DNA of 64,000 bases, taken from IMG/VR virus record IMGVR_UViG_3300031555_001562; one strand, given 5' to 3'. This DNA comes from a virus. Its lineage: Duplodnaviria; Caudoviricetes. The notes beneath the pieces are model-generated. The model was not told the DNA's origin. It saw nothing but the letters and a program-made list of their open reading frames with translations, and did not search any database. The position numbers were made by a program, and so were the translations under genes. This document shows, piece by piece, positions 1 through 64,000 of this stretch (positions are counted from its first letter, which is position 1; each line of letters begins with the position of its first letter).

Positions 1-26
1 ATTTGTCAACTACTTTGTTGCGTTTA

Positions 27-608
27 TTATAAATATTTTTCGGAGAATTCTCTGTATGATCCAAACTCAGTCTTCCAGCCGGAAGCAATCTGAATGGGAT
101 CCAGATCATGCATCTTACATACATGTGTGATATACTCACTGTCATACAGCTTCTTTCTGCGGCGGTTCACCTTCTTGACTTCCGCAAACACATCCGCACG
201 AGAAACACCGTATTTCTTTTCGAGATACTTCGCCATATCGTTCTGGGAGTACTCAATGAACTGGCAGATAGGGCAGCATGCCTCTGGCATATCATACCTG
301 ACATCATCTATGCCAAAGTATTCATACATGAGATCATCATCGTCCATAGCTTCCAGCTCTTCTTTTGAATGCATTTCGCTGGGATCCAGACCGTCCATGT
401 TTGCCGCATAATACTCAAGAAGTGTATTGATAAAGTTCTCTCTGGGAACCTGAAGCATTTCACTTTCACAAATGGTATGACCATTCACACAGCGAATCAT
501 TTCGGCTTCAGATAGAGACATTTCCCAACCACTCTCTACTGCGCCGCAGATGTCGCAGACAAAGCTTGAGCTACTGGAATTCGTCACAAAGTCTTTTCTG
601 TATTTCAT
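27..608 (-). CDS. N-terminal 'RxDFVTNSSSSS' motif protein 5, Cys-rich (putative Zn-binding)
   Basis: Starts MKYRKDFVTNSSSSSF; contains CDIC, CVNGHTIC and CPIC motifs. Confidence 0.85.
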   Translation of the reverse strand: MKYRKDFVTNSSSSSFVCDICGAVESGWEMSLSEAEMIRCVNGHTICESEMLQVPRENFINTLLEYYAANMDGLDPSEMHSKEELEAMDDDDLMYEYFGIDDVRYDMPEACCPICQFIEYSQNDMAKYLEKKYGVSRADVFAEVKKVNRRRKKLYDSEYITHVCKMHDLDPIQIASGWKTEFGSYREFSEKYL

Positions 609-617
609 TGTATCACC

Positions 618-989
618 TTAATCGCTGGATGATTGATAGATATCTTCCTTGAACTTTCCGGGGATATGCTCATAGAGCCACGCATCATCGCCCTCAGTAT
701 CTCCGTCATTCGTCCATGAAATGAAAGAAGCGGCAAGATACTTTGCGGTGGTATCACTCTCGTCAATGCGATCCAGAACGCTACTTGCAATACAATCCAG
801 GCCAATACACTCATCGAGATAGTCCTTTAATGCCTTTGCGCCCATAAGATACTCATCGAGCAGTCTTACACCATGTTTGCCATGCTCTTCTTTCATATAG
901 TCAAGCAGCTCGTCACAATATGTAATATTCGCCACAACAATGTAGCTGGAACTACTTGAATTTGTTACAAAATCCTGCCTCAGTTTCAT
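618..989 (-). CDS. N-terminal 'RxDFVTNSSSSS' motif protein 4
   Basis: Starts MKLRQDFVTNSSSSSY; 4-nt overlap with the upstream gene. Confidence 0.85.
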   Translation of the reverse strand: MKLRQDFVTNSSSSSYIVVANITYCDELLDYMKEEHGKHGVRLLDEYLMGAKALKDYLDECIGLDCIASSVLDRIDESDTTAKYLAASFISWTNDGDTEGDDAWLYEHIPGKFKEDIYQSSSD

Positions 990-1339
990 CGATATACCTC
1001 GCCATAATCAAAAGTCAATTCATCAGGGCGAAGATCGATATTGTATTCCGTCTTTATGTCTTCTACGACTTTCTTTCTGAGATCAGTCAATGTGTGATCT
1101 TGCAGATCAGATTCATAAATTGGATAACCAACATAATTAACATCAGCGCATTCGCAAATATCAACCACGAGATTTCCCTTTAACGAAATCTGATCGTCAC
1201 CAACTTCATATGCATCACTTAATTTCTCTTTTGTAATGCCGTTTGCCAGCAAAATCAGTTCTTGCGTATTGCTGTCTACCTTTAGGCAAATGAAAGAACT
1301 GCTTCTTGAATTCGTCACATAGTCAGTACGTACTTTCAT
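986..1339 (-). CDS. N-terminal 'RxDYVTNSRSSS' motif protein 3
   Basis: Starts MKVRTDYVTNSRSSSF; 1-nt overlap with the upstream gene. Confidence 0.85.
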   Translation of the reverse strand: MKVRTDYVTNSRSSSFICLKVDSNTQELILLANGITKEKLSDAYEVGDDQISLKGNLVVDICECADVNYVGYPIYESDLQDHTLTDLRKKVVEDIKTEYNIDLRPDELTFDYGEVYR

Positions 1340-1761
1340 TAGCCATTTCTCCCTGCGCCATAATCACACTGGATATCGGCAAAACCGTTTTCTTCAGTGA
1401 TTGCATCAATCACTTGCGTATCGAAGTCACTGTAGTCAACGTAATAATCAACTTCGCCATCTTCATCGCTGTAAAGATCTTCGCAATGCGAATGCATAAC
1501 AAATCTTGCATCCATATGCTCACGAATATAATCTTTACTAGGTGTAATATCTACACCAGCCCAATCGCATTCCAGCCAATTACGCCATCTGCCTTCACCA
1601 TGCTCAATGCTGGCAAGTGCTTCTTCTGCGGTATATACTTCGATTTTTGAAGAAAACTCATTCAATACCTTTGCGGCCTTGGACTCGTCTGCGATTCTGG
1701 CAAAACACACAATATAGCTGCTAGAGCTGCTATTGGTTACATAGTCTGTCCTAATCTTCAT
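1339..1761 (-). CDS. N-terminal 'RxDYVTNSSSSS' motif protein 2
   Basis: Starts MKIRTDYVTNSSSSSY. Confidence 0.85.
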   Translation of the reverse strand: MKIRTDYVTNSSSSSYIVCFARIADESKAAKVLNEFSSKIEVYTAEEALASIEHGEGRWRNWLECDWAGVDITPSKDYIREHMDARFVMHSHCEDLYSDEDGEVDYYVDYSDFDTQVIDAITEENGFADIQCDYGAGRNG

Positions 1762-1763
1762 TA

Positions 1764-2192
1764 TTACGCACCCTCAAGGATCACGAATCCATCGTTATCC
1801 TTTGCCATAGTCTTAATGAAGCTTTCCGGGCTGCAATCGGAATCACTTACACGCTTCCTCATAATAGCATATCCATCTGCAAGATACTTGCTGGCCTCTT
1901 CATACTCTCTGCGGTAATCTTCATCATCTTCGATGATCTCCTGCACGGTATGTTTCTTCCAACCGTATCTGTCGATGAAAAACTTGTCATACTCTTCTTG
2001 CGTAGTGAATACTTCTGCAACCTGAGTATCGCAATAGTCAACCGCATCAATGAGCGCTTCAATAAGTCTCGGATACAAATTGACAAAAGGATACTTTTTC
2101 ACAGTTTCTTCGTCAACCTCTACGTTTGTACGGTAGGCAATCACAAAGCTACTGCTTGAACTGTTGGTTACGAAATCGCTTCTTACTTTCAT
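1764..2192 (-). CDS. N-terminal 'RxDFVTNSSSSS' motif protein 1
   Basis: Starts MKVRSDFVTNSSSSSF. Confidence 0.85.
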   Translation of the reverse strand: MKVRSDFVTNSSSSSFVIAYRTNVEVDEETVKKYPFVNLYPRLIEALIDAVDYCDTQVAEVFTTQEEYDKFFIDRYGWKKHTVQEIIEDDEDYRREYEEASKYLADGYAIMRKRVSDSDCSPESFIKTMAKDNDGFVILEGA

Positions 2193-2201
2193 ATACTTTC
2201 C

Positions 2202-2843
2202 TTAACTTTCATACGGAGACGGTAAACTGTAATCCCAAATTTCATAATCACCACTGTAGTGATTTCTGAAATAGTTTACTTCTCCGTCACCTCTGAACCA
2301 CAAATAATCATCCGGTAAAACCCTTCCAACATCCGTATATCCGGACTTTTCTTTGCTCCACCGGATAAGTACATCTTCTGCCAGATCGTAAAGCTCTTCA
2401 GTTACTGGTGCAGAACTGTTCCATGCAAACTGATTTGGCTTTGTAGCTGCCGCATATATGCTCTTTGAATCGCCAGCATCAACACGATTTACAATTGTCC
2501 ATGCAACACATGCCTGTTGTGTAACGCTCTTAACACCACGACATTCTTCCCAAAGAACTTTCGCAACTACTATTACATCATCTTCAGTAAAGTAATATAC
2601 AATCTCCGGTTCGGTACATTCAGTTTCAACAATCACTTCCAGTTCCGGGGGTTCCGTTTCTGGTTCTGTAGTTTCTACTGGTTCCGTAACACATGTAGTT
2701 TCAGCTATAGTTTCTTCTGTGGGAACAGTCGTAGATTTTGGTGCTGTATATTGCGGATCATATGTATCAATAGCTGCAATACCAATCATCAATAATACAA
2801 TGGCAACGATCAGCATCAGATATATGTTATATTTGTCGCTCAA
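2202..2843 (-). CDS. Membrane-anchored cell wall hydrolase (SleB/Hydrolase_2-like)
   Basis: N-terminal hydrophobic helix, T/E/P-rich linker, then AKVLWEECRG...VAWTIVNRV...PNQF typical of SleB/CwlJ catalytic domains. Confidence 0.75.
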   Translation of the reverse strand: MSDKYNIYLMLIVAIVLLMIGIAAIDTYDPQYTAPKSTTVPTEETIAETTCVTEPVETTEPETEPPELEVIVETECTEPEIVYYFTEDDVIVVAKVLWEECRGVKSVTQQACVAWTIVNRVDAGDSKSIYAAATKPNQFAWNSSAPVTEELYDLAEDVLIRWSKEKSGYTDVGRVLPDDYLWFRGDGEVNYFRNHYSGDYEIWDYSLPSPYES

Positions 2844-3904
2844 ACCAAATCTTTCTCCTGTCTATTGCAGATAACGATGTCTCTACAAATAGGACATCCG
2901 CCAGCACAAGTCGCTCTGGAGGGGCAGGATGCACAAGAATATCTCAGAGAATTTCTGAACTTCTCAAACACTTCTCCATCCCAAGCTTCTTGGATGGTAT
3001 GATTCTTCAGACTGACAAAGTACTTCGGATCCTGATTGCCAAAAGAACATGGCATTGCATTCATACTCGCATCAATGTACATGCTGTGCCTTCCGCCCTC
3101 GCAATAATCCATGCTGTCCAGATTGATCTTACTTGTAAAGTTCACGATACCAGAGCAAGAGCAGCTGTCGAAGCCGATCTTGTGGTGGAACTTACCTGTG
3201 TCAATCAGTTCGAAGAACTCTTTGACTTTGGGATTATCATAAGTCAATATGTTCTCCATCTTGCCCAGGCCAATAGGCTTATACAGCAAGAAAACCACCG
3301 CATTAATACCCATCTTGAAGCTATTTGTTCTCAACTTCTGGATTGCATCATCAATGGTTTTCGCACTCAATACATAGTGAATATTCGTCTTTACACCAGC
3401 ATCCAGAAGCATATCAATTGCTCCATTGGTATAAGGTGCAAAGTGTTCACTCACTGCAATTGCACCACAGTACTTCTTACAGACCTCAGCCTTTTCCTTT
3501 GTCATAGCAATACCAGAGGTTGTAAAGTTAGGAATGATACCATGCTCTCTGGTTGCCTTTAGAATCTCTTCAAAATTTTCATGCGTGTCCACATCCCCCG
3601 CACCGCCCAGGGCGACCTGAAGAACCTTACCTTTGCACTGTTCCATAATACTCAGGTAGTTCTCAAGACTCATATTGGAGCCGGTTCGATCAATGGCTTT
3701 CTGGTAGCAGTCAACGTTGCACTTGTGCGCACATACGCATCGCTCCATAATACCGATATCGATCAGTGAAGGGAAGCATCGCATAAAAGGATCGATACCA
3801 GTATCTTTACCTTCAGCATCGATCACACCGCTGCGAACATAAAATCCTGTATCCGGATTGAAAAGTTCAACAAAACGGTTCTTTTTGTCAATGAATCTAA
3901 TCAC
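2840..3904 (-). CDS. Radical SAM protein with SPASM domain
   Basis: Cys triad CAHKCNVDC (CX3CX3C variant), ALGGAGD motif, C-terminal CEGG...PCSF...CASC...CAGGCP. Confidence 0.9.
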   Translation of the reverse strand: MIRFIDKKNRFVELFNPDTGFYVRSGVIDAEGKDTGIDPFMRCFPSLIDIGIMERCVCAHKCNVDCYQKAIDRTGSNMSLENYLSIMEQCKGKVLQVALGGAGDVDTHENFEEILKATREHGIIPNFTTSGIAMTKEKAEVCKKYCGAIAVSEHFAPYTNGAIDMLLDAGVKTNIHYVLSAKTIDDAIQKLRTNSFKMGINAVVFLLYKPIGLGKMENILTYDNPKVKEFFELIDTGKFHHKIGFDSCSCSGIVNFTSKINLDSMDYCEGGRHSMYIDASMNAMPCSFGNQDPKYFVSLKNHTIQEAWDGEVFEKFRNSLRYSCASCPSRATCAGGCPICRDIVICNRQEKDLV

Positions 3905-3926
3905 TTGTTGTCCTCTTGATTTCTAA

Positions 3927-3974
3927 ACACTATATATTGTGGTTATACCAAACACCAAACACAATATCTAGGTT
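3927..3974. promoter_or_regulatory. Tandem NrdR-box-like operators upstream of the radical SAM gene
   Basis: ACACTATATATTGTGG (3927-3942) and ACACAATATCTAGGTT (3959-3974), starts 32 bp apart; match the NrdR consensus acaCwAtATaTwGtgt and its usual tandem spacing. Confidence 0.7.
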
Positions 3975-3998
3975 GTTTTTGTCGATAAAACTATTATT

Positions 3999-4241
3999 TC
4001 ATTCAGTCTTGCATTTGATGTCGCAATAGGGATCGATCAGGGATACGGGCTTCCTGCATTCTGGAGGGCATGTGCAATTCGGCAGATATGCCCGTGATTC
4101 ACATTCTGAAAAGTCATGATCTCTTCCGCAAAACAAATCACATCTGAAACAATTCCTTTCAACGTATGCCTTCTTGATTGCCTGATTGTTTGGTGTATCA
4201 ATCCGCAATCCTTTATACTTTTTAGGATGCACGTATTCCAT
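3999..4241 (-). CDS. Small Cys-rich hypothetical protein
   Basis: ORF from MEYVHPKK, CFRCDLFC motif; overlaps the 3' end of RT. Confidence 0.55.
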   Translation of the reverse strand: MEYVHPKKYKGLRIDTPNNQAIKKAYVERNCFRCDLFCGRDHDFSECESRAYLPNCTCPPECRKPVSLIDPYCDIKCKTE

Positions 4242-5277
4242 GATCTTCTCCTTCGTTTTCAAAGAGCGAGTCAACAAATTGATCCATGCTGCATATCAAC
4301 TTATAGCAGTTGCCGTGCGACGCATGATTCTTCCACGAACCATACTTTTCGTAGAATTTTTCTTTCGTCATCTTACCGCTCTTTACGAGCTTCGCATTTT
4401 TGCGTAAGCGTTTCTTGATCTGACGTTTGTTATCTCCGGTCAGCTTCCGGATGACCTTGCCATCTTCTGTGATGTATGTATGAAACCCTAAGAATCTAAT
4501 GCCTTTTCTTAGCGGAACAATCTCTGTCTTATCGTTCAAAGTCAGACACAAACCAGCTAAGTACTCTTCAATTTTCTTCAGACAATCTTTTAGATATTCT
4601 TTATCATCAGAAATCAGGTAGAAGTCATCCATGTATCTGCCGTAATACTCGCAGCCAAGATCCTCGGTGATGAAGTAATCAAGTCCGGTCAGATACATCA
4701 GTGCAAACACCTGGCTACTTTGATTGCCGAGCGGCAGACCATCTCCGTCCACACTATCAACAAACAAGTTGCAGATCCATTGAATATCTTCATCCGGGAA
4801 GTACACCCGGATAATTCTCTTCATAATATCGTGATTGATACTGTAAAAGAATTTTGTGATATCGCACTTGAGTATGTATCCTTCGCAGCCATGATTGTCA
4901 TAAAAATCAAGTAGATTTTCTGACAAGCGATCTAGGCCAAATAAGGTTCCTTTGCCTATTTGACCAGCATAGTTGTCGAGAAGAAAGATGTCTTTCATCT
5001 TCGGCAACAATACATAGTCACACAGGCAGTGTTGCAGAACCTTATCTCTAAAAGCGCCAGAAGTAATAAGCCTTTTCTTTGGTTCAGAAATAATAAACTG
5101 AGAATACTTAGATATCTCATATGTGTGTTCAATGAGTTGACGCTTCATCCTGTAAAGGTTTTCTAGCGCCAACACACTGAACTGGATTGCGCTTTTCTTC
5201 TTACCCTTGCCTCGCATTGAGACAGTGTAAGAGGCATACAGATTCTCAAAGTCTATTAGCTTCTGAAAATCTTCCAT
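4222..5277 (-). CDS. DGR reverse transcriptase
   Basis: FRDKVLQH, KCDITKFFYSI, GLPLGNQSSQ, YYGRYMDD and FLGF motifs; adjacent to TR and avd. Confidence 0.95.
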   Translation of the reverse strand: MEDFQKLIDFENLYASYTVSMRGKGKKKSAIQFSVLALENLYRMKRQLIEHTYEISKYSQFIISEPKKRLITSGAFRDKVLQHCLCDYVLLPKMKDIFLLDNYAGQIGKGTLFGLDRLSENLLDFYDNHGCEGYILKCDITKFFYSINHDIMKRIIRVYFPDEDIQWICNLFVDSVDGDGLPLGNQSSQVFALMYLTGLDYFITEDLGCEYYGRYMDDFYLISDDKEYLKDCLKKIEEYLAGLCLTLNDKTEIVPLRKGIRFLGFHTYITEDGKVIRKLTGDNKRQIKKRLRKNAKLVKSGKMTKEKFYEKYGSWKNHASHGNCYKLICSMDQFVDSLFENEGEDHGIRAS

Positions 5278-5392
5278 ATGATCCTTTTGTATTTATCCCA
5301 CCGTTCCCGGTGAGAAAGGTTATACGCTCTTTTGATGATGTGGTGTACTCCTTGTAGTTGCCGGAGCAACTTATAGACCTCGCAAATCCACC

Positions 5393-5474
5393 AGAACGGA
5401 CGGACACCGTTGCTCCAATCACAGTCATTCCAATTCAGAATGCCATTAGAGTTGACGTAGCAAACGTTGCCAGT
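5393..5474 (-). repeat. DGR template repeat (TR)
   Basis: Non-coding, between avd and RT; 82-nt ungapped match to VR1 and 78-nt match to VR2; rich in AAC/AAT codons on the minus strand. Confidence 0.95.
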
Positions 5475-5498
5475 TTCAGCGCATAACCTAAAGGCTTA

Positions 5499-5867
5499 TT
5501 AGGTCTTCTTCCGCCACGCAAGCGTCATATGTTTTATGTCGTATGCGAGGCCAGTCCATTGTTCGCTCATAGCGGCGCTTATTAACTTGGCATGCAAGCT
5601 GTATCTCACCAGGCTCAAGAATTTATTGCATTCCGTTATTGCTAAGGTTTGCTTTTCTATTCTTTTGGCTCTGTGTCCCTCTGAATCAGGAACATAGGAA
5701 TTTGCGTCCAGCAAATACCCATATATGTTCAAAGAGATCTCCTGAAGTTTATCTGTAATCCGCCGATACCTTACTGGATAGTGTTGGCGAATAGTAGTAA
5801 TATCAAAGACTGAAAAATACAGCTGCTCTGCCTTATTGCCTATTTCAAATCTTACTTCTTCACTCAT
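5499..5867 (-). CDS. avd: DGR accessory variability determinant (Avd, four-helix bundle)
   Basis: 122 aa helical protein between target and TR; HYPVRYR...IYGYLLDAN...AWRK pattern. Confidence 0.85.
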   Translation of the reverse strand: MSEEVRFEIGNKAEQLYFSVFDITTIRQHYPVRYRRITDKLQEISLNIYGYLLDANSYVPDSEGHRAKRIEKQTLAITECNKFLSLVRYSLHAKLISAAMSEQWTGLAYDIKHMTLAWRKKT

Positions 5868-5875
5868 TTGTTATC

Positions 5876-6333
5876 TCACTCTACCAAGAGGGAAGAGTCG
5901 AGGATCAAGAACGGACGGACACCGTTGCCCCAACCACAGACATTCCAAAGCAGAATGCCATCAGAGCTGACGTAGCAAACGCTGCCAGTATAACCAGATA
6001 CCTCAGCGGTGACTCTGGTTGCAGTCCACCATGCTTCGCCCATTGCCTTCAGGAACTTCCGGTAACGGCGATACCGATCAGTAGTCAGAATGGACACGAA
6101 ACCCTCAACGGTCTTGATACCAGTGCCATCGTCTGCGGTCAGATCGACGGTATGACGGATGATATTCTCAGCACCCACCGACTTGACCATCTCGTTGTAG
6201 AAGTCATTGATACAGTAGCTGCGAACATCGCTGGTCTCATAGTCGCCGGTGGAACCATATTCCATACGCTTAACGAAATCCTTGGCAATTACTGCGGTTC
6301 CATGTTCGGTGTGTTCCAGGACAATGAACTCAC
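5876..6333 (-). pseudogene. DGR target 1, 3' portion (5' portion lies inverted at 6629-6780 on +)
   Basis: EFIVLEH...WWTAT...GVRP, paralogous to 27463-28101; the N-terminus of track ORF 5876..6499 is not real. Confidence 0.85.
5908..5989 (-). repeat. DGR variable repeat VR1
   Basis: 8 mismatches to TR in 82 nt, all at TR adenines (coding strand). Confidence 0.95.
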
Positions 6334-6528
6334 CTGCTGAAGGCAAAAGATAAGGCAATCGAACTGGGTCTGATCGAGGGCGAACAGTTTGGCCTGATCT
6401 ATGATAACTGCATGACAGAGCTTGTTCCGGAAGAAGAAAATGGAACGACTCTGACTGGAATCTGGTTCTGTCCTTTACCTGATGAGGTTGCACACACAAT
6501 TAGTAAAAAATATCAGCTATATCGTTAA
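6331..6528 (+). pseudogene. Peptidyl-tRNA hydrolase Pth2, displaced 3' portion
   Basis: Reads HLLKAKDKAIELGL...IYDNCMTEL...TLTGIWFCPLPDEVAHTISKKYQLYR*, resembling the C-terminal half of Pth2. Confidence 0.85.
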
Positions 6529-6547
6529 AGTAGACGCAATATAGTTG

Positions 6548-6576
6548 TTGACAAAACGATTCAAGTGTGTTATAAT
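6548..6576 (+). promoter_or_regulatory. Consensus sigma-A promoter of DGR target 1, inside the inversion
   Basis: TTGACA-N17-TATAAT, flanked by two ACGCAA-type operator copies; RBS AAGGAG and ATG at 6629. Confidence 0.85.
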
Positions 6577-6628
6577 ACCCACAGTAAGACAACGCAACAA
6601 AGTAGAATATAACGCAAGGAGAATTTAT

Positions 6629-6780
6629 ATGGAGATCAAGGTTATCAACAATGTTCCCAATCTCAATGTCACCGTAAACCAGGCAGAAGACGGCAGCTTT
6701 GCTATCCTGCTGGCTGAAGACAAGAGAAAGGCGCTCGGTAGCGCCGAACTGGGATCCATCAAGAAGATCGGCAATCGTGA
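6629..6780 (+). pseudogene. DGR target 1, displaced 5' portion
   Basis: MEIKVINNVPNLNV...LGSIKKIGNR joins EFIVLEH in frame after re-inversion. Confidence 0.85.
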
Positions 6781-7019
6781 TTCTTGTTGCGTGCCTCACA
6801 GATTGTCTTCACAAACGATCCGTTGATATACTGCTCGAACATGTCTTTTTCAAACGACGCACGATATGTGTAATCATCAACAGATTCATCGGGAGGCCAT
6901 GAACTATTCCTGATATCGTTTGTCCAATATGCCTCCGCACAATGCGCTACCTGGGCAGCAAGCTTACCGGGAGACATATGTAGATCTTTGCGCATTATGA
7001 AAAGTCTTCTGTATCCCAT
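6777..7019 (-). pseudogene. Peptidyl-tRNA hydrolase Pth2, 5' portion
   Basis: MRKDLHMSPGKLAAQVAHCA is the Pth2 signature; frame broken at the inversion junction. Confidence 0.85.
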
Positions 7020-7021
7020 GC

Positions 7022-7249
7022 TTATATGACTCCTTTTCCTTTTAGCCATTCCGCAGCGTCAAGCAGAATTGCAACTACGAACCATAGTCCAAGGCAGATT
7101 CCAAGGTCTGCCCATCCACTATGATCCCATCCAAGGATTGCGACAACACCATCAAGTAAATATCCTATAGAGACTGCGAATAAGACGCCAATTCCTGCGC
7201 ACAACAGAAGGTTAATTGCAGTTCTCAAAAACTTGATTACATGTTTCAT
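7022..7249 (-). CDS. Small membrane protein
   Basis: Two hydrophobic segments; in operon. Confidence 0.65.
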   Translation of the reverse strand: MKHVIKFLRTAINLLLCAGIGVLFAVSIGYLLDGVVAILGWDHSGWADLGICLGLWFVVAILLDAAEWLKGKGVI

Positions 7250-8088
7250 GGCTCACCAACAAAAACCAGATCCTCGACATACTTTCTCCCGTCTCCCTTG
7301 AAGATAGGAATCTTTTTATCGATAATCCATTTAGGACGTTTATCTTCGTCTCCCTGAACCTTTATGCAACAGCTGCCACGCTTTTGATGTACAGGGAAAT
7401 CGTTCCAGTTGATACCCTTTTCCAGCATAAGCATGTCTTGCATCTGGCTCTGGGACTTGTTTTGTAACATTCCATGTGAGAAATGCGCCTGAGCTACCAT
7501 TTCCACGGAATTTCTGGTTGCATCATTCTGCCGCCACAAAACACAGTTGCAGACTTCTTCCTTTGGAATGTTGAACACACGTGCATCGAACAGAGCGCCC
7601 TTCTCAGCCGCCTTCTTGTATGCCTCGTAGTATTTGCCATTGTCCTCTTCTGAGAATGTAATATGATATCCAATCTCAGTAAGATCAATGTCAGTATTGA
7701 ACTCATAGAAAGCATTCAGATTTGCAACAAAGAATCTGTTGAACGCAAATGTAGCCATCGACGCAGCAATACTGCACATCTTCTGGATGTTGTTATCAAA
7801 CCATGCGCAGCTGTTGAGTTTCTTGTAATCCACCAGAACAAGTGTGATTTCGTCGGACTGTGTATAGCCCAAAACGCAACCTTGAATATTTTCGCATAGA
7901 TACTTCGTGGTATCCTGCATGGTGGAGATCAGCACTTCATCAAAAGGTCTTTTGAAACCTCTTGTGAAAGTGTGGAATGCCTTACCATCCAGCCGGATGA
8001 TTACTGGCATTCTGGGTACGAGATATGTACGGGTGATATACTCGTACTTTTTCATGCGATCACCCAGCGCATCTCTTTTCTTTGCCAT
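7246..8088 (-). CDS. tRNA(His) guanylyltransferase Thg1-like protein
   Basis: RLDGKAFHTFT, YTQSDEI, FDAR and WRQNDATRNS motifs. Confidence 0.93.
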   Translation of the reverse strand: MAKKRDALGDRMKKYEYITRTYLVPRMPVIIRLDGKAFHTFTRGFKRPFDEVLISTMQDTTKYLCENIQGCVLGYTQSDEITLVLVDYKKLNSCAWFDNNIQKMCSIAASMATFAFNRFFVANLNAFYEFNTDIDLTEIGYHITFSEEDNGKYYEAYKKAAEKGALFDARVFNIPKEEVCNCVLWRQNDATRNSVEMVAQAHFSHGMLQNKSQSQMQDMLMLEKGINWNDFPVHQKRGSCCIKVQGDEDKRPKWIIDKKIPIFKGDGRKYVEDLVFVGEP

Positions 8089-8097
8089 ATATGCTCC

Positions 8098-8385
8098 TTA
8101 CGTTGTAAAGAATTCATCGACTATCGTCAGGTTCGCATTGACATCTAGAACCATATCCTTGACATAATCATTTTTGCATCTGCCCCTGTCCATCCTGAAA
8201 CAAAGAGGATTTGGTTCTGTTTCATCAACATAGTATTCTCTTCCGCAGTGATTGCATGTTTCTTTGGAATACCTATCGTCGGGAAGCTCTTTGAACTTAT
8301 AGAAATGTTGCCATGTCAAATTATATCTATTTTCATGTCCGCAGTTTGGACATCTCCAATAGCTAAAAACATCAACCCAACTCAT
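8098..8385 (-). CDS. Small Zn-ribbon protein
   Basis: CPNCG and CNHCG. Confidence 0.6.
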   Translation of the reverse strand: MSWVDVFSYWRCPNCGHENRYNLTWQHFYKFKELPDDRYSKETCNHCGREYYVDETEPNPLCFRMDRGRCKNDYVKDMVLDVNANLTIVDEFFTT

Positions 8386-9149
8386 GTTTCAGCGGAATAA
8401 GGGAAAGATGGCATAAGCTCAAGCTTGAACTTGTTCTTCTCATGCATGCGGTCAATCTTTTCTTTTACAACTTCATCCTCGCATACGCCAGTACGAATGT
8501 ATTTATTCAGAACGGCATATGTAAAGCCAAAATTGTCTTCGTCAGTCTTACCACACAGACCATCAGCAGGAACCTTGTAGGCCAGATCATAAGGAAGACC
8601 ACATTCCACACCGATTGCCATAACCTCATCTGTGGTCAAATTTGACAGAGGGCTAAAATCACCGACACTATCACCATAACGAGTGGAATAGCCGATCCAA
8701 TCTTCTGACAGATTGCAAGTGTTGGCAACTCGTCCATTGCATGACTGAGATACAGCATAGAGCGTAACCATACGCAGACGTGCAGGAAGATTGATTCTGG
8801 TCTGCTCAGAAATATCGAACTTCATGTTCTGCGGATTCTTGCGATTATCGCAGATCCCACGATAAATACCATGTTCTGCATCATGGATATTGATCCACAC
8901 TCGCTTGATTCCAAGATGATCCACTACCGCAAGAGAATCATCGATATCTGCTTGTTCACCGTTGGGCATCAGAACTCCGATAACACGATCTTTACCCAGT
9001 GCTTCCACACACAGAGCAGCCACAACAGAGCTGTCCTTGCCACCGGAGATGCCGACGATAGCATTACATCCGTTACCGTTTTTCTCGAACCACTCACGGA
9101 TCCACTCAACGCACGCTTCCTTTACTTTCTTCACATCGAACTTGTACAT
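8382..9149 (-). CDS. nadE: NH3-dependent NAD+ synthetase
   Basis: GISGGKDS, ARLRM, GYSTRYGD and PADGL motifs; no glutaminase domain. Confidence 0.93.
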   Translation of the reverse strand: MYKFDVKKVKEACVEWIREWFEKNGNGCNAIVGISGGKDSSVVAALCVEALGKDRVIGVLMPNGEQADIDDSLAVVDHLGIKRVWINIHDAEHGIYRGICDNRKNPQNMKFDISEQTRINLPARLRMVTLYAVSQSCNGRVANTCNLSEDWIGYSTRYGDSVGDFSPLSNLTTDEVMAIGVECGLPYDLAYKVPADGLCGKTDEDNFGFTYAVLNKYIRTGVCEDEVVKEKIDRMHEKNKFKLELMPSFPYSAET

Positions 9150-9556
9150 AATTCAGATCTCACTCTCATTAGAATTCTGCCGAGTCTATTTTCACCAACT
9201 CCATGCACAGCGCCCCAAATACGGTCTCCCCAGGTATTACCCTCGACAAGAATCTCATCGCCTGTTGCCAGAAGCTTTGCTCGAAGATCAGGGTTTTGCT
9301 CGAACTTCGCCTTGCAAATTTCGTACATAACCTGGTCTTTGATCTGCTCCCAGTCTTCACGCAGCTGAACTTGTCTACCGAGTTTCTTTGCGTCAGATGG
9401 ATTCAGCTGGTGGAATTTCATGCGAATGAACTTATTGGTGGTCTTCTGTGCCTGAAATGCTGCTTCGTTATTTCTATAGGTGATGCCACCGTAAGTGACA
9501 TCACTCTCATAGAAATTACTCAGAAAGTAGAATTCGCCTTTGAACTCTCCAATCAT
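9131..9556 (-). CDS. NADAR family protein
   Basis: FLSNFY, EAAFQAQK, KFEQN, LVEGN, WG and NRLG motifs. Confidence 0.92.
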   Translation of the reverse strand: MIGEFKGEFYFLSNFYESDVTYGGITYRNNEAAFQAQKTTNKFIRMKFHQLNPSDAKKLGRQVQLREDWEQIKDQVMYEICKAKFEQNPDLRAKLLATGDEILVEGNTWGDRIWGAVHGVGENRLGRILMRVRSELCTSSM

Positions 9557-11082
9557 CAGAATTTGCCTCCATTCAGGTTTGCACGGACTTCCTGCAAGGT
9601 GTATTCCTTTACCATCTTGCCGTCCTTGAAAACAGTCTTCAGCTGGTTATCAGGATCATTGACTGCCTGTTCCCAGGTATAACCGTCCTCAAATACGTAT
9701 TCGCCATTGTTATCCAGATGGACAACACAGCATCCCTTCTGGGACTTCTTGAAGCCACCATCCTTGGGATTTTTGAAAATCGGATGGGGATCGCCGTTGA
9801 TCTCGCAGTAGGTAGCCTTGATGCAGAAGCTGAAGGTATCTCTGGTAAAAGGCTTCAACAGCTTGACCTTTCCAGTAACTTTGGTTCCGTCTTCCAAGGT
9901 AACAGTAACGTCATCAACTTCCTCAATGCACTGCATGGAGAAAGAACCAACACCCAGAGCAACATTGGAACATGCAAAGCCATTCTCCATCAGAATCTGA
10001 TAGATCTCTTCGCAACGCTGAACGGTGATGCTATCACCATAGATTGCCTTAACATGGGGATCCAACACCTTGTAGCCCTTGGAATTGATAGTGCCGCCAA
10101 ACTGATCCCAAAGCTTGAAAACAGTCTTAGTAACAACTTCAACACAATCACCGGAGTCGCCACGCATGAGCATACAACCGTTATGGTTCATGATTTCTTC
10201 CTTGGTCTGGGGCAGAACATTGTCAATAATGTTCCAATAGTCATAGGAATCCAGAACGGCAGAGAAACTTGTGTTGGGATAGATTTCGGTCAACAGACGC
10301 TTCAGAAGCGTAACCTCATCGCCGTCAACCGCATAGTTGGAACACATGACGGAATGTTCGGTACTGGGGCTACCAAATGCAACCGGCTCTTTGGTGCAGT
10401 CACAGTTATACATTTCCTCCAGATAGGGAATTGTTGGTACGGTTGCGGTATTCAGGAAAGACAGACACCATGCAGCGCCAGCCTTAGTTGCAGAATCCAG
10501 GCATTCCTCGCCACGGAAGTCAAATGCGCCCAAAGCTCTTGCACGAGGCACATTATCATCACAGGTCAGATCATAATACTTGTTTACGATCTGGCGGTAA
10601 GTATGGCCTACGGTTGCAACGATCATGGGATGCCAAATTTCAGCAGACAGTAGACTCTCAAGAGCCTGGGGAAGCCACGCAAAGTCCGGATGGGTATTGG
10701 TAATACCGAACATGGGAACATGCATGGGAACCATAGTGCCTTCAGGAAGTGCAACGATTTCGATGGGCAGATATCCCAGCTTGTGCAGCTTAGAAATCTT
10801 TTCAATTCCATACACATTCTTGCCCAGAGCGGCATCCATGACTCTGGTATAGCTTTCGATAACTTCATCGTGGGACTTCTCGAAGAACTCGGTGTTGAAG
10901 TAGTCGATCAGATAGGTTTTACAAAATGCCTGGAGGATGAACATGACCATCTTATCCCAGCGGTTAACTCTGCCCATTCTGGGAGTTGCATAGGACATGG
11001 ATTTAGTCATATTCTTTGGGAGCATTTCTGCATGAACGCCCTTGTAAAAGTCGATCAGCAGATTGGGATTAGTTCGCATCAT
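9556..11082 (-). CDS. NAMPT-fold nicotinamide/nicotinate phosphoribosyl (or ADP-ribosyl) transferase
   Basis: DFYK..H, FDFRG, STEHSVM, VLDSYD, RGDSGD, IYGDSIT, TRDT and KKSQKG motifs. Confidence 0.9.
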   Translation of the reverse strand: MMRTNPNLLIDFYKGVHAEMLPKNMTKSMSYATPRMGRVNRWDKMVMFILQAFCKTYLIDYFNTEFFEKSHDEVIESYTRVMDAALGKNVYGIEKISKLHKLGYLPIEIVALPEGTMVPMHVPMFGITNTHPDFAWLPQALESLLSAEIWHPMIVATVGHTYRQIVNKYYDLTCDDNVPRARALGAFDFRGEECLDSATKAGAAWCLSFLNTATVPTIPYLEEMYNCDCTKEPVAFGSPSTEHSVMCSNYAVDGDEVTLLKRLLTEIYPNTSFSAVLDSYDYWNIIDNVLPQTKEEIMNHNGCMLMRGDSGDCVEVVTKTVFKLWDQFGGTINSKGYKVLDPHVKAIYGDSITVQRCEEIYQILMENGFACSNVALGVGSFSMQCIEEVDDVTVTLEDGTKVTGKVKLLKPFTRDTFSFCIKATYCEINGDPHPIFKNPKDGGFKKSQKGCCVVHLDNNGEYVFEDGYTWEQAVNDPDNQLKTVFKDGKMVKEYTLQEVRANLNGGKF

Positions 11083-11917
11083 AGTTCATTACCTCGATCT
11101 TTTCGTGTTCTTTGGTGAAAATGCTGTTTGTGGTAAAAACACGGTCAACGAGTCCACTGGTCAGCAGCTCGCCGTCCAGAATTGTGTTCTCGCAGTGAGA
11201 AACATACAGATAGATTTCTTTTGCGCCCAGTTCCTTCAGCTTCTTTGCGCTATGGTAGAACGTACCGCCACGGCTGCAAATGTCATCGACGATCAGAATG
11301 CGCTTTCCGGCAATCATATCAGTCATACCGGACACATCCAGACCATTGATCTTTCCAGTAGACCAGTCACGCTTTTTGATGCCGAAAGCATACGGAATAT
11401 TAAACATGCTGGAATATCTCTTCATTGCGCCCTCATCGGGGTAGAACATCATGAGATCATTTTCGCCGGATGCAGACTTCAGCTTGTCGATTACGTTTTC
11501 AACCAACTTCTTCGGAGTGCGGATCTTGATTCTGTCAATGAGTGCTTCACTCACAGAAGAATGGGGATCCAGAACTTCAACGGAAGTAAAATCCAGCCAG
11601 TTAATGACTTCCGCAAAGCTCTTCAGAGTGAACACATCCTCTTCACTCTTAACTCTGTCCTGCCGTGCATTAGGAATGTACGGCATCTTCAGGCAGATAT
11701 TTGTGATTCCATTTCTTCTCAGATGTTTCGTGACATGGATCAGCGCCACCAGCTCTGCGTCATTCTCGTACAGCCATGTGATAGTAGCACGAGAAATATT
11801 AGTGGGGAAAGCCAGAGGCCAGAAACCATATGCCATTTCCGGACGCATCTTAATCAGCATAGTACCATCGGGGAACTTGCCAATATTTACTTCACGATCA
11901 TTTCCGAAAAGCAACAT
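11069..11917 (-). CDS. Ribose-phosphate pyrophosphokinase-like protein (Prs/Adps-like)
   Basis: FPDG, MPYIPNARQDR, DPHS, PDEGA and IVDDICSRGGTF motifs. Confidence 0.9.
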   Translation of the reverse strand: MLLFGNDREVNIGKFPDGTMLIKMRPEMAYGFWPLAFPTNISRATITWLYENDAELVALIHVTKHLRRNGITNICLKMPYIPNARQDRVKSEEDVFTLKSFAEVINWLDFTSVEVLDPHSSVSEALIDRIKIRTPKKLVENVIDKLKSASGENDLMMFYPDEGAMKRYSSMFNIPYAFGIKKRDWSTGKINGLDVSGMTDMIAGKRILIVDDICSRGGTFYHSAKKLKELGAKEIYLYVSHCENTILDGELLTSGLVDRVFTTNSIFTKEHEKIEVMNYDAN

Positions 11918-11921
11918 TGCA

Positions 11922-12449
11922 TTAACCTCCGATGATGTCGATCTGGCACATGTTCATGGTATGCAGAGCTGCCTGATGGGTCTGTGGAGTAACACCAGCG
12001 CAGCAGGATGCATCCACGGCAATGTCGGTCTCAGGGTAGTTTGCCTTCAGAAGCATTGCATTGGATACAACGCAGATATCGGTGCAAAGACCGACCAGCT
12101 CGATGTACTCATAGCCGAGGCCACGAATGATCTCAGGAAGTGCAGTGCTGCCGAAAGTCAGCTTGTTCAGAGAAGCAACATGGTTGGGATGTTTCACCAG
12201 GGCGGCAAACACGTCACCATTGATCTTATGACCGTCAGTATTCTCAATGCAGTGAGAAACAGGCAGATTCTTGCCTTCTCTGGTTTCCATATAGTTGTTG
12301 AAGTGGGTATCCTGAGTAGTGATGATGTCACCATCCCAGTTGTTAATCTTTGCGATAACATTGGGAACGATTGCAACTGCCTCAGCAGTACCCAGGGAGC
12401 CGTCGATGAAGTCGTTCTGCATATCGACTACGACCAAAAGTTTCTTCAT
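11922..12449 (-). CDS. pncA: Nicotinamidase (isochorismatase family)
   Basis: VVDMQNDF, QDTH, HC, K and GLCTDICV motifs. Confidence 0.88.
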   Translation of the reverse strand: MKKLLVVVDMQNDFIDGSLGTAEAVAIVPNVIAKINNWDGDIITTQDTHFNNYMETREGKNLPVSHCIENTDGHKINGDVFAALVKHPNHVASLNKLTFGSTALPEIIRGLGYEYIELVGLCTDICVVSNAMLLKANYPETDIAVDASCCAGVTPQTHQAALHTMNMCQIDIIGG

Positions 12450-12451
12450 AA

Positions 12452-13075
12452 TTATTCTCCTTCACTGTTATTATCAAAGCTGTTAATCAGCTGAGTGACA
12501 TATTCAATGTGGTTCTTTGCTCTTGTTGTTTCTGCTTCCCATTCTCCTTTTGCAGTAAGAACTCTCTTTTCGCAGAATTTGATCTGTCGATCAATGTACG
12601 CACGCACGGCCTCTTCGCTCACATCAAGAACCGCAATTGATTCTCGTTTGTACATATCGATTATCTCAGCCGGGATCATAGAAATTCTGATCTGCTTGAG
12701 TGCAAATTCTTTCAGTCCCTTATGCTCATCGGTGGGCGGAACCCAGGCAATTACCTTGTCTCTCATTGCTGAAAGACGGCGATTGGTTTCTTCATACTCT
12801 CCGAGTATCCTCAGTGCATCATCGACATTCTTCTTGTGGTCTGCTTCCATTTCAGCACGAGCTTCCTCAATAGTCAGCTTCTGTGCAATGTCAAGATTTG
12901 TGACCGCCTTTTCATACTTATCCAGAAAAGAATCGGAAAAGTCCTGGCAGTCAGCACCGCCTACGCAGATGACGAGAAAATCTTTCAGCGAGGTTACTTC
13001 TCCGGATTCAACTCCTGATGTATAAGAAGTCATACTCAACATCTCCTTCGTCTTGAATTTTATGTAATCAATCAA
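12452..13075 (-). CDS. Hypothetical helical protein
   Basis: 207-aa ORF in operon. Confidence 0.7.
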   Translation of the reverse strand: MIDYIKFKTKEMLSMTSYTSGVESGEVTSLKDFLVICVGGADCQDFSDSFLDKYEKAVTNLDIAQKLTIEEARAEMEADHKKNVDDALRILGEYEETNRRLSAMRDKVIAWVPPTDEHKGLKEFALKQIRISMIPAEIIDMYKRESIAVLDVSEEAVRAYIDRQIKFCEKRVLTAKGEWEAETTRAKNHIEYVTQLINSFDNNSEGE

Positions 13076-13718
13076 AAAGTTGCGTCAGAACTCTTGGGGC
13101 ATACTTTCTGTTACCCAGTTCTGCAATCGCATTTTTGATATCAATCATCATATCAGATGTGATTTTGCACTCTCCTAGCTGATTGATTACAGATAATTCA
13201 TCTTTGATCTTTCTGCGCTTTCTCAGCCGGTTCTGTAGCATAGTGAATGCAAGCCATCCCTGATATGCATTGAACTTACCGAACTCAATGTAGTGGTTTA
13301 TATCTGAGATTTCCTTATCGACCTCACTCAATAGACCAACAAGTTCTTCCTTACGTTTTTCGGCATCCATGACAAACTCAGTCAGTGCTTCAGCACCAGA
13401 CACCCATTTTTCCGTCTGACTCTCCACTGGTTTTTCACTTGCAATTGTCTTCACAACCTGATCTTTGTTGCTTGTACTATTTACTTCTCTGACAGTTGGC
13501 CTAATGGGAGCCGTTTCTTCTTCGATATCCACAACTTTGTATTTGCTGCGGATATTCTTGCCGATTGCGTTCTTCAACACATTTGCGGCTTTACATCTCT
13601 GTTCAAACCGCTCTGCAAAAGAAGCGTTCCGGACAGGAACATATTTGCCGGAGAATTCATCCTTGCGTATGTATGATCCGTGTCCATCGGTAATCACGTA
13701 GAATATCAACTCGACCAC
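13068..13718 (-). CDS. Hypothetical protein, paralog of 20730-21359
   Basis: Shared D..I.H..EF...RR..KD.L...Y.PRVLT pattern. Confidence 0.75.
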   Translation of the reverse strand: MVELIFYVITDGHGSYIRKDEFSGKYVPVRNASFAERFEQRCKAANVLKNAIGKNIRSKYKVVDIEEETAPIRPTVREVNSTSNKDQVVKTIASEKPVESQTEKWVSGAEALTEFVMDAEKRKEELVGLLSEVDKEISDINHYIEFGKFNAYQGWLAFTMLQNRLRKRRKIKDELSVINQLGECKITSDMMIDIKNAIAELGNRKYAPRVLTQLFD

Positions 13719-13793
13719 TCCTTTTGTATTCTACTTTGTTGGGTATTCTTTTACCGTTTAAGCATAGGCCGCTTTCGCAGCCTATACTATCAA

Positions 13794-14777
13794 TCAAATA
13801 AACTGAACCAAGTTCCGTTTTAGGTATGTCATATTTTCGATGACCAGACCGTAGTCATTCATGACCGCAGCCAGATCGCTGACATCCTTGGAAACTCTGA
13901 CGGAAGTGATAATCTCCTTTGTACGCTCTTCGCCGTAACGTTTTACGAGTGTATCATAGAAGCCCAGCAAGTACAACTTCCGGTATCCGATATCAACTCC
14001 GAACTCTTTAGACACTTTGGTAAACAAAGTTGTATTGATCTTTCTGCCAAGATAGGTGAGATCCTTGTTCTGGAACTCATCAGATTCAGCCGGTCTGACA
14101 ACAAACTTGAAGTATCCGTTATGCCAAGTCATCATGTAGAAGTTGCCACGCATACCTTCCATCTCCTGCATATCGTGGACAGAAGTCAGCAACTCAAAGC
14201 ATCGATCAGTCAGCTTAATGGTTCTTCCGGGAAGACGCACTTCCTTTTTGCGGAAATTGATCTGATCTTCTTTCAAGTTAGCAATCTCTTGCGCTTCAGC
14301 AAAGCCATCATAGAACAGTCTGATAATCAGCTCATAGTAATCGGCATGCTCACGATCATACAAACCGTGAAGCTTTTCAATGATTTCCTCAAGCTGCTTA
14401 TAAGTAAACCGATCCTTGTTGTCTGCCAGCAATGCATCTGCCTGGATACCTTTGAACTTCGCACTATGGAATGGGTTCTTAATGACTTCAAAGTTGTCAA
14501 TATAGAACTGGAAGATAAGTCTGAAGTTGGAAACATACTTCTTGAATGTGCCACTACCAACCTTGAGTCCTTCACGTACTGCGGACTTCTTGTTGTTGAA
14601 CGTGCAAATCATTGCAAACAATTCCTCTTCGTTCATTTCGACGAGCTGCTTGCCAATCTTGATTTCATATGCATACACTTCGGGGCGATCAACCTGGGGT
14701 CTCGTTTTGCGAACAGTTTCAGGATCCTTGCCCTCAAAAAACTTATCGAATAATTCCTGTGTTGAGATAACAGCCAT
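13794..14777 (-). CDS. Degenerate tyrosine-recombinase-fold protein, MrpR-like repressor candidate
   Basis: Integrase-like IRLFYDG...IANLKEDQI segment without recognisable catalytic R/HxxR/Y residues; own promoter TTGACA-N17-TAAAAT; SPbeta-like context. Confidence 0.6.
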   Translation of the reverse strand: MAVISTQELFDKFFEGKDPETVRKTRPQVDRPEVYAYEIKIGKQLVEMNEEELFAMICTFNNKKSAVREGLKVGSGTFKKYVSNFRLIFQFYIDNFEVIKNPFHSAKFKGIQADALLADNKDRFTYKQLEEIIEKLHGLYDREHADYYELIIRLFYDGFAEAQEIANLKEDQINFRKKEVRLPGRTIKLTDRCFELLTSVHDMQEMEGMRGNFYMMTWHNGYFKFVVRPAESDEFQNKDLTYLGRKINTTLFTKVSKEFGVDIGYRKLYLLGFYDTLVKRYGEERTKEIITSVRVSKDVSDLAAVMNDYGLVIENMTYLKRNLVQFI

Positions 14778-14844
14778 AACAATCCCTCCGTTCATCTCAT
14801 TTTACCAACGTTTTACGGTTTTGTCAAGAACATTATTGCGTATA

Positions 14845-15234
14845 TTAAACCGCAATAACAGGGAATTGAACCCTCATAGCCCTACTAATATCTCCAAGTA
14901 CATTCTTGTCAAGGATTTTCCCGATATACTTATCCAGACTAGAAAGCGCAACTGTCGTGGTCTGCTCCACCATCAAAGTGCTTGGCGCTTTCAGGCCGTA
15001 TCTCTGATAGTTCCAGAGTTCCACATGCACGGGAAGCTTGCGTTTATTCATCTTGGTGGTAATCGGAATGATATTGATAGTTGGACTATATGTATTGTTC
15101 TTATCGTTGGATACGATGAACACAGGTCTATAGCCGCTCTGGATGCTTCCTTCACTCTCGGAAAGATTGCACATCCAAATCTCACCGCATTTAGGGCGAG
15201 ACTTTTCGATTGTAGGATTGTTAGTGTTTAGCAT
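14845..15234 (-). CDS. MazF/PemK family endoribonuclease
   Basis: GEIW, GSIQSGYRPVFIVSND, IPITT and EQ motifs. Confidence 0.9.
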   Translation of the reverse strand: MLNTNNPTIEKSRPKCGEIWMCNLSESEGSIQSGYRPVFIVSNDKNNTYSPTINIIPITTKMNKRKLPVHVELWNYQRYGLKAPSTLMVEQTTTVALSSLDKYIGKILDKNVLGDISRAMRVQFPVIAV

Positions 15235-15536
15235 ATACTATCCCGTCCTCATAGATATAAAACGTATGTAATACGATTATTACCAGAACGGGCAGTATTC
15301 AAACTTTGTCGGATGGATTGATTGATTTATCTCTTTATTTGCTAGGTGGTCAGTTCTCCTAGCCACATATCCAAACCCTGTTTAATTGTTGTATCCGGGC
15401 AATAGAATAAATCATTGTCCTTCCATCCGGCCTTTTGCGCCGCAATGGTCATAATCTGCTGGAAACGCAGTTCGGGATGAACTTGGTGGATTGCCCGAAC
15501 ATTGCTGAAAATTGTCTCAAACATCATAAAACCTTC

Positions 15537-16487
15537 TTACTTCTTTAATTGATCGACCATTGCCATCAGCTGCGTAATTGCATCAACATGAGCCATCACG
15601 TCCACATTGTCCGCATTGGTTCTGCCAGCTTCATATGCAGCCTTGATGATATCTCTGAGATCATTGGCCTCAAGACTCAGGATAAAGCTATTGGACACAT
15701 CCTGATATTCTCTGTCACCAATGATATAGTCTTCGAAGAAGTCACCCATATCATCATAGTATTTATCGACCTTCTGCTTGGTTAAACCGATGTAGTGCTT
15801 GGTTGTTTTCACATCGGAATGGTTGAAGATAGTTTGCAGAATCTCCATGCTGTCATAATCGCCAGGGTGGAGCATTCTGTTCATCATGCCAAAAGTCTTT
15901 CTGGGGCTATGAGTTCCGACATTATATTCGATACCCAGATCAGCGGCAGCTTTCTTGACATTCTTGTAGTAACAACTCTCAGACATCACTCTGCCCTTGT
16001 AGTTACCGGAAAGCTGCATACAAATAGGAACGGAGTAGTTTTCCTTCGCAGGATCACATCCTGTTTCCTTGAGATACAGCTGGATCGCAGATCTGCATGC
16101 AGAATTAATCTTAGGATTTGCCAGCTTATCAGTCTTCTCTTCTGCGAATTCCAGAAGATTGACTCTGAGCTGCCCGGTGACGGGATTGAAGAAGTTCTCC
16201 CAAGTCAAACTCAGGGTATCTCCAACTCGTCTTGCCATGTTGCAACTCAGAACAAAGATCATGTAGCACAACCACTTCTCATTGTCACGGAAATAAGCAG
16301 TGATCTTCTTCATGTCTTCAATCTCAAGGTGGTAGACTTCAGACTTCTTGCCTTTCTGCTTGTTCTGACAGATCTTCTTAGGAGTACCATCCTTTTTCAG
16401 TTTCGGTTTGCTCTCAACGACTTGCAGCTTAATTGCCGGATCGGGATTACCAGCGCAATTGGCCTGAACCAGAGATAACACCGCCAT
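15537..16487 (-). CDS. Tyrosine recombinase with intact catalytic residues
   Basis: RVGD, EKT, HSPRKTF and NHS...HYIG; start moved to MAVLS because a TTGACA-N17-TATAAT promoter lies inside the longer ORF. Confidence 0.88.
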   Translation of the reverse strand: MAVLSLVQANCAGNPDPAIKLQVVESKPKLKKDGTPKKICQNKQKGKKSEVYHLEIEDMKKITAYFRDNEKWLCYMIFVLSCNMARRVGDTLSLTWENFFNPVTGQLRVNLLEFAEEKTDKLANPKINSACRSAIQLYLKETGCDPAKENYSVPICMQLSGNYKGRVMSESCYYKNVKKAAADLGIEYNVGTHSPRKTFGMMNRMLHPGDYDSMEILQTIFNHSDVKTTKHYIGLTKQKVDKYYDDMGDFFEDYIIGDREYQDVSNSFILSLEANDLRDIIKAAYEAGRTNADNVDVMAHVDAITQLMAMVDQLKK

Positions 16488-16562
16488 ACATTTCCCTCCA
16501 ATCTTTTGTGGTAAGTTGGTTACTACTTGGATTATACCATATCGTCCATTGTTTGTCAACAA

Positions 16563-18545
16563 TTATTTTGTTGGGTTTTCTTTGTTGTGATGAATTACTC
16601 TTGTATAAGAAGCTAACACAACTTCATCAAGGATCATTTCAGATCCACAATTGGGGCAGAATTTCCTTACCCCCGTACTGCCACAGAACGGGCATTCCAG
16701 ACCATCCAGATAACTCACAACGGGATCACCGTCTGAATCACAGTACGTTATGTAGTGCGGATTAGGTTTACCACGCTTCGGTGCTGCCGACTTCTTCCCG
16801 GCCTCGTAACCATTCTTGTACGCCTCTTCAGCAACGGTGTACTTATCCATAGATTAACCTCCAACGGTTTTACCGTTCCACTTCCAACAGTTCTTCTTGT
16901 TGGTGCATCCAGGACACGTCTCGTCGAACTCATACAAGCACTGATCGCAGCCGCTGCTATGGTTCAACACATACTGACCGAATGCGATCTCCATGTCTGC
17001 AAGTTTGGCCTTTAGTGCCTCGTTCTCTTCCCGAAGCCGTGTGATAATTGCTTCATCCATTGTTTTCCCTCCGATCAATTAGTAACTCATTTACTAATGG
17101 TATTATAGCAGATCACCATGTATTTGTCAACTACTTTGTTGCGTTTATTTTAGACAAATTTTAAGGGAGCTACGGAATCGGCAAGTTCACCGCCCGTAAC
17201 TCCCGAAAGTTTCGAAGGTTAGAAATCAATAAAACTGGGATTTGATTACTTCTTGATAGACCATCCAGTTTCCCATCGTCCGCCGACACGCTCCCGGATA
17301 CCGTCTCTTCTTGAGCAACCAAAGGAGTACCAGTCTTCAAACAGATAGCCGTTCTCATCGTACACGTTGCCGTCTTGCGCAGAGTAAATGTACTCGAACT
17401 CGTCGAATAGCGTATGAGTGATCTTCACGATTGGATTTGCCTTGATAAACTGGATCATCTCATCTCGGCTCATAGTCTTGTTTTCAGGCGGCAGCTTCTT
17501 CGTGGTACATGAAGCTTCTTGAGTAAACGTACAATAGCGGCAAGCTCTCTTGCAGAAGTTGGCCTCATTCAATTCTTTCTTGTAGATACATTCCATTTAT
17601 AAATATCCCTTCAGGTTCTCTTTTGCTCTGTCATTTGCCCAGTTCCAATTATTGAGCCTTCTTCCACATAACGGACAATGGAAGATTTCGATGCTGCCGG
17701 ATACACCCTTCTCCTTATCCTGGAATTCCAGATGCCATGTACCATAAGTTTCGTGAAGGGAAAACTGCTTATACTCTACAGACTTATGTGACACAACACT
17801 CATATCCAGACCATTATCGGACATGTGTTTGCATATACAATCCATCAGGCTACCTCATTCTATCACATTCAGGTCTTCATCAACCTTAAAGAGTCTCTTG
17901 CCGCAATCTGCGCATGTTGCATACTTTGAAGTGTTGCGGTAATTCAGGTAGGTGTGCAGATCTGTACCTTCAACATCACCCGTTTCAAGATCAACATAAT
18001 ATGTTCCGTATCCGCTGATGTATTGACGAATCTTTATGTATCCGCCACCGCACTTTGGACATTCCTTAATGGGAAAATTTTTATTCCTACCCATCGTTCA
18101 TTCCTCCACATTCTTTGCGCACTCAGGGCATAAGGTTTTGCCCTTTCTGCACTTCCACCCAGACCGATAGGCTGCTTTACTGAGCCACTGTTTATTGGTT
18201 GCCATGCCCATTCCGCCGTCCGACATCTGTCTTTCGTTTGCGTTAAAATCAGTACTCCAACTCTTTGCGCAACCATCACACGTAATGTCGAAGTAGGTAT
18301 CAATTCTGATCTTCATATTCCGGATTCTCCCACTCTTTGAAATCGTCACTTAGTACATTTGCCAAGTTCCTACAATCCAGACATTCAATTCCCTCATGAC
18401 CGTCAGCTCCACTCAAGGAATGATCATATGGTTTCTTATATGGTTTTCCATCTTTCCTGAGCTTATAGTGGATCTCTGTGACTTGTTCTTCCCACCATCC
18501 TATGTTCGTGCTGCCGCATTCCGGGCATCTGTATTTATGTCTCAT
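16563..18545 (-). CDS. Run of about seven small Cys/Zn-ribbon hypothetical ORFs
   Basis: 16563-16850, 16854-17078, 17246-17596, 17597-17845, 17855-18094, 18098-18349 and 18300-18545, each with CxxC pairs. Confidence 0.6.
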
Positions 18546-18574
18546 GTCGAAAAACTGCATCTCCTTAATCATAA
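18545..18574 (-). repeat. 30-bp element, copy 1, next to a TA-rich tract
   Basis: TTATGATTAAGGAGATGCAGTTTTTCGACA, identical to 39265-39294 in opposite orientation. Confidence 0.9.
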
Positions 18575-18751
18575 ATAACAAATATATAATATATATAAGA
18601 ATAATATACATATAAGATCCTTATATAATATATATTATATATTTGTACACAGCCGTTACTTGCGTAACGATCTGTGTATTAACCAGAAGAGAACAGTATC
18701 ATATTTTCTGTCTGGTTTTTGTGACGAGTACTTGACGTATGACAAGTACGA

Positions 18752-18961
18752 TTACCGGAACACTTCATGCAGCTTATAGCCGGTTCCGATCATCTGGTTC
18801 TTGTCATCAAAATCTGCTTCGATACAGGCTAACAGACCGCTTTCCCTGGAATACTGCTTTTTGAAAGCTTCTCCCATCTTCATTGCTTCTTCCTTGGTAT
18901 CCTTGACGCACAGAATGGTAACGTCATCACCCTTGGTAAGCTTGATTGCAAACTTCTTCAT
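18752..18961 (-). CDS. Hypothetical protein
   Basis: 69-aa ORF overlapping the upstream gene. Confidence 0.6.
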   Translation of the reverse strand: MKKFAIKLTKGDDVTILCVKDTKEEAMKMGEAFKKQYSRESGLLACIEADFDDKNQMIGTGYKLHEVFR

Positions 18962-19278
18962 TCTTCTTCCTCCGTCAGAAATAGTTGTACATCGATATTC
19001 AAAGCCTCAGCAATCATACATAGCTTAATAATGGGAACTTTGACATCTTCTCTGCTTTTGTTCATCCACGCATAAGTGGTATGTGTGCTTGAGCCTGTAA
19101 GTTCAGATAGTTTTTTATGCATCACTGAGCGAACTTCGCACTCAGGATATCTTTCGATCATATATTTGTTGACGTTACTGGCAATGACCATGTGGTTGGT
19201 TTCTTCCCATTTGTCAGTCAACGATAAATATTCCTTTGCGATTGGTTCTCGCATTGGATCCCCTCCGTTCCTAAGCAT
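18958..19278 (-). CDS. XRE-like HTH regulator
   Basis: KKLSELTGSSTHTTYAW...P.IKLCMIAEALNI. Confidence 0.65.
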   Translation of the reverse strand: MLRNGGDPMREPIAKEYLSLTDKWEETNHMVIASNVNKYMIERYPECEVRSVMHKKLSELTGSSTHTTYAWMNKSREDVKVPIIKLCMIAEALNIDVQLFLTEEEE

Positions 19279-19339
19279 AGCGCCATAATTGGTAACTTAC
19301 TTACTACCAATATAAATGGCGCTATACCTATTTGTCAAG

Positions 19340-20533
19340 TTAATTCCGCATAGATTCGTACAGCTTTGCTACACGAGCGGAAACATTATAGGACGGATTA
19401 ACAGGGAGAATATAGGAATACAGATCTTCGCCGGACTTCATGGACAAAAGACCGATGTTGCATTCATTTGCACCAGTCTTGTTTTCAAGTTCCACTCTGA
19501 TATCATCCTTACCAAACAGTGCGGCAGAATCCATCAGGAACACAGGATTGATACAGAAGCAGAAATTCTCGGTGGTATCATCTGTCACGTCCAGCTGGTC
19601 AATGGAACTGTAATTTGCGGAGTTGATGGAACAGAAGACGCCATCTTCATTCTTGAAGATAATCAGGGGAATCTTCTCAATGATCTTACCCTTACGGAGT
19701 TCATTGTAATACTCCTTTGCAATGGTAGCAACATCGGAAGCTTTAACGGTAAAACCAAAGTCACGCTTTGCATTTCTCTTGATCTGCTCGATGTCCATGT
19801 ACTCACCAGGTTCCTGCAAACACCAGTATGTAAAACCATTGCCGGAGATCTTGATTATGCTGGAACTCTTCATTGCACCAACGGAAAGCTGTACCATGTC
19901 TTCAGACTTAGCATTGATGATTTTCTTCATACTCTGGAAAGAGTACCAGGGCAGAGTGAAATAACCTTTATCGGTGAACCAGTTGCCGCAGATCTTCTTA
20001 ATCGTAAAGCGGAATCCGTCAGTAGCAGCCATCCGCTGATGCTGGCAGTTGATATTGAAGCCGGTATACAGAGGTCTTACGGCATAGTCCTCGTGGCGCA
20101 TGCGGTCAGTAGCTACCATTGCGGACAGCAGTTCTTTCTCGGACATCTCGCATTTCAGCTCCATGTCACCATCAGGGAACTTAGGCCATACATCGTTTTC
20201 ATCGGCCTCATACATCGGAACAGCACGGTACTTCTTGTTACCCACAACAGAAAATTTGCCCCCGAAAGTATCGATGATAATCTTCCCGGTGAATGCGCTG
20301 ATCTTTGCAAGATCGTCCGTACCTACACGGATTTCACCACTTTCGATAACCTGAGCAGGAATACACACCTTGATAAACTGTTGCAGATTGGAAGCACTGA
20401 TGGTCGCATGATCGTCAGCAGCTTCAAACTTGATGGTACAAAGATCTTCCAGGTGGCTTTTTCTCGGAGCAACGGTCATGACCTTGCTCAGCGCATCGAA
20501 AAAATCCTTTCCGTTATTAATCGCAAACTTCAT
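19340..20533 (-). CDS. DNA polymerase III beta-clamp-like protein (divergent)
   Basis: ISASNL, MAATDGFRF, INPVFLMD and YILPV match DnaN landmarks; similar length. Confidence 0.65.
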   Translation of the reverse strand: MKFAINNGKDFFDALSKVMTVAPRKSHLEDLCTIKFEAADDHATISASNLQQFIKVCIPAQVIESGEIRVGTDDLAKISAFTGKIIIDTFGGKFSVVGNKKYRAVPMYEADENDVWPKFPDGDMELKCEMSEKELLSAMVATDRMRHEDYAVRPLYTGFNINCQHQRMAATDGFRFTIKKICGNWFTDKGYFTLPWYSFQSMKKIINAKSEDMVQLSVGAMKSSSIIKISGNGFTYWCLQEPGEYMDIEQIKRNAKRDFGFTVKASDVATIAKEYYNELRKGKIIEKIPLIIFKNEDGVFCSINSANYSSIDQLDVTDDTTENFCFCINPVFLMDSAALFGKDDIRVELENKTGANECNIGLLSMKSGEDLYSYILPVNPSYNVSARVAKLYESMRN

Positions 20534-20729
20534 TCCTGTACCACCTTTCTCAGTTTCATGTATTCTTTCAGGGAAATGCCCATGCAGTTTGCCGCAACCT
20601 TCATTGCCGTCTTCTTATCTCCACGGCTACCAGGAATGGCTTCCTTACTACCAACCTTGTGGGCATACCACTGTCCGCCCTTTTCTTTCGATACTTCGTA
20701 TGTAATCTCCATTTGTTCCTCTCTTTCAA

Positions 20730-21359
20730 TTATTCTTCTTCAGGATCATCAAACATGCTCGTAAGCACTCTTGGTTTATATTCTCTTGTTTCTCCGAATT
20801 CCTTCAAATCCGCAATGTCTGTCTTCAGTTTTCTAAGACACGGCAACAAACCACTGGAAATAATCAGACTTGCAAATTCAAGTGCGTCTTTTGCTTCACG
20901 TCTGCGCTGACGAACTTCCTGCATCTGTTTGTATCTTTTGAAACCATTGATAACATTCTCATTGGTGAATTCCATCTTGTGAAGAATGTCCAATGTTTCC
21001 ATGTCACACTGTTTTACAATGCCACCGAAGTAACCGGGCAAAAACAGGAATTTGTCTGTGTTTTCAACGATCTGCTCATAGAATGCAATCATCTCATCAA
21101 GAGCCTGTTTAGCAGTTTCGGGAGTAAACTCGCTGCCATCACCGGAATATTCTTCAGCAAGGTTATCGGTATTGAGAATTTTTACTTCAGTCGGGCTAAC
21201 AGTTGGAAACATACCTGGGAAATTGTTATCCATGAAGTTCGTTGCTTTATCCAAGGTGATGAACTTCGTTGCATTTTTCAGGAGTGTTGACCAGCTGCCT
21301 TTGCCGCCTCTGCATTTCACATATCCACCGCTAGTGCAGTGGGAAATAACATATGACAT
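20730..21359 (-). CDS. Hypothetical protein, paralog of 13068-13718
   Basis: Shared C-terminal pattern ending YKPRVLT. Confidence 0.75.
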   Translation of the reverse strand: MSYVISHCTSGGYVKCRGGKGSWSTLLKNATKFITLDKATNFMDNNFPGMFPTVSPTEVKILNTDNLAEEYSGDGSEFTPETAKQALDEMIAFYEQIVENTDKFLFLPGYFGGIVKQCDMETLDILHKMEFTNENVINGFKRYKQMQEVRQRRREAKDALEFASLIISSGLLPCLRKLKTDIADLKEFGETREYKPRVLTSMFDDPEEE

Positions 21360-21371
21360 TTTCTTCTTCCT

Positions 21372-22138
21372 TTATTCATCGCCAGACATGACGGATTTCA
21401 AAATCTTCTTGTACTCAGGATCGGTCTTTACGGCAACCTTCGGTCTGCGATTGCTGTATTTGCTAATCTCGTTGACTCCGGTGACAACATGACCTTCCTT
21501 TGTACATTTAGCAAGATACATAAACAGATCCTGCTTACTGGTGCATTCAACGAATGCATAACTCATTGCGCTAAACTGAACAAGATACAGTTCGCAATCT
21601 CTGCCAAGTTCTCTTGCCATAACTTCCTCCTTAATAGGTGAGCCGATATCCGTTTTCAACGAATTTCTTTATAAATGCTTCGATCTTCGCATTTCCGTCC
21701 AGAATTGTAAATGTGAATTCATTTCCTGACCGTTCCTCAAGCTGGCTATATTTAACCATCCTCACGGAGTAGTCAATATCCATGAGCTTGAAAAGCAACT
21801 TCAGCTTTGATATACGTTCTTCCGAAACGGTATCCCATTGCTCAAAAGACACATATGTATTTCCGTATTTGGTTTCTACTTTTGCTTCATGAGCTTTTCT
21901 GAACTTATCCAAATACTCAGCCATGATTGCATCTTGATCTTTCTTAATCTGATGATCCGCTATCATATGTCTTTCTCAGCACTCCTTCCATCGCATCTTG
22001 CAACCTATCGACTTTCTCGCCGCACTGTCTGCAACGATGCCATACAAGGGTAGCAATTCCGATAAATTCAGACCCTCGTGCGACTTCCATCCTGGTTTTA
22101 ATCTTTCCGCATTTGCGGCAGTAAAATTTTCCGAACAT
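21372..22138 (-). CDS. Three small hypothetical ORFs
   Basis: 21372-21659, 21631-21966 and 21944-22138, overlapping in operon. Confidence 0.55.
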
Positions 22139-22142
22139 TTTT

Positions 22143-22562
22143 TTACCTCTTGATCTGTCTTCTCATATGGACAACAATTCCACTCTTACCATTCGGCTTT
22201 ACTTCAACAGTGTCCATAAAGCTTTCCATGATAGTGAAACCCATGCCACTACGTTCCGCCCCACCAGTGGTGAAGAATGGCTTTCTGGCCTGTTCGATAT
22301 CGGGGATGCCAACTCCCTTATCCTTAATGACAATATCCAGAACATTGCCACCCAGGATTCGGCAGCGCAGCCAGATGGTTCCGTGAGTCTTCGGATATGC
22401 ATGGACGATGCAGTTAGTTACTGCTTCAGATACGGAAGTTCTGATATCACCCAGTTCCTCCAGGGTGGGTTCCAACTGACTAGCGAAAGTGGCGACAGCG
22501 GTTCGTGCCAGGTATTCATTTACGGGCTTGCTCAGGAATTCCATCTTCATCTGATTTTCCAT
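22143..22562 (-). CDS. spoIIAB: Anti-sigma F factor / serine kinase
   Basis: NEYLARTAVATFASQLEPTLEELGDIRTSVSEAVTNCIVHAY, DKGVGI and FFTT...ERSGMGFTIMESFMD. Confidence 0.92.
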   Translation of the reverse strand: MENQMKMEFLSKPVNEYLARTAVATFASQLEPTLEELGDIRTSVSEAVTNCIVHAYPKTHGTIWLRCRILGGNVLDIVIKDKGVGIPDIEQARKPFFTTGGAERSGMGFTIMESFMDTVEVKPNGKSGIVVHMRRQIKR

Positions 22563-22792
22563 AATTCCACCTCAAAACAACGTATTGTCGCATGCCTCGA
22601 TGCGATCAAGTCTGACGTTATCGCCAGACCAATGAGAATCACCGTTTAGCTTAAAATAAACCTTGATCTTCGTTTCGTTCATTCGCAGCTTCAGATAACC
22701 GTGGGAAGTTCCGCATGATAGTTCAGAACAAAGTACCCAATCCTTGAGATATGTTCCGATGAAAGTATGAAAAGTCATCTTTAACACCTCAT

Positions 22793-23269
22793 TTAGTTTA
22801 ATTCCACACCGTCAATCGGTTCATACACCATAGGATACTGTTTAACTCCACCAACGTATTTGGGTTTGTGATACGCTTTTATCGTTGCCTGTAGTCTTCC
22901 GTTCACCACAAGATCTCCATACAGCCAAACATTGAGCGGAACGTAGTAGATGATCTCATAATTTCCGTTCAATACAACAGCAACACCGTGACTCTTGTAG
23001 TTATCTGTCAGCCATGCTTCCTTGAAGATTTTCCAGTAATCCTCAAAATTCGTCCAGTCCTCAAAATCCTTGTAGTCGGGATTAGACGGAACAAATTCCG
23101 AACAGATAATGTGGTGAGCGCCGCAGTCATATGTTTTGAAGTATGGCTTATAAAGTTTGATCTTTTTATGATCCAGCTTAGGGCAAGTACATTCGCCCAT
23201 GTCTGCATTGACTTTCCATTTAGCACAATGCCGACACATGAAGTGCGGACAGTCATCCACATTATACAT
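22793..23269 (-). CDS. Hypothetical Cys-rich protein
   Basis: 158-aa ORF in operon. Confidence 0.6.
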   Translation of the reverse strand: MYNVDDCPHFMCRHCAKWKVNADMGECTCPKLDHKKIKLYKPYFKTYDCGAHHIICSEFVPSNPDYKDFEDWTNFEDYWKIFKEAWLTDNYKSHGVAVVLNGNYEIIYYVPLNVWLYGDLVVNGRLQATIKAYHKPKYVGGVKQYPMVYEPIDGVELN

Positions 23270-23282
23270 TTTCTTACCTCGC

Positions 23283-25031
<1,749 letters not shown>

Positions 25032-25068
25032 TTCTGTAACCTCCGATAGTTTCGCTCATATTTTCCAT

Positions 25069-27465
25069 TCAACTATATAGCTTTTTCAGATTGAACTTCT
25101 TGATAATGGTATCTTTCAGTTCATCAAAAGTAGGGGTATCGCCAAAAGGCATTTCGATCTTTGCCCCATCAACCCAGAGTCCGAAGTGGTAGAAACCCTT
25201 GGATTCATCGTAGGAGAAACTGATGGAAACATCCGCATTCAATTCCTTGCGGTTCAAGCGGCTATGCCAAATTCCGCAAGCGAAATTGGTCACACCCCAG
25301 TCAGTTCTAGGATGCAGGACACGCATACTCCATTCGATGCCGTGTTTCTGGTTATCTGCATAAGCTGCATTTCTCAGGAACTCAGCCACTTCTTGCAACT
25401 TAGGTACATTCTTCTTCATGATTGACCTCCAGTTTCTTGCCAACTGCCAGCATAGCCAGACAGATGATTAGTGAGATGACGTTCATGGTTTCGATCAGGC
25501 TCATAACATATTCCCCATAGTTGTAGCGATACACAGCAATCCAGCTTCCGCTGCACTGTCAGAACAATTGATAATTGACTCAATGGAATTAATGAACTCA
25601 CATCCACTGCCGTGTTCTTTCGCAGGAGAAATCGTTACACACTCAGGCATGTAGACGATGATCTCAGGCTCAAATTTTCCAACATAATTAGTATCACCAC
25701 GAGCTGCGGCGATCCTATTGGCTTCTTCCACTGCTTTCTGTCCGTCCAGTGCGGAGAAATAGCGCTCATTGGAGATGTTGGAATTGTAGTGGTAGTCAAC
25801 AGAAAGACTTGTTCCGCCATGATTATGACCCAGGCCAAAAGTGTAAATTCAGTATCTAGGTTCTGCCGTCTGAACATAAAGCGTTCCGTCTACCAAAAGA
25901 TACTTACTCATACCTTCTACTGCCTTGGCAATCATATCTTCTCTGCTAGGATGTTCGTTCCAGTATCTGCTGGAAAAGTACATGCTTCCGTGTTCGTTCC
26001 ACCACATCACGGCTTCAAGAGGAGTCTTGTATCTCTCAGAATCGTTGCTTCCGCAAATGGATCTGATGGTGGCTGCATTCCAGAACAGGCCATTGTAGGA
26101 GTAGATAAAACCCTTGCCGCCATAACTTCTGTCCTCAAAAGCTTTGCTGAGTGCGGAGATAGGGGCTTCCGCAAGCTCGATGTCAACGTATTCCTCGCAC
26201 TCCCGGTATCTGTACTTCCTGCATCTGGGAGTGGGAAGATACTTCTCTTCATATTTGATCCATGTTTTGATTTTCATATTATCCTCCCATCACAGGATGA
26301 ACTCTCTGTCGGTCTTCTTATCTGCGATTCCCTTTTTGGAATAGGGTCTTACCCAAATAACCTTTCCGGTCTTTGTCTTTCGGTAGTGGCCTCTGACGCT
26401 GAAGGTGGACTTGTAACCGTGCCATTCTTTCTTCGGTGCAGGAAGCTCTTCCAGCATGCTATTGGAGATTGTGTATCTCCGAATGGTTAGCGGCTTTCTC
26501 TGGCTTCCCTTGCGCTTGCCTCCCTTGCTACTCTTGGCAGTAGTACGGTGAACGGTCTTGGTACGCTCGACATCTTCCCGGTAGTAGGTTGCAAACAGCA
26601 TGAGCGCCTTGAACTTACTGACACACTTCCAGATGGTATTATCCTGTGCTAGAATCATACTCATCTGTGCTTTTCTGATAGGATCATCTACGTTGATTTT
26701 CAGATCTTCCAAATGATTGTCTTCCATATTGCTCTTCCATGAAGCGATCTTCAACAGCTCTGCGCCGCCATCTTTCATAAAGAACATCTCAAAAGCAACT
26801 ATAGGAGAACCTTCATCTCGGAACCGGAGTGTAATCAATTCTTCCTGGAACTCAATATCCGCAGTTGCAAAGGGCAGTGCAATCGCCGCACCAGTCAGCT
26901 TTTCCGACCAGTCAATGACTCTCTGCATATCGGTATTGGCTCTAACGATGATCTTATCCACTCCGGTTCCTCCTGTCTTTTCTTACTTTGCGCTGTAGTA
27001 GACTTCGGGCGGAACCTTGTAGATCCACGAGCCGCTTCTTACCAGCAACGCATCTTTTCCGTAGTACTTTTCCTTCATACCCTGAATGCTGCCGGTTGCA
27101 GAGAAGTTAGGGTACTGAGAAAGATTGTATATTTTCTTCTGTTCCTTGTTCATGTATCTTACTCTGGGCATTTGAACCTCCTGTAACATTCGAAACTTTC
27201 GGGGTTTGCATCTGCATGAAATACTGATTTTATTGATATCTCCGGTAGCTGGAATGGAAGTTTGTGTACACCACCACAGCATCGTCCGGAATCTCTTTCA
27301 GTTTGATAGAACCGGGATTTACCCATTCATCTCCGCCTAGCTGCGGACTGATCCATTCAAGGAACTTGCTTACCGCCTCGGATCTGCCTTCGGCACGGAT
27401 GATGCATACCCGGTCTTCATATGAAACACCCGTGTCGAAGACAAACTCAACCTTGTAGGTCATCA
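25069..27465 (-). CDS. Several hypothetical ORFs
   Basis: 25069-25443, 25501-25731, 25849-26277, 26290-26961 (VRGHYR...WVRPY motif), 26983-27171 and 27230-27465. Confidence 0.55.
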
Positions 27466-28101
27466 TTCCTCCGTATCGACAAGAGTAGAAGAGGAAAGAG
27501 TCAAAACCGGACGGACACCGTAGCCCCAATCACAGTCATCCCCATTCAGAATGCCACTAGAGTTGACGCAGCAAACGTGGCCAGTGTAGTCATTGCTGGG
27601 AGTGGAGAAGGGAGTGATGGTCAGCCAGGAGCATTCGTACTCGGACATGACACCCAGGATCTTGTGGTACTTTGCGTACTCAGCGGCGGTCAGCATGGAA
27701 ACCTTGTCAATGCACGTGCCGTAGTCATCCAGGCCATCCAGAGAAGTCAGGTCACGGTGCATGTCGATGATATTCTCAGCGCCGAACAGCTCACACATGT
27801 GCTGGTAGATCTCGCCGCTGTTCATACTGGTACGAATGGGACTCACTCGCCAGTCATTGTTCTCACCGAACTCATGGCGGTCATCCAGGAAGTCAGCCTT
27901 GATAACGAACACTTCGCCGTTGGGCTTCTTGTCCAGGACGATGAACTTCTCGCCGTTCTGGGTGAAAGTATCGCCGGAGTTCAGCGTGCCGACTTCGATC
28001 TTGCTGTGGAACAGGGTCTTGGGATCGACGTTACCGCAGTCGATGATGATCTTGTTGCCGCTGATGGTGAACTGTGCATTGTTGATAGTAAACTGATTCA
28101 T
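27463..28101 (-). CDS. DGR target 2 (remote), C-terminal CLec-type variable domain
   Basis: Paralog of target 1 (FIVLD, DLTSLDG, VSMLT, WL.T, GVRP); carries VR2. Confidence 0.92.
   Translation of the reverse strand: MNQFTINNAQFTISGNKIIIDCGNVDPKTLFHSKIEVGTLNSGDTFTQNGEKFIVLDKKPNGEVFVIKADFLDDRHEFGENNDWRVSPIRTSMNSGEIYQHMCELFGAENIIDMHRDLTSLDGLDDYGTCIDKVSMLTAAEYAKYHKILGVMSEYECSWLTITPFSTPSNDYTGHVCCVNSSGILNGDDCDWGYGVRPVLTLSSSTLVDTEE
27508..27585 (-). repeat. DGR variable repeat VR2
   Basis: 7 mismatches to TR in 78 nt, 6 of them at TR adenines. Confidence 0.92.
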
Positions 28102-28164
28102 ATGTATTCTCCTTTTTTGTTTTGGTTTATTATTTGTTTGTTGGGTCTACTTTTTGGACTAAAA

Positions 28165-28801
28165 TTAAAGGTAGTAGTCGAACTCTCTCAGGCCACCGGA
28201 GTCTTCGACATACTGCTTGCATCCGTCGATAGTAAACTCTTCGCCGTATTCCTCGTGGTTGTCCGGGCTATCGAAGTGAAGCAGGATCATGTGGACTAGG
28301 TTTTCGATAGTGGTTTTGATCTTGTAACCGCTGTCGATGATCCACTGTGCGATTCTGTCGCAGTCACACCACTTTGCCTTTGGCAGCGAAGGCTCCCATG
28401 TCCATCTGCCATAACAATCAACCATTGTATTGACCTCCTTGGTAATTCATTTACTAAAAGAATTCTATCACATCTCATCTTATTTGTCAACCACTTTATT
28501 GCGTCTACTGTGAACAAATTTCGTAAAATACTTTTATGCGTAAACCAACCTCCACAAACGGTTGACAAGTCACATGAAATAAACGACTTGCCATAAGGAT
28601 TACATATGTTTCCTTAAAGCTACTGATTCCATCATGCAATCTATCCTGGATCCATTTTGCCGCTTCCCTTGCATGTTTACCAGCAATGATTATCACTCGG
28701 AAATTAATTCCTCTGCATGAAGCGAATCCTTGTTCTGTCTTGCATACAAAAGAATAGATTTCTTCATCCTTATTTCTATCGCATTCATGATGTATATCCA
28801 T
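28165..28801 (-). CDS. Two hypothetical ORFs, each with its own sigma-A promoter
   Basis: 28165-28425 and 28505-28801; TTGACA-N17-TAGAAT and TTGACA-N17-TATAAT upstream. Confidence 0.6.
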
Positions 28802-28935
28802 AAAACACTCCTAGGCCATTAGTGATCTCTGACTGTCTGTATTATAGCAGATGCAGCACCATTTGTCAACTCTTATTTTCTAATTTCTTTGAAATTATTT
28901 TGTGGCATTTCACAAAGGAAAGGAAGGCACTTGTA

Positions 28936-29364
28936 TTAAACAATAGTGCCATCCTCAAATTCAAACCTTGACACATACTCGCAGTTCATATATCCAGCAA
29001 TCTTTGAAAGATCATCCTGTGTCTGCTTGCCAATAACGAGGCGCTTTGACATAGCTTGCTGTGACAGCCCCATCTTGGCTGCAAGCTCGGTTATTGTCAT
29101 ATTGGCATGCTCCAATGCATCCTTTATCTGTTGTCCGTTTGTAGAGGCGCTGAAAGCCTTACCGTCTTCGAACACAAACGCACTGTAAAATTTGCATCCA
29201 ATAACACTCGCAATCTTTTCAAGCTCTTCCTTTGTAAATTTGTCGTTTTCTAATCGCTTTGTTAATGTCGGATGTGTAACATTCATTGCAGATGCAATGT
29301 CACATAATTTGACATGCCCAATTGCGCATGCAATTTTCACTCTCTGCTTTATGGTAAACGGCAA
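28936..29364 (-). CDS. Tandem double XRE-HTH protein
   Basis: Internal duplication: IASAMNVTHPTLTKRL and LAAKMGLSQQAMSKRL, each followed by KIA...C.....F.FEDG. Confidence 0.8.
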   Translation of the reverse strand: MPFTIKQRVKIACAIGHVKLCDIASAMNVTHPTLTKRLENDKFTKEELEKIASVIGCKFYSAFVFEDGKAFSASTNGQQIKDALEHANMTITELAAKMGLSQQAMSKRLVIGKQTQDDLSKIAGYMNCEYVSRFEFEDGTIV

Positions 29365-29571
29365 ACCTACTTCACCTCTTTCTTATTCGCCGTATTTCTT
29401 AATAATCTGACGGCATTCCTTCTGTGATTTACCCACCATCTCTCTGTTCATTGCGTTAAGCTCTTCTCCGGTAAACACATGATGATTTTTTGTGCAGCTG
29501 TCATAGAAAGACTTGCTAATCAGAATAGCACCGATTGCAATCAAAATGAGTAATGGCATGATGATCCTCCT

Positions 29572-29940
29572 TTACCGATCATTGTAAATCCTGTCCTGGC
29601 ATTCCAGAAAATAGGAGTCAACCACGACCATCTGCTTAGTAGTCAGAATGAACAGGCCGACCAGACCGACGGCAGCGCCGAAGATCTGCATGATCCTGGA
29701 AGCGATATAGCAACCCAGAATCAGGAAGAAAATACCGATGATGCCAACCACAGCGCCCAGAATACGCTGACGGTGGAAATATGTAGCACGGTTCTTGCGC
29801 TCCTTGGCTCTGCGGCTGTTGCGCCGCTGTTCCATCTTATCCTGGATGTTTGCGAACTCGTCATAGCTCATAACGGTCACGATGCCGTCATCCGTGTTGT
29901 TCATACCCTTGTAGCCGTAGCCCATTGTGTTGTCCTCCAA
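29572..29940 (-). CDS. Membrane protein
   Basis: Two predicted transmembrane segments. Confidence 0.65.
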   Translation of the reverse strand: MEDNTMGYGYKGMNNTDDGIVTVMSYDEFANIQDKMEQRRNSRRAKERKNRATYFHRQRILGAVVGIIGIFFLILGCYIASRIMQIFGAAVGLVGLFILTTKQMVVVDSYFLECQDRIYNDR

Positions 29941-30712
29941 TATTATATCTGAAAATTTTGTGTTTGTCTATTCAAAATTCAACCAATTCGTTCAGTTTTT
30001 CTAAAACGCATTTGTTGCAACAGGAAATGTCAATATCTTCTCCATTTCTTTGTTTGATCTTTGAATGATATTTTACACTTTTGTTTGTACCGCAGAAGTA
30101 ACATATTTTTGTACTTCTATCTTTGGCAGGAAATAGCTTAAACTTCATATTTTATACTCCCGTTTGTCATGCCGCTTTGTTAACTCTAACCTTGATTCGG
30201 AACATTCGCATTGCCATATCATATCCAATAGGTTTTTCATAATTTGCTCCGGTAACTTCACGGTGAGTCATATTAGAAAGAATTTCGACGGCTTGCATTT
30301 CAGCATAATTTGCTCCGCATGCGCTCAAGATCCACGTATATGCAGGATTTTGTTCTGTTTTGATAAAAGCTTCGACTTTATATTCTCTCTTCTTATTCAT
30401 GCATTGCCTCTTTGTTGCGTCTACTTTGAATGCTAAAAAATTATGCCACTAACCATCCTGAGAAAGCGTTCCATGAGATAGTGTACTTGCGACCGTCGAT
30501 CTTAACTTGCTTTACATAAGTTCCAGTGAAAATTTTCGTTTCATCACAGAATTCACCGAACAGTTTATACCAATAGTCGATGTTCTTATGCAGCTGGAAC
30601 AGAACATAATTTCGCATTTCGTTGTGATCCATATGAAAGCCTTTCATTATTAGCATTTTGGTTCATTTTTTCCACATATACTATAGTTATGGGGAGTGTT
30701 ACCTCCCCATAT

Positions 30713-31924
30713 TTAGCTAGTGTGGGTGGCAGCGTTTACTTCGTTGATAACTTTTCCGGTATTGATACCTCTGGATTCACAGAAAGCAACTGCAAGCTTC
30801 ATCGCCTTGCTGATTTCTTCATTGGAAAGGCAATCGAGCAGAGACTTCTTGCCGGTCTTTCTGTTCTTCAGCTTCGTATGGTACTTATAGTCGAACTCCC
30901 TGTAGAATTCTGCGAAGGCATTCGCAAAGTTTCCATTCAGACAATTGGCAGCATAGGAACGAATCAGCGCATTAATCATGCTCTTCTCATCCCAGGTGTT
31001 GATCTCATCGGACATTGCCTTGTTTGCAATGGAAAGCTCTCTGTTCTTTTCCTGTTCACTCTTCAAGGTTTCCAGCAGTACAATCAGAGACGCAGGATCC
31101 TGCAAGGACTTTGTAAGAGTATCAGGAGTCATGTATGCTCCATGCTTACGGACACTAGGAAGCACCTCGGCCGTTACCCATCTCTTGAACTGCTTTGCAC
31201 CAGGAAGCTTAGAGGACATAATCAGGGAGTACAGGCCGGACTCGTTGATGATAACGGTTTTCTGTTTTCCACCAGGGGTGTCCATCCAATGGACTCCCTT
31301 ATCATCTTCATCAACATTTGTCTTGAGCGCCTGTCTATGATTGCCATAGCCCAATGTATCCGCCACATCCTTGCCAACGAACCAAGGCTGACATCCGATC
31401 TCCATGACACGGATGGAACCAAATTCCATATTGGTGAAAGTCAGGATATTTTCTGCCATATTTTCCACATTATTAATCGTATCTTCATTAGCTGCAAGTG
31501 CTTCATTTTCAGCGGCTGTAACGGCGGCTCTGATCTTGTCGGCAACTTCACTTCTGCTCAGGCCAAGTGCCATATTGAAAATTGCTGCCTTGGACATGCA
31601 TCTTGCGCCAACGCTAGTGACTCTTGCGGAACAATCACCATGCTTTACGATATTACAACCTCTGATGTTCTCAGGATCGACGGAATAGCCAGCATTGGCA
31701 AAGTCTTTCGTCTTCATCTTGATAATGCCGTATTCTTCCAGTTCTTTCTGGTGTCCGCTGTAGTAACCAGAAACAACCGAATATTCAGTTTCGAAGTACT
31801 CGGCAACCATAGTCAGCGTTGCAATGTCCAGCACGGGCAGGAGCTTAACAGGCTTGATTTCGTCCATGATTCCGATATATTCCATGCGCTTGTTGCGGAT
31901 GTCCTTAGAACTAATTGTTTTCAT
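30713..31924 (-). CDS. Bro-N domain antirepressor-like protein
   Basis: FGSIR...PWFVGKDVA..LGY...INESGLYSLI..SKLP.AK.FKRWVT.EVLPSVRKHGAY. Confidence 0.9.
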   Translation of the reverse strand: MKTISSKDIRNKRMEYIGIMDEIKPVKLLPVLDIATLTMVAEYFETEYSVVSGYYSGHQKELEEYGIIKMKTKDFANAGYSVDPENIRGCNIVKHGDCSARVTSVGARCMSKAAIFNMALGLSRSEVADKIRAAVTAAENEALAANEDTINNVENMAENILTFTNMEFGSIRVMEIGCQPWFVGKDVADTLGYGNHRQALKTNVDEDDKGVHWMDTPGGKQKTVIINESGLYSLIMSSKLPGAKQFKRWVTAEVLPSVRKHGAYMTPDTLTKSLQDPASLIVLLETLKSEQEKNRELSIANKAMSDEINTWDEKSMINALIRSYAANCLNGNFANAFAEFYREFDYKYHTKLKNRKTGKKSLLDCLSNEEISKAMKLAVAFCESRGINTGKVINEVNAATHTS

Positions 31925-32028
31925 TGATATTCATTCTCCTGTCAACTGCTGCCCGATCTCTGTTTCGTTGAGCATCTTACGGATTGCATCAGAGGCAGTA
32001 TCTACAAATCCCTTAAAATTTTCTGCAA

Positions 32029-35000
32029 TCATGTTTTGATTCTCCTTTCTACCAAAGATACATAATTGGAATGAATTTTTCCATTTTTATAATCTTCCAG
32101 GACTGCATCCAGAATCTTGTCCATGAACTTTCCAGCTGCAACAATCAGCTTTTCAGAATTTCCATTTGTCTTTCTGAAATTCACGGTGTGTACACCATAG
32201 TACATATATTCATTTTCAGGTTTGATATTGAAATGGTTCCCGGACTTTTCCATAGTCATAACGTCAGGTAATTCATTGGTATCAGCATTGAACTTACCAG
32301 GAAGATGAATTGTCAAGCTGCAACGAAACATATCATTCGCTAGATATCCATTAGACACTTCTTCCGTGCTTCCTGCTAAATAGAAGGCAATATCAATAGA
32401 TTTCCCAAAACCTTTATAAAGATTGACAATACACATGCTGCCAGGGAAACGCTTGGCATATTCCGCCTTGATCTTTTCCGAAAACTCTGCAAACTTCATA
32501 GTTATTACCTCCAGTTAATTCTGTTTAGTCACATTTTCTGCGAAGACTTTTCTGCAAGTCCGAAGAATTCCGTCATCACTTCTGTCTCCATTCAGGCATG
32601 TTTTAATTAGATCTTCCATTTTCTCAACCGGGAAATTAACGAAATCAATTTCAAATTGTATCGTTGCCTTGTTGCTTACAATGTATCTTTGCACTGCGAA
32701 TAACACCCAATCCGCCAGACAGTCAATACTCTTGTATCTATTGCAAGCCTTTTGCAGTTTGTACAGCTGATCTTCAATTTTTCCATAATGTACAGCATTC
32801 ATGTCGTTACCGCCTTTAAGAATAGGTCAAAATGTTTCAGATTTTCCGATTATTGATATTATGAAGAATGATAGGATTCGAACCTATGATCTCCTTTTCC
32901 AAATTTTCCAGGTATTCTACCACTAAACTACATCCTTCGTATAACGAAATTCATGGCATTTTTCCAATCAATAACCTAACCATAAGTATAGATCGCTTTT
33001 AGAAATTCCGGTTAGATCCTCAGTTCGTTCATATAGCTGCGTACCACACTCCATTGTATCCGCATACAGTCTTCCATTTTTGATATAGTGTGGTATGTTA
33101 TGGGCATCCAGGATTCTAGAAATGGCTGCATTATTCATCTCTCGCACCTAAGTTCCATTCAAATTTTCCGTTTATTCTTCTATGTATTTGAACTTGATGA
33201 TGTTTCCGAATGACCGTTTCAGTGATTCCATATGAGCCAGACATTCACGCAAGCTGCTAAATTTTCCGTACTCTTCTTTCTTCCCGTATCTCCGGTCTGT
33301 TCCGATGATCTTATACTTCATGATATCCAGCTTCCTTCAGTTCCAGGGCATAGGCATGTTCCATGCTGCCGTCAATCGTTCCGGTATAATTTTCCTCTCC
33401 ATGCATGATCGTATAGCAATGAAATTTTCCGGAATTTGTAGATCTCATTTCCTTCCGGATTGTACCGAAGATTTTAGAACTTCTTTCAAATACTCTTTTC
33501 ATATTTTCCACTCCTTATATATCATTCGAAAAGGTCTGCTACGGTCATCTTATCATATCCGCATTTGCTGATTGCTTCCACGATAGAGTCGGTATCATAA
33601 TTTACGGCCTTGATAGCAAGAACCATTACATTAATGAACACGTCCGCTTCTTCAGTAGTGGTATATAAAGCACCGCAGTCAAATAATTTTCCAGGTTCAA
33701 GCTTTTCAATTCCGCTATTGGTATAGCATTCATTTCTTCTTACGCAGGAATAACATTCTCTCTTCATATTTTCCACCATTAATAAACCAAAATGTGATTG
33801 CCGTTTTCCTTCTGATATCTGTACCAATTCAGCATCATAACAAAGTCTCCGGGATTGATCTTGTATTCGTTTTCAACTTCGCGGATCCCGTTGCGTTCTG
33901 CGCTCCATACCGTAACGGTTACATCCCCGTCACACTCGGATTGTTCCAACTGGATTTTTCTCTGATTGTTGACATTGAATTCGATATTAGAATTTTCCAT
34001 AGTGCATTTGGCCTCCTTGTCTTCATCAGATTTTCCGATAGATTCAATGTGAATGAACTCCACATGGTATCCACAAATTTCTGCAATTCTACAAACTTCA
34101 GTGAATTTGATAGACTCACGTGTTAATTTATTGCTTATATTTTGTGTTGTGGTTGCGTCATCCGGATATCTATTGTTCATTTCTTTTACTGCCCGTGTCA
34201 AAGATAATCCGGCATGAGTAAGAAATCCTTTTACAAGTTTCTTTGTTTCGCTGTAGTCAATTTTTTGTCTCATATTTTCCACCTATATATTTTGTCTCAG
34301 CTTATCCGCCATCCAGGAGGGATAGATCGCAAAGGAATGTTCCGGGAGGATCTCAACAGTGGCTTGCAGTTCTACACCATTTTCCGTGTATCCAAAGTCC
34401 AGGGAATGAACTCCGCTGCGACTATAGTCTTCATGCAGGAAAACTGTTTCGGCGGTGACGTTCTCAATAATCCGCTCAAGTTTTCCATTTCTAAAGATAC
34501 CAACAATGCTATCGTTGCTGGAATAAGTACCATATTCAGCCATATTTTCCTCCTATTAACCAACCAGGCTATATACCGGGATGTTCCGATATCCATCGAA
34601 CTTGTACAGAATTACTTCATCTTCAGAACTTCCTCCGGCTGCTTCCAGAATCTCCGCCTTGATTCTGTCATCGTTCCATCCGATGCAATACACGGAATAA
34701 CCGCTAATTTCATTGGGATTTTCCGGTTCCGTATCTTCGTCATGGATGATCCATTCGGATCCAGTGTTGAAATATTCTGTTTCAAATGCTTCCAGACTTT
34801 CCGATGTCCATTCATCAGACGGATATACAACTTTCTGCCAATCGCCTTGGCAACATCCGCTAATCATGCGATAGCTCCAAGATTTTCCGGTCACTACTTC
34901 CAGGACTTCACAAATAATGGATTCTTCCATGCTGGAGGAGCATTCACTAAACCGCTTCAGAAGTTCGGGGATTTTGTTTTTCCGCTCATCACGGCTATAA

Positions 35001-37842
35001 GCTGCACGGCCTTCGGGAGGCATCATATCTTCCAGCGCCTCAGCCCAGGAATTATACCAACCGGAACCGTTATTCAGATCTTCCCACGCATCCAGCAGTT
35101 CACCGTGATACAGCACATTCCAAACACGGTTGAAAAGTTCGCTGCAATGTTCGTTATAATGGTCATTGCCATAAACGTTGATGTTTTCCGGAAAGAATTC
35201 GTCACCGTGAAACAATGGGGATTCCTGATATTCGGGAGAAACTTGTCTAGCGTAAATTTTCATCATATTTTCCTCATTAGCTAAATACAATCATGAACCA
35301 CATTAATGTGTAGATCGTAACCGCAGTTCCAGCAAGCTGCGCCATAAATTCCATGAATTCCTTTTTCCGGTTGCGCATGACCATGTGAATTTTCCTCCAA
35401 TTATTTTGACAATAATGCTTTAATTTGTTCCATCTGTTCCGATGTCACAATACCGCTTAAATCATCCAGGCTAACCAGATCGGCGGATTCATACAGTTCG
35501 ATTTGATAACCATTTTCTTTCGTCGGTTTTTCTTTGATGGTTCCACGTGTTTTCTGAAGACTGAAATAGTTGTAAGCCCGTTTCCATTCGTTGCTATTTT
35601 TGATCCTTGCGACGGTTGCCTCCGCCTCCATCAGTTCGACACGAACACTATTGATATAATCAACGTGTTTCTGTTCAGGCTTAAAAATTCCGTATCTCAT
35701 ATTTTCCTCCGCTTTAATACCGCTTGCGAATTTCCCCGTTTACCGTCTCATAATCAATGCTGCACAATTCACAAATACAGTGTTCGTCATCCGAAAATAC
35801 AATTTCAGGGTACATATTCGGATAGCAAATTCCTCCGCAGTCCGTGCATGTTCTAGATTTTCCGGCTGTACAGCTGAAATCATCGGGAACAAAGGAAATT
35901 CCTTCGAATTTTTCCAGGATAACCGCATCCGGGATATCACCAGGGAAAAGCACGGGGAGTCCGTCGTTTCCATTGCATCCGGTAAACTCATCACTCCAAA
36001 AGTAGTTGCTTTTCAGCTCATCCAGCTGATCCCGGTTAAGTTCGTGAACGCTCAACATATTTCATTCCCTCCAATTCATTTAGATAAAACCTGATCCCGT
36101 GTATATTTGAATGTGATATTAGGCGCTGATACATAATAAATTCCGTCGTGCGTTGCGTCCGCTGCAAATTCCTTCATTTTCCGGAAACTTGAAAATGTTT
36201 TGTGCTTGCATCCGCCTTCTGTGAATTCTTTTTCACTGCCGATATACGTATATTGTCTTTTCATGATCGTTACCCCGTCATTCAATTTCAATCCGGTAAA
36301 TTTCGGTAAAGCAATCAAAATTAATGATCCATACGGTTCCATCGTCACGAATAACAGTTGCTTTATTGAAGATCTTTTCTTTTGTGCCTAAAACCCGGCA
36401 TACATGCCCAGCAACTTGTTTTTCTTCAGGATAGCAATATGGTTCATTTCCGCCACGCTTTACAGATCCGCAATAGATAAAGCTATTCCATCCCATAGCT
36501 GCGCCGTGTCTATGATAGAAGGGAATTTCACTTAATTTCATTTTCTTAATAGGTAATTCAAGATATTTCATAGTCAGCGCCTCCACATTATTGCAAGTCA
36601 AACAATTTCAAAATTCTATCGCCCATACCGGGATCATATTTATAAAGGCTATTCCATGCCTCCATTGCATCCGCCCATTCATCCGGAAATTCACTTTTTG
36701 CGGAATACCAGGACGCAAGAACCATAGCGGAGGCAGTCATTGCAGTTTCCAGTGTTTCAAGTGTGCCGTTTTTATCGGTACAATTCCGGATGTATGCGGA
36801 AAAATCATCGCCGTATTCTTCTGGATGATCCGCCTTCAGTTTATTAAAGGCGGTTTTCAGCTCATCCTCCGTGATAATTCGTATGCATTCCGTATCAAGG
36901 TAAACTTTCATTGTATGCCTCCCGTGTCCGTCTCAAGCCCTTGCAAGTCTACAAATCATGTTAGAGGCCTGATAGAGTGCGCGCGCCTGAGTATCCAGCC
37001 ATTCCTCCCGGCTATTAGGCCGTCTTTCACCGTTGCGTGTTTTCTTCAGTTCGGAAGGGCTGCAAAGACGTTCCGCAATATCGGAATCATAAATCAAGGA
37101 ACATCCGCTCCAACTGTATTGATCCCAGTCACTAGCGCCGTTTAATAGCTGCTTTCTAAGCAATTTGGGCGCCTCCAGATCTTCAGCTTCGAAATAGCCG
37201 TTTTCAATTGCCTCCTCCAGCTCATCAACCAATTCCAGGGCATAGGCCTTAACGCCACGGCTCCAGGCGCTACGGGCATTCTCAGCGTTAACCGCTTTTC
37301 TCAGATCATTAATATTAGTCATTTTAGTAACCTCCTTAAAAATTGAATCTAGCGCCGAACATGAAATAAACCTTGCTTTTAGGGATCTCAATTTTCACGG
37401 CTGCGCTATGGTTAATACCGTACTTTGTCATTTCACGTTCTGTATAAAGTTCATTTGATACCAGGATGGAACCATCAGAACGGCGCTTATTATCGAATTC
37501 GGGCTTGATTTTATAGTAGATCATTTTTATACCTCCATCATCAACTTTGTTGCGATCCCTTTACCGGTCTAATATTAGGCGGTTAGATCGCTCATATTAT
37601 TTGTACCAGAAATTCACGGTATGACCGCTGAAGAAATTAACCTCCAGTCTATCGCCAAGATCACAAATATAATCGGGATCATCATAAATGTTTTTATAAA
37701 TGGGATATCCGGCACGTTCCGTTTTTTCGTCGTGGAGGTAAATACCATCCATAAATACCCACTGTTTTTGTACGGCTGCGAAGGCCTCCCGTTTAGAATT
37801 GAAATGATAATGTTTATTCATGATTTTTACCTCCGTTGTCAA
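32029..37842 (-). CDS. Cluster of small hypothetical (probably early) ORFs
   Basis: e.g. 32029-32499, 32515-32802, 33779-34282 (HTH-like N-terminus), 34556-35290, 35401-35700, 35714-36058, 36588-36911, 36933-37322, 37597-37820; many have GGAGG/GGAAAAT just before ATG. Confidence 0.6.
32863..32938 (-). pseudogene. tRNA-like element with distorted anticodon arm, no CCA
   Basis: Acceptor GAAGGATG/CATTCTTC, D-arm TAGTTTAGTGGTAGAAT, T-arm ATAGG-TTCGAAT-CCTAT. Confidence 0.6.
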
Positions 37843-38475
37843 TCACTTTGTTGCGTCCTATCTGATGACTTGATATTAACACGTTACACATTATTTGTCA
37901 AGTACTTTTTTCGAATTTCTTAGATTTTATTTTGTGCTTGATTTTATTTCGTGCCGTGTCTCATCTGATGTACATACTATACCTCCGAAATATTTATTTG
38001 TCAATACCTTTTTTCTAATTTATTTGATTTTATTTTGTGTTTCATGTATACAATATAATATAGAATAGGATCATTGTACAGCTGCGCTATTAATGATCTA
38101 TGTTAGGCCGTCAGCGTGCCCAGGATCGGCGCATAAAAGAATAGCGCCATAGAACAATATTATAATATTAATTAATTGTAGACCGTCTGAGCGCCTGAGA
38201 AATAGCCGGTATATTTTGCCGGAATATATAGCGCTGGAAATAAGATCTTGTATTAATGAATAGTGCTGCATGAACTAATATTGAATACTGGAATCAGGCC
38301 TAAAGCATTTACCTATAAAGTTAATAGGTTAATAATTGCTTTATGGCTGTATTGCATACAAAGATGATGGGTAAATAAGGATCTTATTTGCCTACTGATT
38401 TAATAGGTAAATAGAATTTACCCTTTACCGAAGATTAAACCGAAAAAGTAGGATCCCTGGAAAATCGAACTTTTT

Positions 38476-38666
38476 AGTTAGTTTGTGCTAACTGATTTGA
38501 TAAAAGTAAATTTTTATCTATTGGTTAGCTATCGCTAACTGCCATTGCATCAAGTCCGATTTCTGCACTATTACGGACTTGTAAACCGATACGGAAATAT
38601 CGATACTTTCGTACCTAGTTAGCATCCGCTAACCGGGTATGTTTACATAGTTAGCCTGGACTAACT
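38476..38666. repeat. Four 18-bp imperfect palindromes AGTTAGC-N4-GCTAACT
   Basis: Copies at 38476, 38523, 38617 and 38649. Confidence 0.85.
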
Positions 38667-39264
38667 GGGTATTCCAGCCTGAATGTGATGTCCTTCACTC
38701 TCCCCTAAAAAATCGAAATCCCAACTTTTTGACCCTAAACCGAAAAGTCAATTGCTCAAAGTTCAAACTCCGAAAGTTTCGAAAGAATCTGCTTATAGAC
38801 TCGAAAAATAATTTTATTTCTGCAAACATCGAAAGTATCGAATGTTCTTCGGAAAGTTATTCGGATCCCGATAAAACTTGACCTGTGATTGATGGGTTTG
38901 CATGCAGATCTATTGCGCAGAAATGATCGAAAGTTTCGAAGCTATTGCCTCAAGATCAGACCAAACATCACGATTGGCAAGGCAACAGCTGCTATCAATT
39001 TGAGTGACTTCGGAACGAAAATTGATAGCCAAGAATTGCTCTAAGCGAATACATACTGCGCTGATAGGATAGTCATACCAGATAAGGCTATGTCTGCGCT
39101 ATTATTTTGTATTCCGGTGGTTCCCTATAGAAAGTTCGAAAGTATCGTCTATTCTACATTAAGTATTTTATATATAAAAGGTATACATATAAATATATAT
39201 GATCTATATATAAAATACTTAATTATTAATATAAGTATATACTTACTATATTATTATATATATA

Positions 39265-39294
39265 TTATGATTAAGGAGATGCAGTTTTTCGACA
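39265..39294 (+). repeat. 30-bp element, copy 2, next to a TA-rich tract
   Basis: Identical to the reverse complement of 18545-18574. Confidence 0.9.
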
Positions 39295-39420
39295 AGCCAG
39301 GTGGATCCTGGCCTGTGAGAAAAATATTTTAGACTACGCAACAAAATAGTTGTTGACATTTCCGCAAAGGTGTGTTATAATCCAGCCAAGGAGTTAACCA
39401 AAGGACAAACGGAGGCCACC

Positions 39421-40098
39421 TTGAAAGAGTTTATCACAATCCCACGCAGCTTGATCCTTGACCGGGAATTGGGCGACAAACGGGTTCTAGTCTACTCTTC
39501 CATCCTCTTCTCTGACTGGTCTGGCAATAGCCTTGAAGATTTGGTTCGTTACTCCAAGTACTCTGCTTGCCGTGATAAGTCTGGCGTTTTGAACCAATAC
39601 AAGACAATCGTAGATCAGCTGGTATCAAAGGACTATTTCTTCTACAACAGTAGGGGTATAGTTTACATCAAACCAAATGACTCCTTTGGCATTATCTATC
39701 ATAGCGAGTTCCAGAGAATCCTTCAGGAACGGGAGCGCAGCCAGGAAAGAGGCCAGCGGATGAACCATGCGCATCTGCTCCTGCTTCTGGCTCACATCAG
39801 ACTGAATATGATACATAAACCGGGTGTGCCGGAAATGTACTCTAATCTTCTGGTTCGAATTTCTGAAAGCACCGGACTGTCTGTGCGGAGTATATCTGCC
39901 GGACTGAAGATTCTGGAAGAACTCAATATCATACATAATGAAGAACTACCTAGATACAAAGACGAAGAAGGCCACTGGCATTCCAATGTTAGGATATTCG
40001 TCAATATGGAACCTGGCGGAAGTTCAGATGTGCAGCGAGACTGGCAAGGAGAAGTATACCGAGGAATAACATACATATTGGCAAGCCAGAGGTTTTGA
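39421..40098 (+). CDS. Winged-helix DNA-binding protein (initiator- or regulator-like)
   Basis: FITIPRSLI..RELG.K and RISESTGLSVRSISAGLKILEELNII; TTG start with GGAGG RBS. Confidence 0.6.
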   Translation: MKEFITIPRSLILDRELGDKRVLVYSSILFSDWSGNSLEDLVRYSKYSACRDKSGVLNQYKTIVDQLVSKDYFFYNSRGIVYIKPNDSFGIIYHSEFQRILQERERSQERGQRMNHAHLLLLLAHIRLNMIHKPGVPEMYSNLLVRISESTGLSVRSISAGLKILEELNIIHNEELPRYKDEEGHWHSNVRIFVNMEPGGSSDVQRDWQGEVYRGITYILASQRF

Positions 40099-40113
40099 CG
40101 GAGGACGGAAACC

Positions 40114-40491
40114 TTGACGCTTGAAGACCTAAAGAACGTTGACTTATCTGCTCAACGGCCACCGGCTGAAATGACAGACGATCAATGGCAGGAGTATTTT
40201 AAGTCAATGAAGCTTCTGGTTCAACCAGTGAAAGACCGTACCATGCACTGTAAAAGATCTTCGATGACGGTGAACGGGCGAAGACTGGAAGACCAATCAT
40301 CATACAATGGAGATACCCAGTGGTATCACTATTGCCAATTCATAAATACTGTTCTGAGTGCGATCCGCCACAAGGAACACGACTATTGCTATAACATTTA
40401 TCAAATCACAGACCTACTGAAGTATGAGCATGACCGGCTGGAAACCAGATGGTTGCCGGAAGACCGCTGCATCGAAGTATGGTTAAAGTGA
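40114..40491 (+). CDS. Hypothetical protein
   Basis: GGAGG RBS; 125 aa. Confidence 0.7.
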   Translation: MTLEDLKNVDLSAQRPPAEMTDDQWQEYFKSMKLLVQPVKDRTMHCKRSSMTVNGRRLEDQSSYNGDTQWYHYCQFINTVLSAIRHKEHDYCYNIYQITDLLKYEHDRLETRWLPEDRCIEVWLK

Positions 40492-40664
40492 TTTATCTTA
40501 TATTGTTTTAGTAGACGCAACAAAGCTTACAAAGCGATGCAAGGGCTTTAGACGGGCGTTTATTTCAGTGAACACCTTTCTCACGAATCGAACAAAAGTC
40601 CGAATAAAAGCCACCAGACGGCTCCCAGAGCCATTCAAAGACATTTGAACAGGACGGTAAATGA

Positions 40665-43448
40665 ATGGAGCAGAAGAGCTGCTTAAAAATGATTTACAAA
40701 GTTCACAGCAGACAAATACTCAAAGCCAAACTCAATTTGGTGATGCCGCTTGAAACTGCTATGAGCGATTACCCTGAGATGATCGTCTCACTGAATGATA
40801 GTCAGCTGCTACGGTTCATAGATGAACTGAACGGTGTGACGGAAGTCGATGAGAAGATCAGAGAGATTAAGAAGAAAATCAAGTTCGAGAAGAAACGACC
40901 ACGGAGCAGAGAAACCAAAGTCAATATCAAGAACTTATATCGAAACCTGTATGAGCTGCAATTTAAGAAAGATTATGTCTGTGTAATCATGGACAGCAAT
41001 GCAGACTATGATCGCATCAACCAGGGATTCACGATCAACGGAATTCAGTTCCGGAGATTCCTCGGAACCAATGGTGGAATCAAGAATTCTACCATCGTGT
41101 ATGTAAATGCAGAACTATATCCTGAATTGAAACGCAGATTGGACAACGGAAGAGACATGACTAAGGCACTGGTTCCTGCAAAGCTGGAGGCTTACCAGGC
41201 GCTCGTGTGTTCAGGTTCTACTCCGCTGCCGCCACCAAAAGGATTCATCGTTGTCAACGATTGCATTACCAAATTTACAGATGATGTGATCCTAATCAAT
41301 GATGAAACAGATGGTGAACCCGACTTGACGTATGTCAAAGACTATGAGATTGAACACAACGATTCTGACGGCTATGGCCTGATGCTACCCTCCTATTCTC
41401 GCAAGGTCAACGAGTATTTGACTGGTGATGGAGAAAATACCATCTCCGGAATGAACACCCGGTATGCGTGGACTAAGGGCATGGTTTACACATTCGATTT
41501 CATTGAGTTTGCAGAGAAAATAGCTGGGACTTATGAGATCATCGACGCATGGGGCGACAAGAGGGATATCCGGGATGCAGAAGTCATTTTGACTGTATCT
41601 ATGCTGAAGCTGTGGGACAGCTATTCGAGTTGGGAAGACTACTACGAGAATTGTGAGAAAAACCATTACCAGTTCTCTACACCAAAGATTACTCCTGCAA
41701 ATCTGGAACACGTTCGCAATACGAACTATCAGTTCCTCCAGAGTTACAATTTCACAGATGAAGAGCTGCAAGCACTGTGCCAGCCAACAATAGATGAAAT
41801 CAAGGACGTTCTTGGCATGGACTACCGTAAGAGCCTCGTATTCCTTGCTGGCTATGGTCTGAATGATGACAATGCCTATACCGACAATTTCGATTACTGC
41901 ATTCGTGCGCTTATGATCGATGAGCGGATGATTAATGATCCTTTCATTCGCCGCAAGATCTGGAACATGATTACACGCAGAATTGAAATGGCAAAGCGTG
42001 GCGCAATCAAAGTCAATGCAAACTTCGCTATGATTTCTGGTGATCCATATGCTCTGGCGCAAAGCATGTTCGGACTGGAAGTGACCGGACTGCTGAAGGC
42101 AGGAGAAGTATATCACAAATATTGGATTGACAAGGGATCTACGGAGCTTGCTTGTTTCAGAGCGCCCATGACATGCCACAACAATATCCGCAGGATGAAA
42201 CTCTGTCTGACAGAAGAGGCTGCACACTGGTATCAATATATTACCACCGCCTCAATTCTGAACGCATGGGATACTGCGTGCGATGCAATGAACGGTGCAG
42301 ATAAAGACGGCGATACCAATATGGACACCGATAATCCCGTGATCGTTCGCAACACACTCAACTCTCCAACAATCGTCTGCATGCAGCGCAAGGCAGAGAA
42401 AAAGGTTGCTACGGAAGAGGATATCATTCAGGCGAACAAACTTGCGTTCAATGACGATATCGGAACGGTGACAAACCACGTTACGAGTATGATCGAGGTT
42501 CAGGCTGGTTTTGAACCTGGTAGTGACGAGTATGAGACTCTGGCCTATCGCATCATGTGTGGTCAGCTGTACCAGCAGAACACGATTGATCGTGCAAAGG
42601 GCATTATTGCAAAACCAATGCCTGAGTATTGGTATAACATCCGGGATAACATTGTCAGAGATGATGATACTCCGGAAGAGGCAGAGACTAAGCGGTATAA
42701 CAGAAGAATCACTGCGGCGAACAAACCATACTTCATGACATACGTGTATCCCAATCTTCGGACGAAGAACAATACATATATCAAGAACAGCGATTACGGC
42801 GCAATCATGCGGTTCGGCGGATACGGAATCCGTAGTATCAAGGATTTGGAAAAATATGAACCAAAGACTCAAGAGATGCTGGACTACCTTGATTACTACT
42901 ATCGATACATACCAGTTGGCAACAATGCCTGTGTCGTAAATAGAATCTGCTGGATTTTTGAGAATGCATTCAACGGTTATCTATCAAAAAAATATGAGCA
43001 ACCAAAATTCGATTACAACATTCTAAAGAGTAATGTTGAGTACAGTCGTAAGAACTATCTTGACATTCTTGCAGTATATGAGGACTATCAGCGCCGCATT
43101 GAAGCATTCCAGAAGAGATCAAAGGCAGAAAAACTTGATCTGTTCGATGCGTGGCAGGAGCGTAGCCGCCTTACTACCTGGTTCCGGAAGTCTTGCGAAG
43201 AAATTTGCTCAAACGAAAAAGAACTATGTGATATCGTGATCGATATCTGCTATAAGGCCGAGAAGACAAAACAGTTTGCATGGGATATTTGTGGATCAAC
43301 TATGCTTGACAATTTGCTTGCAAATAATGGCGGTGTGATTCATTATCCAAAGTTGACGGATTCTGATGGCGATTTCGTTTACTGCGGTGAACAGTTTGTT
43401 ATGTGCGAAAAAGAGATTGGTGGTGATAGTGATGATTGTTTTGAATGA
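40665..43448 (+). CDS. YonO-like single-subunit RNA polymerase
   Basis: 927 aa; DGYG, FRAP and catalytic NGADKDGD motifs; lies upstream of the late genes. Confidence 0.88.
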   Translation: MEQKSCLKMIYKVHSRQILKAKLNLVMPLETAMSDYPEMIVSLNDSQLLRFIDELNGVTEVDEKIREIKKKIKFEKKRPRSRETKVNIKNLYRNLYELQFKKDYVCVIMDSNADYDRINQGFTINGIQFRRFLGTNGGIKNSTIVYVNAELYPELKRRLDNGRDMTKALVPAKLEAYQALVCSGSTPLPPPKGFIVVNDCITKFTDDVILINDETDGEPDLTYVKDYEIEHNDSDGYGLMLPSYSRKVNEYLTGDGENTISGMNTRYAWTKGMVYTFDFIEFAEKIAGTYEIIDAWGDKRDIRDAEVILTVSMLKLWDSYSSWEDYYENCEKNHYQFSTPKITPANLEHVRNTNYQFLQSYNFTDEELQALCQPTIDEIKDVLGMDYRKSLVFLAGYGLNDDNAYTDNFDYCIRALMIDERMINDPFIRRKIWNMITRRIEMAKRGAIKVNANFAMISGDPYALAQSMFGLEVTGLLKAGEVYHKYWIDKGSTELACFRAPMTCHNNIRRMKLCLTEEAAHWYQYITTASILNAWDTACDAMNGADKDGDTNMDTDNPVIVRNTLNSPTIVCMQRKAEKKVATEEDIIQANKLAFNDDIGTVTNHVTSMIEVQAGFEPGSDEYETLAYRIMCGQLYQQNTIDRAKGIIAKPMPEYWYNIRDNIVRDDDTPEEAETKRYNRRITAANKPYFMTYVYPNLRTKNNTYIKNSDYGAIMRFGGYGIRSIKDLEKYEPKTQEMLDYLDYYYRYIPVGNNACVVNRICWIFENAFNGYLSKKYEQPKFDYNILKSNVEYSRKNYLDILAVYEDYQRRIEAFQKRSKAEKLDLFDAWQERSRLTTWFRKSCEEICSNEKELCDIVIDICYKAEKTKQFAWDICGSTMLDNLLANNGGVIHYPKLTDSDGDFVYCGEQFVMCEKEIGGDSDDCFE

Positions 43449-44295
43449 AAAAGAGTATGCAGAGCAATGTCTGAAGTCAAAGACTATCGGTGACAAGCCA
43501 TTCTTCACCCTTTCAATTTTGGCGAAGTACTATTACCACTGCCACGGATACAGAAAGAAGAAGATTACAGATCTGCTGATTTCATTCATCAGTGAATGTT
43601 ACCCACGGTACTCATGCAACCGTGCCGACTGGGATGCCCATATCGAGAAGTTGGCAGCAAGCGCCGGAAAGTACACACTATTTGAGATCGATGGAATCTG
43701 GATTACACGAGCAGAGCTGGATACCATTGAGGGAATTCACAACAAGGTTCTTGAGCGCCTTGCATTTACGATGCTCTGCCTTGCAAAGCTTGGTAATGCA
43801 CGGAACAGCAAGAACAATGGATGGGTCAATTACACAGCCAAAGACATCTACTCTATGGCCAGGATCTCATGCAGCGTTATTGACCGGTACGAAAAGCTTT
43901 CACAGCTTAACCAGCTATCTCTGCTAGAGTTCCCGAAAAAGAATGATAACCTAAGCAGTCGAGTTACATATGTCGATGATGACAGCGAAAAGATTTTGTT
44001 TATCTATGACTTCAGAGAGCTTGGATATGAGTATCTGAAATACAAGGGTGAAAACTTCATTCGTTGTAGGGAATGTGATGTTCTTGTGCGCAATAACAAG
44101 TGTGGCGACAAGAAATATTGCTCTAACTGCGCTGGTTATGTGCCGATGGAGCGAAAACAAGTTACCTGTGTTGATTGTGGGGTTGAATTCACAGTAAACT
44201 CAAAAAACAACAAAACACATAGGTGTGCATATTGCCAAAAAGAATATGTTCGGGCATATGACAGAGAGCGAAAGAAACGAGATAATTCCGTTTAA
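43432..44295 (+). CDS. Hypothetical protein with C-terminal Zn fingers
   Basis: CREC, CSNC, CVDC and CAYC; overlaps the RNAP stop. Confidence 0.75.
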   Translation: MIVLNEKEYAEQCLKSKTIGDKPFFTLSILAKYYYHCHGYRKKKITDLLISFISECYPRYSCNRADWDAHIEKLAASAGKYTLFEIDGIWITRAELDTIEGIHNKVLERLAFTMLCLAKLGNARNSKNNGWVNYTAKDIYSMARISCSVIDRYEKLSQLNQLSLLEFPKKNDNLSSRVTYVDDDSEKILFIYDFRELGYEYLKYKGENFIRCRECDVLVRNNKCGDKKYCSNCAGYVPMERKQVTCVDCGVEFTVNSKNNKTHRCAYCQKEYVRAYDRERKKRDNSV

Positions 44296-44521
44296 CAATT
44301 AAAACCGATTTTTGTTTTATCACCCGGAACCCTCGAAACTTTCGGGGCTTAAAATGGTGCAAATAAAACACAAAAATTCCTATTATAGTGGGAATATATA
44401 CGTCCTACAAATCTCATTTCTTTATCTTTCTCTTTTCTTTGTGTGTGGCACTGGTGCGGCAATCGCCGTGCCAGATGCGCTCAAAGAGAAGTTTATCAAT
44501 AGTTCAAAGGAGACAATAGTT

Positions 44522-45169
44522 GTGATTACGCTGAAGAAGAGTTTTGAGTTGCAGAACTATCTGAAGAGATTGTTCGATGATGCTCTGAGTGTCTTGTCCT
44601 ACAATGACAATATCACTGAGACCAAACAGGAACACATGCGAAAGAAAGTTCTGGCTGACGCAGAGGATGAGGTCGTTACCAAGCCTAAGCGTCATGAGTA
44701 TGAGTTCGATATGAATACACTGATCGACTTTGCGTGCTACATTCAGGAGCAGATGTCAACCCTGACCACCGAGATCAATGTTGCAAAGTACAACAGTATC
44801 AGTGATCTTGACGGCATGATCGCCGTGAACAACCAGAAGCGCAAGTTGCTGGAACGCATGGTCGCTATGTCTGCGGTTAAAGCCAGAGAGACCATTACCC
44901 AGGGACGTGGTGTGAAGTTCAATGGTGAGGGCAACCAGACTACCTACACCTATGATATCAAGGAGATCACCACTATCGACTTCGACCGGAATAAGGTCAA
45001 GGCAATCGCAAGTCGGCTGCGCCGTGAACTGGATGAGACCTCCACTGAGATCGACAAGATGATGCTGGAAACCAGTGTCTATTACGTCTCTATTTTTGAG
45101 ATCGGTGATGATCTGGAGGAAGCTGTCACGAAGTACCTCGACGAAAAGAACAAGGGTAATAACACCTAA
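44522..45169 (+). CDS. Helical hypothetical protein preceding the candidate ncRNA
   Basis: AAGGAG RBS and GTG start; FNGEGNQ..Y.YD....TTIDFDRNKV. Confidence 0.75.
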   Translation: MITLKKSFELQNYLKRLFDDALSVLSYNDNITETKQEHMRKKVLADAEDEVVTKPKRHEYEFDMNTLIDFACYIQEQMSTLTTEINVAKYNSISDLDGMIAVNNQKRKLLERMVAMSAVKARETITQGRGVKFNGEGNQTTYTYDIKEITTIDFDRNKVKAIASRLRRELDETSTEIDKMMLETSVYYVSIFEIGDDLEEAVTKYLDEKNKGNNT

Positions 45170-45277
45170 ATAAACATATGCGGCTTATGTGAACCATCCT
45201 TCTAACTATATACAGACTCTGCCGATTGAGTGAATCGGCTCCATACAAGATAAGGTTCAGAAATTTCCGCAATTTAC

Positions 45278-45735
45278 AGTGACTACTATATAGAGGGCTG
45301 GAATATATTTTGATTTCAGTCGCTTCAGGTGCAGACGAAGTGTAGTGCTGCGCAGCTTTGGTGAGCTTATCGCCAGTATTGAATCATTTCAATAAAACTT
45401 TGATACTCGCTATCAAAATCTTTATACATACTTGGTTAAGCCAGATTGTAGGCTCCATTTTGAAGAAAGTAGTGCATGCGATAATCAAGGCCATAATCGA
45501 TCTGCGTTCAATACGTGAATTCCGTAATTCAACAATTCGAAATATCAATAACTCAATAATCGTTTCGCCAACATGATGGATCAAATATTTGGGTCAGTTA
45601 ATGAAATTCTTAATAGATAACAATGCAAAAGAGGAATGATCTCTTCTGGATTAATGCAATTCGGATTTGGTCATCGATTTTTGATTAAATTGATTGGGTT
45701 GATTTGATATTTCAGTCTTCTATATAGTAGTCACT
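45278..45735 (+). ncRNA. Candidate large structured ncRNA
   Basis: Ends form a 29-bp stem (45278-45306 with 45707-45735) whose three mismatches are all G-U compatible. Confidence 0.6.
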
Positions 45736-45744
45736 TTTACATAT

Positions 45745-45831
45745 GGGCGAGTAGAGTGTAATTGGTATCACCCCGGACTGTAAATCCGGTGCTTTTAGCC
45801 ACTGTAGGTTCAAGTCCTACCTCGCTCACCA
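45745..45831 (+). tRNA. tRNA-Tyr(GTA)
   Basis: Cloverleaf; ccgga-ctGTAaa-tccgg; CCA. Confidence 0.92.
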
Positions 45832-45835
45832 ATAT

Positions 45836-45911
45836 GGGTGGGTGGCGTACATGGTTGGCGCACCGGACTGAAAATCCGAGGACGTTGGTTCGATTCCAAC
45901 CCCTCCCACCA
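45836..45911 (+). tRNA. tRNA-Phe(GAA)
   Basis: cgga-ctGAAaa-tccg; TTCGA loop; CCA. Confidence 0.85.
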
Positions 45912-45915
45912 ATAC

Positions 45916-45990
45916 GGCTCGTTGGTATAACGGTTATTATACCGGACTGTCTCTCCGGTGACATGGGTTCGACTCCCATACGGGTCGCCA
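45916..45990 (+). tRNA. tRNA-Asp(GTC)
   Basis: ccgga-ctGTCtc-tccgg; CCA. Confidence 0.92.
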
Positions 45991-45993
45991 CAT

Positions 45994-46068
45994 GCAAGTG
46001 TACCCAAGTGGTTAGGGGCAGCACTGATAATGCTGTAGACGTGAGTTCAAATCTCTCCGCTTGCACCA
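45994..46068 (+). tRNA. tRNA-Ile(GAT)
   Basis: cagca-ctGATaa-tgctg; CCA. Confidence 0.85.
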
Positions 46069-46167
46069 TACAGAGTTGCATAACTCTTACTTTTTTGGTT
46101 CTTCGGTAAACCTGAAACCGATCTTGGAGACAAGGAGGAGTCTGCATAGATTCCTCATATCTGATAT

Positions 46168-46243
46168 GGCTCCTTAGCTCAGTCGGTAGAGCAACGGCCT
46201 GTTAAGCCGTGGGGCGAAGGTTCGAGTCCTTCAGGAGCCGCCA
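46168..46243 (+). tRNA. tRNA-Asn(GTT)
   Basis: acggc-ctGTTaa-gccgt; CCA. Confidence 0.95.
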
Positions 46244-46256
46244 AATAATTCTCTAT

Positions 46257-46334
46257 GGGGCAGTAGACGAATTGGATAGAGTCACCAGCCTTTCACGCTG
46301 GAATTTGTGGGTTCGATCCCCATCTGCCTCACCA
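46257..46334 (+). tRNA. tRNA-Glu(TTC)
   Basis: ccagc-ctTTCac-gctgg; CCA. Confidence 0.9.
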
Positions 46335-46341
46335 AATATAT

Positions 46342-46417
46342 GCCGATATAGCTCAATTGGCAGAGCAACTGATTTGTAATCAGTAGGTTGGGGGTTCAAG
46401 TCCGTCTATCGGCTCCA
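46342..46417 (+). tRNA. tRNA-Thr(TGT)
   Basis: actga-ttTGTaa-tcagt; CCA. Confidence 0.95.
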
Positions 46418-46423
46418 ACTGAT

Positions 46424-46499
46424 GCGGACATAGCTCAATTGGTAGAGCATCTGATTGCCATTCAGAAGGTTGCGAGTTCAAGCCTCGTTGTTCGCTCCA
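46424..46499 (+). tRNA. tRNA-Gly(GCC)
   Basis: tctga-ttGCCat-tcaga; CCA. Confidence 0.93.
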
Positions 46500-46534
46500 A
46501 CAACAAAAAAATACACCAAAGGAAGTTTAGATAT

Positions 46535-46705
46535 ATGAAGCAGATCACTAAAGAAGAAATGGAACGGTTACTGAGCAAGGGAATTGTTCGGAACTCCCAC
46601 AAGGGTTTCGTTGACAAGAAGGGATTCACTGTTGGATTCTACCGCACTCGTAACAAACGATATATTGAGGATAAATACGTAGGTATTGCAAGAAAGCTTT
46701 CTTGA
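46535..46705 (+). CDS. Small basic hypothetical protein
   Basis: MKQITKEEMERLL; the longer track ORF overlaps tRNAs. Confidence 0.6.
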   Translation: MKQITKEEMERLLSKGIVRNSHKGFVDKKGFTVGFYRTRNKRYIEDKYVGIARKLS

Positions 46706-46723
46706 TAAGTAGGGCTGTGGCGT

Positions 46724-48166
46724 ATGAGCAAGAAAAAGTTAAAAGGCGACGGCATCTTCTTTACCGGAAAAGCTTCCGAAGAGGTCACTGGATCTCAGTA
46801 CCTGGTACGTTTTGGAGATTATCAGATCTTGCTGGAATGCGGATTGCACCAATCCAAAAGTAACAGCTATCTTGATTCTTACAAGATAAACTCCGAAAAA
46901 TTTCAATTCAAACCGTCTGAAATTGATTTCTTGTTTGTAGCCCATCCTCATATCGACCATTGCGGCCTTATTCCAAAACTTGTGAAAGAGGGATTCCGTG
47001 GCAAGATCATTGCAACACAAAATACCGCCACGATCATGAAACCACTTTTGCTAAATTCATGCTACATCCTAAGTGATGAGGCACGTCTTCTTTCGAAGCG
47101 ATATAAAAGAGAATACAAGCCTTTATACGAAGAATCAGATGTTCATACTGCCTTGCGGTTAGTCAATGCTTACTGCGAGTACAATACAGTATATCAGCTA
47201 AATGAAACGATCAGTTTCCAGTGGCTGAAGAACTCCCATTGTGTTGGTGCTGCGCAGTTGCAGCTTATCATGAGCGACAAGGGAAAAACGAGAAAAATCC
47301 TGTACACATCTGATATTGGCGCTCTACATACAAATAATCATTATTTGACGGATACTGAGATTCCTGCAATGTTTAACGATGTTGTTATCATGGAATCTAC
47401 ATATGGCGAGTCTAGACGAGATACAAAGAAAACCAGAGGCTTTGATGTTGAACACCTAAGAGTTTCAATTAACACCGTTCTTGAAAGGGGCGGCAGCGCA
47501 ATTCTGCCATGCTTCAGCTTTAGCAGAACGCAGGAGCTACTGACTACTTTGTATGATATCTATGGCTCAGACGAAAATTTCGCTACGCAGATCATTGTTG
47601 ACTCAAAGCTGAGTTGCGACATTAGCAAGCTGTACTCATCTGTATTGGATGGGAAAGACCTTGAAATGTGGGAATCAGTATACAATTGGCAGAATGTCAA
47701 GTTTATATCCGAGAAAACTGACTCACAGCATTGTGTTGCCGATCCTACACCAAAGATTGTAATCTCTTCTTCTGGTTTCTGTACAAACGGAAGAATTGTG
47801 AATTACTTGAAACAATATTTGAAAGATCCGAACAGTATGGTGATCTTCTCCGGTTACACTGGCGATAATCCAACATACTTGTCATATAGAATCAAGAATT
47901 ACAGAGAACATAAATTCATCAGCATTAACAAAGAGCAAATTGCCAACAAAGCAGATTGTATTACTCTTTCAACCTTCAGTAGTCATGCAAATCACAGTGA
48001 CCTAATCAGGTATGGTAGTTCACTGAATACAAACAAGGTGATCCTTGTGCATGGTTCTGCTGAGGGCAAAAAGTGTTTGTCCGAAAAGTTAAAAGAAGCA
48101 ATCTCCAAAAATGACAAGACATATCGTGTTATGTCTGCTTTCCGTGGCATGATTGTTCATTTATAA
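46724..48166 (+). CDS. MBL-fold beta-CASP ribonuclease
   Basis: EVTGS, HPHIDHCG, SHCVGA, YTSDIG, MESTYG, FSSHA and LVHG motifs. Confidence 0.9.
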   Translation: MSKKKLKGDGIFFTGKASEEVTGSQYLVRFGDYQILLECGLHQSKSNSYLDSYKINSEKFQFKPSEIDFLFVAHPHIDHCGLIPKLVKEGFRGKIIATQNTATIMKPLLLNSCYILSDEARLLSKRYKREYKPLYEESDVHTALRLVNAYCEYNTVYQLNETISFQWLKNSHCVGAAQLQLIMSDKGKTRKILYTSDIGALHTNNHYLTDTEIPAMFNDVVIMESTYGESRRDTKKTRGFDVEHLRVSINTVLERGGSAILPCFSFSRTQELLTTLYDIYGSDENFATQIIVDSKLSCDISKLYSSVLDGKDLEMWESVYNWQNVKFISEKTDSQHCVADPTPKIVISSSGFCTNGRIVNYLKQYLKDPNSMVIFSGYTGDNPTYLSYRIKNYREHKFISINKEQIANKADCITLSTFSSHANHSDLIRYGSSLNTNKVILVHGSAEGKKCLSEKLKEAISKNDKTYRVMSAFRGMIVHL

Positions 48167-48177
48167 GGAGAAGGCTT

Positions 48178-48789
48178 ATGGAAAACGAAATGGTTGGCGA
48201 GAACATTAATTATTGTCTCGAAGACATTTTTACCCTGGAAGATATCGAGAATAGAAGAATCTATTTGAACTGCGACATTGACTCAAAAGCAGCAGAACAC
48301 GCCGTTTACTATATTCTTCGCTATAACAGAATGGATATCGGCAAACCAGTTGAAGAGCGTAAGCCGATCACGATCTATCTCAATTCTAAGGGTGGCTCTG
48401 TTACGGCTGGATTTGCTATCATTGATGCAATGATTCATAGCAAAACTCCTGTTCATACCGTAAATCTTGCAGAATGCTACAGCATGGGTTTCCTTATTTT
48501 CATTGCCGGCGAAAAACGCTATGCAATGCCTAGCTCCACATATTTGTGTCATGACGGAAGTTCATATGCCTATGACTCAATGGGCAAATTGAAAGATCGC
48601 ATGGAATTTGAGCTTGGTCAGATGGAAGAGCGTACCAAGAAGTATGTTGTTTCAAGAACAAACATTACAGAAAAGATGTATGTGAAGAACTACAGAAAAG
48701 AGTGGTACTTCTATCCTGAAGAAGCAAAGAATCTTGGTGTGGTAACTCACATTGTAGGAATCGACTGCGATATTGATGAAATTCTGTAA
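48178..48789 (+). CDS. ClpP-family protease
   Basis: YLNSKGGSV, CYSMG (catalytic Ser), LCH (His), EEAKNLG. Confidence 0.85.
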   Translation: MENEMVGENINYCLEDIFTLEDIENRRIYLNCDIDSKAAEHAVYYILRYNRMDIGKPVEERKPITIYLNSKGGSVTAGFAIIDAMIHSKTPVHTVNLAECYSMGFLIFIAGEKRYAMPSSTYLCHDGSSYAYDSMGKLKDRMEFELGQMEERTKKYVVSRTNITEKMYVKNYRKEWYFYPEEAKNLGVVTHIVGIDCDIDEIL

Positions 48790-48816
48790 TTCTCTGTATT
48801 CGGAAAGGTACAAAGA

Positions 48817-50037
48817 ATGATAGAAGATTTGAGAAAGAAAATCGAGGAATATGGTTTAACAACTGACGAATATGAGGCATGTCTGGCCGATGCATATGCA
48901 AAGGCAAACAGAACGATTGATCTGGATTGGCAGGAAATCATCGATAAGTATGGCCTGGATATTCATTATGATACTCTGAGAAAAGCAACGCAAACCATCT
49001 TTGGCGGAGCATTTGTTGCAGAGTATTATAAAGCAAAGCAAAGTCAGAACAAGACTTCATATCTCGATGATCTTCGTGCTGAAAAGCAAGAAGTGAGAAA
49101 AGAAAAGCAAAAGCTATTCGATGAGCGTGTCGCACTGAATAAGCTTCTGCGTGAACAAGGCAGAATGGAATCAATGTACGATATTGTCAAAAGAGCAATT
49201 GACGATTATCGCCCTGTTCATTTTGGCTATACTCCAACACAAATTGAAGATAGCGATAATGATCTGATTATTCATTTGACTGATGTTCACTGTGGTGTTG
49301 ACATTGATTCACCGTTTAATCAGTTCAATACTGATGTTTTGAGCCAGAGACTGAAAAATTATCTGGACGAGATCTTTGAGATCAGAAATACATACAAGTC
49401 ACAGAATGCATACCTGATTCTTGGCGGAGACTTGATTCACGGTATTATTCACCTTAATGCCAGAATCGAGGCTAAGGAAAATATGGTCATGCAGATCATG
49501 AAAGTAACTGACCTAATCAGTAATTTCATTTATGAACTGAGCAAAATGTTCCAGAATGTAGAAGTACATACTACGGCAGGAAATCATGCTCGTTCTACTG
49601 CAAACAAAGAGGAATCACCGAGAGGCGAGAACTTTGACCTACTTGTTCCCTATGCATGCAGAAAAGACCTCCAGAATGTCAGTAACGTGCAAATCGTTGA
49701 TAACTATCTGGGATATGATATCGCTACTTTCAAAGTGCGTGGTCATATGGTTTATGCAACTCATGGAGACAAGGATACTCCACATAACGTTGTTTACAAC
49801 ATGACCAAATTTGCTCGAAAAGCAAACTTGCCACTACCTGATATTTGTTATCTGGGTCATCGGCATACCAATGGACTAACGACTGTTGATGATGTAAAAA
49901 TCATTGAAAGCGGATGTGTCGATGGAATGGACTCATTTTCAATTGATAAGAGACTTGTCGGCACTCCTGAGCAGACTGTCGTGGTTGTCACCGAGAAGCG
50001 TCGTATCAAGGCATTGTGCGATGTTCAAATTGATTGA
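48817..50037 (+). CDS. Metallophosphoesterase with N-terminal coiled coil
   Basis: DVH, GDLIHG, GNH, HGD and GHRH motifs. Confidence 0.85.
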   Translation: MIEDLRKKIEEYGLTTDEYEACLADAYAKANRTIDLDWQEIIDKYGLDIHYDTLRKATQTIFGGAFVAEYYKAKQSQNKTSYLDDLRAEKQEVRKEKQKLFDERVALNKLLREQGRMESMYDIVKRAIDDYRPVHFGYTPTQIEDSDNDLIIHLTDVHCGVDIDSPFNQFNTDVLSQRLKNYLDEIFEIRNTYKSQNAYLILGGDLIHGIIHLNARIEAKENMVMQIMKVTDLISNFIYELSKMFQNVEVHTTAGNHARSTANKEESPRGENFDLLVPYACRKDLQNVSNVQIVDNYLGYDIATFKVRGHMVYATHGDKDTPHNVVYNMTKFARKANLPLPDICYLGHRHTNGLTTVDDVKIIESGCVDGMDSFSIDKRLVGTPEQTVVVVTEKRRIKALCDVQID

Positions 50038-50066
50038 AATTATTAGTTGAAATTGAGGAATATAAT

Positions 50067-50345
50067 ATGACGAAGAACGAATTGATTACAAATATTGCAG
50101 CAAAAACCGGGCTATCAAAGATGGCATGCGAATCAGTTGTCGATGCCTTTTCTGATGAGATTAAGGATTGCCTGGTCAGAGGCGATAAGATCCTGCTAAA
50201 AGGATTTATGAGTTTCGAGGTAATCGAACGAGCAGAGCGTGAGGGTAAAAATCTGAATACCGGCGCTCCTATTACATACCCATCCGTCAAGTCCATCAAG
50301 TGCAAAGTAAGCAAGGCATTCAAGGACGCCGTTAATGAGAAATAA
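50067..50345 (+). CDS. HU family DNA-binding protein
   Basis: MTKNELITNIAAKTGLSK...GF.SF....RAEREGKN.NTG. Confidence 0.92.
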   Translation: MTKNELITNIAAKTGLSKMACESVVDAFSDEIKDCLVRGDKILLKGFMSFEVIERAEREGKNLNTGAPITYPSVKSIKCKVSKAFKDAVNEK

Positions 50346-50863
50346 TGGAGGTCGCTATGGAACATATTGCTTTTGCACAAATTGGAGATTTGGCTGAATA
50401 TATGATTAACAGAGTTGAGGACAAGGAATACATTGTCGCAGCTCTGTTTTTTGATAATGCCGTTGAATTGATGAGAAGTTTGCTTCTATATGATGAAGTA
50501 AGAATCGGAACAATCGAGATTTCAGATATCGAATATGACGGCTATACAGGTGAGTACTATGTTTCACTCATGGATGATTACACTCTATGTGTTGAACGAG
50601 CCTTGTCTGATGATAAATACCTAAGAACAGACGCAGCGCTTCTTTTGCTGGATGGTGATGTGAAATACGCCATTGTTGAAGCAAATGATGCAAGCGAGTG
50701 TGTCGAGATCGCCATTGGCGATGATGACTGCGGTGAGTGCGTGGATGCATCTGAAATGATCGACAGAATTTTTGATGCTATCAAAATGGTGTACGATCCA
50801 GAAAACCACACTGCATCATTCGCATTTGACGGCAACGCATTGTACAACCTACTTTTCAATTAA
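50345..50863 (+). CDS. Acidic hypothetical protein
   Basis: 172-aa ORF in operon. Confidence 0.7.
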   Translation: MEVAMEHIAFAQIGDLAEYMINRVEDKEYIVAALFFDNAVELMRSLLLYDEVRIGTIEISDIEYDGYTGEYYVSLMDDYTLCVERALSDDKYLRTDAALLLLDGDVKYAIVEANDASECVEIAIGDDDCGECVDASEMIDRIFDAIKMVYDPENHTASFAFDGNALYNLLFN

Positions 50864-50900
50864 AAAATATGCCCTCTCTTCCACAGGGAGGGCTTCATAT

Positions 50901-50975
50901 TGCGGAGTGGAGCAGCGGTAGCTCACCGGCCCCATAAGCCGTTGGTCGCCAGTTCGAATCTGGCCTCCGCAACCA
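50901..50975 (+). tRNA. tRNA-Met(CAT), initiator-like but atypical
   Basis: fMet-like body (GTGGAGCAG...GGTAGCTC); loop ccCATaa; CCA. Confidence 0.85.
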
Positions 50976-50986
50976 AGGAGAATTTA

Positions 50987-51265
50987 ATGGATCCAGTAAA
51001 AGAATTCATTGATAGAAGATTTAAGGCAGATTGCAATTGGCTCAATGGAAATTGCTATTATTTTGCCTTAATACTGAGTGATAGATTTCCTGGTGGAACG
51101 GTATATTATGATGTGATTTATGGTCATTTCATATATTCCTACAAAGGAAAGTATTATGATTGGTCTGGCGAAATGAAACCGGATGGATATCTGGTAGAAT
51201 GGGCTAGATTTGATGAATATGACTCATTGCAAAAGAAACATATTATCGAGGGCTGCTTAATGTAG
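50987..51265 (+). CDS. Hypothetical protein
   Basis: AAGGAG RBS; GNCYYFA...GH...YYDWSG. Confidence 0.7.
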   Translation: MDPVKEFIDRRFKADCNWLNGNCYYFALILSDRFPGGTVYYDVIYGHFIYSYKGKYYDWSGEMKPDGYLVEWARFDEYDSLQKKHIIEGCLM

Positions 51266-51282
51266 CTCTCGTTTACATATAT

Positions 51283-51374
51283 GGCAGGTTAACTGCGACG
51301 GCTCGCAGCTCCGTCTTGAAAACGGTTGGTACGGCTAGTAACCGTATGGGGGTCGGCACCTCAGCCTGTCGCCA
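51283..51374 (+). tRNA. tRNA-Ser(TGA) with non-canonical 8/4 fold
   Basis: 8-bp acceptor, 6-bp D-stem with 4-nt loop, long variable arm, 4-bp T-stem, G discriminator, CCA. Confidence 0.8.
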
Positions 51375-51461
51375 GATCATACTCCGGATACCTACGGGTT
51401 CCGGGGTTTTATATTTTAGTTGATAACGATCTATTAGTTGTAAATAGAAAGAGGTGGCATA

Positions 51462-52373
51462 ATGCCAAAAGACAATTCAAAAGCAAATGTGCAGAAATGC
51501 TGCCGTTGCAACGAGACGTTTGATCTAGATGTAGGATTTTTCAAATCAAATAGTGAATTGTATAGTGGAACACAAAGACTTCCTATATGCAAGACTTGTT
51601 TGGGCGAGATGTTCGATGAATACACCGTGAAATACAATAGCCAAAAAATCGCTATGCAACGTATTTGTATGGCATTTGATTTGTATTACAGTGAATCGGT
51701 GTTTGACACATGTAGCGGAGATCCAAGCACTGCACTTGGAAACTATATCAAACGGTTAAACATGGCTCAAATCAGTAAAAAGAAAAAGACATTCGACACA
51801 ACTCTTCAAGAAGGTTTCGTTTTCATGAAAGAAACCAAGAAGAAAGATGTTGAAAAGAATAATTTCAAGGAAGAGCCAAAAGTTAATCCAAAAGATGTTG
51901 AAACGTGGGGCGATGGTCTATCAGCCGCCGACTATGATACCCTGAACAGGCACTATAAGTTCTTGAAACAGGCGAATCCAAATTGCGATAGCAATCAGGA
52001 TATCTTCATTGAAGATCTATGTTACATCAAGATGCAACAGATGAAAGCTATTCGTGAAGGCCGAGCTGATGATTACAGCAAAATGGCAGAGCAGTACAGA
52101 AAGTCGTTCTCTCAGGCTGGTTTGAAAACCACACGTGATGCAACTGAAACTGAATCGTTTACTGTTGGTGTAAACATTGAAACAATAGAAAAATACACTC
52201 CTGCCGAGTATTACAAAAATAGAAGTCTGCATAAGGATCATGACAATATTGGTGATTATATGGAAAGATTCTGCTTGAGACCATTGCGGAATTTGATGTA
52301 TGGAACCACCGACAGAGATCATGAGTTCTTTGTCAAAGATGAGGAAGATGTCAATGAGTTTACAGACGAATGA
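51462..52373 (+). CDS. Zn-finger protein upstream of terminase (possible small subunit)
   Basis: CCRC...FFKS...PICKTC; position. Confidence 0.6.
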   Translation: MPKDNSKANVQKCCRCNETFDLDVGFFKSNSELYSGTQRLPICKTCLGEMFDEYTVKYNSQKIAMQRICMAFDLYYSESVFDTCSGDPSTALGNYIKRLNMAQISKKKKTFDTTLQEGFVFMKETKKKDVEKNNFKEEPKVNPKDVETWGDGLSAADYDTLNRHYKFLKQANPNCDSNQDIFIEDLCYIKMQQMKAIREGRADDYSKMAEQYRKSFSQAGLKTTRDATETESFTVGVNIETIEKYTPAEYYKNRSLHKDHDNIGDYMERFCLRPLRNLMYGTTDRDHEFFVKDEEDVNEFTDE

Positions 52374-54198
52374 GGCATCTGCAAAGAAACATTATAAGAA
52401 CCGTAATGCAGACGAAAGACAGGCAGAGTTGTATAGGAAGTTCCCATCTGATAGTTTTCTTGGAAACGAGACAAACATGGATCATTTCATTCAGTGGGTA
52501 ACTTTCTTCAGAAGAAATTTACATAGATTTGCAATGGATTATCTGGGCATTAAACTTCACTTATACCAGATAATCATGTTGTATATGATGGGAATCAACA
52601 ACTTCATTGTTGTTATTGCCAGTCGTGCATCTGCAAAATCATTCATCATTGCATTGTATGCATGTTGCAGATGTATTTTGTATCCAAACTCAATGATCGT
52701 TCTATCATCCGCCACAAAGGGTCAGAGTAAGCTTCTGGTTTCTGAAAAGATTCAGAAGGAGCTTATGACGATATCTCCAATTTTGCGGAAAGAGATTCTG
52801 AGAGTTAAGGATAACCAGAACGAAGTTATCGTTTATTTCAGAAACCATAGCACAATCACTGTTGTCCCGGCATCTGAAAACGGACGTGGCTACAGATCAA
52901 ATGTTATCGTCAGAGAAGAGTTCAGACAGATCAAGAAATCTGTTGATGATAGTATTCTTTCTCCTTTCCAGATCATTAGACAGACACCGTACATGAAAGA
53001 CGAATTTTATGTGAATGTCAAAGAGCTGGAGGAAGAAACGATTGATATCTATATCTCTTCTAGTTGGTTCGATAATGGACACTGGATGTGGGAAATTGTT
53101 GACCAGGCGTATGACGAGATGCTTAAAGGAAAATCTTCATGTCTGCTTGCATTCGATGAATCCATTGCTATTAAGCACAAGATTAAGACAATGCGCTATT
53201 TCCAGACTGAAAAGAAGAAACAGGATCCAATCACGTGGCAGCTCGAATTTATGAATGCACGACTGAAAGAAAACCAGTTTGCATTCTTTACATACGGTAT
53301 GCTTCAGCAGAATCAGCGTGTTATGAAACCGTTCTATCCACGGTCAATGATTGATTTCAGAATCAACAAAAAGAATCCATATGACATCCCAAAGCAAAAG
53401 GGAGAAATTCGAATAATTTCTTGTGATATGGCTTTCGTTGAAAACAAGAAAAACGATAATTCAATTTTCTCATGCATGCGCCTACTGCCGGACTATACCA
53501 CATACAATCGTGAGTCTTCCGGCGATATCAAGATTGACAATGGCTACCGGAGAATTGTTTCTTATTTGGAATCTGTTCAGGGTGGAGACGTGACAAGACA
53601 AGCTCTAAGAATCAGACAGCTATTTGAGGATTTCGGCGCAGACTATATTGTGCTTGACCTTAGAAATGCTGGTATTTCTATCTATGACTTGCTTGCACGA
53701 ATCATGTATGACGATGAGAGAGACGTTGAGTACTCTCCCCTGTCATGTATGAATGATGAGTCAATCGCAAACAGAATTAAGATTGAGGGCGCAAATCCAT
53801 GCATCTTTGTAATCAATGCAACACAGAAGCTTAACAGCGACATTGCGCTTGATTTCAGAAGAGTGCTGGAAAACAAACAAATCGATCTTCTGATTAGCTT
53901 TGAAAAGGCTAACGAGGAAGTTTTGCCAAATATAAAAGAGTACATTAACTCACCGGATGCCGATCTTCAGTTCTTCTATGAAGCTCCATTCTTCGAGACA
54001 CAGGAATTTATCAGTGAGACCACTGGCCTGGTATACGAGAAGAAGCCGCAGACGGGTGTTATTGTCATATCCGAGCAAGGTAATAACCGAAAAGATAGAT
54101 ACACTTCCGTTTCGTATGGTTCATGGTTTGCTTCAGCTCTTGAAAAAGATTTGATTTCTGCAAACGATGACTATGAGGTTTCGGTGTTTATCAACTAG
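52348..54198 (+). CDS. Terminase large subunit
   Basis: ASRASAKS Walker A variant, GRGYR.N..VREE Walker B, nuclease DMA...NDNS...KDRY. Confidence 0.88.
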   Translation: MSMSLQTNEASAKKHYKNRNADERQAELYRKFPSDSFLGNETNMDHFIQWVTFFRRNLHRFAMDYLGIKLHLYQIIMLYMMGINNFIVVIASRASAKSFIIALYACCRCILYPNSMIVLSSATKGQSKLLVSEKIQKELMTISPILRKEILRVKDNQNEVIVYFRNHSTITVVPASENGRGYRSNVIVREEFRQIKKSVDDSILSPFQIIRQTPYMKDEFYVNVKELEEETIDIYISSSWFDNGHWMWEIVDQAYDEMLKGKSSCLLAFDESIAIKHKIKTMRYFQTEKKKQDPITWQLEFMNARLKENQFAFFTYGMLQQNQRVMKPFYPRSMIDFRINKKNPYDIPKQKGEIRIISCDMAFVENKKNDNSIFSCMRLLPDYTTYNRESSGDIKIDNGYRRIVSYLESVQGGDVTRQALRIRQLFEDFGADYIVLDLRNAGISIYDLLARIMYDDERDVEYSPLSCMNDESIANRIKIEGANPCIFVINATQKLNSDIALDFRRVLENKQIDLLISFEKANEEVLPNIKEYINSPDADLQFFYEAPFFETQEFISETTGLVYEKKPQTGVIVISEQGNNRKDRYTSVSYGSWFASALEKDLISANDDYEVSVFIN

Positions 54199-54214
54199 AA
54201 AGGAGGAAGAAGTT

Positions 54215-55846
54215 ATGCCAGACAATGCTTCTGCTTCCTCTGCTCCTAAGAAGAGAGGGAGACATCCTAAGAATAAAGCAGCGGAAGTGAATACTTCTCA
54301 GGAAGTAACAAATGAATTTTGCACAATGAACAGTTCATTGGCATATACCTATAGCTATTTTGGCTTAAACATTTTTGATCTATATTCTCAAGAACAATTG
54401 GCAGATCTTGTCCGGGATCCAATTGCCAATAATGAAATTTTGAGAGAATTGTCTATGATCCTATATGGAACAAATGGTGCTTTCACAAATACTGTTGACT
54501 ATATGACTGCAATGCCTACCCTAGATAAAGTCATTGTGACACACGGAAGAAGCAAGAACAAGAAGAAACAGAATAAGGAACTTATGGAATCAGTGTTGCG
54601 CACTATCCGTGATAAGGAAGTTATTCGTGATGCTCTGTTCCGTGGAATGATCGAGGGACTGGCATTTTACTATTTTGAGACAACAACTACCCCGGCATCC
54701 AGGCAGAAGTTCATGACCGACTATGATGTTGATAGCGTCATGGAGATCAATGAACTTGGCGTGAATGCAAGTATTGTTTCTCTGCCGACAAAGTATACGA
54801 AGATTGTCGGAAGAAAGAATTCTTCATATGTCATTGCTTTCAATCTGGATTACTTTGATATTGCTGATGGTGAATCAAGAGAGAAGAAACTTCGCAAGTA
54901 TCCAAAGGAAATCCGTGAAGCATATGAGCGTCGTGATAAGGAAGTAACGAACGGAAACTGGGTAGTCCTTGATAGCTCAAAGACAATTGTTCATAAGATT
55001 CGTTCCAAGAGAGAAGAACCTTATGGCAGACCTATCGTTCTTGCAGCTATTAGTGACATTCTGTATGGAGACTATTTCACACAGACAAAGCGCAATGTTC
55101 TTGACGAGATCAACAACAGAATCGTGTATATGACTTTCCCTGAAGGTAAAGAAAAGGGTACTTCTGCACTAACCAAAACACAGCAGGAGAAGCAGCATAA
55201 TGCTGTTAAAGGCGCTGTAATGAACAAGAATAATCGTGGCGGAATTTCTTTCTTCTCTGTTGCTTCAGGAACAAAGATCAGTGCGATTGATACACAGAAT
55301 ACAGATATCTTTGATGATAAGTATGAATCCAATCTGAATGACAAAATCTCATTGGATCTTGGTATTGCCGGATCATTGTTGAATGGTGTCGGTAGCGGTA
55401 CATATTCTGCCCAGCAAAATAACTTGGAGTTGCTATCAGCACAGCTATTCCAGTGGATCGAACAGATCTCAGCTGAACTGAATAAGTGCATTTCTGCAAA
55501 CATCATCAAGGATAGTAAGAATTGGGTTGAGTGCAAGTATCTGCCTATCACTCATGTCAACAAGAAAGAAATGGTTGGCTACATGAAAGACTTGTGGCTA
55601 CAGGCTGGTGGTTCTATGTCTGCCTACATTGCATCTTGCGGCATTTCTCCCGATGCTTATTATGCCTTGCTTGACGAAGAAATTGAGAATGGCATTTACG
55701 AGAAGTATAAGCCCCATGCGACATCATATACGATGTCTGGTGAAGAAAACGCTGGTGGAAGACCTGAAACTGATAATCCTACGGAGAATACCGTGAAGTC
55801 TCAGGCCAACAACGGAAATTCAATTCCGTCCCCATCTGACAAGTAA
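54215..55846 (+). CDS. Portal protein
   Basis: Follows terminase; size; C-terminal GGRP motif. Confidence 0.75.
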   Translation: MPDNASASSAPKKRGRHPKNKAAEVNTSQEVTNEFCTMNSSLAYTYSYFGLNIFDLYSQEQLADLVRDPIANNEILRELSMILYGTNGAFTNTVDYMTAMPTLDKVIVTHGRSKNKKKQNKELMESVLRTIRDKEVIRDALFRGMIEGLAFYYFETTTTPASRQKFMTDYDVDSVMEINELGVNASIVSLPTKYTKIVGRKNSSYVIAFNLDYFDIADGESREKKLRKYPKEIREAYERRDKEVTNGNWVVLDSSKTIVHKIRSKREEPYGRPIVLAAISDILYGDYFTQTKRNVLDEINNRIVYMTFPEGKEKGTSALTKTQQEKQHNAVKGAVMNKNNRGGISFFSVASGTKISAIDTQNTDIFDDKYESNLNDKISLDLGIAGSLLNGVGSGTYSAQQNNLELLSAQLFQWIEQISAELNKCISANIIKDSKNWVECKYLPITHVNKKEMVGYMKDLWLQAGGSMSAYIASCGISPDAYYALLDEEIENGIYEKYKPHATSYTMSGEENAGGRPETDNPTENTVKSQANNGNSIPSPSDK

Positions 55847-55872
55847 ACAAAAATCGTGGAGTGATTTTGAAT

Positions 55873-56046
55873 ATGAATAGTTTTGATATTGAATATCAAA
55901 CTCAATGGAGAGCTGAAGTGGATTTCCTACATTCTGTTGGAATTCGTTATGCTTTTGTAAAAAGAGTAAATGGTATTCCAACTTATAAGTACACTAAAAA
56001 CGGTGAGTTGTTCAAGCAACTTGCCATTTTTTATAGCAAAAGATAA
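55873..56046 (+). CDS. Small hypothetical protein
   Basis: Resembles 59715-59903 in size and character. Confidence 0.55.
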   Translation: MNSFDIEYQTQWRAEVDFLHSVGIRYAFVKRVNGIPTYKYTKNGELFKQLAIFYSKR

Positions 56047-56077
56047 GTGTGCTGAGTGATTAACAGGAGTGATTACA

Positions 56078-56818
56078 ATGTCTAAAAGAAAAACTCATGC
56101 TCAATTTATGAGCGAATTAGAATTGATTAGCCCAGATATTGAATTATGTGAACAGTATCGTAATAAGCGGACTAAAGTTCATTGTCGTTGTAAAGTGGAT
56201 CATCATGAGTGGCATGCATTTCCATCTAATTTGTTAGCTGGTAGAGGTTGTCCCAAATGTAATGGTGGTTCATTTATTGGAAATAAGGAATTCCTTAAAC
56301 GCTTGAATGATATTCATAAAGGTAAAATTATATCTCTCGATGAATATAAGGGTAATCAGGTAAATATCCGATTCCAATGTACAGTATGCGATCATACGTG
56401 GACTGCAATGCCACATAATGTGATAAACCACTCGCAAACTGGCTGTCCTCTTTGCAAAGCTTCAAAAGGTGAAAAGAGAATTCAAAAGTATTTGGAAGAT
56501 AACCTTTTTGAGTTTGACTCACAAAAGAGTTTTGATGGTTTGTTTGGTGTTGGTGGTGGCCTGTTGAGGTATGATTTCTTTGTGCCAAAACACAACTTAC
56601 TTATTGAATATCATGGGATTCAACATGAAAAACCAATAGACTTTGATGGATTTGGTGTAGAAGATTCTATAGAACGATTTAACAATCTCGTTGAGCATGA
56701 TGGTAGAAAAGTTGATTTTGCCAACCGAAATAATATCGATCTACTTGTTATTTGGTATTATGATTTTGACAAAATCGATCAAATTCTAGCCGATAATTTA
56801 CGGCAAAATTTATTATAA
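56078..56818 (+). CDS. Putative homing endonuclease (repeated Zn-binding units plus PD-(D/E)xK-like domain)
   Basis: Two C..(D)H.W...GCP.C repeats, SKGEKRI, YDF, IEYHG.QH, D..K; AT-rich insertion in the head module. Confidence 0.75.
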   Translation: MSKRKTHAQFMSELELISPDIELCEQYRNKRTKVHCRCKVDHHEWHAFPSNLLAGRGCPKCNGGSFIGNKEFLKRLNDIHKGKIISLDEYKGNQVNIRFQCTVCDHTWTAMPHNVINHSQTGCPLCKASKGEKRIQKYLEDNLFEFDSQKSFDGLFGVGGGLLRYDFFVPKHNLLIEYHGIQHEKPIDFDGFGVEDSIERFNNLVEHDGRKVDFANRNNIDLLVIWYYDFDKIDQILADNLRQNLL

Positions 56819-56821
56819 CAG

Positions 56822-56850
56822 GAGAACCGTCTTATTGATGGTTCTCTTTT
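56822..56850 (+). terminator. Intrinsic terminator
   Basis: GAGAACCGTC/GATGGTTCTC stem followed by a T run. Confidence 0.7.
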
Positions 56851-56885
56851 TATATACAACTACACACGAAAGGCGGTGAAAAAGT

Positions 56886-58085
56886 ATGAAACTGTTTGAA
56901 ATTTCTAGCAAGCGTAATAAAAATGGTCGCCGGAAGTTCAAAGCTATTTTATACAGAATCTTTCCTGATTCTTGTGTGGATGAAAACAATCAAGTTGGCA
57001 CTATGTACAACAAAAACGGCATTACATGGCTAAGAGAGTATTGTGAAAAGGCTCTGCCAAGTATCAAAGGAATGAGCCTTCGTTGTGAATTTACTGACGA
57101 TGAACGAACCGAACTTTTGGGTCATGGAGACACTGACATCATTGATGGAACTCCTGTTTTTGAAGATGCGGTTGTTATCGGTACATTTACCAATGGCTAC
57201 ATAGACGATATTGAAACAGAGGAAGGCGTTATCACTGTTTGTATTGGCGAAGGTGAAATCGATGCTCAATGCTATCACAATTTTGTTTCTAAGTTGGACG
57301 AAGATATTTCTAAAGGTATATATCCAAGTGGTAGTGTTGAAATAATGCGAACAGAAGACAACGATGGAATTGTGTACAAATACGGTTATGTAGACAATGG
57401 CAGAATTCCATGTGAGTTTATTCATTCTGGCTATGCTTTGTTGGGTATTACACCAGCTGATGATAATGCTAAGTTGATTGAACTAAACGAAAAAAACAAG
57501 GAGGATTCAGAAAAAATGACTGAAAATGAAATCAAGGCTATTGTTGAGCAGACTGTTTCTACGCTGTCCGCTCATGTTGCCGAACTGAATCAGTGCAAGG
57601 CTGATTGCGAAACTAAGATTGCAGAGGCTAATGAACAGGTTGCCACTGTTACTGCTGAAAAGAATGAACTACAGGCTAGTTCTGAAGCAATTCAGAAGGC
57701 TCTGGATGAGGCTCGTGAAGAGCTGTCTGAGAAGTACAAGGAAATTGATGCCCTGTACGAAGAGCTGAACGAACTGCGTGAAGAACTGGGCAAGGCCAAG
57801 GCTCGTGAGCGTGTTGGCGAGATGAATTCTGCTATTGCTTCTTTCTCTGATGAGGAAAAGGCTTATGCAAAGGATGAAATCGCTGCTTTCGAGGCCAATC
57901 CTGTCGAGTCTGAGATCAATTCTGTCGTGAACAAGATCTGGGAAGGCATTGGCAAGAAGGCCAAGGCAGATGCTGACGCTGCTGCCGCAGCCGTTGTTGC
58001 AGAACAGAACTCCGCAGTCGAAGTCGAAGATATTTTCAGCGAGGTTGTTATCGCTTCAACCCCCGAAGATACTAATATTTTTTAA
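56886..58085 (+). CDS. Prohead protease / scaffold
   Basis: GHG, SVEI and ALLG..PAD, then a long acidic coiled coil; precedes capsid genes. Confidence 0.7.
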   Translation: MKLFEISSKRNKNGRRKFKAILYRIFPDSCVDENNQVGTMYNKNGITWLREYCEKALPSIKGMSLRCEFTDDERTELLGHGDTDIIDGTPVFEDAVVIGTFTNGYIDDIETEEGVITVCIGEGEIDAQCYHNFVSKLDEDISKGIYPSGSVEIMRTEDNDGIVYKYGYVDNGRIPCEFIHSGYALLGITPADDNAKLIELNEKNKEDSEKMTENEIKAIVEQTVSTLSAHVAELNQCKADCETKIAEANEQVATVTAEKNELQASSEAIQKALDEAREELSEKYKEIDALYEELNELREELGKAKARERVGEMNSAIASFSDEEKAYAKDEIAAFEANPVESEINSVVNKIWEGIGKKAKADADAAAAAVVAEQNSAVEVEDIFSEVVIASTPEDTNIF

Positions 58086-58108
58086 TTAAAGAAAGGTGGA
58101 AATAGACC

Positions 58109-58510
58109 ATGATTAAGGTTGAAACTCTGGGCATGCTGGATATCGCTAAGATCAATCCCGTGCTGAAGTCTGAAGAAGACGTGAAGAATTACAGCTTCCT
58201 AACCGCCGATGGCATCCTGTATCTGATCTCCAACACTGTTGTTGGCGATGACGCTTATCTGAAGGATGTCGTGATTCCTGCTGGCGATTTCCTGAATGGT
58301 TATCAGGTTGACGCATGGGTTGGTCAGAAGCTGGTTATCGATGGCAAGCACATCGAGGGCGGCGTTGCTGCTCTGAATGTTGGCGATGCACTGGTGGTTG
58401 CCGAAGACGGCGGCCTGAAGGCTGGTGCTGCCGCTGGCGTGCATTTTGTCGTTACTGACAAGACCACTCTGACCGAGGCCGCTGTTAAGGCTCGTGTGGC
58501 TGTGGCCTAA
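58109..58510 (+). CDS. Capsid decoration protein (putative)
   Basis: Position; strongly biased codon usage. Confidence 0.55.
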   Translation: MIKVETLGMLDIAKINPVLKSEEDVKNYSFLTADGILYLISNTVVGDDAYLKDVVIPAGDFLNGYQVDAWVGQKLVIDGKHIEGGVAALNVGDALVVAEDGGLKAGAAAGVHFVVTDKTTLTEAAVKARVAVA

Positions 58511-58536
58511 TTTTACGAAAGAGAGGTTAACATAAC

Positions 58537-59643
58537 ATGAATACTACTTACGAACTGAATAATCTGCGTAAGGATGCCGATATGTTCAGCGGCAAGTTCA
58601 CCAAGAACTCACCCGTTGTTGAAATCTTCTCCGCTATGGTCAATGGCGAGGAAGTTTCTAAGTTTGGCGCTAAGGCTGACAAGGCCGTTGCTTACATTAA
58701 GGAACTGGGTTCTCGTTCTGAAAACGGCGATCCCGTTGCTATCTCTGAGCTGAACACTCTGAGACGTTTCGCTATCGAGACTCCTGTTATGCAGGAGCTG
58801 AAGCTGCTGGGTATCTTTGGTTCTTACCAGCACGTCGGCTACGATGAGACCATCGAGCGTGAAATCTACACTCACTCTGGTGAGCGTTCTCGTGAACAGG
58901 CTGCTTCTGGTGATGTCGTGTTCCCCGTCACCACTAAGGAGAGATACACTGTTCCTACCTACACTGTCTCCGGCGGTTACGCTGTTGACTACCGTAGAGT
59001 TGCCCTGGGTGACATGAGCAAGGAAAATGAAGGTATCAACCAGGTCAAGATTGACATCCGTAACCGTGCGCTGCTGTCTATCGTGAACCGCATCTACAAG
59101 GCTCTTCAGGACGCTACTGGCGTGAAGTTCATGGTTGAGGAAGCTGGTCTGACAAAGACTGCTATCGACGATGTTCTGACTAAGGTTCGTCGGATGGGTA
59201 AGCCCACCGTCATCGGTGACTACGCCCTGATTTCTCAGTTCACTCCTTGGGCTGGTTACGTTGGCTCTGTCAACGGCAACACCATCACTGGTGTTTCTGA
59301 GAAGGTCATGAACGAGCTGGCTGCTAACGGCGCTCTGGCTCAGTACAACGGCGCTATCCTGTCTGAGATGCCCAACCCCTATGACCTGTACAACCTGAAT
59401 GAAGCTGGCGACAACTTCAAGACTCTGCTGCCCGCTGGTCTGGGCTTTGTTATCCCCACTGGCGCTCAGTCTCCCATCGCTACTTATTCTCGTGGCGGTC
59501 TGACTTCTTTCACTGGTAACAACGTCAAGAACGGTAAGATTGAGACTCGTTTCGATCTGGAAATCGGTTGCGACATTGCCAAGGGTCAGGAGTACAAGAT
59601 TGGTGTCATTTACGATACCAATGTTGGTGGTCTGGCTGTCTAA
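58537..59643 (+). CDS. Major capsid protein
   Basis: 368 aa; position; strongly biased codons; followed by a terminator. Confidence 0.78.
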   Translation: MNTTYELNNLRKDADMFSGKFTKNSPVVEIFSAMVNGEEVSKFGAKADKAVAYIKELGSRSENGDPVAISELNTLRRFAIETPVMQELKLLGIFGSYQHVGYDETIEREIYTHSGERSREQAASGDVVFPVTTKERYTVPTYTVSGGYAVDYRRVALGDMSKENEGINQVKIDIRNRALLSIVNRIYKALQDATGVKFMVEEAGLTKTAIDDVLTKVRRMGKPTVIGDYALISQFTPWAGYVGSVNGNTITGVSEKVMNELAANGALAQYNGAILSEMPNPYDLYNLNEAGDNFKTLLPAGLGFVIPTGAQSPIATYSRGGLTSFTGNNVKNGKIETRFDLEIGCDIAKGQEYKIGVIYDTNVGGLAV

Positions 59644-59657
59644 TAGCTAAAATTATT

Positions 59658-59694
59658 GAGACATCCTATCAGAAATGGTAGGGTGTCTCTTTTT
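59658..59694 (+). terminator. Intrinsic terminator after capsid gene
   Basis: GAGACATCCTATC/GGTAGGGTGTCTC stem followed by a T run. Confidence 0.8.
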
Positions 59695-59714
59695 AGCAAT
59701 GCAGGAGAAATGAT

Positions 59715-59903
59715 ATGGAAAACAAAGAATTTTTCTATTGCTATTCATTAAGACTGTTCCATTATATCTCTGCATTTAGAGAAGAATGTTTGGCATCCAA
59801 GATTAACAAGTTGAGTGGCAAAAGATATTGGGTTTTCAAGAAGTCTGATCGATTGGATAAGATCATCGACTCTTATAACCGAGTGAAATATGAATTTAGT
59901 TGA
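59715..59903 (+). CDS. Small hypothetical protein
   Basis: GGAG RBS; FFYCYS...YWVF. Confidence 0.6.
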   Translation: MENKEFFYCYSLRLFHYISAFREECLASKINKLSGKRYWVFKKSDRLDKIIDSYNRVKYEFS

Positions 59904-59936
59904 AATCATCAAAAATAGTTGAAATGAGGAATTGAC

Positions 59937-60416
59937 ATGGCAGAAAAGAATGTTCAGGAAGAACTGGATCTTGACAAGAAAGTAACTGTGCGAAACATTG
60001 CCGGTTGGAATGTTGGCTTTGCACGCAGAGTTGACGGCTATGGTGATGTTACCATTGCCCCAAATGGCAGCATTAAGCTGAGTAGAAACGAGATCATTGC
60101 TCAGATTCAGAATGGCAATAAGCTGTTCTCCGGTATTGATGGACGTGGTACTCACGCAACGTTGTATATCGACGATGCTCCCACTCGTGTTGAGGTGGAG
60201 TTTGATGCTCCAAGAAAGAAGCAGACCGTGTTTGCACACGAAGATCTTGGCAAGTTATTCGAACATGCTAAGACAGAGTTTGAAAGCGAATTTGTTCGAA
60301 TTATTCATACTCGTGCTGAAAAATATGCGATCATGGAGTATATGCGCAAGGCCGGTGTGAACGATTATTCAAAGATTCGGTTTGCAGAACAGCACACAGG
60401 ATATAAATTTCAGTAA
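59937..60416 (+). CDS. Hypothetical virion-module protein
   Basis: Position. Confidence 0.6.
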   Translation: MAEKNVQEELDLDKKVTVRNIAGWNVGFARRVDGYGDVTIAPNGSIKLSRNEIIAQIQNGNKLFSGIDGRGTHATLYIDDAPTRVEVEFDAPRKKQTVFAHEDLGKLFEHAKTEFESEFVRIIHTRAEKYAIMEYMRKAGVNDYSKIRFAEQHTGYKFQ

Positions 60417-60430
60417 TTAGGTGAATTCGA

Positions 60431-60823
60431 ATGGATAATACACAGGCAAGAGAAGTATTTGACAGCTTTGAAGCCTCATTCCAAGATAAGAGTATTATTC
60501 CTGAAGGATTAGAACTTGAATGGTTACGAAAGGCCGTCGCACGGTATTCCGTTGAGCTGGATCCAATTGAGTTCAATGATACAGAAATGTGCTTTACAAA
60601 GAAACTCGACAGATATGTAATCGATACTCTGGCTGCTTTTATGAAGCAATCGTATCAGGAAAGAGAAGTTTCAAAAGTGAATAAGCGTGTTTCTATCGTC
60701 GGTAAAGACATTAGTATCGACGGAAATAATGGTTCAAAGACCGCAGCTAGATCAGAATTGGAATACGACGATGCAAAATCTGCCCAGATGATCCATAACC
60801 AAATGCCGACTGCATACGTGTAA
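60431..60823 (+). CDS. Putative head-tail adaptor
   Basis: Position and size. Confidence 0.5.
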   Translation: MDNTQAREVFDSFEASFQDKSIIPEGLELEWLRKAVARYSVELDPIEFNDTEMCFTKKLDRYVIDTLAAFMKQSYQEREVSKVNKRVSIVGKDISIDGNNGSKTAARSELEYDDAKSAQMIHNQMPTAYV

Positions 60824-60834
60824 GGCGGTGTATT

Positions 60835-61902
60835 ATGGCACAAGAATGGTATCTTTTGAAGAGTCCGCACAGTCAGTTGAGCGGATATGAAACAGAGGCT
60901 TTGAATGATTTTGCAGAAGAGGGATTCCTGGAGGCTCTTGACTCTGGAATTGCGGTGGATGTAGAACTGTGCAATTATGATCTATCTGATTGCAAACAAA
61001 TCCGGGCTATCGTAGAACATACAGTCCAGGATACCAAATTGAAAACACTGACTCGTCTGTTGCTTGTGCCTATTGGAACATGCAAGGCCGGAATGTACGT
61101 AAAGTACAAAAACAGATTTTGGCTTATTACTGGACTCGTTGATGATAATACGATGTACGAGAAAGCTGTCATGCAGATCTGCAACTATTATTTGACATGG
61201 GTCAACGATGACGGAAAGATTGTCCAGAGATGGGCAAACATTACGTCAGCCTCACAGTATAACAACGGTGAGACAAGCACTGAGAATTACAGTGTGAGAA
61301 GCGATCAGCTGATGATTCTTACTCCGGACGATGATGAATGCTTGCTTCTCGATCAGGGAAAGCGGTTTATCATCGATCAGCGGTGCAAAGTGTATGAAAA
61401 GCACTTTGACGCTACTGTTGAGAAAGATACTAGCAAACCAGTTATGGTTTATCAGCTGACAAGAGCCGACTCTGTTCTGTTTGACTACCAAGATAGTGGT
61501 CATTATGAATTCATGGTATACCAGGACGAACAACGAGAACAAGATGGCTACTACGTCATTGATGGTAAGGGATATTGGCTGTGCGAGAACGTAAAGTATG
61601 ATGGTATAGCAGGACTGTTATCTTGCGCAATTGAGTGTGAATCCGCAGAAATCTACGATGGACTTGAAGCTGGCGAATTTGTCGCAAAGTTCTATGATTC
61701 TGACGGCAACACTGTTGCAGCAGATCCTACATGGAACATCTCTTGCGATTTCATTGATGATCTGGTTATTTCGTATGTTGAAGATACAATCCTGATTTCT
61801 GTTGATAATCCAAAATTGGTCAATAAATCATTTGAGCTATCTTTGAGCGGAAACGGATACGAACCAGTAACCATTTCAGTTACAATCAAAGCATTCTTAT
61901 AA
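60835..61902 (+). CDS. Putative head-closure/neck protein with Ig-like C-terminus
   Basis: Position; G.YV.Y....WLI motif. Confidence 0.5.
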   Translation: MAQEWYLLKSPHSQLSGYETEALNDFAEEGFLEALDSGIAVDVELCNYDLSDCKQIRAIVEHTVQDTKLKTLTRLLLVPIGTCKAGMYVKYKNRFWLITGLVDDNTMYEKAVMQICNYYLTWVNDDGKIVQRWANITSASQYNNGETSTENYSVRSDQLMILTPDDDECLLLDQGKRFIIDQRCKVYEKHFDATVEKDTSKPVMVYQLTRADSVLFDYQDSGHYEFMVYQDEQREQDGYYVIDGKGYWLCENVKYDGIAGLLSCAIECESAEIYDGLEAGEFVAKFYDSDGNTVAADPTWNISCDFIDDLVISYVEDTILISVDNPKLVNKSFELSLSGNGYEPVTISVTIKAFL

Positions 61903-61915
61903 GGAGGTCTAGGAC

Positions 61916-62404
61916 ATGGCAAAGAGAAAAACTACCGCAGAACGTGGTAAGTTCAAAACCGAGATCTCAACCGCACTCTATAAGAATGCCGACATTCGTG
62001 ATCTTATTTTGGGTGATACTGAAGGAATGAGTTCAAGGCAGATTCAAACTGCTTTCAAAGAACATGTGAAGTCTCACTTATTTATAGATGATACTATCAC
62101 GGAATCTACTAGCTACATCTTCTATGATGTGCGTTTCCCATATATGCATTCTAATGTGAAAACATGTCAGATTGTTATGTATGCCATTTGCCACAGAGAC
62201 ATTTTGGAAACATACTCTAAGGATGGATATTACGGTGATCGAGCAGATATTCTAGCTCAGATGATCGAAGACACGCTCATTAACGACGAGGACGTTGCTA
62301 ATAGCTTTGGCATTGGTAAATTGAATTTAGACGGCGTAGAGATTTACAATGCAACAAGATTCTATGGGTGCATTATGTACTTTAGTGTGCCTAACTTCCG
62401 GTAA
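61916..62404 (+). CDS. Putative tail terminator/neck protein
   Basis: Position. Confidence 0.45.
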   Translation: MAKRKTTAERGKFKTEISTALYKNADIRDLILGDTEGMSSRQIQTAFKEHVKSHLFIDDTITESTSYIFYDVRFPYMHSNVKTCQIVMYAICHRDILETYSKDGYYGDRADILAQMIEDTLINDEDVANSFGIGKLNLDGVEIYNATRFYGCIMYFSVPNFR

Positions 62405-62409
62405 TAAAA

Positions 62410-63198
62410 GTGCGATTTGATTACGGAACACAACTTAACCCCAATCCGATACCGCTGTCTATCGGAACATTGAAGAAACCAACGTTAAATGAAATCAGCG
62501 CATTGACGTTCGATAAGTTCAATATGTTCGAGGCGTTTTTGAAAATGACACCTGAGCAATTCTTCACGAAATTCAAAGAAGATGGTCAGGAATACTGGGA
62601 TTCTCTTACCGAGGAACGGCAAGATACAATTACCATGTATGATCTCTTGATGGACGATCCTGCCCTCCAGGATACATATGTAGAGATTTTTGACTTCTTC
62701 TTTGTTGAGCAAGTAATCTTCAAAGAGGGTTTATTTATCATTCTCAAGCAATCAATTGAGAAAGACGCTGATATCATTGCTGAGAATGTTCGTGGAGTGA
62801 TTCACGATAAGACTTTTACGCAGATTCTTGATCTTCTGCAACAGATATGCTGTATTCATGAAAAAGAAACGGCAATTGAAGACATGAAGTTCAAGAATAA
62901 CATGGCGAGAAAGTTATATGAAAAAATGCTAAAAGCGCAGAAGAAAGAAAGAGAGAATAAAAAGGCAGACATCAACATGTCTTTGCCCAATATTATATCT
63001 TCTGTTTCAAACGCACATCCATCAATCAATTTATTGAATGTGTGGGATTTGACTGTGTTTCAGTTGCTTGATTCATTCAACCGGCTACAAGTGAATTCCA
63101 TGTTTAAGATTGATTGTACTAGGGTGTCTGTTTGGGGAGATGAGAAGAAAACTTTCGATGCGGCGCTTTGGTATAAAAATCATTACGATTCGAAATGA
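62410..63198 (+). CDS. Hypothetical tail-module protein
   Basis: 262-aa ORF. Confidence 0.55.
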   Translation: MRFDYGTQLNPNPIPLSIGTLKKPTLNEISALTFDKFNMFEAFLKMTPEQFFTKFKEDGQEYWDSLTEERQDTITMYDLLMDDPALQDTYVEIFDFFFVEQVIFKEGLFIILKQSIEKDADIIAENVRGVIHDKTFTQILDLLQQICCIHEKETAIEDMKFKNNMARKLYEKMLKAQKKERENKKADINMSLPNIISSVSNAHPSINLLNVWDLTVFQLLDSFNRLQVNSMFKIDCTRVSVWGDEKKTFDAALWYKNHYDSK

Positions 63199-63249
63199 GC
63201 AGTCCACTTTTGAGTGGGCTGTTTTAACTTTTACAAGGAGGAAATAACT

Positions 63250-63999
63250 ATGCCCGAACTGAATAAGGCTAATAGACAGGTTTGCGACGTTGATATTCGT
63301 ATTCTGAAGACAATGGCTCCTTTCCTGAACTTTGATACCGCCAACACCACCACTGCTGGCCTGAGCGGTGATTCTGTTTACGCTATGGCTAAGGGTTCTC
63401 GTAGAATTGCATTTGCCAACCCCCTGGAAGGCACTATGTCTATCGAGGCTCAGGTCTATCCTTTCAAGTTCTTCGCTCTGCTGTCTGACGGCGAGATCGA
63501 GACTACCGCTGCTTACGCTGCTTCCCAGACTATTACCGCTACAGAGGCTGGTAAGCTGGCTATCGAGGTTAAGAACGGCACTATTACCGCTGGTACTGTG
63601 TTCGCTTATCCTGCTGATGCATTCGGTGATGAGGCTGCTCTGATTGAGGGTACTTTCGCTGATGGCACTTTCACTGCTACCACTGCTTCTGAAATTGCTG
63701 TCGGTACTGCTTATAAGGTTGGTTACATTGTGAACCGTACTGGTGTTAAGAAGATCACCTTCAACAATAAGAGACTGCCCAAGGATTACTTCATCACCAT
63801 GACCACCGTTGACAAGGACGAGGAAGGTATGCTGACTCCCTTTGTCATGACCGCTTACAAGGCTTCTATCCAGAGAAACTTTGAGCTGTCTTTCTCTTCT
63901 GAGGGTGATCCCGCTTCTGTCACTCTGACCTTCGACCTGATGGAAGACAAGGATGGCAACATCTTTGACATGGTTGAGCTGACTGAGGATGCCGAGTAA
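63250..63999 (+). CDS. Major tail (tube) protein
   Basis: AAGGAGG RBS; biased codons; FELSFSSEGDPASVTLTFDL. Confidence 0.7.
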   Translation: MPELNKANRQVCDVDIRILKTMAPFLNFDTANTTTAGLSGDSVYAMAKGSRRIAFANPLEGTMSIEAQVYPFKFFALLSDGEIETTAAYAASQTITATEAGKLAIEVKNGTITAGTVFAYPADAFGDEAALIEGTFADGTFTATTASEIAVGTAYKVGYIVNRTGVKKITFNNKRLPKDYFITMTTVDKDEEGMLTPFVMTAYKASIQRNFELSFSSEGDPASVTLTFDLMEDKDGNIFDMVELTEDAE

Positions 64000-64000
64000 T

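Follow-up and report, generated by a model that had tools for sequence, protein, structure and literature searches.

What does a phage gain from encoding, side by side, five proteins that resemble one another over their first 16 residues and hardly at all elsewhere, and does the radical SAM/SPASM (rSAM) enzyme encoded upstream of them act on this shared start? We analyzed the locus (Table 1) within a window of 64,000 nucleotides, the whole stretch of phage DNA under study, and compared it with tag-bearing loci from other viruses, bacteria, and archaea.

Five dissimilar proteins with one N-terminal tag

The ORF translations of the five window proteins share the consensus start MK[VILY]R[STQK]D[FY]VTNS[SR]SSS[FY]. 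Neighboring genes of the five overlapped by up to 4 nt or were separated by up to 9 nt, and a purine-rich Shine-Dalgarno-like stretch was found upstream of every start (5/5). Outside the tag, identity among the five was 26 to 33% in a forced alignment, and with residues 1 to 20 removed, the bodies fell into five separate BLAST clusters. ORFs, alignment, and clustering thus agree with an earlier sequence-only reading of this DNA, which had described five coupled genes (117 to 193 aa) with a shared start motif and otherwise dissimilar products. Both the window and the complete 163,674-bp virus record contained five copies of the tag, none of them beyond the array. The 48-nt tag DNA was 56 to 71% identical between window copies, with Ser codons switching between AGY and TCN, and the tag is therefore conserved as protein and not as a DNA repeat. 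In the BLAST clustering, the body of tagged protein 1, modeled as a small alpha/beta domain, belonged to the largest cluster (85 members), while tagged proteins 2, 3, and 4 had their own clusters of 26 (25 viral), 18, and 11 members, respectively. Tagged protein 5 fell into a cluster of 48 (46 viral), and its relatives were viral hypothetical proteins and no others.

The earlier reading also had the tag genes following the rSAM gene. They do lie downstream of it, but a gene for a 213-aa protein intervenes, overlapping the rSAM stop by 4 nt. This protein starts with a membrane helix and weakly matches a cell wall hydrolase family (PF07486), no homologue of it adjoined the rSAM gene in 233 other loci, and it probably stands outside the system.

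Table 1. Features of the rSAM-tag locus in the window
Feature	Coordinates	Strand	Length	Remarks
Tagged protein 5	27..608	-	193 aa	starts MKYRKDFVTNSSSSSF...; Cys-rich body (CxxC...CxxxHxxC...CCPxC)
Tagged protein 4	618..989	-	123 aa	starts MKLRQDFVTNSSSSSY...; ORF call
Tagged protein 3	986..1339	-	117 aa	starts MKVRTDYVTNSRSSSF...; natural S12R tag variant
Tagged protein 2	1339..1761	-	140 aa	starts MKIRTDYVTNSSSSSY...; ORF call
Tagged protein 1	1764..2192	-	142 aa	starts MKVRSDFVTNSSSSSF...; ORF call
Hydrolase-like gene	2202..2843	-	213 aa	phrog_30550, E=3.5e-37; PF07486, E=0.0044, below cut-off
Radical SAM/SPASM enzyme	2840..3904	-	354 aa	GTG start; PF13186 and TIGR04085 above cut-offs
Two NrdR-box-like 16-mers	3927..3974			32 bp apart; just upstream of rSAM start

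Across loci, the 16-residue tag follows the consensus M-K-x-R-x-D-[F/Y]-V-T-N-S-S-S-[S/T]-S-[F/Y], in which the F/Y-V-T-N-S-S-S core is near-invariant and Cys is absent. All 485 core motifs examined lay 6 codons past a start position; 451 of these positions were ATG, and the rest listed read V, L, or I, which is consistent with GTG, TTG, or ATT starts. A tag profile retrieved 22,271 clusters (50% identity) among 1.84 billion representatives, with the match nearly always within residues 1 to 30, so that both the strict placement of the tag and its portability between proteins are established. No model of the tag was present in Pfam, NCBIfam, or PADLOC, and no description of it was found in a literature search.

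It could be argued that the tagged proteins arose long ago as paralogues with a common fold and have since kept only its first structural element, in which case the motif would belong to the fold or to an active site, such as a phosphate-binding Ser loop. Many of the small bodies are indeed alpha/beta and similar in size, and in the AF2 monomer model of tagged protein 1 (pLDDT 85), the body begins with a strand made of residues 13 to 20. Tag residues 1 to 11 of this model, however, made no contact with the body and had a pLDDT below 50, as expected of a segment whose folding depends on a partner. Moreover, 426 tagged proteins gave 69 BLAST-unrelated body clusters. Tagged proteins had a median length of 139 aa, and they extend to LRR_5, TIR_2, or BRCT domains in the long members (the longest at least 1,814 aa) and to membrane proteins. 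Common descent of the fold also leaves unexplained the strict position relative to the start codon and the linkage to the rSAM gene described below, and we regard it as highly improbable.

The enzyme and its linkage to the tag

The earlier call of a radical SAM/SPASM gene holds for the window enzyme, which scored above the cut-offs for PF13186 (29.3 bits versus 21.5) and TIGR04085 (27.5 versus 27) and below the gathering cut-off for the radical SAM family PF04055 (24.8 versus 29.5 bits). Since a homologue from Arenibacter (38% identity, tblastn) reached 56.5 bits with PF04055, the family represents a diverged radical SAM clade in which the window copy alone falls short. The cluster motif is non-canonical, as had been proposed, but reads C56-x-C58-x3-C62-x3-C66; of these N-terminal Cys, the family as a whole keeps just C56 and C66 without exception, and the CX3CX3C spacing first suggested is therefore just one possible reading. 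Three or four Cys were always found from C56 to C66 in 133 relatives, spaced Cx7Cx6C in 103, CxCx3Cx3C in 15 (the window clade), and canonical Cx3Cx2C in 9; the canonical CX3CX2C motif is retained in the cellular clade. The SPASM motif of the window enzyme is complete (C324-x2-C327-x5-C333-x3-C337...C346, with C248, C268, and C286), and these Cys are 98 to 100% conserved. The segment A98-L99-G100-G101-x-G103, invariant in 30 diverse sequences, resembles the GGE-like Gly-rich SAM-binding motif and by analogy may bind SAM. With a PF04055 score below cut-off and a non-canonical cluster spacing, activity of the window enzyme is an assumption. PqqE, MftC, and SkfB were among its weak sequence matches, with SkfB the closest PDB match at an E value of only 6.6e-8.

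We searched viral and bacterial/archaeal sequences with a DNA pattern that described nothing but the tag and found at least 113 viral stretches with the tag, carrying 295 tag ORFs in arrays of 1 to 7, and at least 120 bacterial/archaeal ones. The sequence-only reading had named co-occurrence as a check of its proposal, and an rSAM homologue was present on the same strand in 64/113 of the viral stretches and inside the 8-kb piece in 94/120 of the bacterial/archaeal ones, in most cases adjacent to the tag genes, counts that overstate the number of independent events because many matches came from related large Clostridia phages or from MAG contigs that are possibly phage. In the viral stretches, the rSAM gene was mostly located ≤2.4 kb upstream, often overlapping the first tag gene. 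When 42 viral records without an rSAM gene in the examined stretch were inspected in full, 31 had one elsewhere, including 12 of the 13 that were ≥90% complete, and none was detected in 11, one of which was 92% complete. Similarly, of 10 genomes that had no local match and were re-checked, 7 encoded an rSAM homologue elsewhere, and 3 had no detectable one.

The pairing also emerged from the opposite direction. An rSAM profile run against 399 Clostridia genomes gave 10 matches; of the 9 loci that were new, 8 had an adjacent tag gene, including variants beyond the reach of the DNA pattern (MKIRTGFVTNSSSTNF and MKIRGDFVTNSSSVSY), and one rSAM locus had no tag within 8 kb. Identity of the rSAM homologues was 34 to 77%, the lowest being 34 to 39%. 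Hosts included Clostridia, Negativicutes, Coriobacteriia, Bacteroidota, Desulfobacterota MAGs, Synergistaceae, and Methanoculleus, and the viral records measured 100 to 504 kb. The genetic linkage between tag and enzyme is thereby established.

An alternative is that the tag is a signal for other machinery (capsid targeting, export, or degradation) and that the rSAM gene is a syntenic neighbor with an unrelated job. The internal proteins of phage T4 are tandem and fast-diverging and have only a short N-terminal capsid-targeting sequence in common, an arrangement that the window array recalls, and in some tagged proteins a membrane helix directly follows the tag. The prohead protease cuts the T4 sequence, however, and no rSAM is required for it, whereas the tag is also found in non-viral cellular operons: the cellular form of the rSAM lies in an operon with STAND NTPase genes, and there are bacterial/archaeal loci of this type that contain no virion genes. 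That the pairing is kept there and where flanking genes differ, that it is recovered by the enzyme-first search, that the docking controls described below were clean, and that the tag reads as hydrophilic, unlike a signal peptide, all argue against this alternative, which we consider improbable, if a little less so than a common fold.

Docking of the tag and a proposed mechanism

The enzyme and a tagged protein were docked together with SAM and three 4Fe-4S clusters. The docking score was 0.70 (runs 0.73, 0.69, and 0.70) versus 0.00 for the best of 3 controls, this score being the model's own confidence, with two alignments unpaired by genome and small molecules outside the calibration of the tool; the mark set for the score was reached by 58/80 solved complexes versus 2/110 mismatched pairs. 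For this pair of enzyme and tagged protein, the complex prediction that had been suggested as a check came out positive at the level of a model. The runs shared ≥60% of contacts, with a partner pLDDT of ≥52, and from the partner only residues 1 to 11 contributed to the confident interface. They were placed in the conserved cleft of the enzyme, flanked by SAM-barrel strands and the start of the SPASM domain, and 23 of the 35 enzyme interface residues were among the 86 positions conserved at ≥90% (Fisher p = 4e-8). SPASM enzymes hold their substrates in the equivalent cleft, as in the structures of SuiB and CteB.

It is thus fairly likely that the co-encoded radical SAM/SPASM enzyme recognizes the tag, which is portable between proteins, and modifies it. 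In this respect, the two-way co-occurrence, the strict N-terminal placement, and the docking model favor the substrate tag of the sequence-only reading; its choice of the Asn-Ser run as the modified site fared less well, as the confident contacts end at S11 and residues 13 to 20 form a strand of the body. Its suggestion that the five products may assemble into one complex gained no support from the analysis.

The co-occurrence and docking data would also be explained if the tag docked to the rSAM without being a substrate. In that case, the bodies would act as exchangeable adaptors, regulators, or plugs of one catalytic core, either gating its activity or bringing other targets to it (host proteins, nucleic acids, or small molecules). 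LRR and BRCT bodies are binding modules, and 1 to 7 tagged proteins per enzyme would suit a model of specificity subunits. Such a role is at odds with the modeled position of residues 1 to 11 in the conserved cleft, and the near-invariance of F/Y-V-T-N-S-S-S, small polar residues included, exceeds what an anchor usually needs; we hold it to be unlikely, though the strongest of the three alternatives.

For the favored recognition and modification tag, we infer binding in vivo, catalysis, chemistry, and biological role as follows. The free, flexible N-terminus (residues 1 to 11) would form an extended strand against the conserved N-terminal strand G20-G26 of the enzyme, with K2 and R4 opposite the conserved acidic residues D38 and D266, and the invariant F/Y-V-T-N-S core would enter the cleft between the SAM barrel and the SPASM domain. 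There, a core residue would lose a hydrogen to a 5'-deoxyadenosyl radical, and the electron would pass to the SPASM auxiliary clusters. The product could be an oxidized Ser/Thr, as made by anSME, or a carbon-carbon or ether crosslink with the conserved aromatic residue; as the tag contains neither Cys nor the anSME motif, its chemistry cannot be read by analogy. A single enzyme would in this way mature many unrelated proteins, five in the window phage and LRR, TIR, BRCT, and membrane proteins elsewhere.

Known systems and a possible role in conflict

The anSMEs (AtsB, ChuR) are radical SAM/SPASM enzymes that oxidize Ser/Cys at a short motif of whole folded proteins, and the window enzyme shares their full set of SPASM Cys. 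Unlike anSME, which serves one enzyme family, it is paired with many unrelated proteins through a strictly N-terminal tag and has a non-canonical cluster spacing. The tag lacks the anSME motif C/S-x-P/A-x-R, no anSME model was among the NCBIfam matches at E ≤ 0.1, and no sulfatase gene was found near the rSAM among the window ORFs, which together speak against an anSME identity.

With RiPP maturases (SuiB/StrB, CteB, PqqE, MftC, three-residue cyclophane enzymes, and DarE), the system shares adjacent enzyme and substrate genes and a conserved N-terminal recognition sequence, predicted here to bind as an added strand. Cyclophane motifs have an aromatic residue followed by a polar one two positions on, which [F/Y]-V-T of the tag resembles; [F/Y]7-V8-T9 fits the Aromatic-X-X motif of three-residue cyclophanes (triceptides) by eye, and no specific model matched. 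RiPP substrates are short peptides, whereas the putative substrates here are full-length proteins of ~100 to >1,800 aa in which recognition and the presumed modification site fall in the same 11 to 16 extreme N-terminal residues. Given the length of these proteins and the lack of any Pfam or NCBIfam match to a PqqD-like RRE in the enzyme, it does not belong with the RRE-type maturases.

In the bacterial HXS anti-phage system, the effector HxsA is matured by the rSAM enzymes HxsB and HxsC (PMC13128918). That system combines two rSAMs and HxsD with a single effector carrying His-Xaa-Ser repeats and a peptidoglycan-binding domain, whereas here a lone rSAM goes with a 16-residue tag at the N-terminus of dozens of body types, and arrays are encoded by phages. 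HxS repeats were absent from the five window proteins and no Hxs model matched in NCBIfam or PADLOC, which places the locus outside HXS. The VMAP-ternary conflict systems combine an rSAM-SPASM gene with an FxSxx peptide (Kaur et al. 2020, PMC7159879). There, too, an rSAM-SPASM gene is tied to a short conserved motif and STAND-type NTPases in predicted conflict systems, but the motif is carried by a C-terminal peptide, which a metallopeptidase processes as part of vWA-MoxR systems (PMC7159879). Here, metallopeptidase and vWA-MoxR genes were not seen, and the tag differs in motif and position.

Because enzyme and tag are found together in many phages, in many bacteria, and in an archaeon and correspond to no family described so far, they probably constitute an uncharacterized protein-modification system; database and literature searches agree with the earlier statement that no characterized pathway has this architecture. 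Known substrates of radical SAM/SPASM maturation are short peptides and a small set of dedicated proteins; here, one enzyme family is linked to an unannotated N-terminal tag on tens of thousands of protein clusters with unrelated folds. If the tag is modified, this would be new protein chemistry on a free N-terminus. The tag would provide a first lead to the function of many phage "dark matter" genes and, with its single enzyme, could serve as a genetically encoded, 16-residue tag for site-specific protein modification.

Judged by its neighboring genes alone, the system probably acts in phage-host conflict. Phage tag arrays adjoin counter-defense-type genes (NAD+ salvage), and in PADLOC-DB 2.0 an 880-aa neighbor protein in Arenibacter matched Avs2 at 9.4e-32. 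The rSAM gave weak matches to pVip (E = 6.6e-6 and 1.9e-11), the tagged proteins gave nothing notable, and neither identified a known anti-phage system in that database. The cellular rSAM clade appears to be the ancestor-like form, and the pairing would hint at a new kind of STAND-linked conflict system with a counterpart in phages. More tentatively, and with rather less confidence than in the tag itself, one could envisage a general "radical tag," with one enzyme modifying dozens of unrelated proteins at their free N-terminus and thereby switching on immune effectors or sensors (TIR, LRR, STAND-linked) in bacteria and archaea, which phages captured to arm counter-defense arrays; if true, it would add a new layer of post-translational control to phage-host conflict.

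Upstream of the rSAM start, the two NrdR-box-like 16-mers had 1 and 3 mismatches, with 4 matches in the window versus 1.09 expected. Such sites preceded the rSAM gene in 3/122 loci elsewhere and are thus not conserved; the pair is possibly an operator of the operon, restricted to the lineage of the window phage.

A tandem array of tagged genes and its radical SAM/SPASM neighbour

The window is taken from the minus strand of a virus record that is complete at 163,674 bp, and ORF analysis of the window showed a tightly packed run of genes on its minus strand (see table). Five of the encoded proteins share the start MKxRxD[F/Y]VTNS[S/R]SSS[F/Y] (the tag; the remainder of each protein is referred to as the body), and no further copies were found in the window or in the whole 163,674-bp genome. 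A Shine-Dalgarno-like stretch was present upstream of every tagged gene start. Past residue 20, the five proteins fell into five separate BLAST clusters, and a forced alignment gave 26 to 33% identity, mostly contributed by the tag. The sequence-only reading of five tandem tagged genes, otherwise dissimilar, was therefore borne out. It had also placed the array downstream of the radical SAM gene, which is correct, but it had missed the 213-aa gene that intervenes. The latter was rejected as a component of the system, since no homologue was found in 233 other loci.

Coordinates of the features discussed, in the window or, where a locus handle is given, in viral or cellular stretches retrieved by tag or radical SAM searches
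Feature	Location	Strand	Remarks
Radical SAM/SPASM gene	2840-3904	minus	354 aa
Intervening gene	2202-2843	minus	213 aa; membrane helix, weak cell-wall-hydrolase match
Tagged gene	1764-2192	minus	142 aa
Tagged gene	1339-1761	minus	140 aa
Tagged gene	986-1339	minus	117 aa
Tagged gene	618-989	minus	123 aa
Tagged gene	27-608	minus	193 aa
Two NrdR-box-like 16-mers	3927-3974		32 bp apart; directly upstream of the radical SAM GTG start
Reverse transcriptase	4222-5277		351 aa
Two ORFs	5499-6499		122 and 207 aa
Tagged TIR, LRR and BRCT proteins	L211:1186-3414, L180:3-7816, L236:1301-3304		bacterial contigs; each adjoins the radical SAM gene
STAND NTPase operon	L188:1266-5796, L149:55-4281		cellular; also at L139, L141, L187, L189, L193 and L261
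Radical SAM-tag block with NAD+ genes	L010, L013: 11130-15089		relatives of the window phage

Between copies, the 48 nt of tag DNA were just 56 to 71% identical, with AGY and TCN serine codons mixed, which argues that selection acts on the tag peptide. The core motif occurred 485 times, and position -6 was the start position, with ATG in 451; the remaining starts, as listed, read V, L or I, consistent with GTG, TTG or ATT. Across the variants seen, F/Y7-V8-T9-N10-S11 and S13 were held, while positions 4, 6, 14, 15 and 16 varied; S12 is replaced by Arg in one window copy, the gene at 986-1339. Searched against 1.84 billion representatives, a 32-column tag profile matched 22,271 clusters (50% identity) at E ≤ 0.001, with almost every match at residues 1 to 30. 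Four database proteins (P0241, P0245, P0260 and P0264) gave two matches each, one of them internal (e.g., residues 180 to 208 of 288), which probably reflects the fusion of adjacent tag genes through gene calling or frameshifts.

The bodies past residue 20 formed at least 69 unrelated clusters. Long tagged proteins bear BspA-type LRRs, a TIR domain or a BRCT domain, and in some tagged proteins, a membrane helix comes straight after the tag. Among the proteins fronted by the tag were one of 743 aa with a TIR domain, two with BspA-type LRRs (777 aa and at least 1,814 aa) and one of 668 aa with a BRCT domain. No model of the tag was found in Pfam, NCBIfam or PADLOC. When the five window proteins were compared with Pfam, NCBIfam, PHROGs and PADLOC, the sole result was a weak N-terminal match to phrog_7397, of unknown function, and for 109 further tagged proteins, Pfam yielded just four single-member matches, which is chance level. 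In the ESM Atlas, the 193-aa protein matched viral hypothetical clusters only.

SPASM models matched the enzyme above their cut-offs, and the Pfam radical SAM model just under its cut-off. The SPASM cysteines (C248, C268, C286, C324-x2-C327-x5-C333-x3-C337 and C346) and a Gly-rich A-L-G-G-x-G motif were 98 to 100% conserved in 133 homologues. In the N-terminal cluster motif of the same homologues, C56 and C66 were always kept and the middle cysteine shifted: the spacing was Cx7Cx6C in 103, CxCx3Cx3C in 15 (the window clade) and the canonical Cx3Cx2C in 9, with four further rare spacings in the other 6. The canonical form is a property of a cellular clade; the CX3CX3C spacing reported from the sequence is thus right for the window copy, yet it is one variant of a drifting loop. 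The closest solved structures are remote (SkfB, 6.6e-8), and the family comprises at least 2,795 clusters at 90% identity, every one generically named. Selenocysteine was considered for a Sporomusa homologue and rejected, as the apparent in-frame stop is a TAA at the natural end. Two other bacterial homologues, at L200 and L178, each contain one in-frame stop where the sequence is otherwise conserved (GDPD*HEQ, and C*Q in place of a conserved C-Y-Q), and may be pseudogenes or assembly errors.

Genetic linkage between the tag and the enzyme

The proposal that the tag is the substrate tag of this enzyme would sit poorly with tag proteins occurring mostly without it. This was not what we found: searches from both directions showed linkage. 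With a degenerate DNA pattern built on nothing but the tag, at least 113 viral stretches were retrieved. Their arrays had one to seven tag ORFs each, 295 in all; since many of the records come from related phages, such counts do not represent independent events. An enzyme homologue lay on the same strand in 64 of the stretches, often overlapping the first tag gene. Most of the viral stretches without the enzyme were truncated within 1.2 kb upstream. These stretches come from 42 records, 31 of which carry the enzyme elsewhere, and it was present in 12 of 13 when completeness was at least 90%. The same pattern retrieved at least 120 stretches from bacterial and archaeal genomes (several phyla and one methanogen), with the enzyme inside the 8-kb piece in 94; where cellular genomes were re-checked since the piece lacked the enzyme, 7 of 10 have it elsewhere.

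When 399 Clostridia genomes were searched with an enzyme profile, 10 matches resulted, and a tag gene was adjacent at 8 of 9 new enzyme loci, including tag variants beyond the reach of the DNA pattern. At L260, a Clostridia enzyme locus, no tag gene was found within 8 kb. Enzyme identity was as low as 34 to 39%, the viral records spanned 100 to 504 kb, and the enzyme-tag block was constant between loci while the flanking genes changed.

Predicted binding of the tag by the enzyme

A confident AlphaFold2 model of the 142-aa protein (36 relatives; pLDDT 85) showed a small alpha/beta body. Foldseek against the PDB returned nothing at E ≤ 0.001, and a wide VIA-align search gave only generic ferredoxin-like alpha/beta rows (best Z 5.3) with no clear fold match. 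Residues 13 to 20 form the first strand, and tag residues 1 to 11 had a pLDDT below 50, a pattern consistent with a segment becoming ordered on a partner.

The enzyme and the 142-aa protein were then modelled together with SAM and three 4Fe-4S clusters. With unpaired alignments, ligands outside the calibration of the tool, and solved radical SAM-peptide complexes that may have shaped the model, the prediction scored 0.70 (runs 0.73, 0.69 and 0.70), compared to 0.00 for the best of three controls; the score mark is attained by 58 of 80 solved complexes versus 2 of 110 mismatched pairs. Contacts agreed by at least 60% between runs, with a partner pLDDT of at least 52. On the partner side, the confident interface consisted of residues 1 to 11 only, and on the enzyme side of residues 19-26, 34-38, 47, 49, 96, 98, 124-128, 147-150, 172-176, 201-206, 242, 246 and 263-266. 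Of these 35 enzyme residues, 23 belonged to the 86 positions for which conservation of at least 90% had been established beforehand (Fisher p = 4e-8). Binding of the tag by the enzyme is thus supported by modelling.

The tag would then serve as both the recognition and the modification site of the enzyme. In the predicted complex, strand M1-D6 would pair with enzyme residues 20 to 26. The contacts of K2 (with residues 23-24, 38 and 263-266) have a low expected error and are compatible with salt bridges in which K2 and R4 pair with D38 and D266, both conserved. Between the barrel and the SPASM domain lies a cleft into which the invariant F/Y-V-T-N-S segment would extend. Contacts by Met1 itself would be in keeping with the strict N-terminal position of the tag, and a Lys at position 2 should block Met removal. 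As for the chemistry, our two best guesses are oxidation of a Ser/Thr side chain, as by anSME, or formation of a crosslink by the conserved aromatic residue, by analogy with cyclophane- or ether-forming SPASM enzymes.

Relation to known systems and genomic context

In kind, the system belongs with the known radical SAM/SPASM maturases that have a genetically linked substrate. Functionally, it comes closest to anSME, HXS (PMC13128918), leader-guided RiPP SPASM maturases and the VMAP FxSxx peptide systems (PMC7159879), all of which differ from it in the motif, the motif position and the nature of the substrate. Keyword searches of the literature led to HXS, the VMAP FxSxx systems and Ophion, a viperin-like radical SAM protein with PHP and PRTase partners; the tag is absent from all three, and searching for tag strings gave no relevant paper. 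What is unusual about the system, and unreported, is that a portable tag stands at the N-terminus of entire proteins unrelated to one another.

Enzymes of the cellular clade, whose cluster motif is the canonical CX3CX2C, lie in a conserved operon, a candidate undescribed defence system. It encodes a STAND NTPase of 470 to 1,050 aa (NACHT matches; Avs2-like in PADLOC, 9.4e-32), a protein of 131 to 171 aa, a tagged protein of ~138 aa, the radical SAM enzyme and, often, a ~305-aa protein with a C-terminal PF21648 domain (integron cassette protein-like). Together with the TIR- and LRR-tagged proteins, the STAND-linked operon points to a conflict system. Phage arrays adjoin NAD+ salvage and SIR2-type genes, and a putative counter-defence role of these arrays is plausible. 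In two relatives of the window phage (L010 and L013), a SIR2-domain gene precedes the radical SAM-tag block, and isochorismatase/PncA-like, PRTase, NAMPT and NAD synthase genes come directly after it.

The two NrdR-box-like 16-mers have 1 and 3 mismatches to ACACWATATATWGTGT. Such boxes were rejected as a general regulator or family feature, because just 3 of 122 other radical SAM upstream regions had one; one of these, the viral locus L059, bears three. A reverse transcriptase gene adjoins the operon on the upstream side. It best matched the PHROGs reverse-transcriptase family phrog_1423 (E=3.8e-104), with weak group II intron and Drt3a matches. It may belong to a diversity-generating retroelement, whose accessory and target genes would be the two ORFs that come after it.

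Follow-up and report, generated by a model that had tools for sequence, protein, structure and literature searches.

The 48-bp element immediately upstream of a radical SAM/SPASM (rSAM) operon in a large phage is well supported, on the strength of its box sequences, spacing and placement, as an NrdR-type operator positioned to control this operon. We propose that it probably functions as a promoter switch gated by the NrdR of the host and tied to dNTP status or replication, a reading in which binding, repression and timing are inferred from the DNA. Its boxes recur before unrelated genes in related phages and are missing from most homologous operons, and they are therefore discussed below as part of a promoter and not as a mark of gene function.

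The window analysed here, 64,000 nucleotides in length, corresponds to bases 35911-99910, read on the reverse strand, of a 163,674-bp IMG/VR virus record rated 100% complete by CheckV. Its source looks like a large phage of gut or rumen, possibly a virulent one and not a lysogen awaiting induction.

A tandem NrdR-type operator upstream of the rSAM operon

The element comprises two 16-mers whose starts are 32 bp apart and which are separated by a 16-bp linker, with 22 bp between the end of box 2 and the GTG of the rSAM gene (Table 1). This arrangement just before the rSAM start had been described in an initial annotation, and our inspection bears it out. The same annotation reported a match to the NrdR consensus at 15 of 16 positions for one of the boxes, which is correct for the proximal box, the distal one departing at three positions from the consensus used here, ACACWATATATWGTGT (acaCwAtATaTwGtgt). 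Six positions of NrdR boxes are highly conserved, namely C4, A6, A8, T9, T11 and G13, of which C4 and G13 are critical (PMC13584703); all six are kept in both box 1 and box 2. A linker of 16 bp was optimal for the four NrdR proteins tested, and NrdR linkers in general have an optimum at 15-16 bp, with 14-17 bp tolerated and a second optimum at 24-27 bp (PMC12051234), while their sequence is unconserved in true sites (PMC13584703).

The pair is located within the 94-bp gap that separates the stop of a Cys-rich ORF (3999) from the rSAM GTG (3904). All genes near it are on the minus strand of the window, and a role of the boxes for a divergent gene is thus ruled out.

Table 1 Operator, cassette elements and neighbouring genes. 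Positions refer to the window unless marked as genome positions.
Feature	Sequence	Position	Strand	Remarks
NrdR box 1 (distal)	AACCTAGATATTGTGT	3974..3959	minus	3 mismatches to consensus, 13/16
Linker, 16 bp		3958..3943	minus	between box 1 and box 2
NrdR box 2 (proximal)	CCACAATATATAGTGT	3942..3927	minus	1 mismatch to consensus, 15/16
-35-like TYGACA motif after T-run (putative)	TTTTATCGACA	3980..3990	minus	5 bp upstream of box 1
AT-rich inverted repeat	ATGAAA-N6-TTTTAT	3985..4002	minus	left arm overlaps stop codon of upstream ORF
Cys-rich ORF, 80 aa		3999..4241	minus	between DGR reverse transcriptase and operator; outside the NrdR-controlled unit
Ribosome-binding site of rSAM gene	AGAGGA	3911..3916	minus	6 nt before GTG at 3904
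Radical SAM/SPASM gene, 354 aa		2840..3904	minus	first in operon; GTG start
213-aa protein gene		2202..2843	minus	weak cell-wall-hydrolase (Hydrolase_2) match; overlaps rSAM stop codon
Five tandem motif genes (142, 140, 117, 123 and 193 aa)		27..2192	minus	
Second box pair, 16-bp linker	CTACTACATGTTGTGT + AAACTATATATTGTAT	genome 12780-12827		outside window; 72 bp upstream of 2570-aa protein

Since the DNA at the site is AT-rich and intergenic, we considered whether the boxes could be chance palindromes without function. Single boxes with up to 3 mismatches are seen four times in the whole window against 1.09 expected. The strict pair pattern, defined by the six conserved positions in each box and a linker of 15-16 bp, occurs twice in the 163,674-bp genome, for which single-box counts give an expectation of 0.011; in first-order Markov genomes (n = 100) the mean was 0.03 strict pairs, three genomes having one pair and none having two. 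An expectation of 0.01-0.03 pairs per genome, the counts across relatives (31 vs 1 in the control), the sharp peak in their spacing and the NrdR-like bases at unconstrained positions, the last three documented below, leave chance as scarcely credible. An exact IMG/VR search with both boxes and a free linker gave no other contig, so that there was no close relative for a footprint.

The operator is embedded in a putative promoter cassette

At many sites of the related phages, the boxes belong to a common cassette which, when oriented by the downstream genes, reads AATRAAA-N6-TTTYAT-YGACA-N5/6-box 1-linker-box 2. The TYGACA motif is found 5-6 bp before box 1 in many of these cassettes, and the TTTT form of the -35-like motif is present at only five places in the phage genome, two of which are the box pairs. 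The linker cannot be aligned among cassettes. The inverted repeat, in contrast to it, takes the form AATRAAA-N6-TTTYATT in 21 aligned cassettes, in which 89% of cells pair; AU/GC/GU exchanges are found at two of the pairs, and changes on both sides occur in 8 cells vs 3.7 after shuffling, with 8 attained in 4 of 500 shuffles. These exchanges lend modest support to pairing or to a symmetric protein site.

An extended -10-like sequence, TGgTATAAC, is located at 3950..3942 and covers part of the linker and the first base of box 2. We take it as the putative -10, both this and the -35 having been assigned by eye. A sigma-70 promoter scan returned no canonical -35/-10 pair at the rSAM site or at the second pair, and no more than 15-16 bp separate the TTGACA-like motif from a TAnnnT hexamer in box 1. 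Several cassettes have box 2 just 4-38 bp ahead of the start codon, and there transcription must begin within or before this box. The strict full-cassette pattern was found in only five further IMG/VR contigs, of which two were known already, and the exact cassette is therefore limited to a small group.

A diversity-generating retroelement (DGR) is situated just upstream (window 4222-6499, minus strand). It encodes a reverse transcriptase (RVT_1, LGNQSSQ-type motif), a DUF6273 target protein of 207 aa and an Avd-like ORF of 122 aa. In two other loci (L016 and L024) the rSAM gene comes directly after a homologous reverse transcriptase, so that DGR and rSAM operon are found side by side repeatedly. 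Because no ORF or cassette intervenes there, the Cys-rich ORF and the cassette were apparently inserted in the lineage of this phage only; relatives of the ORF were sought and none was found. Further upstream, window 7246-11082 holds an auxiliary metabolic block of Thg1-like tRNA-His guanylyltransferase, NAD synthase and NAMPT/NAPRTase-family genes.

Box pairs recur across related phages before unrelated genes

We searched 38 phage records that carry the same rSAM gene (~4.0 Mb), using the same pattern read backwards as a control. The strict pattern gave 31 pairs vs 1 for the backwards control, at ~7.8 per Mb, with at least one pair in 17 records; several of the records are closely related, so the 31 sites represent perhaps 22-25 independent ones. 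When the linker was freed to 1-31 bp, 50 pairs were obtained, with linkers of 14 bp (6 pairs), 15 bp (16), 16 bp (15), 17 bp (3), 25 bp (3), 26 bp (2) and other lengths (5). Linkers of 14-17 bp thus make up 40 of the 50 pairs and those of 25-26 bp another five, which fits the NrdR binding windows (PMC12051234). Positions that the pattern does not require are still NrdR-like: A3 in 73%, W5 in 92%, T7 in 88%, A10 in 78%, W12 in 97% and T14 in 78%.

About 24 of the 31 sites fall between genes, as a rule 4-170 bp ahead of a co-directional gene. The genes behind them are mutually unrelated and include a DNA methyltransferase with a helicase, phrog_6452, an isochorismatase-family gene, phrog_2367 and many small ORFs, the rSAM operon being the only recurring target. 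With the same cassette before unrelated genes, the association is therefore with promoters and not with one function.

Five Bacillota genomes from clades with an rSAM homologue, which are candidate host clades, contain 0.62 pairs per Mb, ~12 times fewer than the phages, and all five encode NrdR. As a positive control, the pattern is found directly upstream of nrdD or of a class I/II reductase gene in Dorea, Lacrimispora, a Lachnospiraceae and Proteiniclasticum. The Lachnospiraceae isolate genome G042 has seven strict pairs, several of which are of the phage type (with CTATATATAG cores and three boxes in a row) and stand away from nrdD, at C31:40388-40459, C58:4348 and C50:1521; these may be prophage-borne.

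The second pair of the phage itself lies between a lysis-like module and a 2570-aa fibre-like gene (region genome 4995-12827, L278:196-8028), whose product resembles the DGR target in having a DUF6273 domain, at its C-terminus. Between this pair and the 2570-aa gene stands a terminator-like hairpin, so a cassette need not be a simple promoter of the gene that follows it. The 216-aa gene upstream of the second pair has distant relatives, which are found in other contexts and without boxes.

A wider IMG/VR sample was screened with a stricter 16-base pattern and a 16-bp linker, and more than 117 stretches matched; by a rough estimate, chance matches could equal the order of this number, and the sample serves as a lead only. 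Of 80 sites, 68 are outside large ORFs, and many look like good boxes. The Pfam tally for 112 first or second downstream proteins includes portal protein, terminase small and large subunits, lysozyme and HTH proteins, with no reductase family among the 25 families listed. One contig (IMGVR_UViG_3300010338_001427, L205:4520-5200) has more than 20 NrdR-box-like 16-mers of the TACAATATATAGT type within ~700 bp, like an iteron array, which could be a repressor sponge or a set of phage initiator sites. The array indicates that box-like palindromes may serve purposes besides that of an operator. In addition, a near-perfect 48-bp palindrome, ATACCATATATAGTAT and ATACTATATATGGTAT with 16 bp between them, is shared by at least eight IMG/VR contigs, the majority >100 kb (L173, L176, L177, L182, L192, L218, L219 and L221).

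The downstream operon and its homologues

The first gene of the operon encodes a protein assigned to phrog_7293, with a SPASM domain above the cut-off (PF13186, 1.1e-6), a PF04055 match below the cut-off (2.8e-5) and partial matches to PqqE, a tungsten-cofactor maturase and a sactipeptide maturase. Its cluster region reads CxCx3Cx3C and not the canonical CxxxCxxC, and C56, C58, C62 and C66 are invariant in five homologues. The product of the second gene matches phrog_30550 (3.5e-37), with a PF07486 match below the cut-off (0.0044). The five motif proteins that follow have only an N-terminal MKxRxD(F/Y)VTNS(S/R)SSS in common, and an Atlas look-up of one of them returned unnamed viral clusters only. 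An rSAM core and a SPASM domain, adjoined by genes for short proteins with a common motif, would be consistent with an rSAM/SPASM maturase.

The operon ends with the fifth motif protein and is followed by an ABC-permease-like gene and then by genes on the opposite strand. The permease-like protein, of 238 aa (BPD_transp_1, 7e-17), is encoded just past the left edge of the window at genome 100362-101078 (L005:10363-11079). The earlier observation that no nrd gene lies downstream holds, also past this edge, and the genes found there rule out an nrd gene beyond it as the real target.

Homologues of the rSAM protein with 43-75% identity were collected from 41 viral loci and from contigs of bacterial genomes (65 loci). 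In 31 of 36 viral loci the rSAM gene is followed by motif genes, and the operon is therefore a conserved module. The boxes do not belong to this module: only 4 of 38 viral records, from three lineages, have them ahead of the homologous operon, and none of the 65 bacterial loci has a box pair (0 in 607 kb). The initial annotation had named such a lack of conservation as a ground for refuting its functional inference, which on this test largely fails. Only one other phage (G017) has boxes directly before the rSAM gene, five of them at -149 to -37; G008 and G009 have theirs ahead of a gene for a 137-aa protein just upstream of it, and in most relatives there is no intergenic gap before the rSAM gene. 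NrdR control is therefore not essential to the operon.

Reductase genes and NrdR in the phage

The complete phage genome, far from lacking nrd genes as had been considered, encodes both nrdD and nrdG, at genome 159.8-163.0 kb and ~60 kb from the operon. NrdD has 733 aa and matches PF13597 and the ATP-cone; NrdG, encoded two genes past it, is a classical 191-aa protein with CxxxCxxC. No class I/II reductase large subunit was found in the phage genome. The two genes are part of a nucleotide-metabolism cluster at the right end (genome 157.7-163.4 kb, L279:2742-8424), beside a 144-aa ORF and a dUTPase-like protein; by eye, the translations from this cluster also include ThyX-like, P-loop kinase-like and deoxyribosyltransferase-like proteins. 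There is no box pair at nrdDG or elsewhere in the cluster. NrdD is present in 23 of 34 relatives, and no phage nrdD has a pair upstream.

The initial annotation had read the boxes as a sign that the rSAM and motif proteins supply deoxynucleotides or modify nucleotides, and had speculated that they form a non-classical reductase and its activase. Bacterial NrdR is indeed described as specific for reductase genes, and the rSAM operon is the sole recurring target of the pairs, in the four records and three lineages given above. Against this stand the classical nrdD and nrdG elsewhere in the genome, the SPASM domain with its partial matches to peptide or protein maturases, the motif proteins, which share only a Ser-rich N-terminus and in whose translations no glycyl-radical RVxG-type C-terminal motif was detected by eye, and the boxes themselves, which most homologous operons lack and which occur at unrelated genes. 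The rSAM protein, with 354 aa, a SPASM domain and a CxCx3Cx3C region, is not a glycyl-radical activase. A role in nucleotide supply or modification is thus not supported, and we regard it as very improbable. What stands of the proposed link to dNTP status is the NrdR-type operator on the rSAM operon; a functional role of the operon in nucleotide metabolism does not.

No NrdR was matched by TIGR00244 in the phage genome, nor in 34 relatives, where the only matches were the ATP-cones of NrdD. A home-made profile of the NrdR zinc ribbon picked out a single ORF, weakly (E 0.002, 15 bits); it is located at genome 29135-29461 and codes for a zinc-ribbon protein of 98 aa with the pattern CPYC...CNNC. 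The palindromes might accordingly be read by a DNA-binding protein of the phage, either this zinc-ribbon protein or a factor for the adjacent inverted repeat, whose conservation and covariation in the cassette would suit such a reader. The 98-aa ORF, on the other hand, shows neither VxDSR nor RRRR, which are signatures of NrdR; the phages of the set contain no NrdR that exceeds the family cut-off; and a two-box layout with linker lengths of 14-17 and 25-26 bp is characteristic of the ATP-cone-mediated NrdR tetramer. We consider a phage-encoded reader improbable and retain the host NrdR as the likely ligand.

Proposed mechanism

Based on the above data, we propose the following scheme for the phage element. 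NrdR of the host would bind the promoter cassette, the phage being without an NrdR of its own; NrdR proteins of different phyla bind heterologous box pairs in vitro (PMC13584703). Bound NrdR would cover the -10, the transcription start and the 5'-UTR and keep the operon off while dATP is plentiful. As phage replication drains dATP, or as replicating genomes come to exceed the repressor in number, NrdR would be released and transcription of the operon would begin. When phage SpSL1 infects S. pneumoniae lytically, host transcripts with NrdR sites ahead of them are strongly induced (PMC6755750); the host NrdR regulon is derepressed in this infection, and the proposed signal therefore exists during infection. 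The element would in this way probably time the rSAM operon to precursor supply. The switch would have been borrowed by a group of large Bacillota phages for many unrelated operons and never for their own nrdD.

The rise of the host NrdR regulon in lytic infection (PMC6755750) would also be expected if the pairs acted as decoys that soak up host NrdR, derepress the host reductase genes and raise dNTP supply, control of the neighbouring gene being secondary. Two sites per genome, multiplied by genome copy number, could contribute to such a sponge; the phage nrdDG is without boxes, and another phage (L205) has its array of >20 box-like repeats in 700 bp. The number of sites per genome is nevertheless small, and their exact placement, with a -35-like motif before them and a start codon a few bases after, is better explained by a promoter than by a passive sink. 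We therefore judge a sponge as the primary role to be unlikely, although it is the strongest of the competing readings and the two roles do not exclude each other.

Discussion

NrdR operators have been located at the RNR promoters of bacteria, such as nrdAB, nrdHIEF and nrdDG in E. coli, nrdRJ and nrdAB in S. coelicolor and nrdDG in L. monocytogenes (PMC9110341, PMC12051234, PMC13584703). Like these, the phage element has two partially palindromic 16-bp boxes with six conserved positions and a 15-16 bp linker of unconserved sequence, and it would lie over or beside the transcription start. Unlike them, it belongs to a genome without NrdR, the gene behind the boxes starts an rSAM/SPASM operon and does not encode a reductase, the phage's own nrdDG lacks boxes, and the operator is set in a phage-specific cassette with an inverted repeat and a TTGACA-like motif. 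NrdR is described as RNR-specific in the literature, and full-text literature searches gave no description of NrdR boxes at non-reductase genes of phages. What appears to be new here is the probable co-option on phage promoters of an operator known from RNR promoters.

Host repressors co-opted by phages are familiar from the LexA boxes on the promoters of temperate phages and prophages. There too, a phage promoter carries the operator of a global sensor of the host and expression follows a physiological signal of the host; in the present case, the signal would be the dATP/ATP balance read through NrdR and not DNA damage. A second parallel is the replication-coupled late transcription of T4, whose late promoters are activated through the sliding clamp. 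Both arrangements tie some genes to ongoing phage DNA replication, but the coupling proposed here would be indirect, with precursor depletion sensed by a host repressor, and would need no phage factor.

The boxes would tell when the rSAM operon is expressed and not what the operon does, and they give no evidence for an action on nucleotides. A more general caution follows for annotation: NrdR boxes on phage DNA are not grounds for inferring a nucleotide-related function.

For the phage group as a whole, we give about even chances to the broader proposal that phages of gut and rumen Bacillota have turned NrdR into a general sensor of precursors or replication, by means of a portable cassette that is placed before non-reductase operons while their own nrdDG is spared. 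NrdR-gated middle or late expression could be a widespread phage strategy, and the IMG/VR sample hints at packaging and lysis genes among its targets. If this is true, NrdR would also be a channel through which phages read the precursor pool of the host, and it would let them hold back some genes until replication has got going, simply and with no additional factor.

Follow-up and report, generated by a model that had tools for sequence, protein, structure and literature searches.

In the window analysed here, a stretch of 64,000 nt from a 163,674-bp IMG/VR record (completeness rating 100%) of a ~164-kb ruminant-gut phage, a 451-bp segment at positions 6330-6780 lies inverted across two genes, and the question is how this arrangement came about. 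An earlier note on this DNA had considered a phase-variable switch that turns off the adjacent DGR, a selected mutation inactivating the DGR, a one-off rearrangement, and an amplification or assembly chimera. Here we describe the DGR and the split genes, compare the locus with its un-inverted relatives and with other assemblies that carry the inversion, and weigh these explanations against the sequences at the two junctions.

The reverse transcriptase (RT) gene of the DGR (4222-5277, minus strand) encodes an intact protein of 351 aa, which matches PF00078 and is 71-80% identical to the RTs of relatives. It is accompanied by the template repeat (TR; 5393-5485, minus), which forms a repeat pair with VR1 and is nearly invariant across 10 relatives, and by an Avd-like accessory gene (5499-5867, minus; 122 aa), which gave no Pfam match and is syntenic with the Avd of relatives. 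VR1 (5908-6000, minus) lies inside the 3' end of a DUF6273 gene, target 1, and is 86% identical to TR; the TR/VR1 mismatches are exclusively T on the plus strand, that is, they fall on TR adenines of the coding strand. The element is therefore a DGR in all its parts: an RT, an accessory gene and an adenine-specific TR/VR pair whose VR is placed 3'-terminally in the target gene. Another target, remote from the first (target 2; 27463-28101, minus; 212 aa), contains VR2 at about 27480-27588, whose differences from TR are adenine-only except for one mismatch (27530-27545; TR AATTGG, VR2 AATGGG). Upstream on the same strand is a packed operon encoding a NAMPT-like protein, NADAR, NadE, a zinc-ribbon protein, Thg1, a 75-aa membrane protein (TM75) and Pth2. 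The DGR is flanked by this NAD-salvage/Thg1/Pth2 operon (8382-12449) and by a radical SAM/SPASM gene (2840-3904), and the order is kept in 10/10 close relatives. A megablast search of the phage collection with positions 4000-9000 of the window returned zero matches.

The inverted segment begins with TCAC and ends with GTGA, and no inverted repeat longer than these was found in its flanks, in agreement with the earlier statement that the junctions have only 4 bp in common. The claim that a flip restores both ORFs in frame was borne out as well. Flipping 6330-6780 in silico produced a minus-strand ORF at 5876-6565 encoding a target 1 of 201 aa from ATG (MEIKV...KKIGNR/EFIVLEH..., the slash marking the joint) and a minus-strand ORF at 6582-7049 encoding a Pth2 of 145 aa from MGYRR (...EARNKNH/LLKAKDK...); the database homologues of the two proteins are exactly 201 and 145 aa long and uninterrupted across both joints. 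As assembled, the break in Pth2 follows residue 80 of the 145-aa form, and that in target 1 follows residue 50. The N-terminal part of Pth2 (6780-7049, minus) covers positions 4-58 of the 115 in PF01981 and lies in a truncated ORF (6759-7049) that ends in ...NKNHDCRSS before the stop codon, the database call being an 86-aa product from MGYRR; the C-terminal part (6331-6528, plus; HLLKAKDK...KKYQLYR and a stop codon) is now on the opposite strand. Joined together, the halves correspond to the intact 145-aa homologues that bear PF01981, and by this comparison the gene, although split as assembled, is a member of the PTH2 family. The first 50 codons of target 1 (6629-6778, plus; MEIKV...KKIGNR), contiguous with the C-terminal part in all relatives, now run into a dead-end ORF of 65 aa (6629-6826), and the remaining 151 codons, including VR1 (5876-6331, minus; DUF6273 match), are called in the database as a chimeric 205-aa ORF (cluster P0121/P0241/P0245). 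Pth2 and target 1 are null in the lineage that carries the inversion.

The segment also contains a consensus sigma-70-type promoter (6548-6576, plus; TTGACA-N17-TATAAT with a TG-extended -10 and a 12/12 match), the sole match above 9/12 within 3900-8200. Comparison with 11 relatives showed an invariant -35, a conserved -10 and a variable spacer, and this conservation reaches the distant relative L079. In the relatives the promoter lies between Pth2 and target 1 and is directed at the DGR operon; in the window it is directed antisense at the N-terminal part of Pth2, TM75 and Thg1. The earlier description of a perfect promoter facing away from target-avd-TR-RT and antisense to the upstream operon was thus correct. 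No further promoter-like site was found on the minus strand from 4222 to about 8160, and no terminator was found separating the upstream operon from the DGR. The compact target1-avd-TR-RT operon has no strong promoter other than this one, which the inversion has reversed. A 6-bp GC-rich hairpin followed by TTTCTCTTGT was seen at 6745-6730 (minus; folding z-score -1.95); it stands on the sense strand of the operon in the inverted orientation only, a weak hint of an accidental terminator before the DGR.

Ten close relatives from ENA and Logan assemblies (L165-L174), with 94.5-97.2% nucleotide identity to the window, align end to end with the flipped window across 5,500 bp, whereas their alignment to the assembled orientation breaks into three blocks, the middle one of 464-469 nt being reversed. 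Thg1, both parts of Pth2, both parts of target 1, Avd, TR and RT are colinear in the IMG/VR relatives L007 and L079. In 8 more viral contigs, with RT identities of 71-76%, the target halves are colinear with Avd and RT, as they are in all relatives in the viral_contigs collection that have both target parts. The related genomes, to which the earlier note had looked for a decision, therefore have the un-inverted arrangement without exception, in all ten close and every more distant relative examined. The intact Pth2 protein P0246 is indexed in 93 collection blocks, and the 10 places shown are all un-inverted. The intact allele is far more widespread than the inverted one. VR1 differs in 10/10 intact relatives, among which TR is almost invariant.

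Three un-inverted sequences have peculiarities of their own. In L194 (Logan SRR22213171, positions 5150-5200; 94.9% identical) Pth2 is split into 74 and 86 aa by an A5-to-A6 homopolymer frameshift, which might mean that Pth2 was lost independently or might stem from a sequencing error. A 1-nt deletion in VR1 of L171 (Logan SRR28154431, intact orientation) leads to a 191-aa target call, representing either an independently damaged target 1 or an error. The TR of L172 (ENA ERZ28593998) reads GGCGGCG in place of the GGCAACG of all others, and this GG recurs in the VR1 of L172; the template was possibly altered towards its own VR, or the assembly crossed over between the repeats.

The same junctions as in the window were observed in at least 13 other assemblies, some of them with private SNPs. 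These comprise nine JGI samples (3300018475, 3300018494, 3300018495, 3300018878, 3300024268, 3300024269, 3300024270, 3300024272 and 3300029705) and four ENA assemblies (ERZ27248314, ERZ27248351, ERZ27248370 and ERZ27248436); JGI 3300029705 and all four ENA assemblies have the same gene layout as the inverted allele. Both junctions are present base for base in the DNA of six contigs (L159, L160, L161, L164, L179 and L180), and in L162 and L163 the junction at 6780 is present and the contigs end inside the segment. The chimeric 205-aa target P0241 occurs on 7 JGI contigs, the longest of 163,910 bp, with its variants P0121 and P0245 also in JGI samples, and the truncated 86-aa Pth2 (P0248) is present on 14 contigs. 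When mismatch clusters at contig ends were discounted, SNPs within the inverted lineage were located at 6077 (common to two samples), 6102, 4810, 4799 and 6688. Since real polymorphisms exist within the lineage, these data indicate that the inverted allele is heritable. All contigs of the lineage show one orientation, as far as contigs, which suppress minor variants, can reveal it. The accessions of the samples fall into few series, possibly with one common source, so that the many samples may mean few independent populations; the JGI samples might be the goat-faeces enrichment consortia of PMC8007473. Their accessions are absent from the text and stored supplements of that paper. Exact-pattern scans of viral_contigs, with the own and near-identical records left out, were empty for the inverted joint and for the promoter, and one scan of metagenome_contigs with a 20-mer from inside the segment gave four unrelated chance matches only. 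The contig L162 (JGI 3300024268) leaves the window at 6380, 50 nt short of the junction at 6330, and continues (2139-2272) in unrelated, GC-rich DNA whose translation resembles a bacterial protein of the FtsW/RodA type; this end of the contig is probably chimeric. The contig L163 likewise stops, at 6384.

Alignment of the flipped window with the ten close relatives gave the ancestral coding-strand sequences AAGAA-CCAR-CTGCTG at the Pth2 breakpoint and GGCAATC-GTGA-GTTCATT at the target breakpoint. The joints of the inverted allele read AAGAA-TCAC-GATTGCC and CAGCAG-GTGA-GTTCATT. The CCAR of the Pth2 break has been lost, and the GTGA of the target break is found at both junctions in inverted orientation; the strictly inverted DNA is thus 6334-6780, and TCAC (6330-6333) and GTGA (6777-6780) are inverted copies of one ancestral 4 nt. 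It is because CCAR is gone and GTGA present twice, once reverse-complemented, that the naive flip yields a His codon (AAT-CAC) in Pth2. The close intact Pth2 homologues examined all have AAC-CAR (Asn-Gln), and the AAT-CAC of the window is found in none of them. The separated halves have not decayed: apart from the junction codon (H vs Q), the C-terminal part of Pth2 equals the C-terminal 64 residues of the intact 145-aa P0246, and the N-terminal part of target 1 equals that of the intact P0123. The undecayed halves and a within-lineage diversity of a handful of SNPs indicate that the event is recent. With its scar, its recurring junctions and the lack of repeats in relatives, the inversion is best explained by the one-off rearrangement that the earlier note had considered, here inherited by a lineage. 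We consider it likely that a single, non-programmed inversion occurred once in the ancestor of the lineage and has been inherited since.

The loss of CCAR, while GTGA sits inverted at both junctions, suggests that the breaks were staggered, and we infer an illegitimate recombination at two double-strand breaks with 4-nt stagger, a reading built on the inferred ancestral sequence. The breakpoints lie inside pth2 and DGR target 1, and the piece between them carries the 3' end of pth2, the promoter and the first 50 target codons. Both sites would receive staggered cuts of 4 nt, and crosswise ligation of the ends, each strand on its own, would leave a 4-nt heteroduplex at either joint; replication would then produce one daughter with TCAC/GTGA and another with CCAR/YTGG. 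We worked through this model for 5' and for 3' overhangs, and both predict the observed pair. The junctions have the properties expected of staggered breaks, namely no junction homology and 4-nt zones that segregate as overhangs, with TCAC/GTGA being one of the predicted daughters. A pattern scan of viral_contigs for the predicted sister product (AAGAA-CCAR-GATTGCC and CAGCAG-YTGG-GTTCATT), own and near-identical records left out, was empty. The candidate routes are subunit exchange by a type IIA topoisomerase or gyrase, and end joining after one break had been filled in and the other resected, which would lead to an identical product. Type IIA topoisomerases are characterised by cleavage with a 4-nt stagger and a possible exchange of subunits. 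That gyrase brings about illegitimate recombination through such an exchange is a long-standing proposal (PMC11164529). A GyrA/ParC-type topoisomerase subunit (PF00521) was not detected in a search of the phage genome, and therefore the topoisomerase route would need a host enzyme.

A different history, which we regard as unlikely, would dispense with staggered breaks: Pth2 might first have acquired AAT-CAC by point mutation, followed by exchange or template switching at the resulting 4-bp TCAC/GTGA microhomology. Illegitimate recombination at short homologies is common, and in the distant relative L079 this codon pair is AAT CAT, so His is tolerated at this place and a pre-existing TCAC is possible. 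However, all close homologues have AAC CAR, and the pathway needs two additional substitutions inside a 4-nt stretch right at the break, when the nearest relative, L167, is only about 2-3% diverged; the staggered-break model requires no extra change. A microhomology join through GAAC, which is common to the upstream sides of both breaks, was tried separately and rejected, as the observed joint lacks the predicted C.

The transcription of avd, TR and RT would be left to read-through from the upstream operon, opposed by the convergent strong promoter and passing the hairpin at 6745-6730. Since this read-through, opposed by the convergent promoter, is the remaining supply, DGR transcription would be reduced in the inverted lineage. 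It has been reported that in Bacteroides the activity of DGRs follows the transcript levels of avd, TR and rt (bioRxiv 10.1101/2024.11.15.621889); by this analogy mutagenic retrohoming is probably attenuated here, and the inverted allele would represent an OFF state of the DGR. VR1 is identical in the five inverted sequences for which there is DNA; the contigs are near-clonal, and therefore this identity is not a fair test of DGR silence.

One contig of the lineage, L179 (JGI 3300024270; matching window positions 5905-6904 and 27321-27588), has both inversion junctions and a VR through which the inverted target 1 is connected with the 3' flank of target 2. The 5' half of this VR is VR1, and its 3' half differs from both VR1 and VR2 of the window, showing changes at adenine sites and one G-to-T; the target-2 flank extends over 200 nt with 0 mismatches to the window. 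The hybrid protein is also encoded in ENA ERZ27248436 (P0242). The VR of L179 may reflect VR2 alleles that vary within the lineage, the presence of a second strain, genuine recombination between VR1 and VR2, or a contig with a chimeric cross-over, and we counted its novel half against a fully silent DGR. A search for lineage-linked VR2 alleles by means of the exact 77-aa neighbour of target 2 found only other strains, 93-99% identical.

It is doubtful whether the inversion was positively selected for shutting off a costly DGR, target 1 or Pth2, instead of being neutral or hitch-hiking. At least 13 assemblies, and among the genomes complete ones of ~164 kb, contain the allele in its inverted form, which speaks for selection, but the samples may share one inoculum. 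In the same way, VR1 is identical among the inverted contigs and different in all ten intact relatives, but this identity is expected among near-clonal contigs regardless of selection. The Pth2 frameshift in L194 and the VR1 frameshift in L171 would be independent disruptions in relatives if they are not sequencing errors.

That the segment is a reversible phase-variation switch (an inverton), in which a recombinase flips the promoter and thereby toggles the DGR, target 1 and Pth2, is very improbable. The idea draws on the consensus promoter inside the segment, on the flip being in frame for both genes, on a tyrosine recombinase encoded about 9 kb away and on the intragenic invertons of gut bacteria (PMC10028968). 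Known invertons, however, depend on flanking inverted repeats that are recognised by the recombinase (PMC10028968), and the only inverted repeat here is 4 nt long and was created by the event itself. Repeats of about 9-30 bp, which invertons have in both orientations, are lacking: when the 40-nt windows around the two breakpoints are compared in the un-inverted relatives, the longest inverted match is 4-5 nt, which is at chance level, randomly paired 40-mers of this region having a median of 5. A programmed inversion would be an exact reciprocal exchange that neither adds nor removes bases, whereas comparison with the 10 close relatives revealed a loss of 4 nt and a duplication of 4 nt at the junctions. 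Each breakpoint interrupts a conserved coding sequence instead of lying between genes, and the OFF state would destroy two conserved proteins. The 10 intact-allele places shown (from 93 index blocks) are un-inverted, and the contigs of the inverted lineage share one orientation. A re-flipped, restored joint on the lineage background would read ...AAGAATCACCTGCTG..., with AATCAC; the pattern scan of viral_contigs for it (own and near-identical records left out) was empty. The phase-variable switch proposed in the earlier note is thus unsupported, given the lack of breakpoint repeats in relatives, the scarred junctions and the lack of a re-flipped contig.

The tyrosine recombinase itself is encoded where it had been reported, about 9 kb away (15537-16562, minus; PF00589), but its suggested role as the invertase did not hold. 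No dedicated recombinase is associated with the segment, this gene being the sole candidate, and its orthologues are conserved in relatives that lack the inversion, with 68% and 60% identity in the un-inverted genomes G001 and G002; in G001 the gene lies at a similar distance (about 9 kb) from Thg1. This conservation identifies the recombinase as a conserved core gene and not a partner of the inverted segment. Slimmer still is the chance of a reversible or recurrent switch that works by an unrecognised mechanism needing almost no repeat; such a switch, if true, would be the first DNA-inversion control of a DGR, toggling hypermutation, one target and Pth2 together.

The weakest explanation, an assembly or amplification (MDA-type) chimera without biological existence, can be set aside as having a negligible probability, because, although so short a junction homology and so small and balanced an inversion commonly raise this suspicion and the related contig L162 does end in unrelated bacterial sequence, identical junctions recur in at least 13 other JGI and ENA assemblies, including contigs with their own SNPs and a second, 163,910-bp contig, and two exact reciprocal joints would be required every time.

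A single inversion at staggered breaks, our preferred reading, can be placed among known systems. Like the promoter invertons (fimS, hin and the invertible promoters of Bacteroides), the segment is short, carries a promoter and sets the direction of transcription by its orientation, and like the intragenic invertons (PMC10028968) it has breakpoints inside coding sequence. Unlike invertons, it has neither pre-existing inverted repeats nor a linked dedicated invertase, its second orientation is not seen in the contigs of the lineage, its junctions are scarred by loss and duplication, and the inverted state destroys two conserved genes. It resembles the illegitimate recombination by topoisomerase II or gyrase described by Ikeda and co-workers (reviewed in PMC11164529), in that the joining is homology-free, the 4-nt zones behave as overhangs and the observed allele is one of the daughters predicted from a gyrase-type heteroduplex. 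It differs in that any 4-nt staggered cut with end joining gives the same product here, and in that the classical gyrase examples are deletions or insertions, whereas this is a small inversion in a phage. The DGR shares with that of Bordetella phage BPP-1 the order target-avd-TR-RT, adenine-specific TR/VR differences and a VR at the C-terminus of the target, with a second, remote target in addition; unlike in the BPP-1-type DGR, the adjacent target is split, the operon is separated from its promoter and the targets are small DUF6273 proteins. The inversion is thus a known kind of event with a tidy scar and not a new regulatory device.

Its value lies in what the lineage offers. With Pth2 and target 1 both disrupted and the DGR promoter disconnected, it is a knockout made by nature, and it shows that a ~164-kb ruminant-gut phage can propagate, and can be assembled completely, in the absence of Pth2 and of the target next to its DGR. 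The lineage also provides a natural comparison to ask whether the loss of the promoter of the DGR operon freezes the remote VR2. The junction scar may serve as a clean example of the signature of 4-nt staggered breaks in a phage genome. For annotation, the catalogue 'proteins' of 205, 86 and 65 aa are artefacts of the rearrangement.

Follow-up and report, generated by a model that had tools for sequence, protein, structure and literature searches.

The five-gene operon of a gut phage of ~164 kb probably encodes a nicotinate-type variant of the NARP1 pathway, one in which NAD+ would be rebuilt via nicotinate and NaAD and which would be adenylyltransferase-free. The operon lies in the 163,674-bp record IMGVR_UViG_3300031555_001562 (CheckV completeness 100%), of which a stretch of 64,000 nucleotides was analyzed (the window). 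All five genes named in the preliminary description of this stretch (pncA, a prs-like gene, a gene of NAMPT fold, a NADAR gene and nadE) are found there contiguously on the minus strand, and their family matches either exceed the curated cut-offs or are strong (Table 1). The Prs-like and NAMPT-fold genes share a 14 bp overlap, and the NADAR gene overlaps both of its neighbours.

Table 1. Features of the operon and of the encoded transferase P0001 (positions in the window)
Feature	Position	Strand	Basis
Five-gene operon	8382-12449	-	neighbouring genes overlap or are separated by no more than 4 bp
NH3-dependent NAD+ synthetase NadE, 255 aa	8382..9149	-	Pfam NAD_synthase and TIGR00552
NADAR-domain protein, 141 aa	9131..9556	-	Pfam NADAR
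Namat-clade NAMPT-fold transferase P0001, 508 aa	9556..11082	-	phrog_448, E 2e-156
Adps-like Prs-fold enzyme P0002, 282 aa	11069..11917	-	phrog_619, E 5e-71
PncA-like nicotinamidase, 175 aa	11922..12449	-	isochorismatase/nicotinamidase family match
Ala213 codon of P0001 (SPbetaL1 Namat Asp215, human NAMPT Asp219)	10444..10446	-	alignment
Ser240 codon of P0001 (Namat pocket residue Ala242)	10363..10365	-	alignment
27-residue insertion of P0001 (385-411) in the helix region of the adenine "selectivity clamp", between GSFSMQ and FTRD	9850..9930	-	alignments
Candidate promoter of the transcription unit of the operon	14799..14827	-	TTGACA, 17-nt spacer, TAAAAT and upstream TG; 11/12 matches; consensus match only
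Candidate intrinsic terminator downstream of the unit	6730..6745	-	6-bp stem with 5 G-C pairs, then T-rich tail; consensus match only

The sites resembling a promoter and a terminator fit a single long transcription unit. Such sites are no commoner in the operon region than in shuffled sequence, and for this reason the candidate promoter is weak evidence. Contigs from RNA libraries, belonging to a relative with 95-97% identity, span NadE, both junctions of Namat (with NADAR and with Adps) and PncA; as contigs of this kind cannot prove transcription, the coverage of this related operon is a hint at most, and uncovered bins in the comparison carry no meaning. The neighbouring ORFs (333, 216, 207 and 95 aa) were considered as parts of the module and dropped, being conserved with it only in the closest relatives.

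The PncA-like protein matches the Pfam Isochorismatase family with 73.7 bits, and among solved structures it is closest to nicotinamidases/pyrazinamidases (1ILW and 3PL1, for example). The catalytic residues Asp9 and Cys126 align with those of P. horikoshii PncA, as do the metal ligands Asp47, His49 and His66; Lys86 is displaced by one position in the HMMER alignment. Since it scores far under the cut-off of the NCBIfam PncA equivalog, the protein counts as divergent within the family; it is expected to convert nicotinamide to nicotinate and NH3. NadE is recognized by Pfam NAD_synthase (157.6 bits) and by TIGR00552 (156 bits, cut-off 63.65) and consists of a single ATP-pyrophosphatase domain with no glutaminase domain. 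Among solved structures it is closest to 2E18 and 3FIU, with the enzymes of P. horikoshii (NadE) and F. tularensis among the close ones. The predicted reaction is that of NaAD, ATP and NH3 to NAD+, with the reservation that sequence alone cannot tell NaAD from NaMN as the substrate and that one close solved relative is the F. tularensis enzyme. The NADAR protein (Pfam NADAR, 108 bits, cut-off 35.1; solved relatives YbiA, 2B3W, and 8BAU) is an optional accessory of the module. It was detected in 65 of 153 loci, alongside Ala/Ser-type modules (see below) as well as in 5 Asp/Glu-type NARP1 representatives. Its role may be to release ADP-ribose from N-glycosidic conjugates or to oppose the ADP-ribosylation of DNA.

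The Prs-like protein P0002 is closer to Adps than to PRPP synthetases. It shares 39% identity with SPbetaL1 Adps (157 bits), as compared with no more than 62 bits for any solved PRPP synthetase, and its score against the NCBIfam ribose-phosphate diphosphokinase (Prs, TIGR01251) is 103.5 bits, under the cut-off of 113. The preliminary description had called for phylogenies of this enzyme and of the transferase. In the tree P0002 lies within the group of biochemically validated Adps enzymes and shares a clade with SPbetaL1 Adps (support 99), and the Adps of ICP1 and the Bas63-like ones branch more basally. The protein carries the hairpin motif K-x-R-[ND]-x-x-T-G of the Adps type and the PP loop DDIC..GGTF; it has the short C-terminus of Adps, unlike canonical Prs with its C-terminal regulatory helices. 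Phe92 of ICP1 Adps was rejected as a marker of ADPR binding, as it varies even among validated Adps enzymes. From this placement P0002 would be an Adps-clade enzyme making ADPR-PP and AMP from ADPR and ATP.

The transferase P0001 scores 372 bits against SPbetaL1 Namat and ~155 against human NAMPT. Crystal structures of SPbetaL1 Namat are its best matches both in sequence and in fold (Foldseek top match 9w5x, TM 0.89/0.93), and in the tree P0001 falls into the Namat clade, which is separated from the KVP40-like Nampts with a support of 100. It is of NAMPT/Namat type, with 23% identity to the NAPRT of Bacillus phage G. The second closest solved relative is H. ducreyi NadV, deposited with NMN and with nicotinamide; since NadV is also close and Namat takes PRPP in vitro, nearness to Namat alone is no proof of ADPR-PP use. 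The catalytic His and all ribose and phosphate contacts are retained in P0001, and the enzyme is predicted to join nicotinate to ADPR-PP with the release of NaAD and PPi.

The choice of the base is suggested by the pocket of the transferase. Residues 211-214 of P0001 (window 10441-10452) read NTAT and align with GTDT of SPbetaL1 Namat, in agreement with the preliminary reading of this motif as the position of the amide-selecting Asp. In SPbetaL1 Namat this residue, D215, forms a hydrogen bond to nicotinamide as seen by crystallography, and the D215A substitution lowers nicotinamide-dependent NAD+ synthesis 8-fold (PMC12774641); Asp219 has been reported as a determinant of the substrate specificity of NAMPT (PMC7096376). 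The Asp215-amide contact of NARP1 has no counterpart in the window, where the residue is Ala213. The position is occupied by Ala or Ser in 22/22 representatives of the clade, and by Asp or Glu in 30/30 other Namats and in 3/3 Nampts. The position of Ala242, named among the nicotinamide-pocket residues of Namat (PMC12774641), follows the same division: Ser is found in all 22 Ala/Ser-type representatives and Ala in all 30 Asp/Glu-type ones and all three Nampts. Other pocket changes fully conserved in the Ala/Ser clade are those of Gly213 to Asn, Lys or Arg (Asn in P0001), of His187 to Gly, Ser or Ala, and of Ser239 to Gly. The changed positions match A244, G217, H191 and S241 of human NAMPT, which line the nicotinamide site. 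The loss of Asp, proposed earlier as part of a base switch, is accompanied by further conserved changes of the base pocket.

The adenine side of the active site is partly altered. The clamp motif of Namat is GSX-phi-X-phi-X-phi-TRD with aromatics at positions 3 and 7 and an Arg, Lys or Tyr in the SCL loop (PMC12774641). P0001 keeps two of the three adenine-clamp residues, namely the aromatic at 392 (Gly in Nampts) and Arg40. Position 3 of the motif is Phe, and the Arg of the SCL as well as the Thr, Arg and Asp are retained; position 7 is non-aromatic and 27 residues are inserted ahead of TRD. Of the adenine-stacking residues the second, Tyr396, has been replaced in P0001 and its subclade. The GGG found at the clamp of Nampt/NadV-type enzymes is absent from P0001, which has GSF instead. 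In the AlphaFold2 model the insertion is a confident beta-hairpin (385-395 and 401-411). It is shorter in relatives (9-15 residues) and missing from the Phass-1 subclade, which belongs to the same Ala-type group and has the canonical Namat motif complete. Because Tyr396 is replaced and the clamp contains the 27-residue hairpin, the preference for ADPR-PP could have changed.

The nature of the residue at the Asp215 position is strictly associated with the partner genes. Among 145 viral loci, 107 encode Ala/Ser-type and 38 Asp/Glu-type transferases. PncA, Adps and NadE accompany the former in 107/107 loci wherever the flank suffices, with a varying gene order; PncA or NadE accompanies the latter in 0/38. 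The expected co-variation of the Asp-to-Ala change with pncA and nadE is borne out, with one origin. The Ala/Ser transferases form one clade in the tree, diverged to 35% identity, and this points to a single old event kept over deep divergence rather than to repeated co-evolution. As the tree needs one state change only, an independent-contrast test of Asp loss against the gain of PncA and NadE is impossible. All 27 loci of bacterial MAGs with a readable residue are of the Ala/Ser type, with PncA and Adps wherever the flank allows. Every untruncated locus, viral or bacterial-MAG, has kept Adps, although PRPP is made by the hosts themselves.

A PF01467 domain (the fold of NadD, NadM and NadR) was not detected in the whole record, and the earlier observation of its absence, made for the window, holds for the complete genome as well; the same search detected the fold in 14/14 control genomes and in Bacillus phage G. 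It was likewise not detected in 27 of 30 related genomes, nor in Phass-1. The remaining 3 genomes carry a gene of nucleotidyltransferase fold, which in one of them is located directly behind NadE.

These data agree with the deamidated form of NARP1 put forward in the preliminary description, as did every computational test that was run; the substrates, the products and the role in counter-defence are predictions. The input would be ADP-ribose and nicotinamide, into which NAD+ is split by a host defence NADase. The nicotinamide would be deamidated to nicotinate by PncA, and the ADP-ribose would be pyrophosphorylated to ADPR-PP by the Adps-like enzyme. The Namat-like transferase with its remodelled pocket (Ala for Asp, Ser for Ala, Asn for Gly) would then combine nicotinate and ADPR-PP directly to NaAD, the amidation of which by NadE would give NAD+. 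Such a pathway has no mononucleotide intermediate and therefore needs no adenylyltransferase.

The strongest alternative, which we consider unlikely, is a host-leaning Preiss-Handler salvage: PncA would supply nicotinate, the Prs-like enzyme or host Prs would supply PRPP, the NAMPT-fold enzyme would form NaMN, host NadD would convert it to NaAD and the phage NadE would complete the synthesis. NadD is generally essential in bacteria, and for this reason it is presumably present in the host. The pocket change, PncA and NadE fit this scheme equally well, PRPP is usable by Namat in vitro, the clamp residue Tyr396 is gone in the subclade of P0001, and a few relatives do have an NMNAT-like gene. Against it stand the Adps-clade position of the Prs-like protein (its validated member SPbetaL1 Adps has been assayed with ADPR as well as ribose-5-phosphate) and the retention of its gene in every untruncated locus in spite of the host supply of PRPP. 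The missing GGG of the Nampt type together with the retained aromatic 392 and Arg40 also counts against it, as does the Phass-1 subclade, where Ala, PncA and NadE occur with a Namat clamp that is canonical throughout. Besides, the true Preiss-Handler set of Bacillus phage G includes NadD as well as an enzyme of PncB type.

It is much less likely that the operon is a classical nicotinamide-using NARP1 in which the change of Asp to Ala is tolerated, with PncA and NadE as an unrelated or parallel booster of nicotinate salvage by the host. The catalytic residues of P0001 are all intact and D215A of SPbetaL1 Namat retains roughly one eighth of the activity, but a phage nicotinamidase would use up the substrate of the phage's own transferase, several pocket positions have changed together and are fixed across the clade in spite of its divergence, and PncA and NadE never occur with viral Asp-type Namats. 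The use of another pyridine or base, or the production of an NAD analogue or signal-like molecule acted on by NADAR and NadE, is highly improbable: more pocket positions are remodelled than a simple amide-to-acid switch seems to need and a large hairpin is modelled at the pocket entrance, but nicotinate as the output of PncA and NaAD as the input of NadE bracket the transferase step exactly, and NADAR is optional.

The nicotinate-type variant resembles NARP1 (Adps and Namat; SPbetaL1, Bas63, ICP1; bioRxiv 10.1101/2024.02.11.579819; structures PMC12774641 and PMC13586617) in the adjacent pair of Adps- and Namat-clade genes, in the conserved catalytic core with the 392 aromatic and Arg40, and in the presumed input, ADP-ribose from NADase defences. 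It differs in the transferase (Ala replaces Asp215, Ser replaces Ala242 and Asn replaces Gly213, and the site of Tyr396, itself missing, has gained a hairpin), in PncA and NadE as obligate partners and in the predicted product, which is NaAD here and NAD+ in NARP1. In NARP1-AP (Macro-domain phosphatase Adpp; bioRxiv 10.64898/2026.01.28.702374) and in NARP1 with the RyDEP glycosidase (bioRxiv 10.64898/2026.05.28.727677), accessory enzymes of the operon also broaden the usable inputs, and NADAR may be a comparable feeder on the ADP-ribose side. The accessories in those systems act on the ADP-ribose side and Namat stays nicotinamide-specific, whereas here the pyridine side appears to be rewired; PncA, NadE and NADAR are unmentioned in both papers.

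With the Preiss-Handler pathway (PncA, PncB, NadD, NadE; complete in Bacillus phage G, NC_023719, gp275, gp277, gp281 and gp283) the operon has in common the nicotinamidase at the start, NaAD and NadE at the end. It lacks a PncB-type NAPRT and NadD and has instead an Adps-like gene of the Prs family and a transferase of NAMPT/Namat type. In phage G, NadD is present, the NAPRT is of PncB type and has Ser at the corresponding site, and a Prs-like gene is missing. NARP2 (Nampt and Nmnat, Vibrio phage KVP40) and NARP3 (PnuC and NadR, PMC13464706) are likewise phage-encoded systems restoring NAD+ against depletion defences, but both proceed via NMN and need an adenylyltransferase, which the genome of the operon lacks; KVP40-like Nampts moreover form a separate clade with GGG at the clamp.

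Among 50,697 phage records a PncA homologue is found in 11, a NadE homologue in 46 and a NAMPT-fold gene in 2,039. Megablast of the operon against phage records gave no match, and the search for homologous proteins gave relatives at 77-81% identity only, too narrow a range for sampling the diversity of the family. Gut metagenomes contain thousands of module proteins near 80% identity, and the window was found in animal gut samples of 15 studies. A 2022 survey of viral NAD+/ADP-ribose systems (PMC9503650) mentions neither nicotinamidase, NadE, PncA nor NAMPT. A nicotinate-type NARP1 variant is apparently undescribed in the literature, and the formation of NaAD from ADPR-PP and nicotinate has apparently not yet been reported.

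On balance, we lean towards the Namat-like enzyme being a nicotinate ADP-ribose transferase which, with PncA, Adps and NadE, would constitute a fourth, adenylyltransferase-free pathway of NAD+ reconstitution, widespread in large phages of gut Lachnospiraceae and their relatives and present on some chromosomes of these bacteria. It may have evolved because these hosts quickly convert nicotinamide to nicotinate and so deprive classical NARP1 of its base. If this is true, the annotation of genes now labelled nicotinate/nicotinamide phosphoribosyltransferase and ribose-phosphate pyrophosphokinase would have to be corrected, and Asp215, Ala242, Gly213 and His187 would provide a testable rule of base specificity for NAMPT-fold enzymes. 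The conversion of ADPR-PP and nicotinate to NaAD would be a new enzyme reaction. It would give the arms race of phages and bacteria over NAD+ a new branch, and it would mean that the pyridine side of counter-defence pathways is open to rewiring, besides the ADP-ribose side.

The source IMG/VR virus record comprises 163,674 bp and is 100% complete by CheckV; the window is its reverse strand at 35,911-99,910. The five contiguous NAD genes of the preliminary description are all present as minus-strand ORFs (listed in the table), with families assigned by Pfam, PHROG and NCBIfam, and neighbours in the operon overlap or are separated by gaps of no more than 4 bp. The minus-strand block with the operon includes a Thg1-like gene, a reverse transcriptase and two integrase-like genes, and the plus-strand block carries terminase, portal and a tRNA cluster. 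The layout is divergent: gene orientation, GC skew and AT skew flip at ~38000, genes being on the minus strand up to there and on the plus strand from there on. The stretch is found in faecal/gut metagenomes of 15 studies, and the phage probably infects Lachnospiraceae and related Bacillota living in animal guts. Most of the operon is covered by RNA-library contigs from a close relative, at most a hint that it is expressed.

Features of the window in and around the NAD operon, by position
Feature	Position	Strand	Assignment
Reverse transcriptase, 351 aa	4222-5277	-	phrog_1423, E 4e-104
Thg1-like tRNA-His guanylyltransferase	7246-8088	-	
Zinc-ribbon ORF, 95 aa	8098-8385	-	
NH3-dependent NAD+ synthetase (NadE)	9149-8382	-	Pfam NAD_synthase; TIGR00552
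NADAR-domain protein	9556-9131	-	Pfam NADAR
NAMPT-fold transferase P0001	11082-9556	-	phrog_448
Clamp insertion of P0001, 27 residues	9850-9930	-	
NTAT motif of P0001, residues 211-214	10441-10452		
Prs-like protein P0002	11917-11069	-	phrog_619
Isochorismatase-family nicotinamidase (PncA-like)	12449-11922	-	Pfam Isochorismatase
Two integrase-like ORFs	13794-14795 and 15537-16562	-	phrog_1, weak; phrog_216, E 2e-25
Lon-like ATP-dependent protease, 582 aa	23283-25031	-	phrog_4871, E 8e-231
Cluster of eight tRNA genes and separate tRNA-Met	45745-46499 and 50901-50975	+	

The Thg1-like gene lies immediately behind the operon. Homologues of it that adjoin the NAD module were seen in three different subclades, 9 loci in all (L004, L134, L142-L146, L074, L183), and this recurrence suggests a link of the module with tRNA repair. 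The zinc-ribbon ORF between NadE and Thg1 has no homologue among the fetched loci, and the contig of a 95-97% identical relative has 15 other letters in its place (joint 8100 to 8395). Within the minus-strand block, the reverse transcriptase follows the operon at a distance of 3 kb, and the integrase-like ORFs lie upstream of the operon; several related genomes are proviruses by IMG/VR class. The tRNA set (Tyr, Phe, Asp, Ile, Asn, Glu, Thr and Gly in the cluster) contains no suppressor tRNA, a difference from the code-15 relative Phass-1.

Against the SPbetaL1 Namat crystal structures P0001 reaches 372 bits, compared with about 155 for human NAMPT, and the best fold matches of its AlphaFold2 model (pLDDT 93.7) are the same Namat structures (TM 0.89/0.93). 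The trees come from quick searches and have SH-aLRT as their sole support measure. The proposed phylogenetic comparison with Namat and Adps places both enzymes with these families: the split between Namat-type enzymes and KVP40-like Nampts has a support of 100, P0001 being on the Namat side, and P0002 groups with SPbetaL1 Adps inside a starred clade when E. coli Prs serves as the root. As the ICP1 and Bas63-like Adps are more basal, P0002 is bracketed by validated ADP-ribose pyrophosphokinases. It is 39% identical to SPbetaL1 Adps (157 bits), versus only 62 bits to the best solved PRPP synthetase, and scores below the NCBI cut-off for ribose-phosphate diphosphokinase. Further Adps features that it shares are the hairpin motif K-x-R-[ND]-x-x-T-G, a PP loop reading DDIC..GGTF and the short C-terminus known from this family (PMC13586617).

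The base pocket of P0001 was compared by mapping the contact residues of the Namat structures (PMC12774641) on 55 representatives (22 Ala/Ser-type, 30 Asp/Glu-type Namats and 3 Nampts). The NTAT motif, first read by eye, is real, with Ala213 at the position of Asp215 in SPbetaL1 Namat. The window's clade preserves the catalytic His, Phe189, Arg192, Arg306, Asp308, Gly360/Asp361, Gly390, Thr398/Arg399/Asp400 and Asp13/Tyr15, and its changes lie on the amide side: Asp215 is replaced by Ala in 16 and by Ser in 6 of the 22 clade representatives, Ala242 by Ser in all 22, Gly213 by Asn, Lys or Arg in 21, His187 by Gly, Ser or Ala, Ser239 by Gly, and Val304 by Leu or Ser. These positions (H191, G217, D219, S241 and A244 among their equivalents in human NAMPT, the numbering being anchored on published Phe193, Arg196, Asp219, His247 and Arg311) are invariant or nearly so in the 30 Asp/Glu-type Namats and 3 Nampts. 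The pattern is one of coordinated remodelling and not of chance loss. Asp219 of human NAMPT is reported to define substrate specificity (PMC7096376), and D215A in Namat lowers nicotinamide-dependent NAD+ synthesis 8-fold (PMC12774641). The PncB-type NAPRT of Bacillus phage G has Ser at the position aligned with Asp215. The D219S mutant of NAMPT, reportedly studied by Khan et al. in 2006, is said to accept nicotinic acid.

The pocket type coincides with the gene content. Viral-contig searches were seeded with P0001, SPbetaL1 Namat and the Phass-1 enzyme, and 145 loci were scanned by tblastn. PncA, Adps and NadE accompany the transferase in 107/107 Ala/Ser-type loci, wherever the fetched flank is uncut, versus PncA or NadE in 0/38 Asp/Glu-type loci, 36 of which have Adps. 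The association is maintained down to 35% identity. Gene order varies by subclade, with PncA after NadE in some, so the co-occurrence is not merely frozen synteny. The Ala/Ser group is one clade (SH-aLRT 93) with a single change of state; the association is thus one ancient event. Of the suggested covariation of D-to-A with pncA and nadE, strict co-occurrence stands, but it is no evidence of repeated co-evolution. The same module is found in 28 bacterial-assembly loci, mostly Lachnospiraceae MAGs, with NadE outside the flank in two or three. Among 50,697 records of a phage collection, NAMPT-fold genes occur in 2,039, NadE homologues in 46 and PncA homologues in 11; both of the latter occur in a faecal contig and gut phage Phass-1, each of Ala type, and in phage G, one unannotated Staphylococcus 'phage' assembly being set aside. 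The Namats of Bacteroides phage DAC15 (L148) and of L107 read FNGSETIP, with Glu for Asp at the amide-binding position; both loci have the order Namat-NADAR-Adps and neither PncA nor NadE.

The preliminary description had also noted the lack of NadD, NadM and NadR in the window, and this extends to the whole 163,674-bp genome: a PF01467 search finds none there and is positive in 14/14 control genomes, and it also detects NadD of phage G. On the wider question (ADENYLYLTRANSFERASE), no PF01467 is present in 28 of 31 genomes (30 related Ala/Ser-type viruses and Phass-1). The exceptions are an NMNAT-like gene (186 aa) located well away from the module, a weak match inside a 415-aa protein, and a 137-aa HxGH nucleotidyltransferase directly downstream of NadE in an Ala-type relative (L156:1372-1785, minus strand; 214-kb genome holding L010). 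The last is TagD/RfaE-domain-II-like, below family cut-offs, and could represent a minimal adenylyltransferase that has joined the module. In phage G (L084, 200-207 kb) a complete Preiss-Handler set is formed by isochorismatase gp275, PncB-type NAPRT gp277, NadD gp281 and NadE gp283; a Nudix gene lies upstream of it, and there is no Prs-like gene. The module in the window shows the opposite pattern, without NadD and with an Adps that is never lost. In many Lachnospiraceae MAG loci, the module is flanked by homologues of the phage G Nudix protein with identities of up to 51%.

The main rival to a nicotinate/NaAD route is salvage via NaMN completed by host NadD, an unlikely alternative. The second closest solved relative of P0001 is H. 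ducreyi NadV, for which deposited structures show complexes with NMN and with nicotinamide, so closeness to Namat alone is not proof of ADPR-PP use. NadV (PDB 9ke8/9keo) has 297 bits to P0001, is much nearer to the Namat type than human NAMPT, and has a non-aromatic Gln at clamp position 392. The NaMN route fits the pocket change and the known PRPP use of Namat but leaves unexplained the invariable Adps-clade gene and the retained clamp elements. The aromatic residue at 392, Gly in Nampts, is retained in the window's clade, and position 40 is Arg or Lys in 16/22 representatives (Arg in the window). The window's subclade has another residue in place of Tyr396, and the insertion at the clamp forms a confident beta-hairpin in the AlphaFold2 model; the Phass-1 subclade combines the canonical clamp GAYTYQYVTRD with Ala, PncA and NadE. 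The hairpin insertion varies in length between 9 and 27 residues within the clade and is in P0001 17 residues longer than in most ~80%-identity relatives (508 versus about 491 aa). Continued use of nicotinamide by the transferase is improbable beside the NaMN route, and another base or product is more improbable still.

Four pathways are described in the literature covered: NARP1, NARP1-AP (with a Macro-domain phosphatase), NARP1 with RyDEP, and NARP2/NARP3. Among the literature searched, 'NARP1' and 'nicotinic acid' occur together only in the NARP3 paper, whose abstract presents a PnuC-NadR route, and the NARP1 papers searched make no mention of PncA, NadE, nicotinamidase or NADAR. No description of a nicotinate-type variant was found in this search, whose coverage lay outside subscription journals.

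The NADAR gene overlaps both its neighbours and is optional, being detected in 65/153 loci; it also accompanies five Asp/Glu-type NARP1 representatives, including crAss-like phage DAC15. Characterised NADARs are reported to act on guanine or cytidine bases, from which they strip ADP-ribose, and DarTG1 is reported to be neutralised by NADARs of phages (PMC9503650). The protein may feed ADP-ribose to Adps or may act as a separate counter-defence.

The most economical reading, which we consider rather probable and for which we infer all substrates, is a four-step nicotinate/NaAD route. PncA would convert nicotinamide to nicotinate, the Adps-like enzyme ADP-ribose to ADPR-PP, the remodelled Namat would join nicotinate and ADPR-PP to NaAD, and NadE would convert NaAD to NAD+. 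Such a route would need no adenylyltransferase and would explain why a nicotinamidase, though it would starve a classical Namat, is an obligate partner of the transferase.

What the first reader, a model, noticed from the sequence alone, without database searches (positions are those of the whole stretch)
44522..45735. Uncharacterised helical protein followed by a ~460-nt RNA-like element closed by a 29-bp stem
Seen: AGTGACTACTATATAGAGGGCTGGAATAT (45278-45306) pairs with ATATTTCAGTCTTCTATATAGTAGTCACT (45707-45735). All three mismatches are G-U pairs on the + strand, which points to selection at the RNA level. Inside are short AAT(T)C repeats (~45480-45565) and a complementary GATT-rich tract (~45660-45706), with no credible ORF. 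The element ends 9 nt before the tRNA array. Established: large phage ncRNAs such as GOLLD and ROOL occur beside tRNA clusters. Inference: a large structured ncRNA, possibly forming a ribonucleoprotein with the upstream protein.
Basis: partly seen in the sequence, partly recalled or inferred. Interest (0 to 1): 0.7.

Follow-up and report, generated by a model that had tools for sequence, protein, structure and literature searches.

The report
Protein-linked phage RNA closed into ring
The stretch encodes a real, uncatalogued ~450-base folded RNA that always follows one unknown protein gene in gut and rumen phages and Firmicutes, and two rumen RNA datasets show it as an abundant ~430-base ring, a form rarely reported for bacterial or phage RNAs.

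Summary
The 29-bp stem (45278-45306 with 45707-45735) exists, and its three mismatches are G-U on the + strand.

It closes a conserved RNA. All 59 non-identical elements found through the protein have the same H-type pseudoknot. Of the metagenome loci found through that knot alone, 70 of 70 with room have a long closing stem and 72 of 72 carry the 215-aa protein family upstream. Stem sequences differ between lineages but pairing is kept (95% against 35-43% in slid controls; 39 of 47 pairs compensatory).

No Rfam, Pfam, PHROG, NCBIfam or PADLOC model matches the RNA or the protein.

In two bovine-gut metatranscriptomes the element assembles as a closed 430-431-nt cycle joining 45720 (or 45719) to 45292, inside the stem. 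Its depth is 11-34 times that of the upstream gene.

Best reading: a co-transcribed protein-plus-RNA module whose RNA is cut out of its own closing helix and end-joined into a stable ring. The ring carries a G-poor tract of ~8-nt AAUUC units, probably for the dimeric partner protein. The processing enzymes, protein-RNA binding and biological role were not tested.

Earlier notes of this scan describe the same module on other DNA, without the ring.

The parts
44258..44286 (+). Promoter-like site upstream of the protein gene; a possible start of the common transcript
   Evidence: Consensus scan gives 10 of 12 matches. This is weak: the number of such sites in the region is at the chance level. 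No promoter-like site was found on the + strand between the gene's stop and the RNA.
44522..45169 (+). Partner protein gene (P0001, 215 aa, GTG start behind AAAGGAGA); uncharacterised helical protein with a beta-hairpin, predicted homodimer
   Evidence: Searches give the gene. There are 2039 homologues, all unnamed and without a Pfam domain. The model has pLDDT 93 and its best fold match is 3kdq_A at Z 10.5. The dimer prediction scores 0.70 against 0.00 for the controls.
45278..45306 (+). P1, 5' arm of the closing helix
   Evidence: Twenty-five of its 27 aligned pairs show compensatory changes.
45707..45735 (+). P1, 3' arm of the closing helix
45292..45720 (+). The part found as a closed (circular or head-to-tail) RNA in metatranscriptomes. 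The joint runs 45720 to 45292 in run X17 and 45718/45719 to 45291/45292 in run X18. It leaves 14 bp of P1 outside the ring and 15 bp inside.
   Evidence: contigs of 461 and 460 nt with a 30-nt end overlap, at depth 229 and 220, against 20 and 6.4 on the upstream gene.
45312..45321 (+). P2/P3, 5' strand (pairs with 45692-45700)
   Evidence: 8 of 9 pairs show compensatory changes, and 4 of the 9 are G-U in the window.
45692..45700 (+). P2/P3, 3' strand, preceded by the conserved AAAUUG (45687-45692)
45322..45353 (+). H-type pseudoknot: S1 is 45322-45326 with 45337-45341, and S2 is 45329-45334 with 45348-45353
   Evidence: The motif is present in all 59 non-identical elements found through the protein. 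All six S2 pairs show compensatory changes. S1 switches between GCUUC/GAAGU and GGUUC/GAACU in different lineages.
45359..45375 (+). Hairpin just after the knot
   Evidence: The strain variant G45372A turns a U-G pair into U-A and keeps the helix.
45478..45573 (+). G-poor tract with about six AAUUC-type units spaced 8-9 nt apart
   Evidence: One search shows G depletion in all lineages. One search shows self-similarity at a lag of 8 nt: 0.327 against 0.287 in shuffles, with z>2 in 14 of 67 representatives.

Best explanation
This is a two-part module. A gene for a ~200-215-aa protein of unknown family is followed on the same strand by a ~300-530-nt non-coding RNA; the protein probably forms a symmetric dimer. 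The two are most likely transcribed together.

The RNA folds into a long rod (P1-P2-P3, about 40 bp) that brings its two ends together. The rod leads into a core with a conserved H-type pseudoknot, several hairpins and a central G-poor, unstructured tract of ~8-nt AAUUC units.

The transcript is then cut on both strands in the middle of P1 (in the window after 45291 and after 45720) and the two ends are joined. This gives a ~430-nt covalently closed RNA that has no free ends for exonucleases and far outnumbers the mRNA. The repeat tract most likely presents a row of binding sites to the partner protein, so the working form would be a ring-shaped RNA-protein particle.

Shown here: the fold and its conservation, the strand, the obligate gene-RNA linkage, the high RNA level and the joined ends. 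Inferred: co-transcription, the order of cutting and joining, the enzymes, protein binding and the biological role.
For: Structure:
- On 15 diverse relatives, 47 pairs are 95.4% paired against 35-43% when slid. Thirty-nine pairs show compensatory changes, and 0 of 500 shuffles reach the observed values.
- On 67 representatives, 93.7% of cells are canonical against 36-47% when slid.

Strand:
- G-U pairs number 170 against 44 A-C.
- The terminal domain is more stable on the + strand in 55 of 59 elements.
- Intrinsic terminators follow the element on the + strand in L006-L009.

Linkage:
- Every protein-found locus with enough DNA downstream has the stem.
- In a scan for the knot motif alone, 72 of 72 loci have the protein gene upstream and 70 of 70 have the stem.

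Expression and ring:
- In two metatranscriptomes the element forms closed 431- and 430-nt assembly cycles, with a 30-nt overlap (k minus 1).
- Depth is 229 and 220 on the element, against 20 and 6.4 on the gene and 0-3.6 further upstream.
- A third RNA run shows 19 against 6.2.

Other points:
- The ring has stop codons in all six frames.
- The protein is predicted to form a homodimer: score 0.70, best of 3 controls 0.00. That mark was reached by 20 of 30 proteins solved as pairs and by 1 of 23 solved as single chains. The runs agree in at least 96% of contacts, and partner pLDDT is at least 88.
- RtcB ligase genes are present in all three host genomes checked, and the phage has an RNA-ligase-domain gene.
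Against: - The ring rests on assembled contigs from one study (two samples). Contigs give no depth at the joint, no strand and no end chemistry.
- A processed linear RNA whose ends sit side by side in P1 could yield the same joint if reverse transcriptase jumps from one end to the other.
- The exact joint sequence was not found in the metagenome contig collection, and no data were laid for other family members.
- The protein is acidic (median pI 5.2) and has no recognisable RNA-binding or nuclease fold, so binding or cutting by it is conjecture.
- The cut geometry (a 1-2 nt 5' overhang in a continuous helix) fits neither RNase III nor the archaeal bulge-helix-bulge enzyme.
- The 8-nt periodicity is modest (z>2 in 14 of 67 representatives).
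Confidence: 0.6

Rival explanations
1. The RNA is real, processed and abundant, but linear. It is trimmed inside P1, and the 'ring' joint arises when reverse transcriptase jumps from the 5' end to the adjacent 3' end held in the same helix. A few such reads would then close the assembly graph.
For: Only contigs were available, so depth at the joint is unknown. The two runs differ by one base at the joint, which is what imprecise jumping or ragged ends would produce. The exact joint was not found elsewhere.
Against: Both assemblies kept the joint path and dropped the precursor branches, which have depth 20 and 6.4. The cycles were output from arbitrary start points with a clean 30-nt overlap. 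This suggests the joint is more abundant than the precursor.
Confidence: 0.22
2. The module is a toxin-antitoxin-like or abortive-infection pair resembling type III systems. In this reading the protein is harmful or acts as an effector, and the abundant repeat-bearing RNA holds it in check.
For: The unit stands alone as about 1.6 kb between housekeeping genes: purE and a peptidase in L068, gltX and cydAB in 10 Selenomonadaceae loci. It also sits between the integrase and a cI-type repressor in prophage islands. Some genomes carry two copies. The RNA far outnumbers the mRNA, and it contains repeated units.
Against: No PADLOC, Pfam or NCBIfam hit was found. The RNA lies downstream of the gene, and its units are ~8 nt rather than ~36-nt tandem repeats. 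A long-lived ring is the opposite of a labile antitoxin. The fixed chromosomal site across Selenomonadaceae suggests vertical inheritance. This rival concerns function and is compatible with the ring.
Confidence: 0.2
3. It is a DNA-level element: an origin with iterons, an invertible or excisable segment bounded by inverted repeats, or a miniature transposon.
For: It has long inverted repeats, AT-rich ~8-10-bp repeats, and a TTTAC on both flanks of the window copy that looks like a target duplication.
Against: The pairing is strand-specific: G-U 170 against A-C 44, and 55 of 59 elements are more stable on the + strand. An internal pseudoknot covaries. G depletion is on one strand only. Depth in RNA libraries is 11-34 times that of the flanks. 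The phage has a single copy, and the arm's 16-mer occurs only singly in 10 viral contigs, none showing the paired arms. Relatives show no flank duplication.
Confidence: 0.03
4. It is a cis-acting 3' UTR or processing signal that only stabilises the upstream mRNA or marks the start of tRNA-array processing, with no function of its own.
For: It starts 10-200 nt after the stop codon. In the window and in L004 it abuts tRNA-Tyr.
Against: Three hundred to 530 nt with a conserved knot and a repeat tract is far more than a stabiliser needs. Most relatives have no tRNAs nearby. The RNA accumulates separately from the mRNA at much higher depth.
Confidence: 0.05

Closest known systems
ROOL and GOLLD RNAs (large ornate RNAs of Firmicutes, phages and prophages; cryo-EM in PMC12286853)
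   Same: Several hundred nucleotides long, highly structured, non-coding, found in phages and prophages and sometimes beside tRNA genes, with unknown function.
   Different: No match to any Rfam model at E up to 1 in the window or in 10 diverse relatives. This RNA has an obligate upstream protein gene, a G-poor periodic tract and a joined-end form. ROOL and GOLLD are described as RNA-only multimeric assemblies.
DIP1984 / DUF6847 proteins (crystal structure 3KDQ, function unknown) with a downstream periodic-repeat RNA. The pairing is so far noted only in earlier unchecked entries of this scan.
   Same: A small helical protein gene followed by a stem-closed, knotted RNA with evenly spaced short units. 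The P0001 model superposes on 3kdq_A (Z 10.5, rmsd 3.8 A, 146 of 152 residues).
   Different: PF20935 and NCBIfam do not match P0001. P0001 is about 50 aa longer. Canonical DUF6847 genes in Bacillota are followed by a different RNA, which has a T-loop-like motif and lacks this knot and the long stem.
Archaeal bulge-helix-bulge substrates that give circular RNAs (tRNA and rRNA introns, some C/D box RNAs), joined by RtcB
   Same: A helix brings two cut sites together, the excised piece is closed into a ring, and RtcB is available in the hosts.
   Different: There are no 3-nt bulges around a 4-bp helix; P1 is a continuous duplex in the window. The stagger is only 1-2 nt. The splicing endonuclease is, to my knowledge, not found in bacteria; this was not tested here. 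No joined flanks were seen.
OLE RNA with its Oap partner proteins (own knowledge; OLE structure in PMC12286853)
   Same: A large structured RNA of anaerobic Firmicutes that works with dedicated partner proteins encoded beside it.
   Different: No OLE model match. The protein is different. OLE is not reported as circular.
Bacterial RNA circles from permuted group II or group I introns (PMC8637638) and the linear/circular ncRNA DucS of Bacillus altitudinis (PMC10504365)
   Same: DNA-encoded circular RNA in bacteria.
   Different: There are no intron halves on the flanks: the stop codon and a tRNA lie within 10-110 nt. No intron model matches. This RNA has a conserved protein partner.
Type III toxin-antitoxin systems such as ToxIN (PMC3401426)
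   Same: A protein gene coupled to a processed RNA with repeated units; a compact, mobile two-part module.
   Different: The RNA lies downstream rather than upstream, its units are ~8 nt inside a large fold rather than ~36-nt tandem repeats, and there is no toxin family match.

Membership tests
ROOL / GOLLD / OLE / raiA / HEARO and all other Rfam 15 families | Match to the family covariance model | tested here: not met
   cmscan at E up to 1 on window 43000-48000 and on 10 diverse relatives found only tRNAs and chance-level hits outside the element.
tmRNA | tRNA-like domain with a T-arm and CCA end, and a tag reading frame | tested here: not met
   ARAGORN found no tmRNA. No Rfam tmRNA model hits the element; one weak permuted-tmRNA hit lies in the tRNA array.
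Group I / group II introns, including permuted forms | Intron core matching the models; for permuted forms, intron halves flanking the circularised piece | tested here: not met
   No model hit. The flanks are a stop codon 10-110 nt upstream and a tRNA 9 nt downstream.
Small self-cleaving ribozymes (hammerhead, twister, HDV-like, pistol, hatchet, hairpin) | Match to the ribozyme model at or near the cut site | tested here: not met
   No hit at E up to 1. This does not exclude a new ribozyme.
Archaeal bulge-helix-bulge substrates | Two 3-nt bulges on opposite strands separated by a 4-bp helix, with cuts in the bulges | tested here: not met
   The window's P1 is a continuous 29-bp helix with three G-U pairs and no bulge. 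The ends of the ring are offset by 1-2 nt.
DIP1984 / DUF6847 (PF20935) | Sequence match to the family model | tested here: not met
   The Pfam scan of P0001 at E up to 0.1 and the NCBIfam scan at E up to 0.01 gave no hit. PF20935 against the whole phage gave a best E of 0.22, elsewhere in the genome.
DIP1984 / DUF6847 (PF20935) | Same fold as the solved member 3KDQ | tested here: inconclusive
   3kdq_A is the top hit: Z 10.5, rmsd 3.8 A, 146 residues; Foldseek probability 0.97. For helical proteins a Z under about 13 can be a common arrangement.
Type III toxin-antitoxin (ToxIN, CptIN, TenpIN) | Tandem ~36-nt RNA repeats upstream of an endoribonuclease toxin gene | tested here: not met
   The RNA lies downstream and its units are ~8 nt. 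No PADLOC or Pfam match.
Retron / DRT-type RT-ncRNA systems | Reverse transcriptase gene next to the ncRNA | tested here: not met
   The neighbours in the phage, prophage and chromosomal contexts that were scanned include no reverse transcriptase.
Miniature inverted-repeat transposable element | Many copies per genome or across genomes, with target-site duplication | tested here: not met
   There is one copy in the 163.7-kb phage. The arm's 16-mer occurs only singly in 10 viral contigs, none with both arms. Relatives show no flank duplication.

The most novel reading that the evidence does not exclude
Firmicutes and their phages carry a widespread, undescribed system that makes a DNA-encoded circular RNA. 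The symmetric dimer of the partner protein recognises the middle of the closing helix and cuts (or directs the cutting of) both strands. A host ligase such as RtcB closes the ring. The resulting ring-shaped RNA-protein particle, with its row of ~8-nt sites, then acts in trans, for example as a long-lived decoy or sponge for a host or phage RNA-binding factor. That would be a new route to circular RNA in bacteria and a new class of RNA-protein particle.
Probability: 0.3. Interest if true: 0.92.

Novelty: categorically new. Interest (0 to 1): 0.85.

Why it matters
Large structured bacterial RNAs of unknown function are rare, and past examples have revealed new biology.

This one has an obligate partner protein family with about 2000 homologues at E<=0.001, none named by any source, in gut and rumen Clostridia, Negativicutes and their phages. 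It sits in phage tRNA regions, in prophage immunity regions and at fixed chromosomal sites.

It appears to be excised from its own closing helix and closed into a ring. Among the held papers searched, DNA-encoded circular RNAs in bacteria came up only for introns and one small RNA (DucS). A protein-linked, helix-excised ring would point to an unknown processing pathway and an unknown RNA-protein particle.

The question is directly testable because cultured strains carry the module: Intestinimonas massiliensis, Pseudoflavonifractor capillosus ATCC 29799, Lawsonibacter celer and Flavonifractor species.

A compact natural sequence that circularises efficiently could also be useful for making stable RNA in bacteria.

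Tried and rejected
- Transposon idea. It was prompted by TTTAC on both flanks. It was rejected because the phage has a single copy, the arm's 16-mer occurs only singly in 10 viral contigs with no paired arms, and relatives show no flank duplication.
- Named phage relatives. INPHARED gave nothing for the DNA beyond tRNA matches and nothing for the protein.
- Protein function. Sequence search of solved structures gave nothing below E 0.1. Foldseek against PDB and BFVD gave only weak rows. The ESM Atlas gave unnamed clusters and a 0.91 lead to DUF7873, which I did not follow.
- Joint sequence. The exact joint, allowing 0-3 free bases, was not found in metagenome contigs. That collection appears to hold DNA assemblies of 1 kb or more, so this is not evidence against the ring.
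- Raw-read RNA run X21. Nothing laid on the stretch, so it is no test.
- Coding ring. Rejected, because all six frames of the ring have stop codons.
- Full-length structural alignment of the interior. MAFFT cannot align it across lineages, and mafft-qinsi is not usable in the script box. Only the terminal rod and the knot are established.
I replaced it with my own ORF clustering of the flanks.
- Literature. Searches for a described counterpart found none, and DIP1984, DUF6847 and 3KDQ occur in no held paper.
Full report
WHAT IS THERE

The window is part of a 163,674-bp virus record that CheckV rates complete. RNA and DNA runs holding this stretch come from bovine gut, rumen and faeces.

The inverted repeat is exactly as reported: 45278-45306 pairs with 45707-45735, 29 nt with three mismatches. 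Its 17-mer core occurs nowhere else in the window, against 0.12 expected by chance. Each mismatch has G in the 5' arm opposite T in the 3' arm, so all three are G-U on the + strand only.

The element ends 9 nt before the first of eight tRNA genes. The gene in front of it (44522-45169, GTG start, 215 aa, P0001) has no Pfam, PHROG, NCBIfam or PADLOC match.

THE ELEMENT IS CONSERVED, AND CONSERVED AS A FOLD

Homologues of P0001 were found in 21 viral contigs and 50 genome contigs. The genomes are Oscillospiraceae such as Flavonifractor, Pseudoflavonifractor and Intestinimonas, plus Lachnospiraceae and Selenomonadaceae. The large protein collection holds 2039 homologues at E<=0.001, none of them named.

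In every locus with enough sequence downstream, a 16-45-bp stem enclosing 300-530 nt starts 10-200 nt after the stop codon. The stem sequences differ completely between lineages.

Just inside the stem, all 59 non-identical elements carry one motif at a nearly fixed offset. It reads G-S-UUC, AG, six variable bases (mostly NNGCAG), AY, GAA-S-U, about six bases, then the complement of the six. This is an H-type pseudoknot.
- S1 switches between GCUUC/GAAGU and GGUUC/GAACU.
- S2 changes on both sides: GUGCAG/CUGCGC, GCGCUG/CAGCGC, GUGUGA/UCACAC, UUGUC/GACAA.

Formal counts:
- On 15 diverse relatives, RNAalifold predicts 45 pairs, 39 of them with compensatory changes.
- For my 47-pair structure (P1, P2/P3 and both knot stems), 95.4% of cells pair against 35-43% when the partner is slid. 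Thirty-nine pairs change on both sides, and no shuffle of 500 reaches any observed measure.
- On 67 representatives, the 32 pairs of P1 and S2 are 93.7% canonical against 36-47% when slid.

I then searched the metagenome contig collection with the knot motif alone, a sample not chosen through the protein. It returned at least 120 hits. Among the 80 loci fetched, all 72 with at least 750 nt upstream carry a P0001-family gene on the same strand, and all 70 with room carry the closing stem. The gene and the RNA are an obligate pair.

STRAND AND CODING

- G-U pairs outnumber A-C 170 to 44.
- The terminal domain is more stable on the + strand in 55 of 59 elements, with means of -68.8 and -55.1 kcal/mol.
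- In the window, four of the nine P2/P3 pairs are G-U.
- In L006-L009 an intrinsic terminator follows the element on the + strand.
- The centre of every element is depleted of G on the + strand, even in GC-rich hosts.
- That tract shows self-similarity at a lag of 8 nt: 0.327 against 0.287, with z>2 in 14 of 67 representatives. In the window it reads as about six AAUUC-type units spaced 8-9 nt apart.
- The interior cannot be aligned between lineages whose partner proteins are still 40-60% identical. The interior ORFs have no family.

Together these points argue for a single-stranded, + sense, non-coding molecule and against a DNA-level site.

NOT A KNOWN FAMILY

cmscan against Rfam 15 at E up to 1 found nothing on the element, either in the window or in ten diverse relatives. 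ARAGORN found no tmRNA.

EXPRESSION AND THE JOINED ENDS

Sixteen of the listed runs hold at least half of the stretch, and four of the runs that hold it are on record as RNA. I laid four RNA runs on 43800-46700.

In two bovine-gut metatranscriptomes from one study, the element forms its own contig at depth 229 and 220. The partner gene lies at 20 and 6.4, and the DNA further upstream at 0-3.6. The signal is therefore RNA rather than carried-over DNA.

Both contigs are cyclic:
- The 461-nt contig reads 45311 to 45720 and then 45292 to 45340.
- The 460-nt contig reads 45484 to 45718 and then 45291 to 45512.
- Each has a terminal overlap of 30 nt, which is k minus 1.

These are closed paths of 431 and 430 nt (the strains carry two 1-nt insertions). 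The paths join 45720, or 45719, to 45292.

The joint lies in the middle of P1. Fourteen base pairs stay with the flanks and fifteen stay in the ring. The two cuts are offset by only 1-2 nt.

The 8-11-nt direct repeat that the palindromic CUAUAUAG creates in the two arms is far too short to close a 31-mer graph. Junction-spanning reads must therefore exist. The assemblies kept the joint path while dropping the precursor branches at depth 20 and 6.4, which suggests the joint is the commoner form.

A third RNA run gives a 383-nt contig inside the element at depth 19, against 6.2 on the gene. One strain variant, G45372A, converts a U-G pair of the hairpin 45359-45375 into U-A.

Limits of this evidence:
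- It comes from contigs of one study.
- Contigs give no local depth, strand or end chemistry.
- A reverse-transcriptase jump between juxtaposed ends could mimic a ring.
- The exact joint was not found in the metagenome contigs.

THE PARTNER PROTEIN

The model is confident (pLDDT 93). It has helical hairpins and a long beta-hairpin at residues 122-150. Its best structural match is 3kdq_A, an uncharacterised Corynebacterium diphtheriae protein: Z 10.5, rmsd 3.8 A, 146 of 152 residues; Foldseek probability 0.97.

Earlier notes of this scan assign 3KDQ to the DIP1984/DUF6847 family and report that such genes are followed by stem-closed RNAs with periodic units. I tested this in part:
- PF20935 does not match P0001 or anything else in this phage.
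- Canonical DUF6847 genes, found over the family cut-off in 16 of 301 Bacillota genomes, are followed by a different RNA. That RNA has a T-loop-like motif and lacks this knot and the long stem.

The relation is therefore at most distant: a shared theme with a distinct class.

A two-copy prediction supports a symmetric homodimer with about 190 contacts. The score is 0.70 and the best of 3 controls is 0.00. That mark was reached by 20 of 30 proteins solved as pairs and by 1 of 23 solved as single chains. The runs agree in at least 96% of contacts, and partner pLDDT is at least 88. The family is acidic, with a median pI of 5.2, so RNA binding is not obvious from charge.

CONTEXT

- Related phages: the module follows a 927-aa protein with an RdRP-type (PF05183) polymerase domain and a ~309-aa protein in five loci. 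A beta-CASP RNase lies downstream in four loci, after the tRNA array in the window.
- Oscillospiraceae: it lies in small integrase islands. A convergent cI-type HTH gene ends in the 3' arm, and a tRNA gene lies nearby.
- Ten Selenomonadaceae loci: it lies between gltX and cydAB.
- One Lachnospiraceae locus: it lies alone between purE and a peptidase.
- Some genomes hold two copies.

The module is thus self-contained and mobile, but it can also be stably inherited.

The phage has no RtcB or RNase III gene, but it does have an RNA-ligase-domain gene far from the module. All three host genomes checked have RtcB. That finding is compatible with RtcB joining but not diagnostic, because 10 of 14 control genomes have RtcB too.

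HOW IT MOST LIKELY WORKS

The gene and the RNA are probably one transcript. No promoter-like site lies between them, and an RNA-library contig runs from the gene into the 5' arm.

P1-P3 juxtapose the ends. Both strands are cut in mid-P1. In other lineages this region tends to carry mismatches or runs of wobble pairs. The ends are joined, and the ring accumulates.

The G-poor tract is kept unstructured and periodic, which suggests a row of sites for an oligomeric binder. The obligately linked dimeric protein is the obvious candidate.

Cutting by the protein, joining by RtcB, and the role of the particle (decoy, sponge, or antitoxin-like restraint of the protein) are conjecture.

COMPARISON AND NOVELTY

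The RNA resembles ROOL, GOLLD and OLE in size class and habitat, but it is not a member of any Rfam family. It resembles archaeal bulge-helix-bulge substrates in logic but lacks their defining bulges. It resembles type III toxin-antitoxin pairs in compactness but not in layout.

No held paper describes the RNA, the protein family or their pairing. Earlier entries of this scan (e1-5676151, e1-5951663) describe what appears to be the same module on other DNA. None of them mentions the joined-end form.

VERDICT

This is a new protein-linked large RNA class, with evidence from one study that it exists as a ring.

Noticed in passing
window 40665-43445 (+): A 927-aa protein matches the RdRP family PF05183 (E 2.9e-9) and three PHROGs of unknown function. 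It may be a YonO-like single-subunit RNA polymerase. It lies upstream of the module in five related phage loci (window, L004, L005, L022, L028).
   Followed up: partly
window 43366-44292 (+): A 309-aa protein (phrog_30716) with a C-terminal zinc-ribbon/HNH-like tail. Its start overlaps the end of the polymerase-like gene by about 80 nt. It is conserved upstream of the module in several phage relatives.
   Followed up: no
window 46724-48163 (+): A beta-CASP / RMMBL metallo-beta-lactamase RNase (RNase J / CPSF type) lies directly after the tRNA array. It recurs downstream of the module in four related loci and is a candidate RNA-processing enzyme of the phage.
   Followed up: partly
window 46069-46167: A 99-nt gap in the otherwise tightly packed tRNA array, between tRNA-Ile and tRNA-Asn. 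No tRNA or Rfam match was found there and its content is unexplained.
   Followed up: no
G000:C1:137732-138412 (outside the window): The phage encodes a 445-aa open frame with an RNA_ligase domain (PF09414, E 3.7e-12). It has no RtcB or RNase III gene.
   Followed up: partly
L091, L092, L095, L101 (downstream of DUF6847 genes in Bacillota genomes): Canonical DUF6847/DIP1984 genes are followed by a different conserved non-coding stretch. The stretches share GGCGAG...CC.CC.AC.GG...AGT.GG and a T-loop-like GGTTCRAWYCC. This suggests a separate gene-plus-RNA class.
   Followed up: partly
L049 809-5422: A small island of about 5 kb in a complete Clostridiales genome. It holds an integrase, a 184-aa unknown protein, the module, a cI-type HTH gene and small ORFs, and is bounded by a tRNA gene. 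The same genome holds a second copy of the module (L090) and a DUF6847 gene (L101).
   Followed up: partly
window 45221-45239: A short GC-rich hairpin (GCCGATT...AATCGGC) without a U-run lies between the protein gene's stop and the closing stem. This spacer is present only in the window's closest relatives.
   Followed up: no
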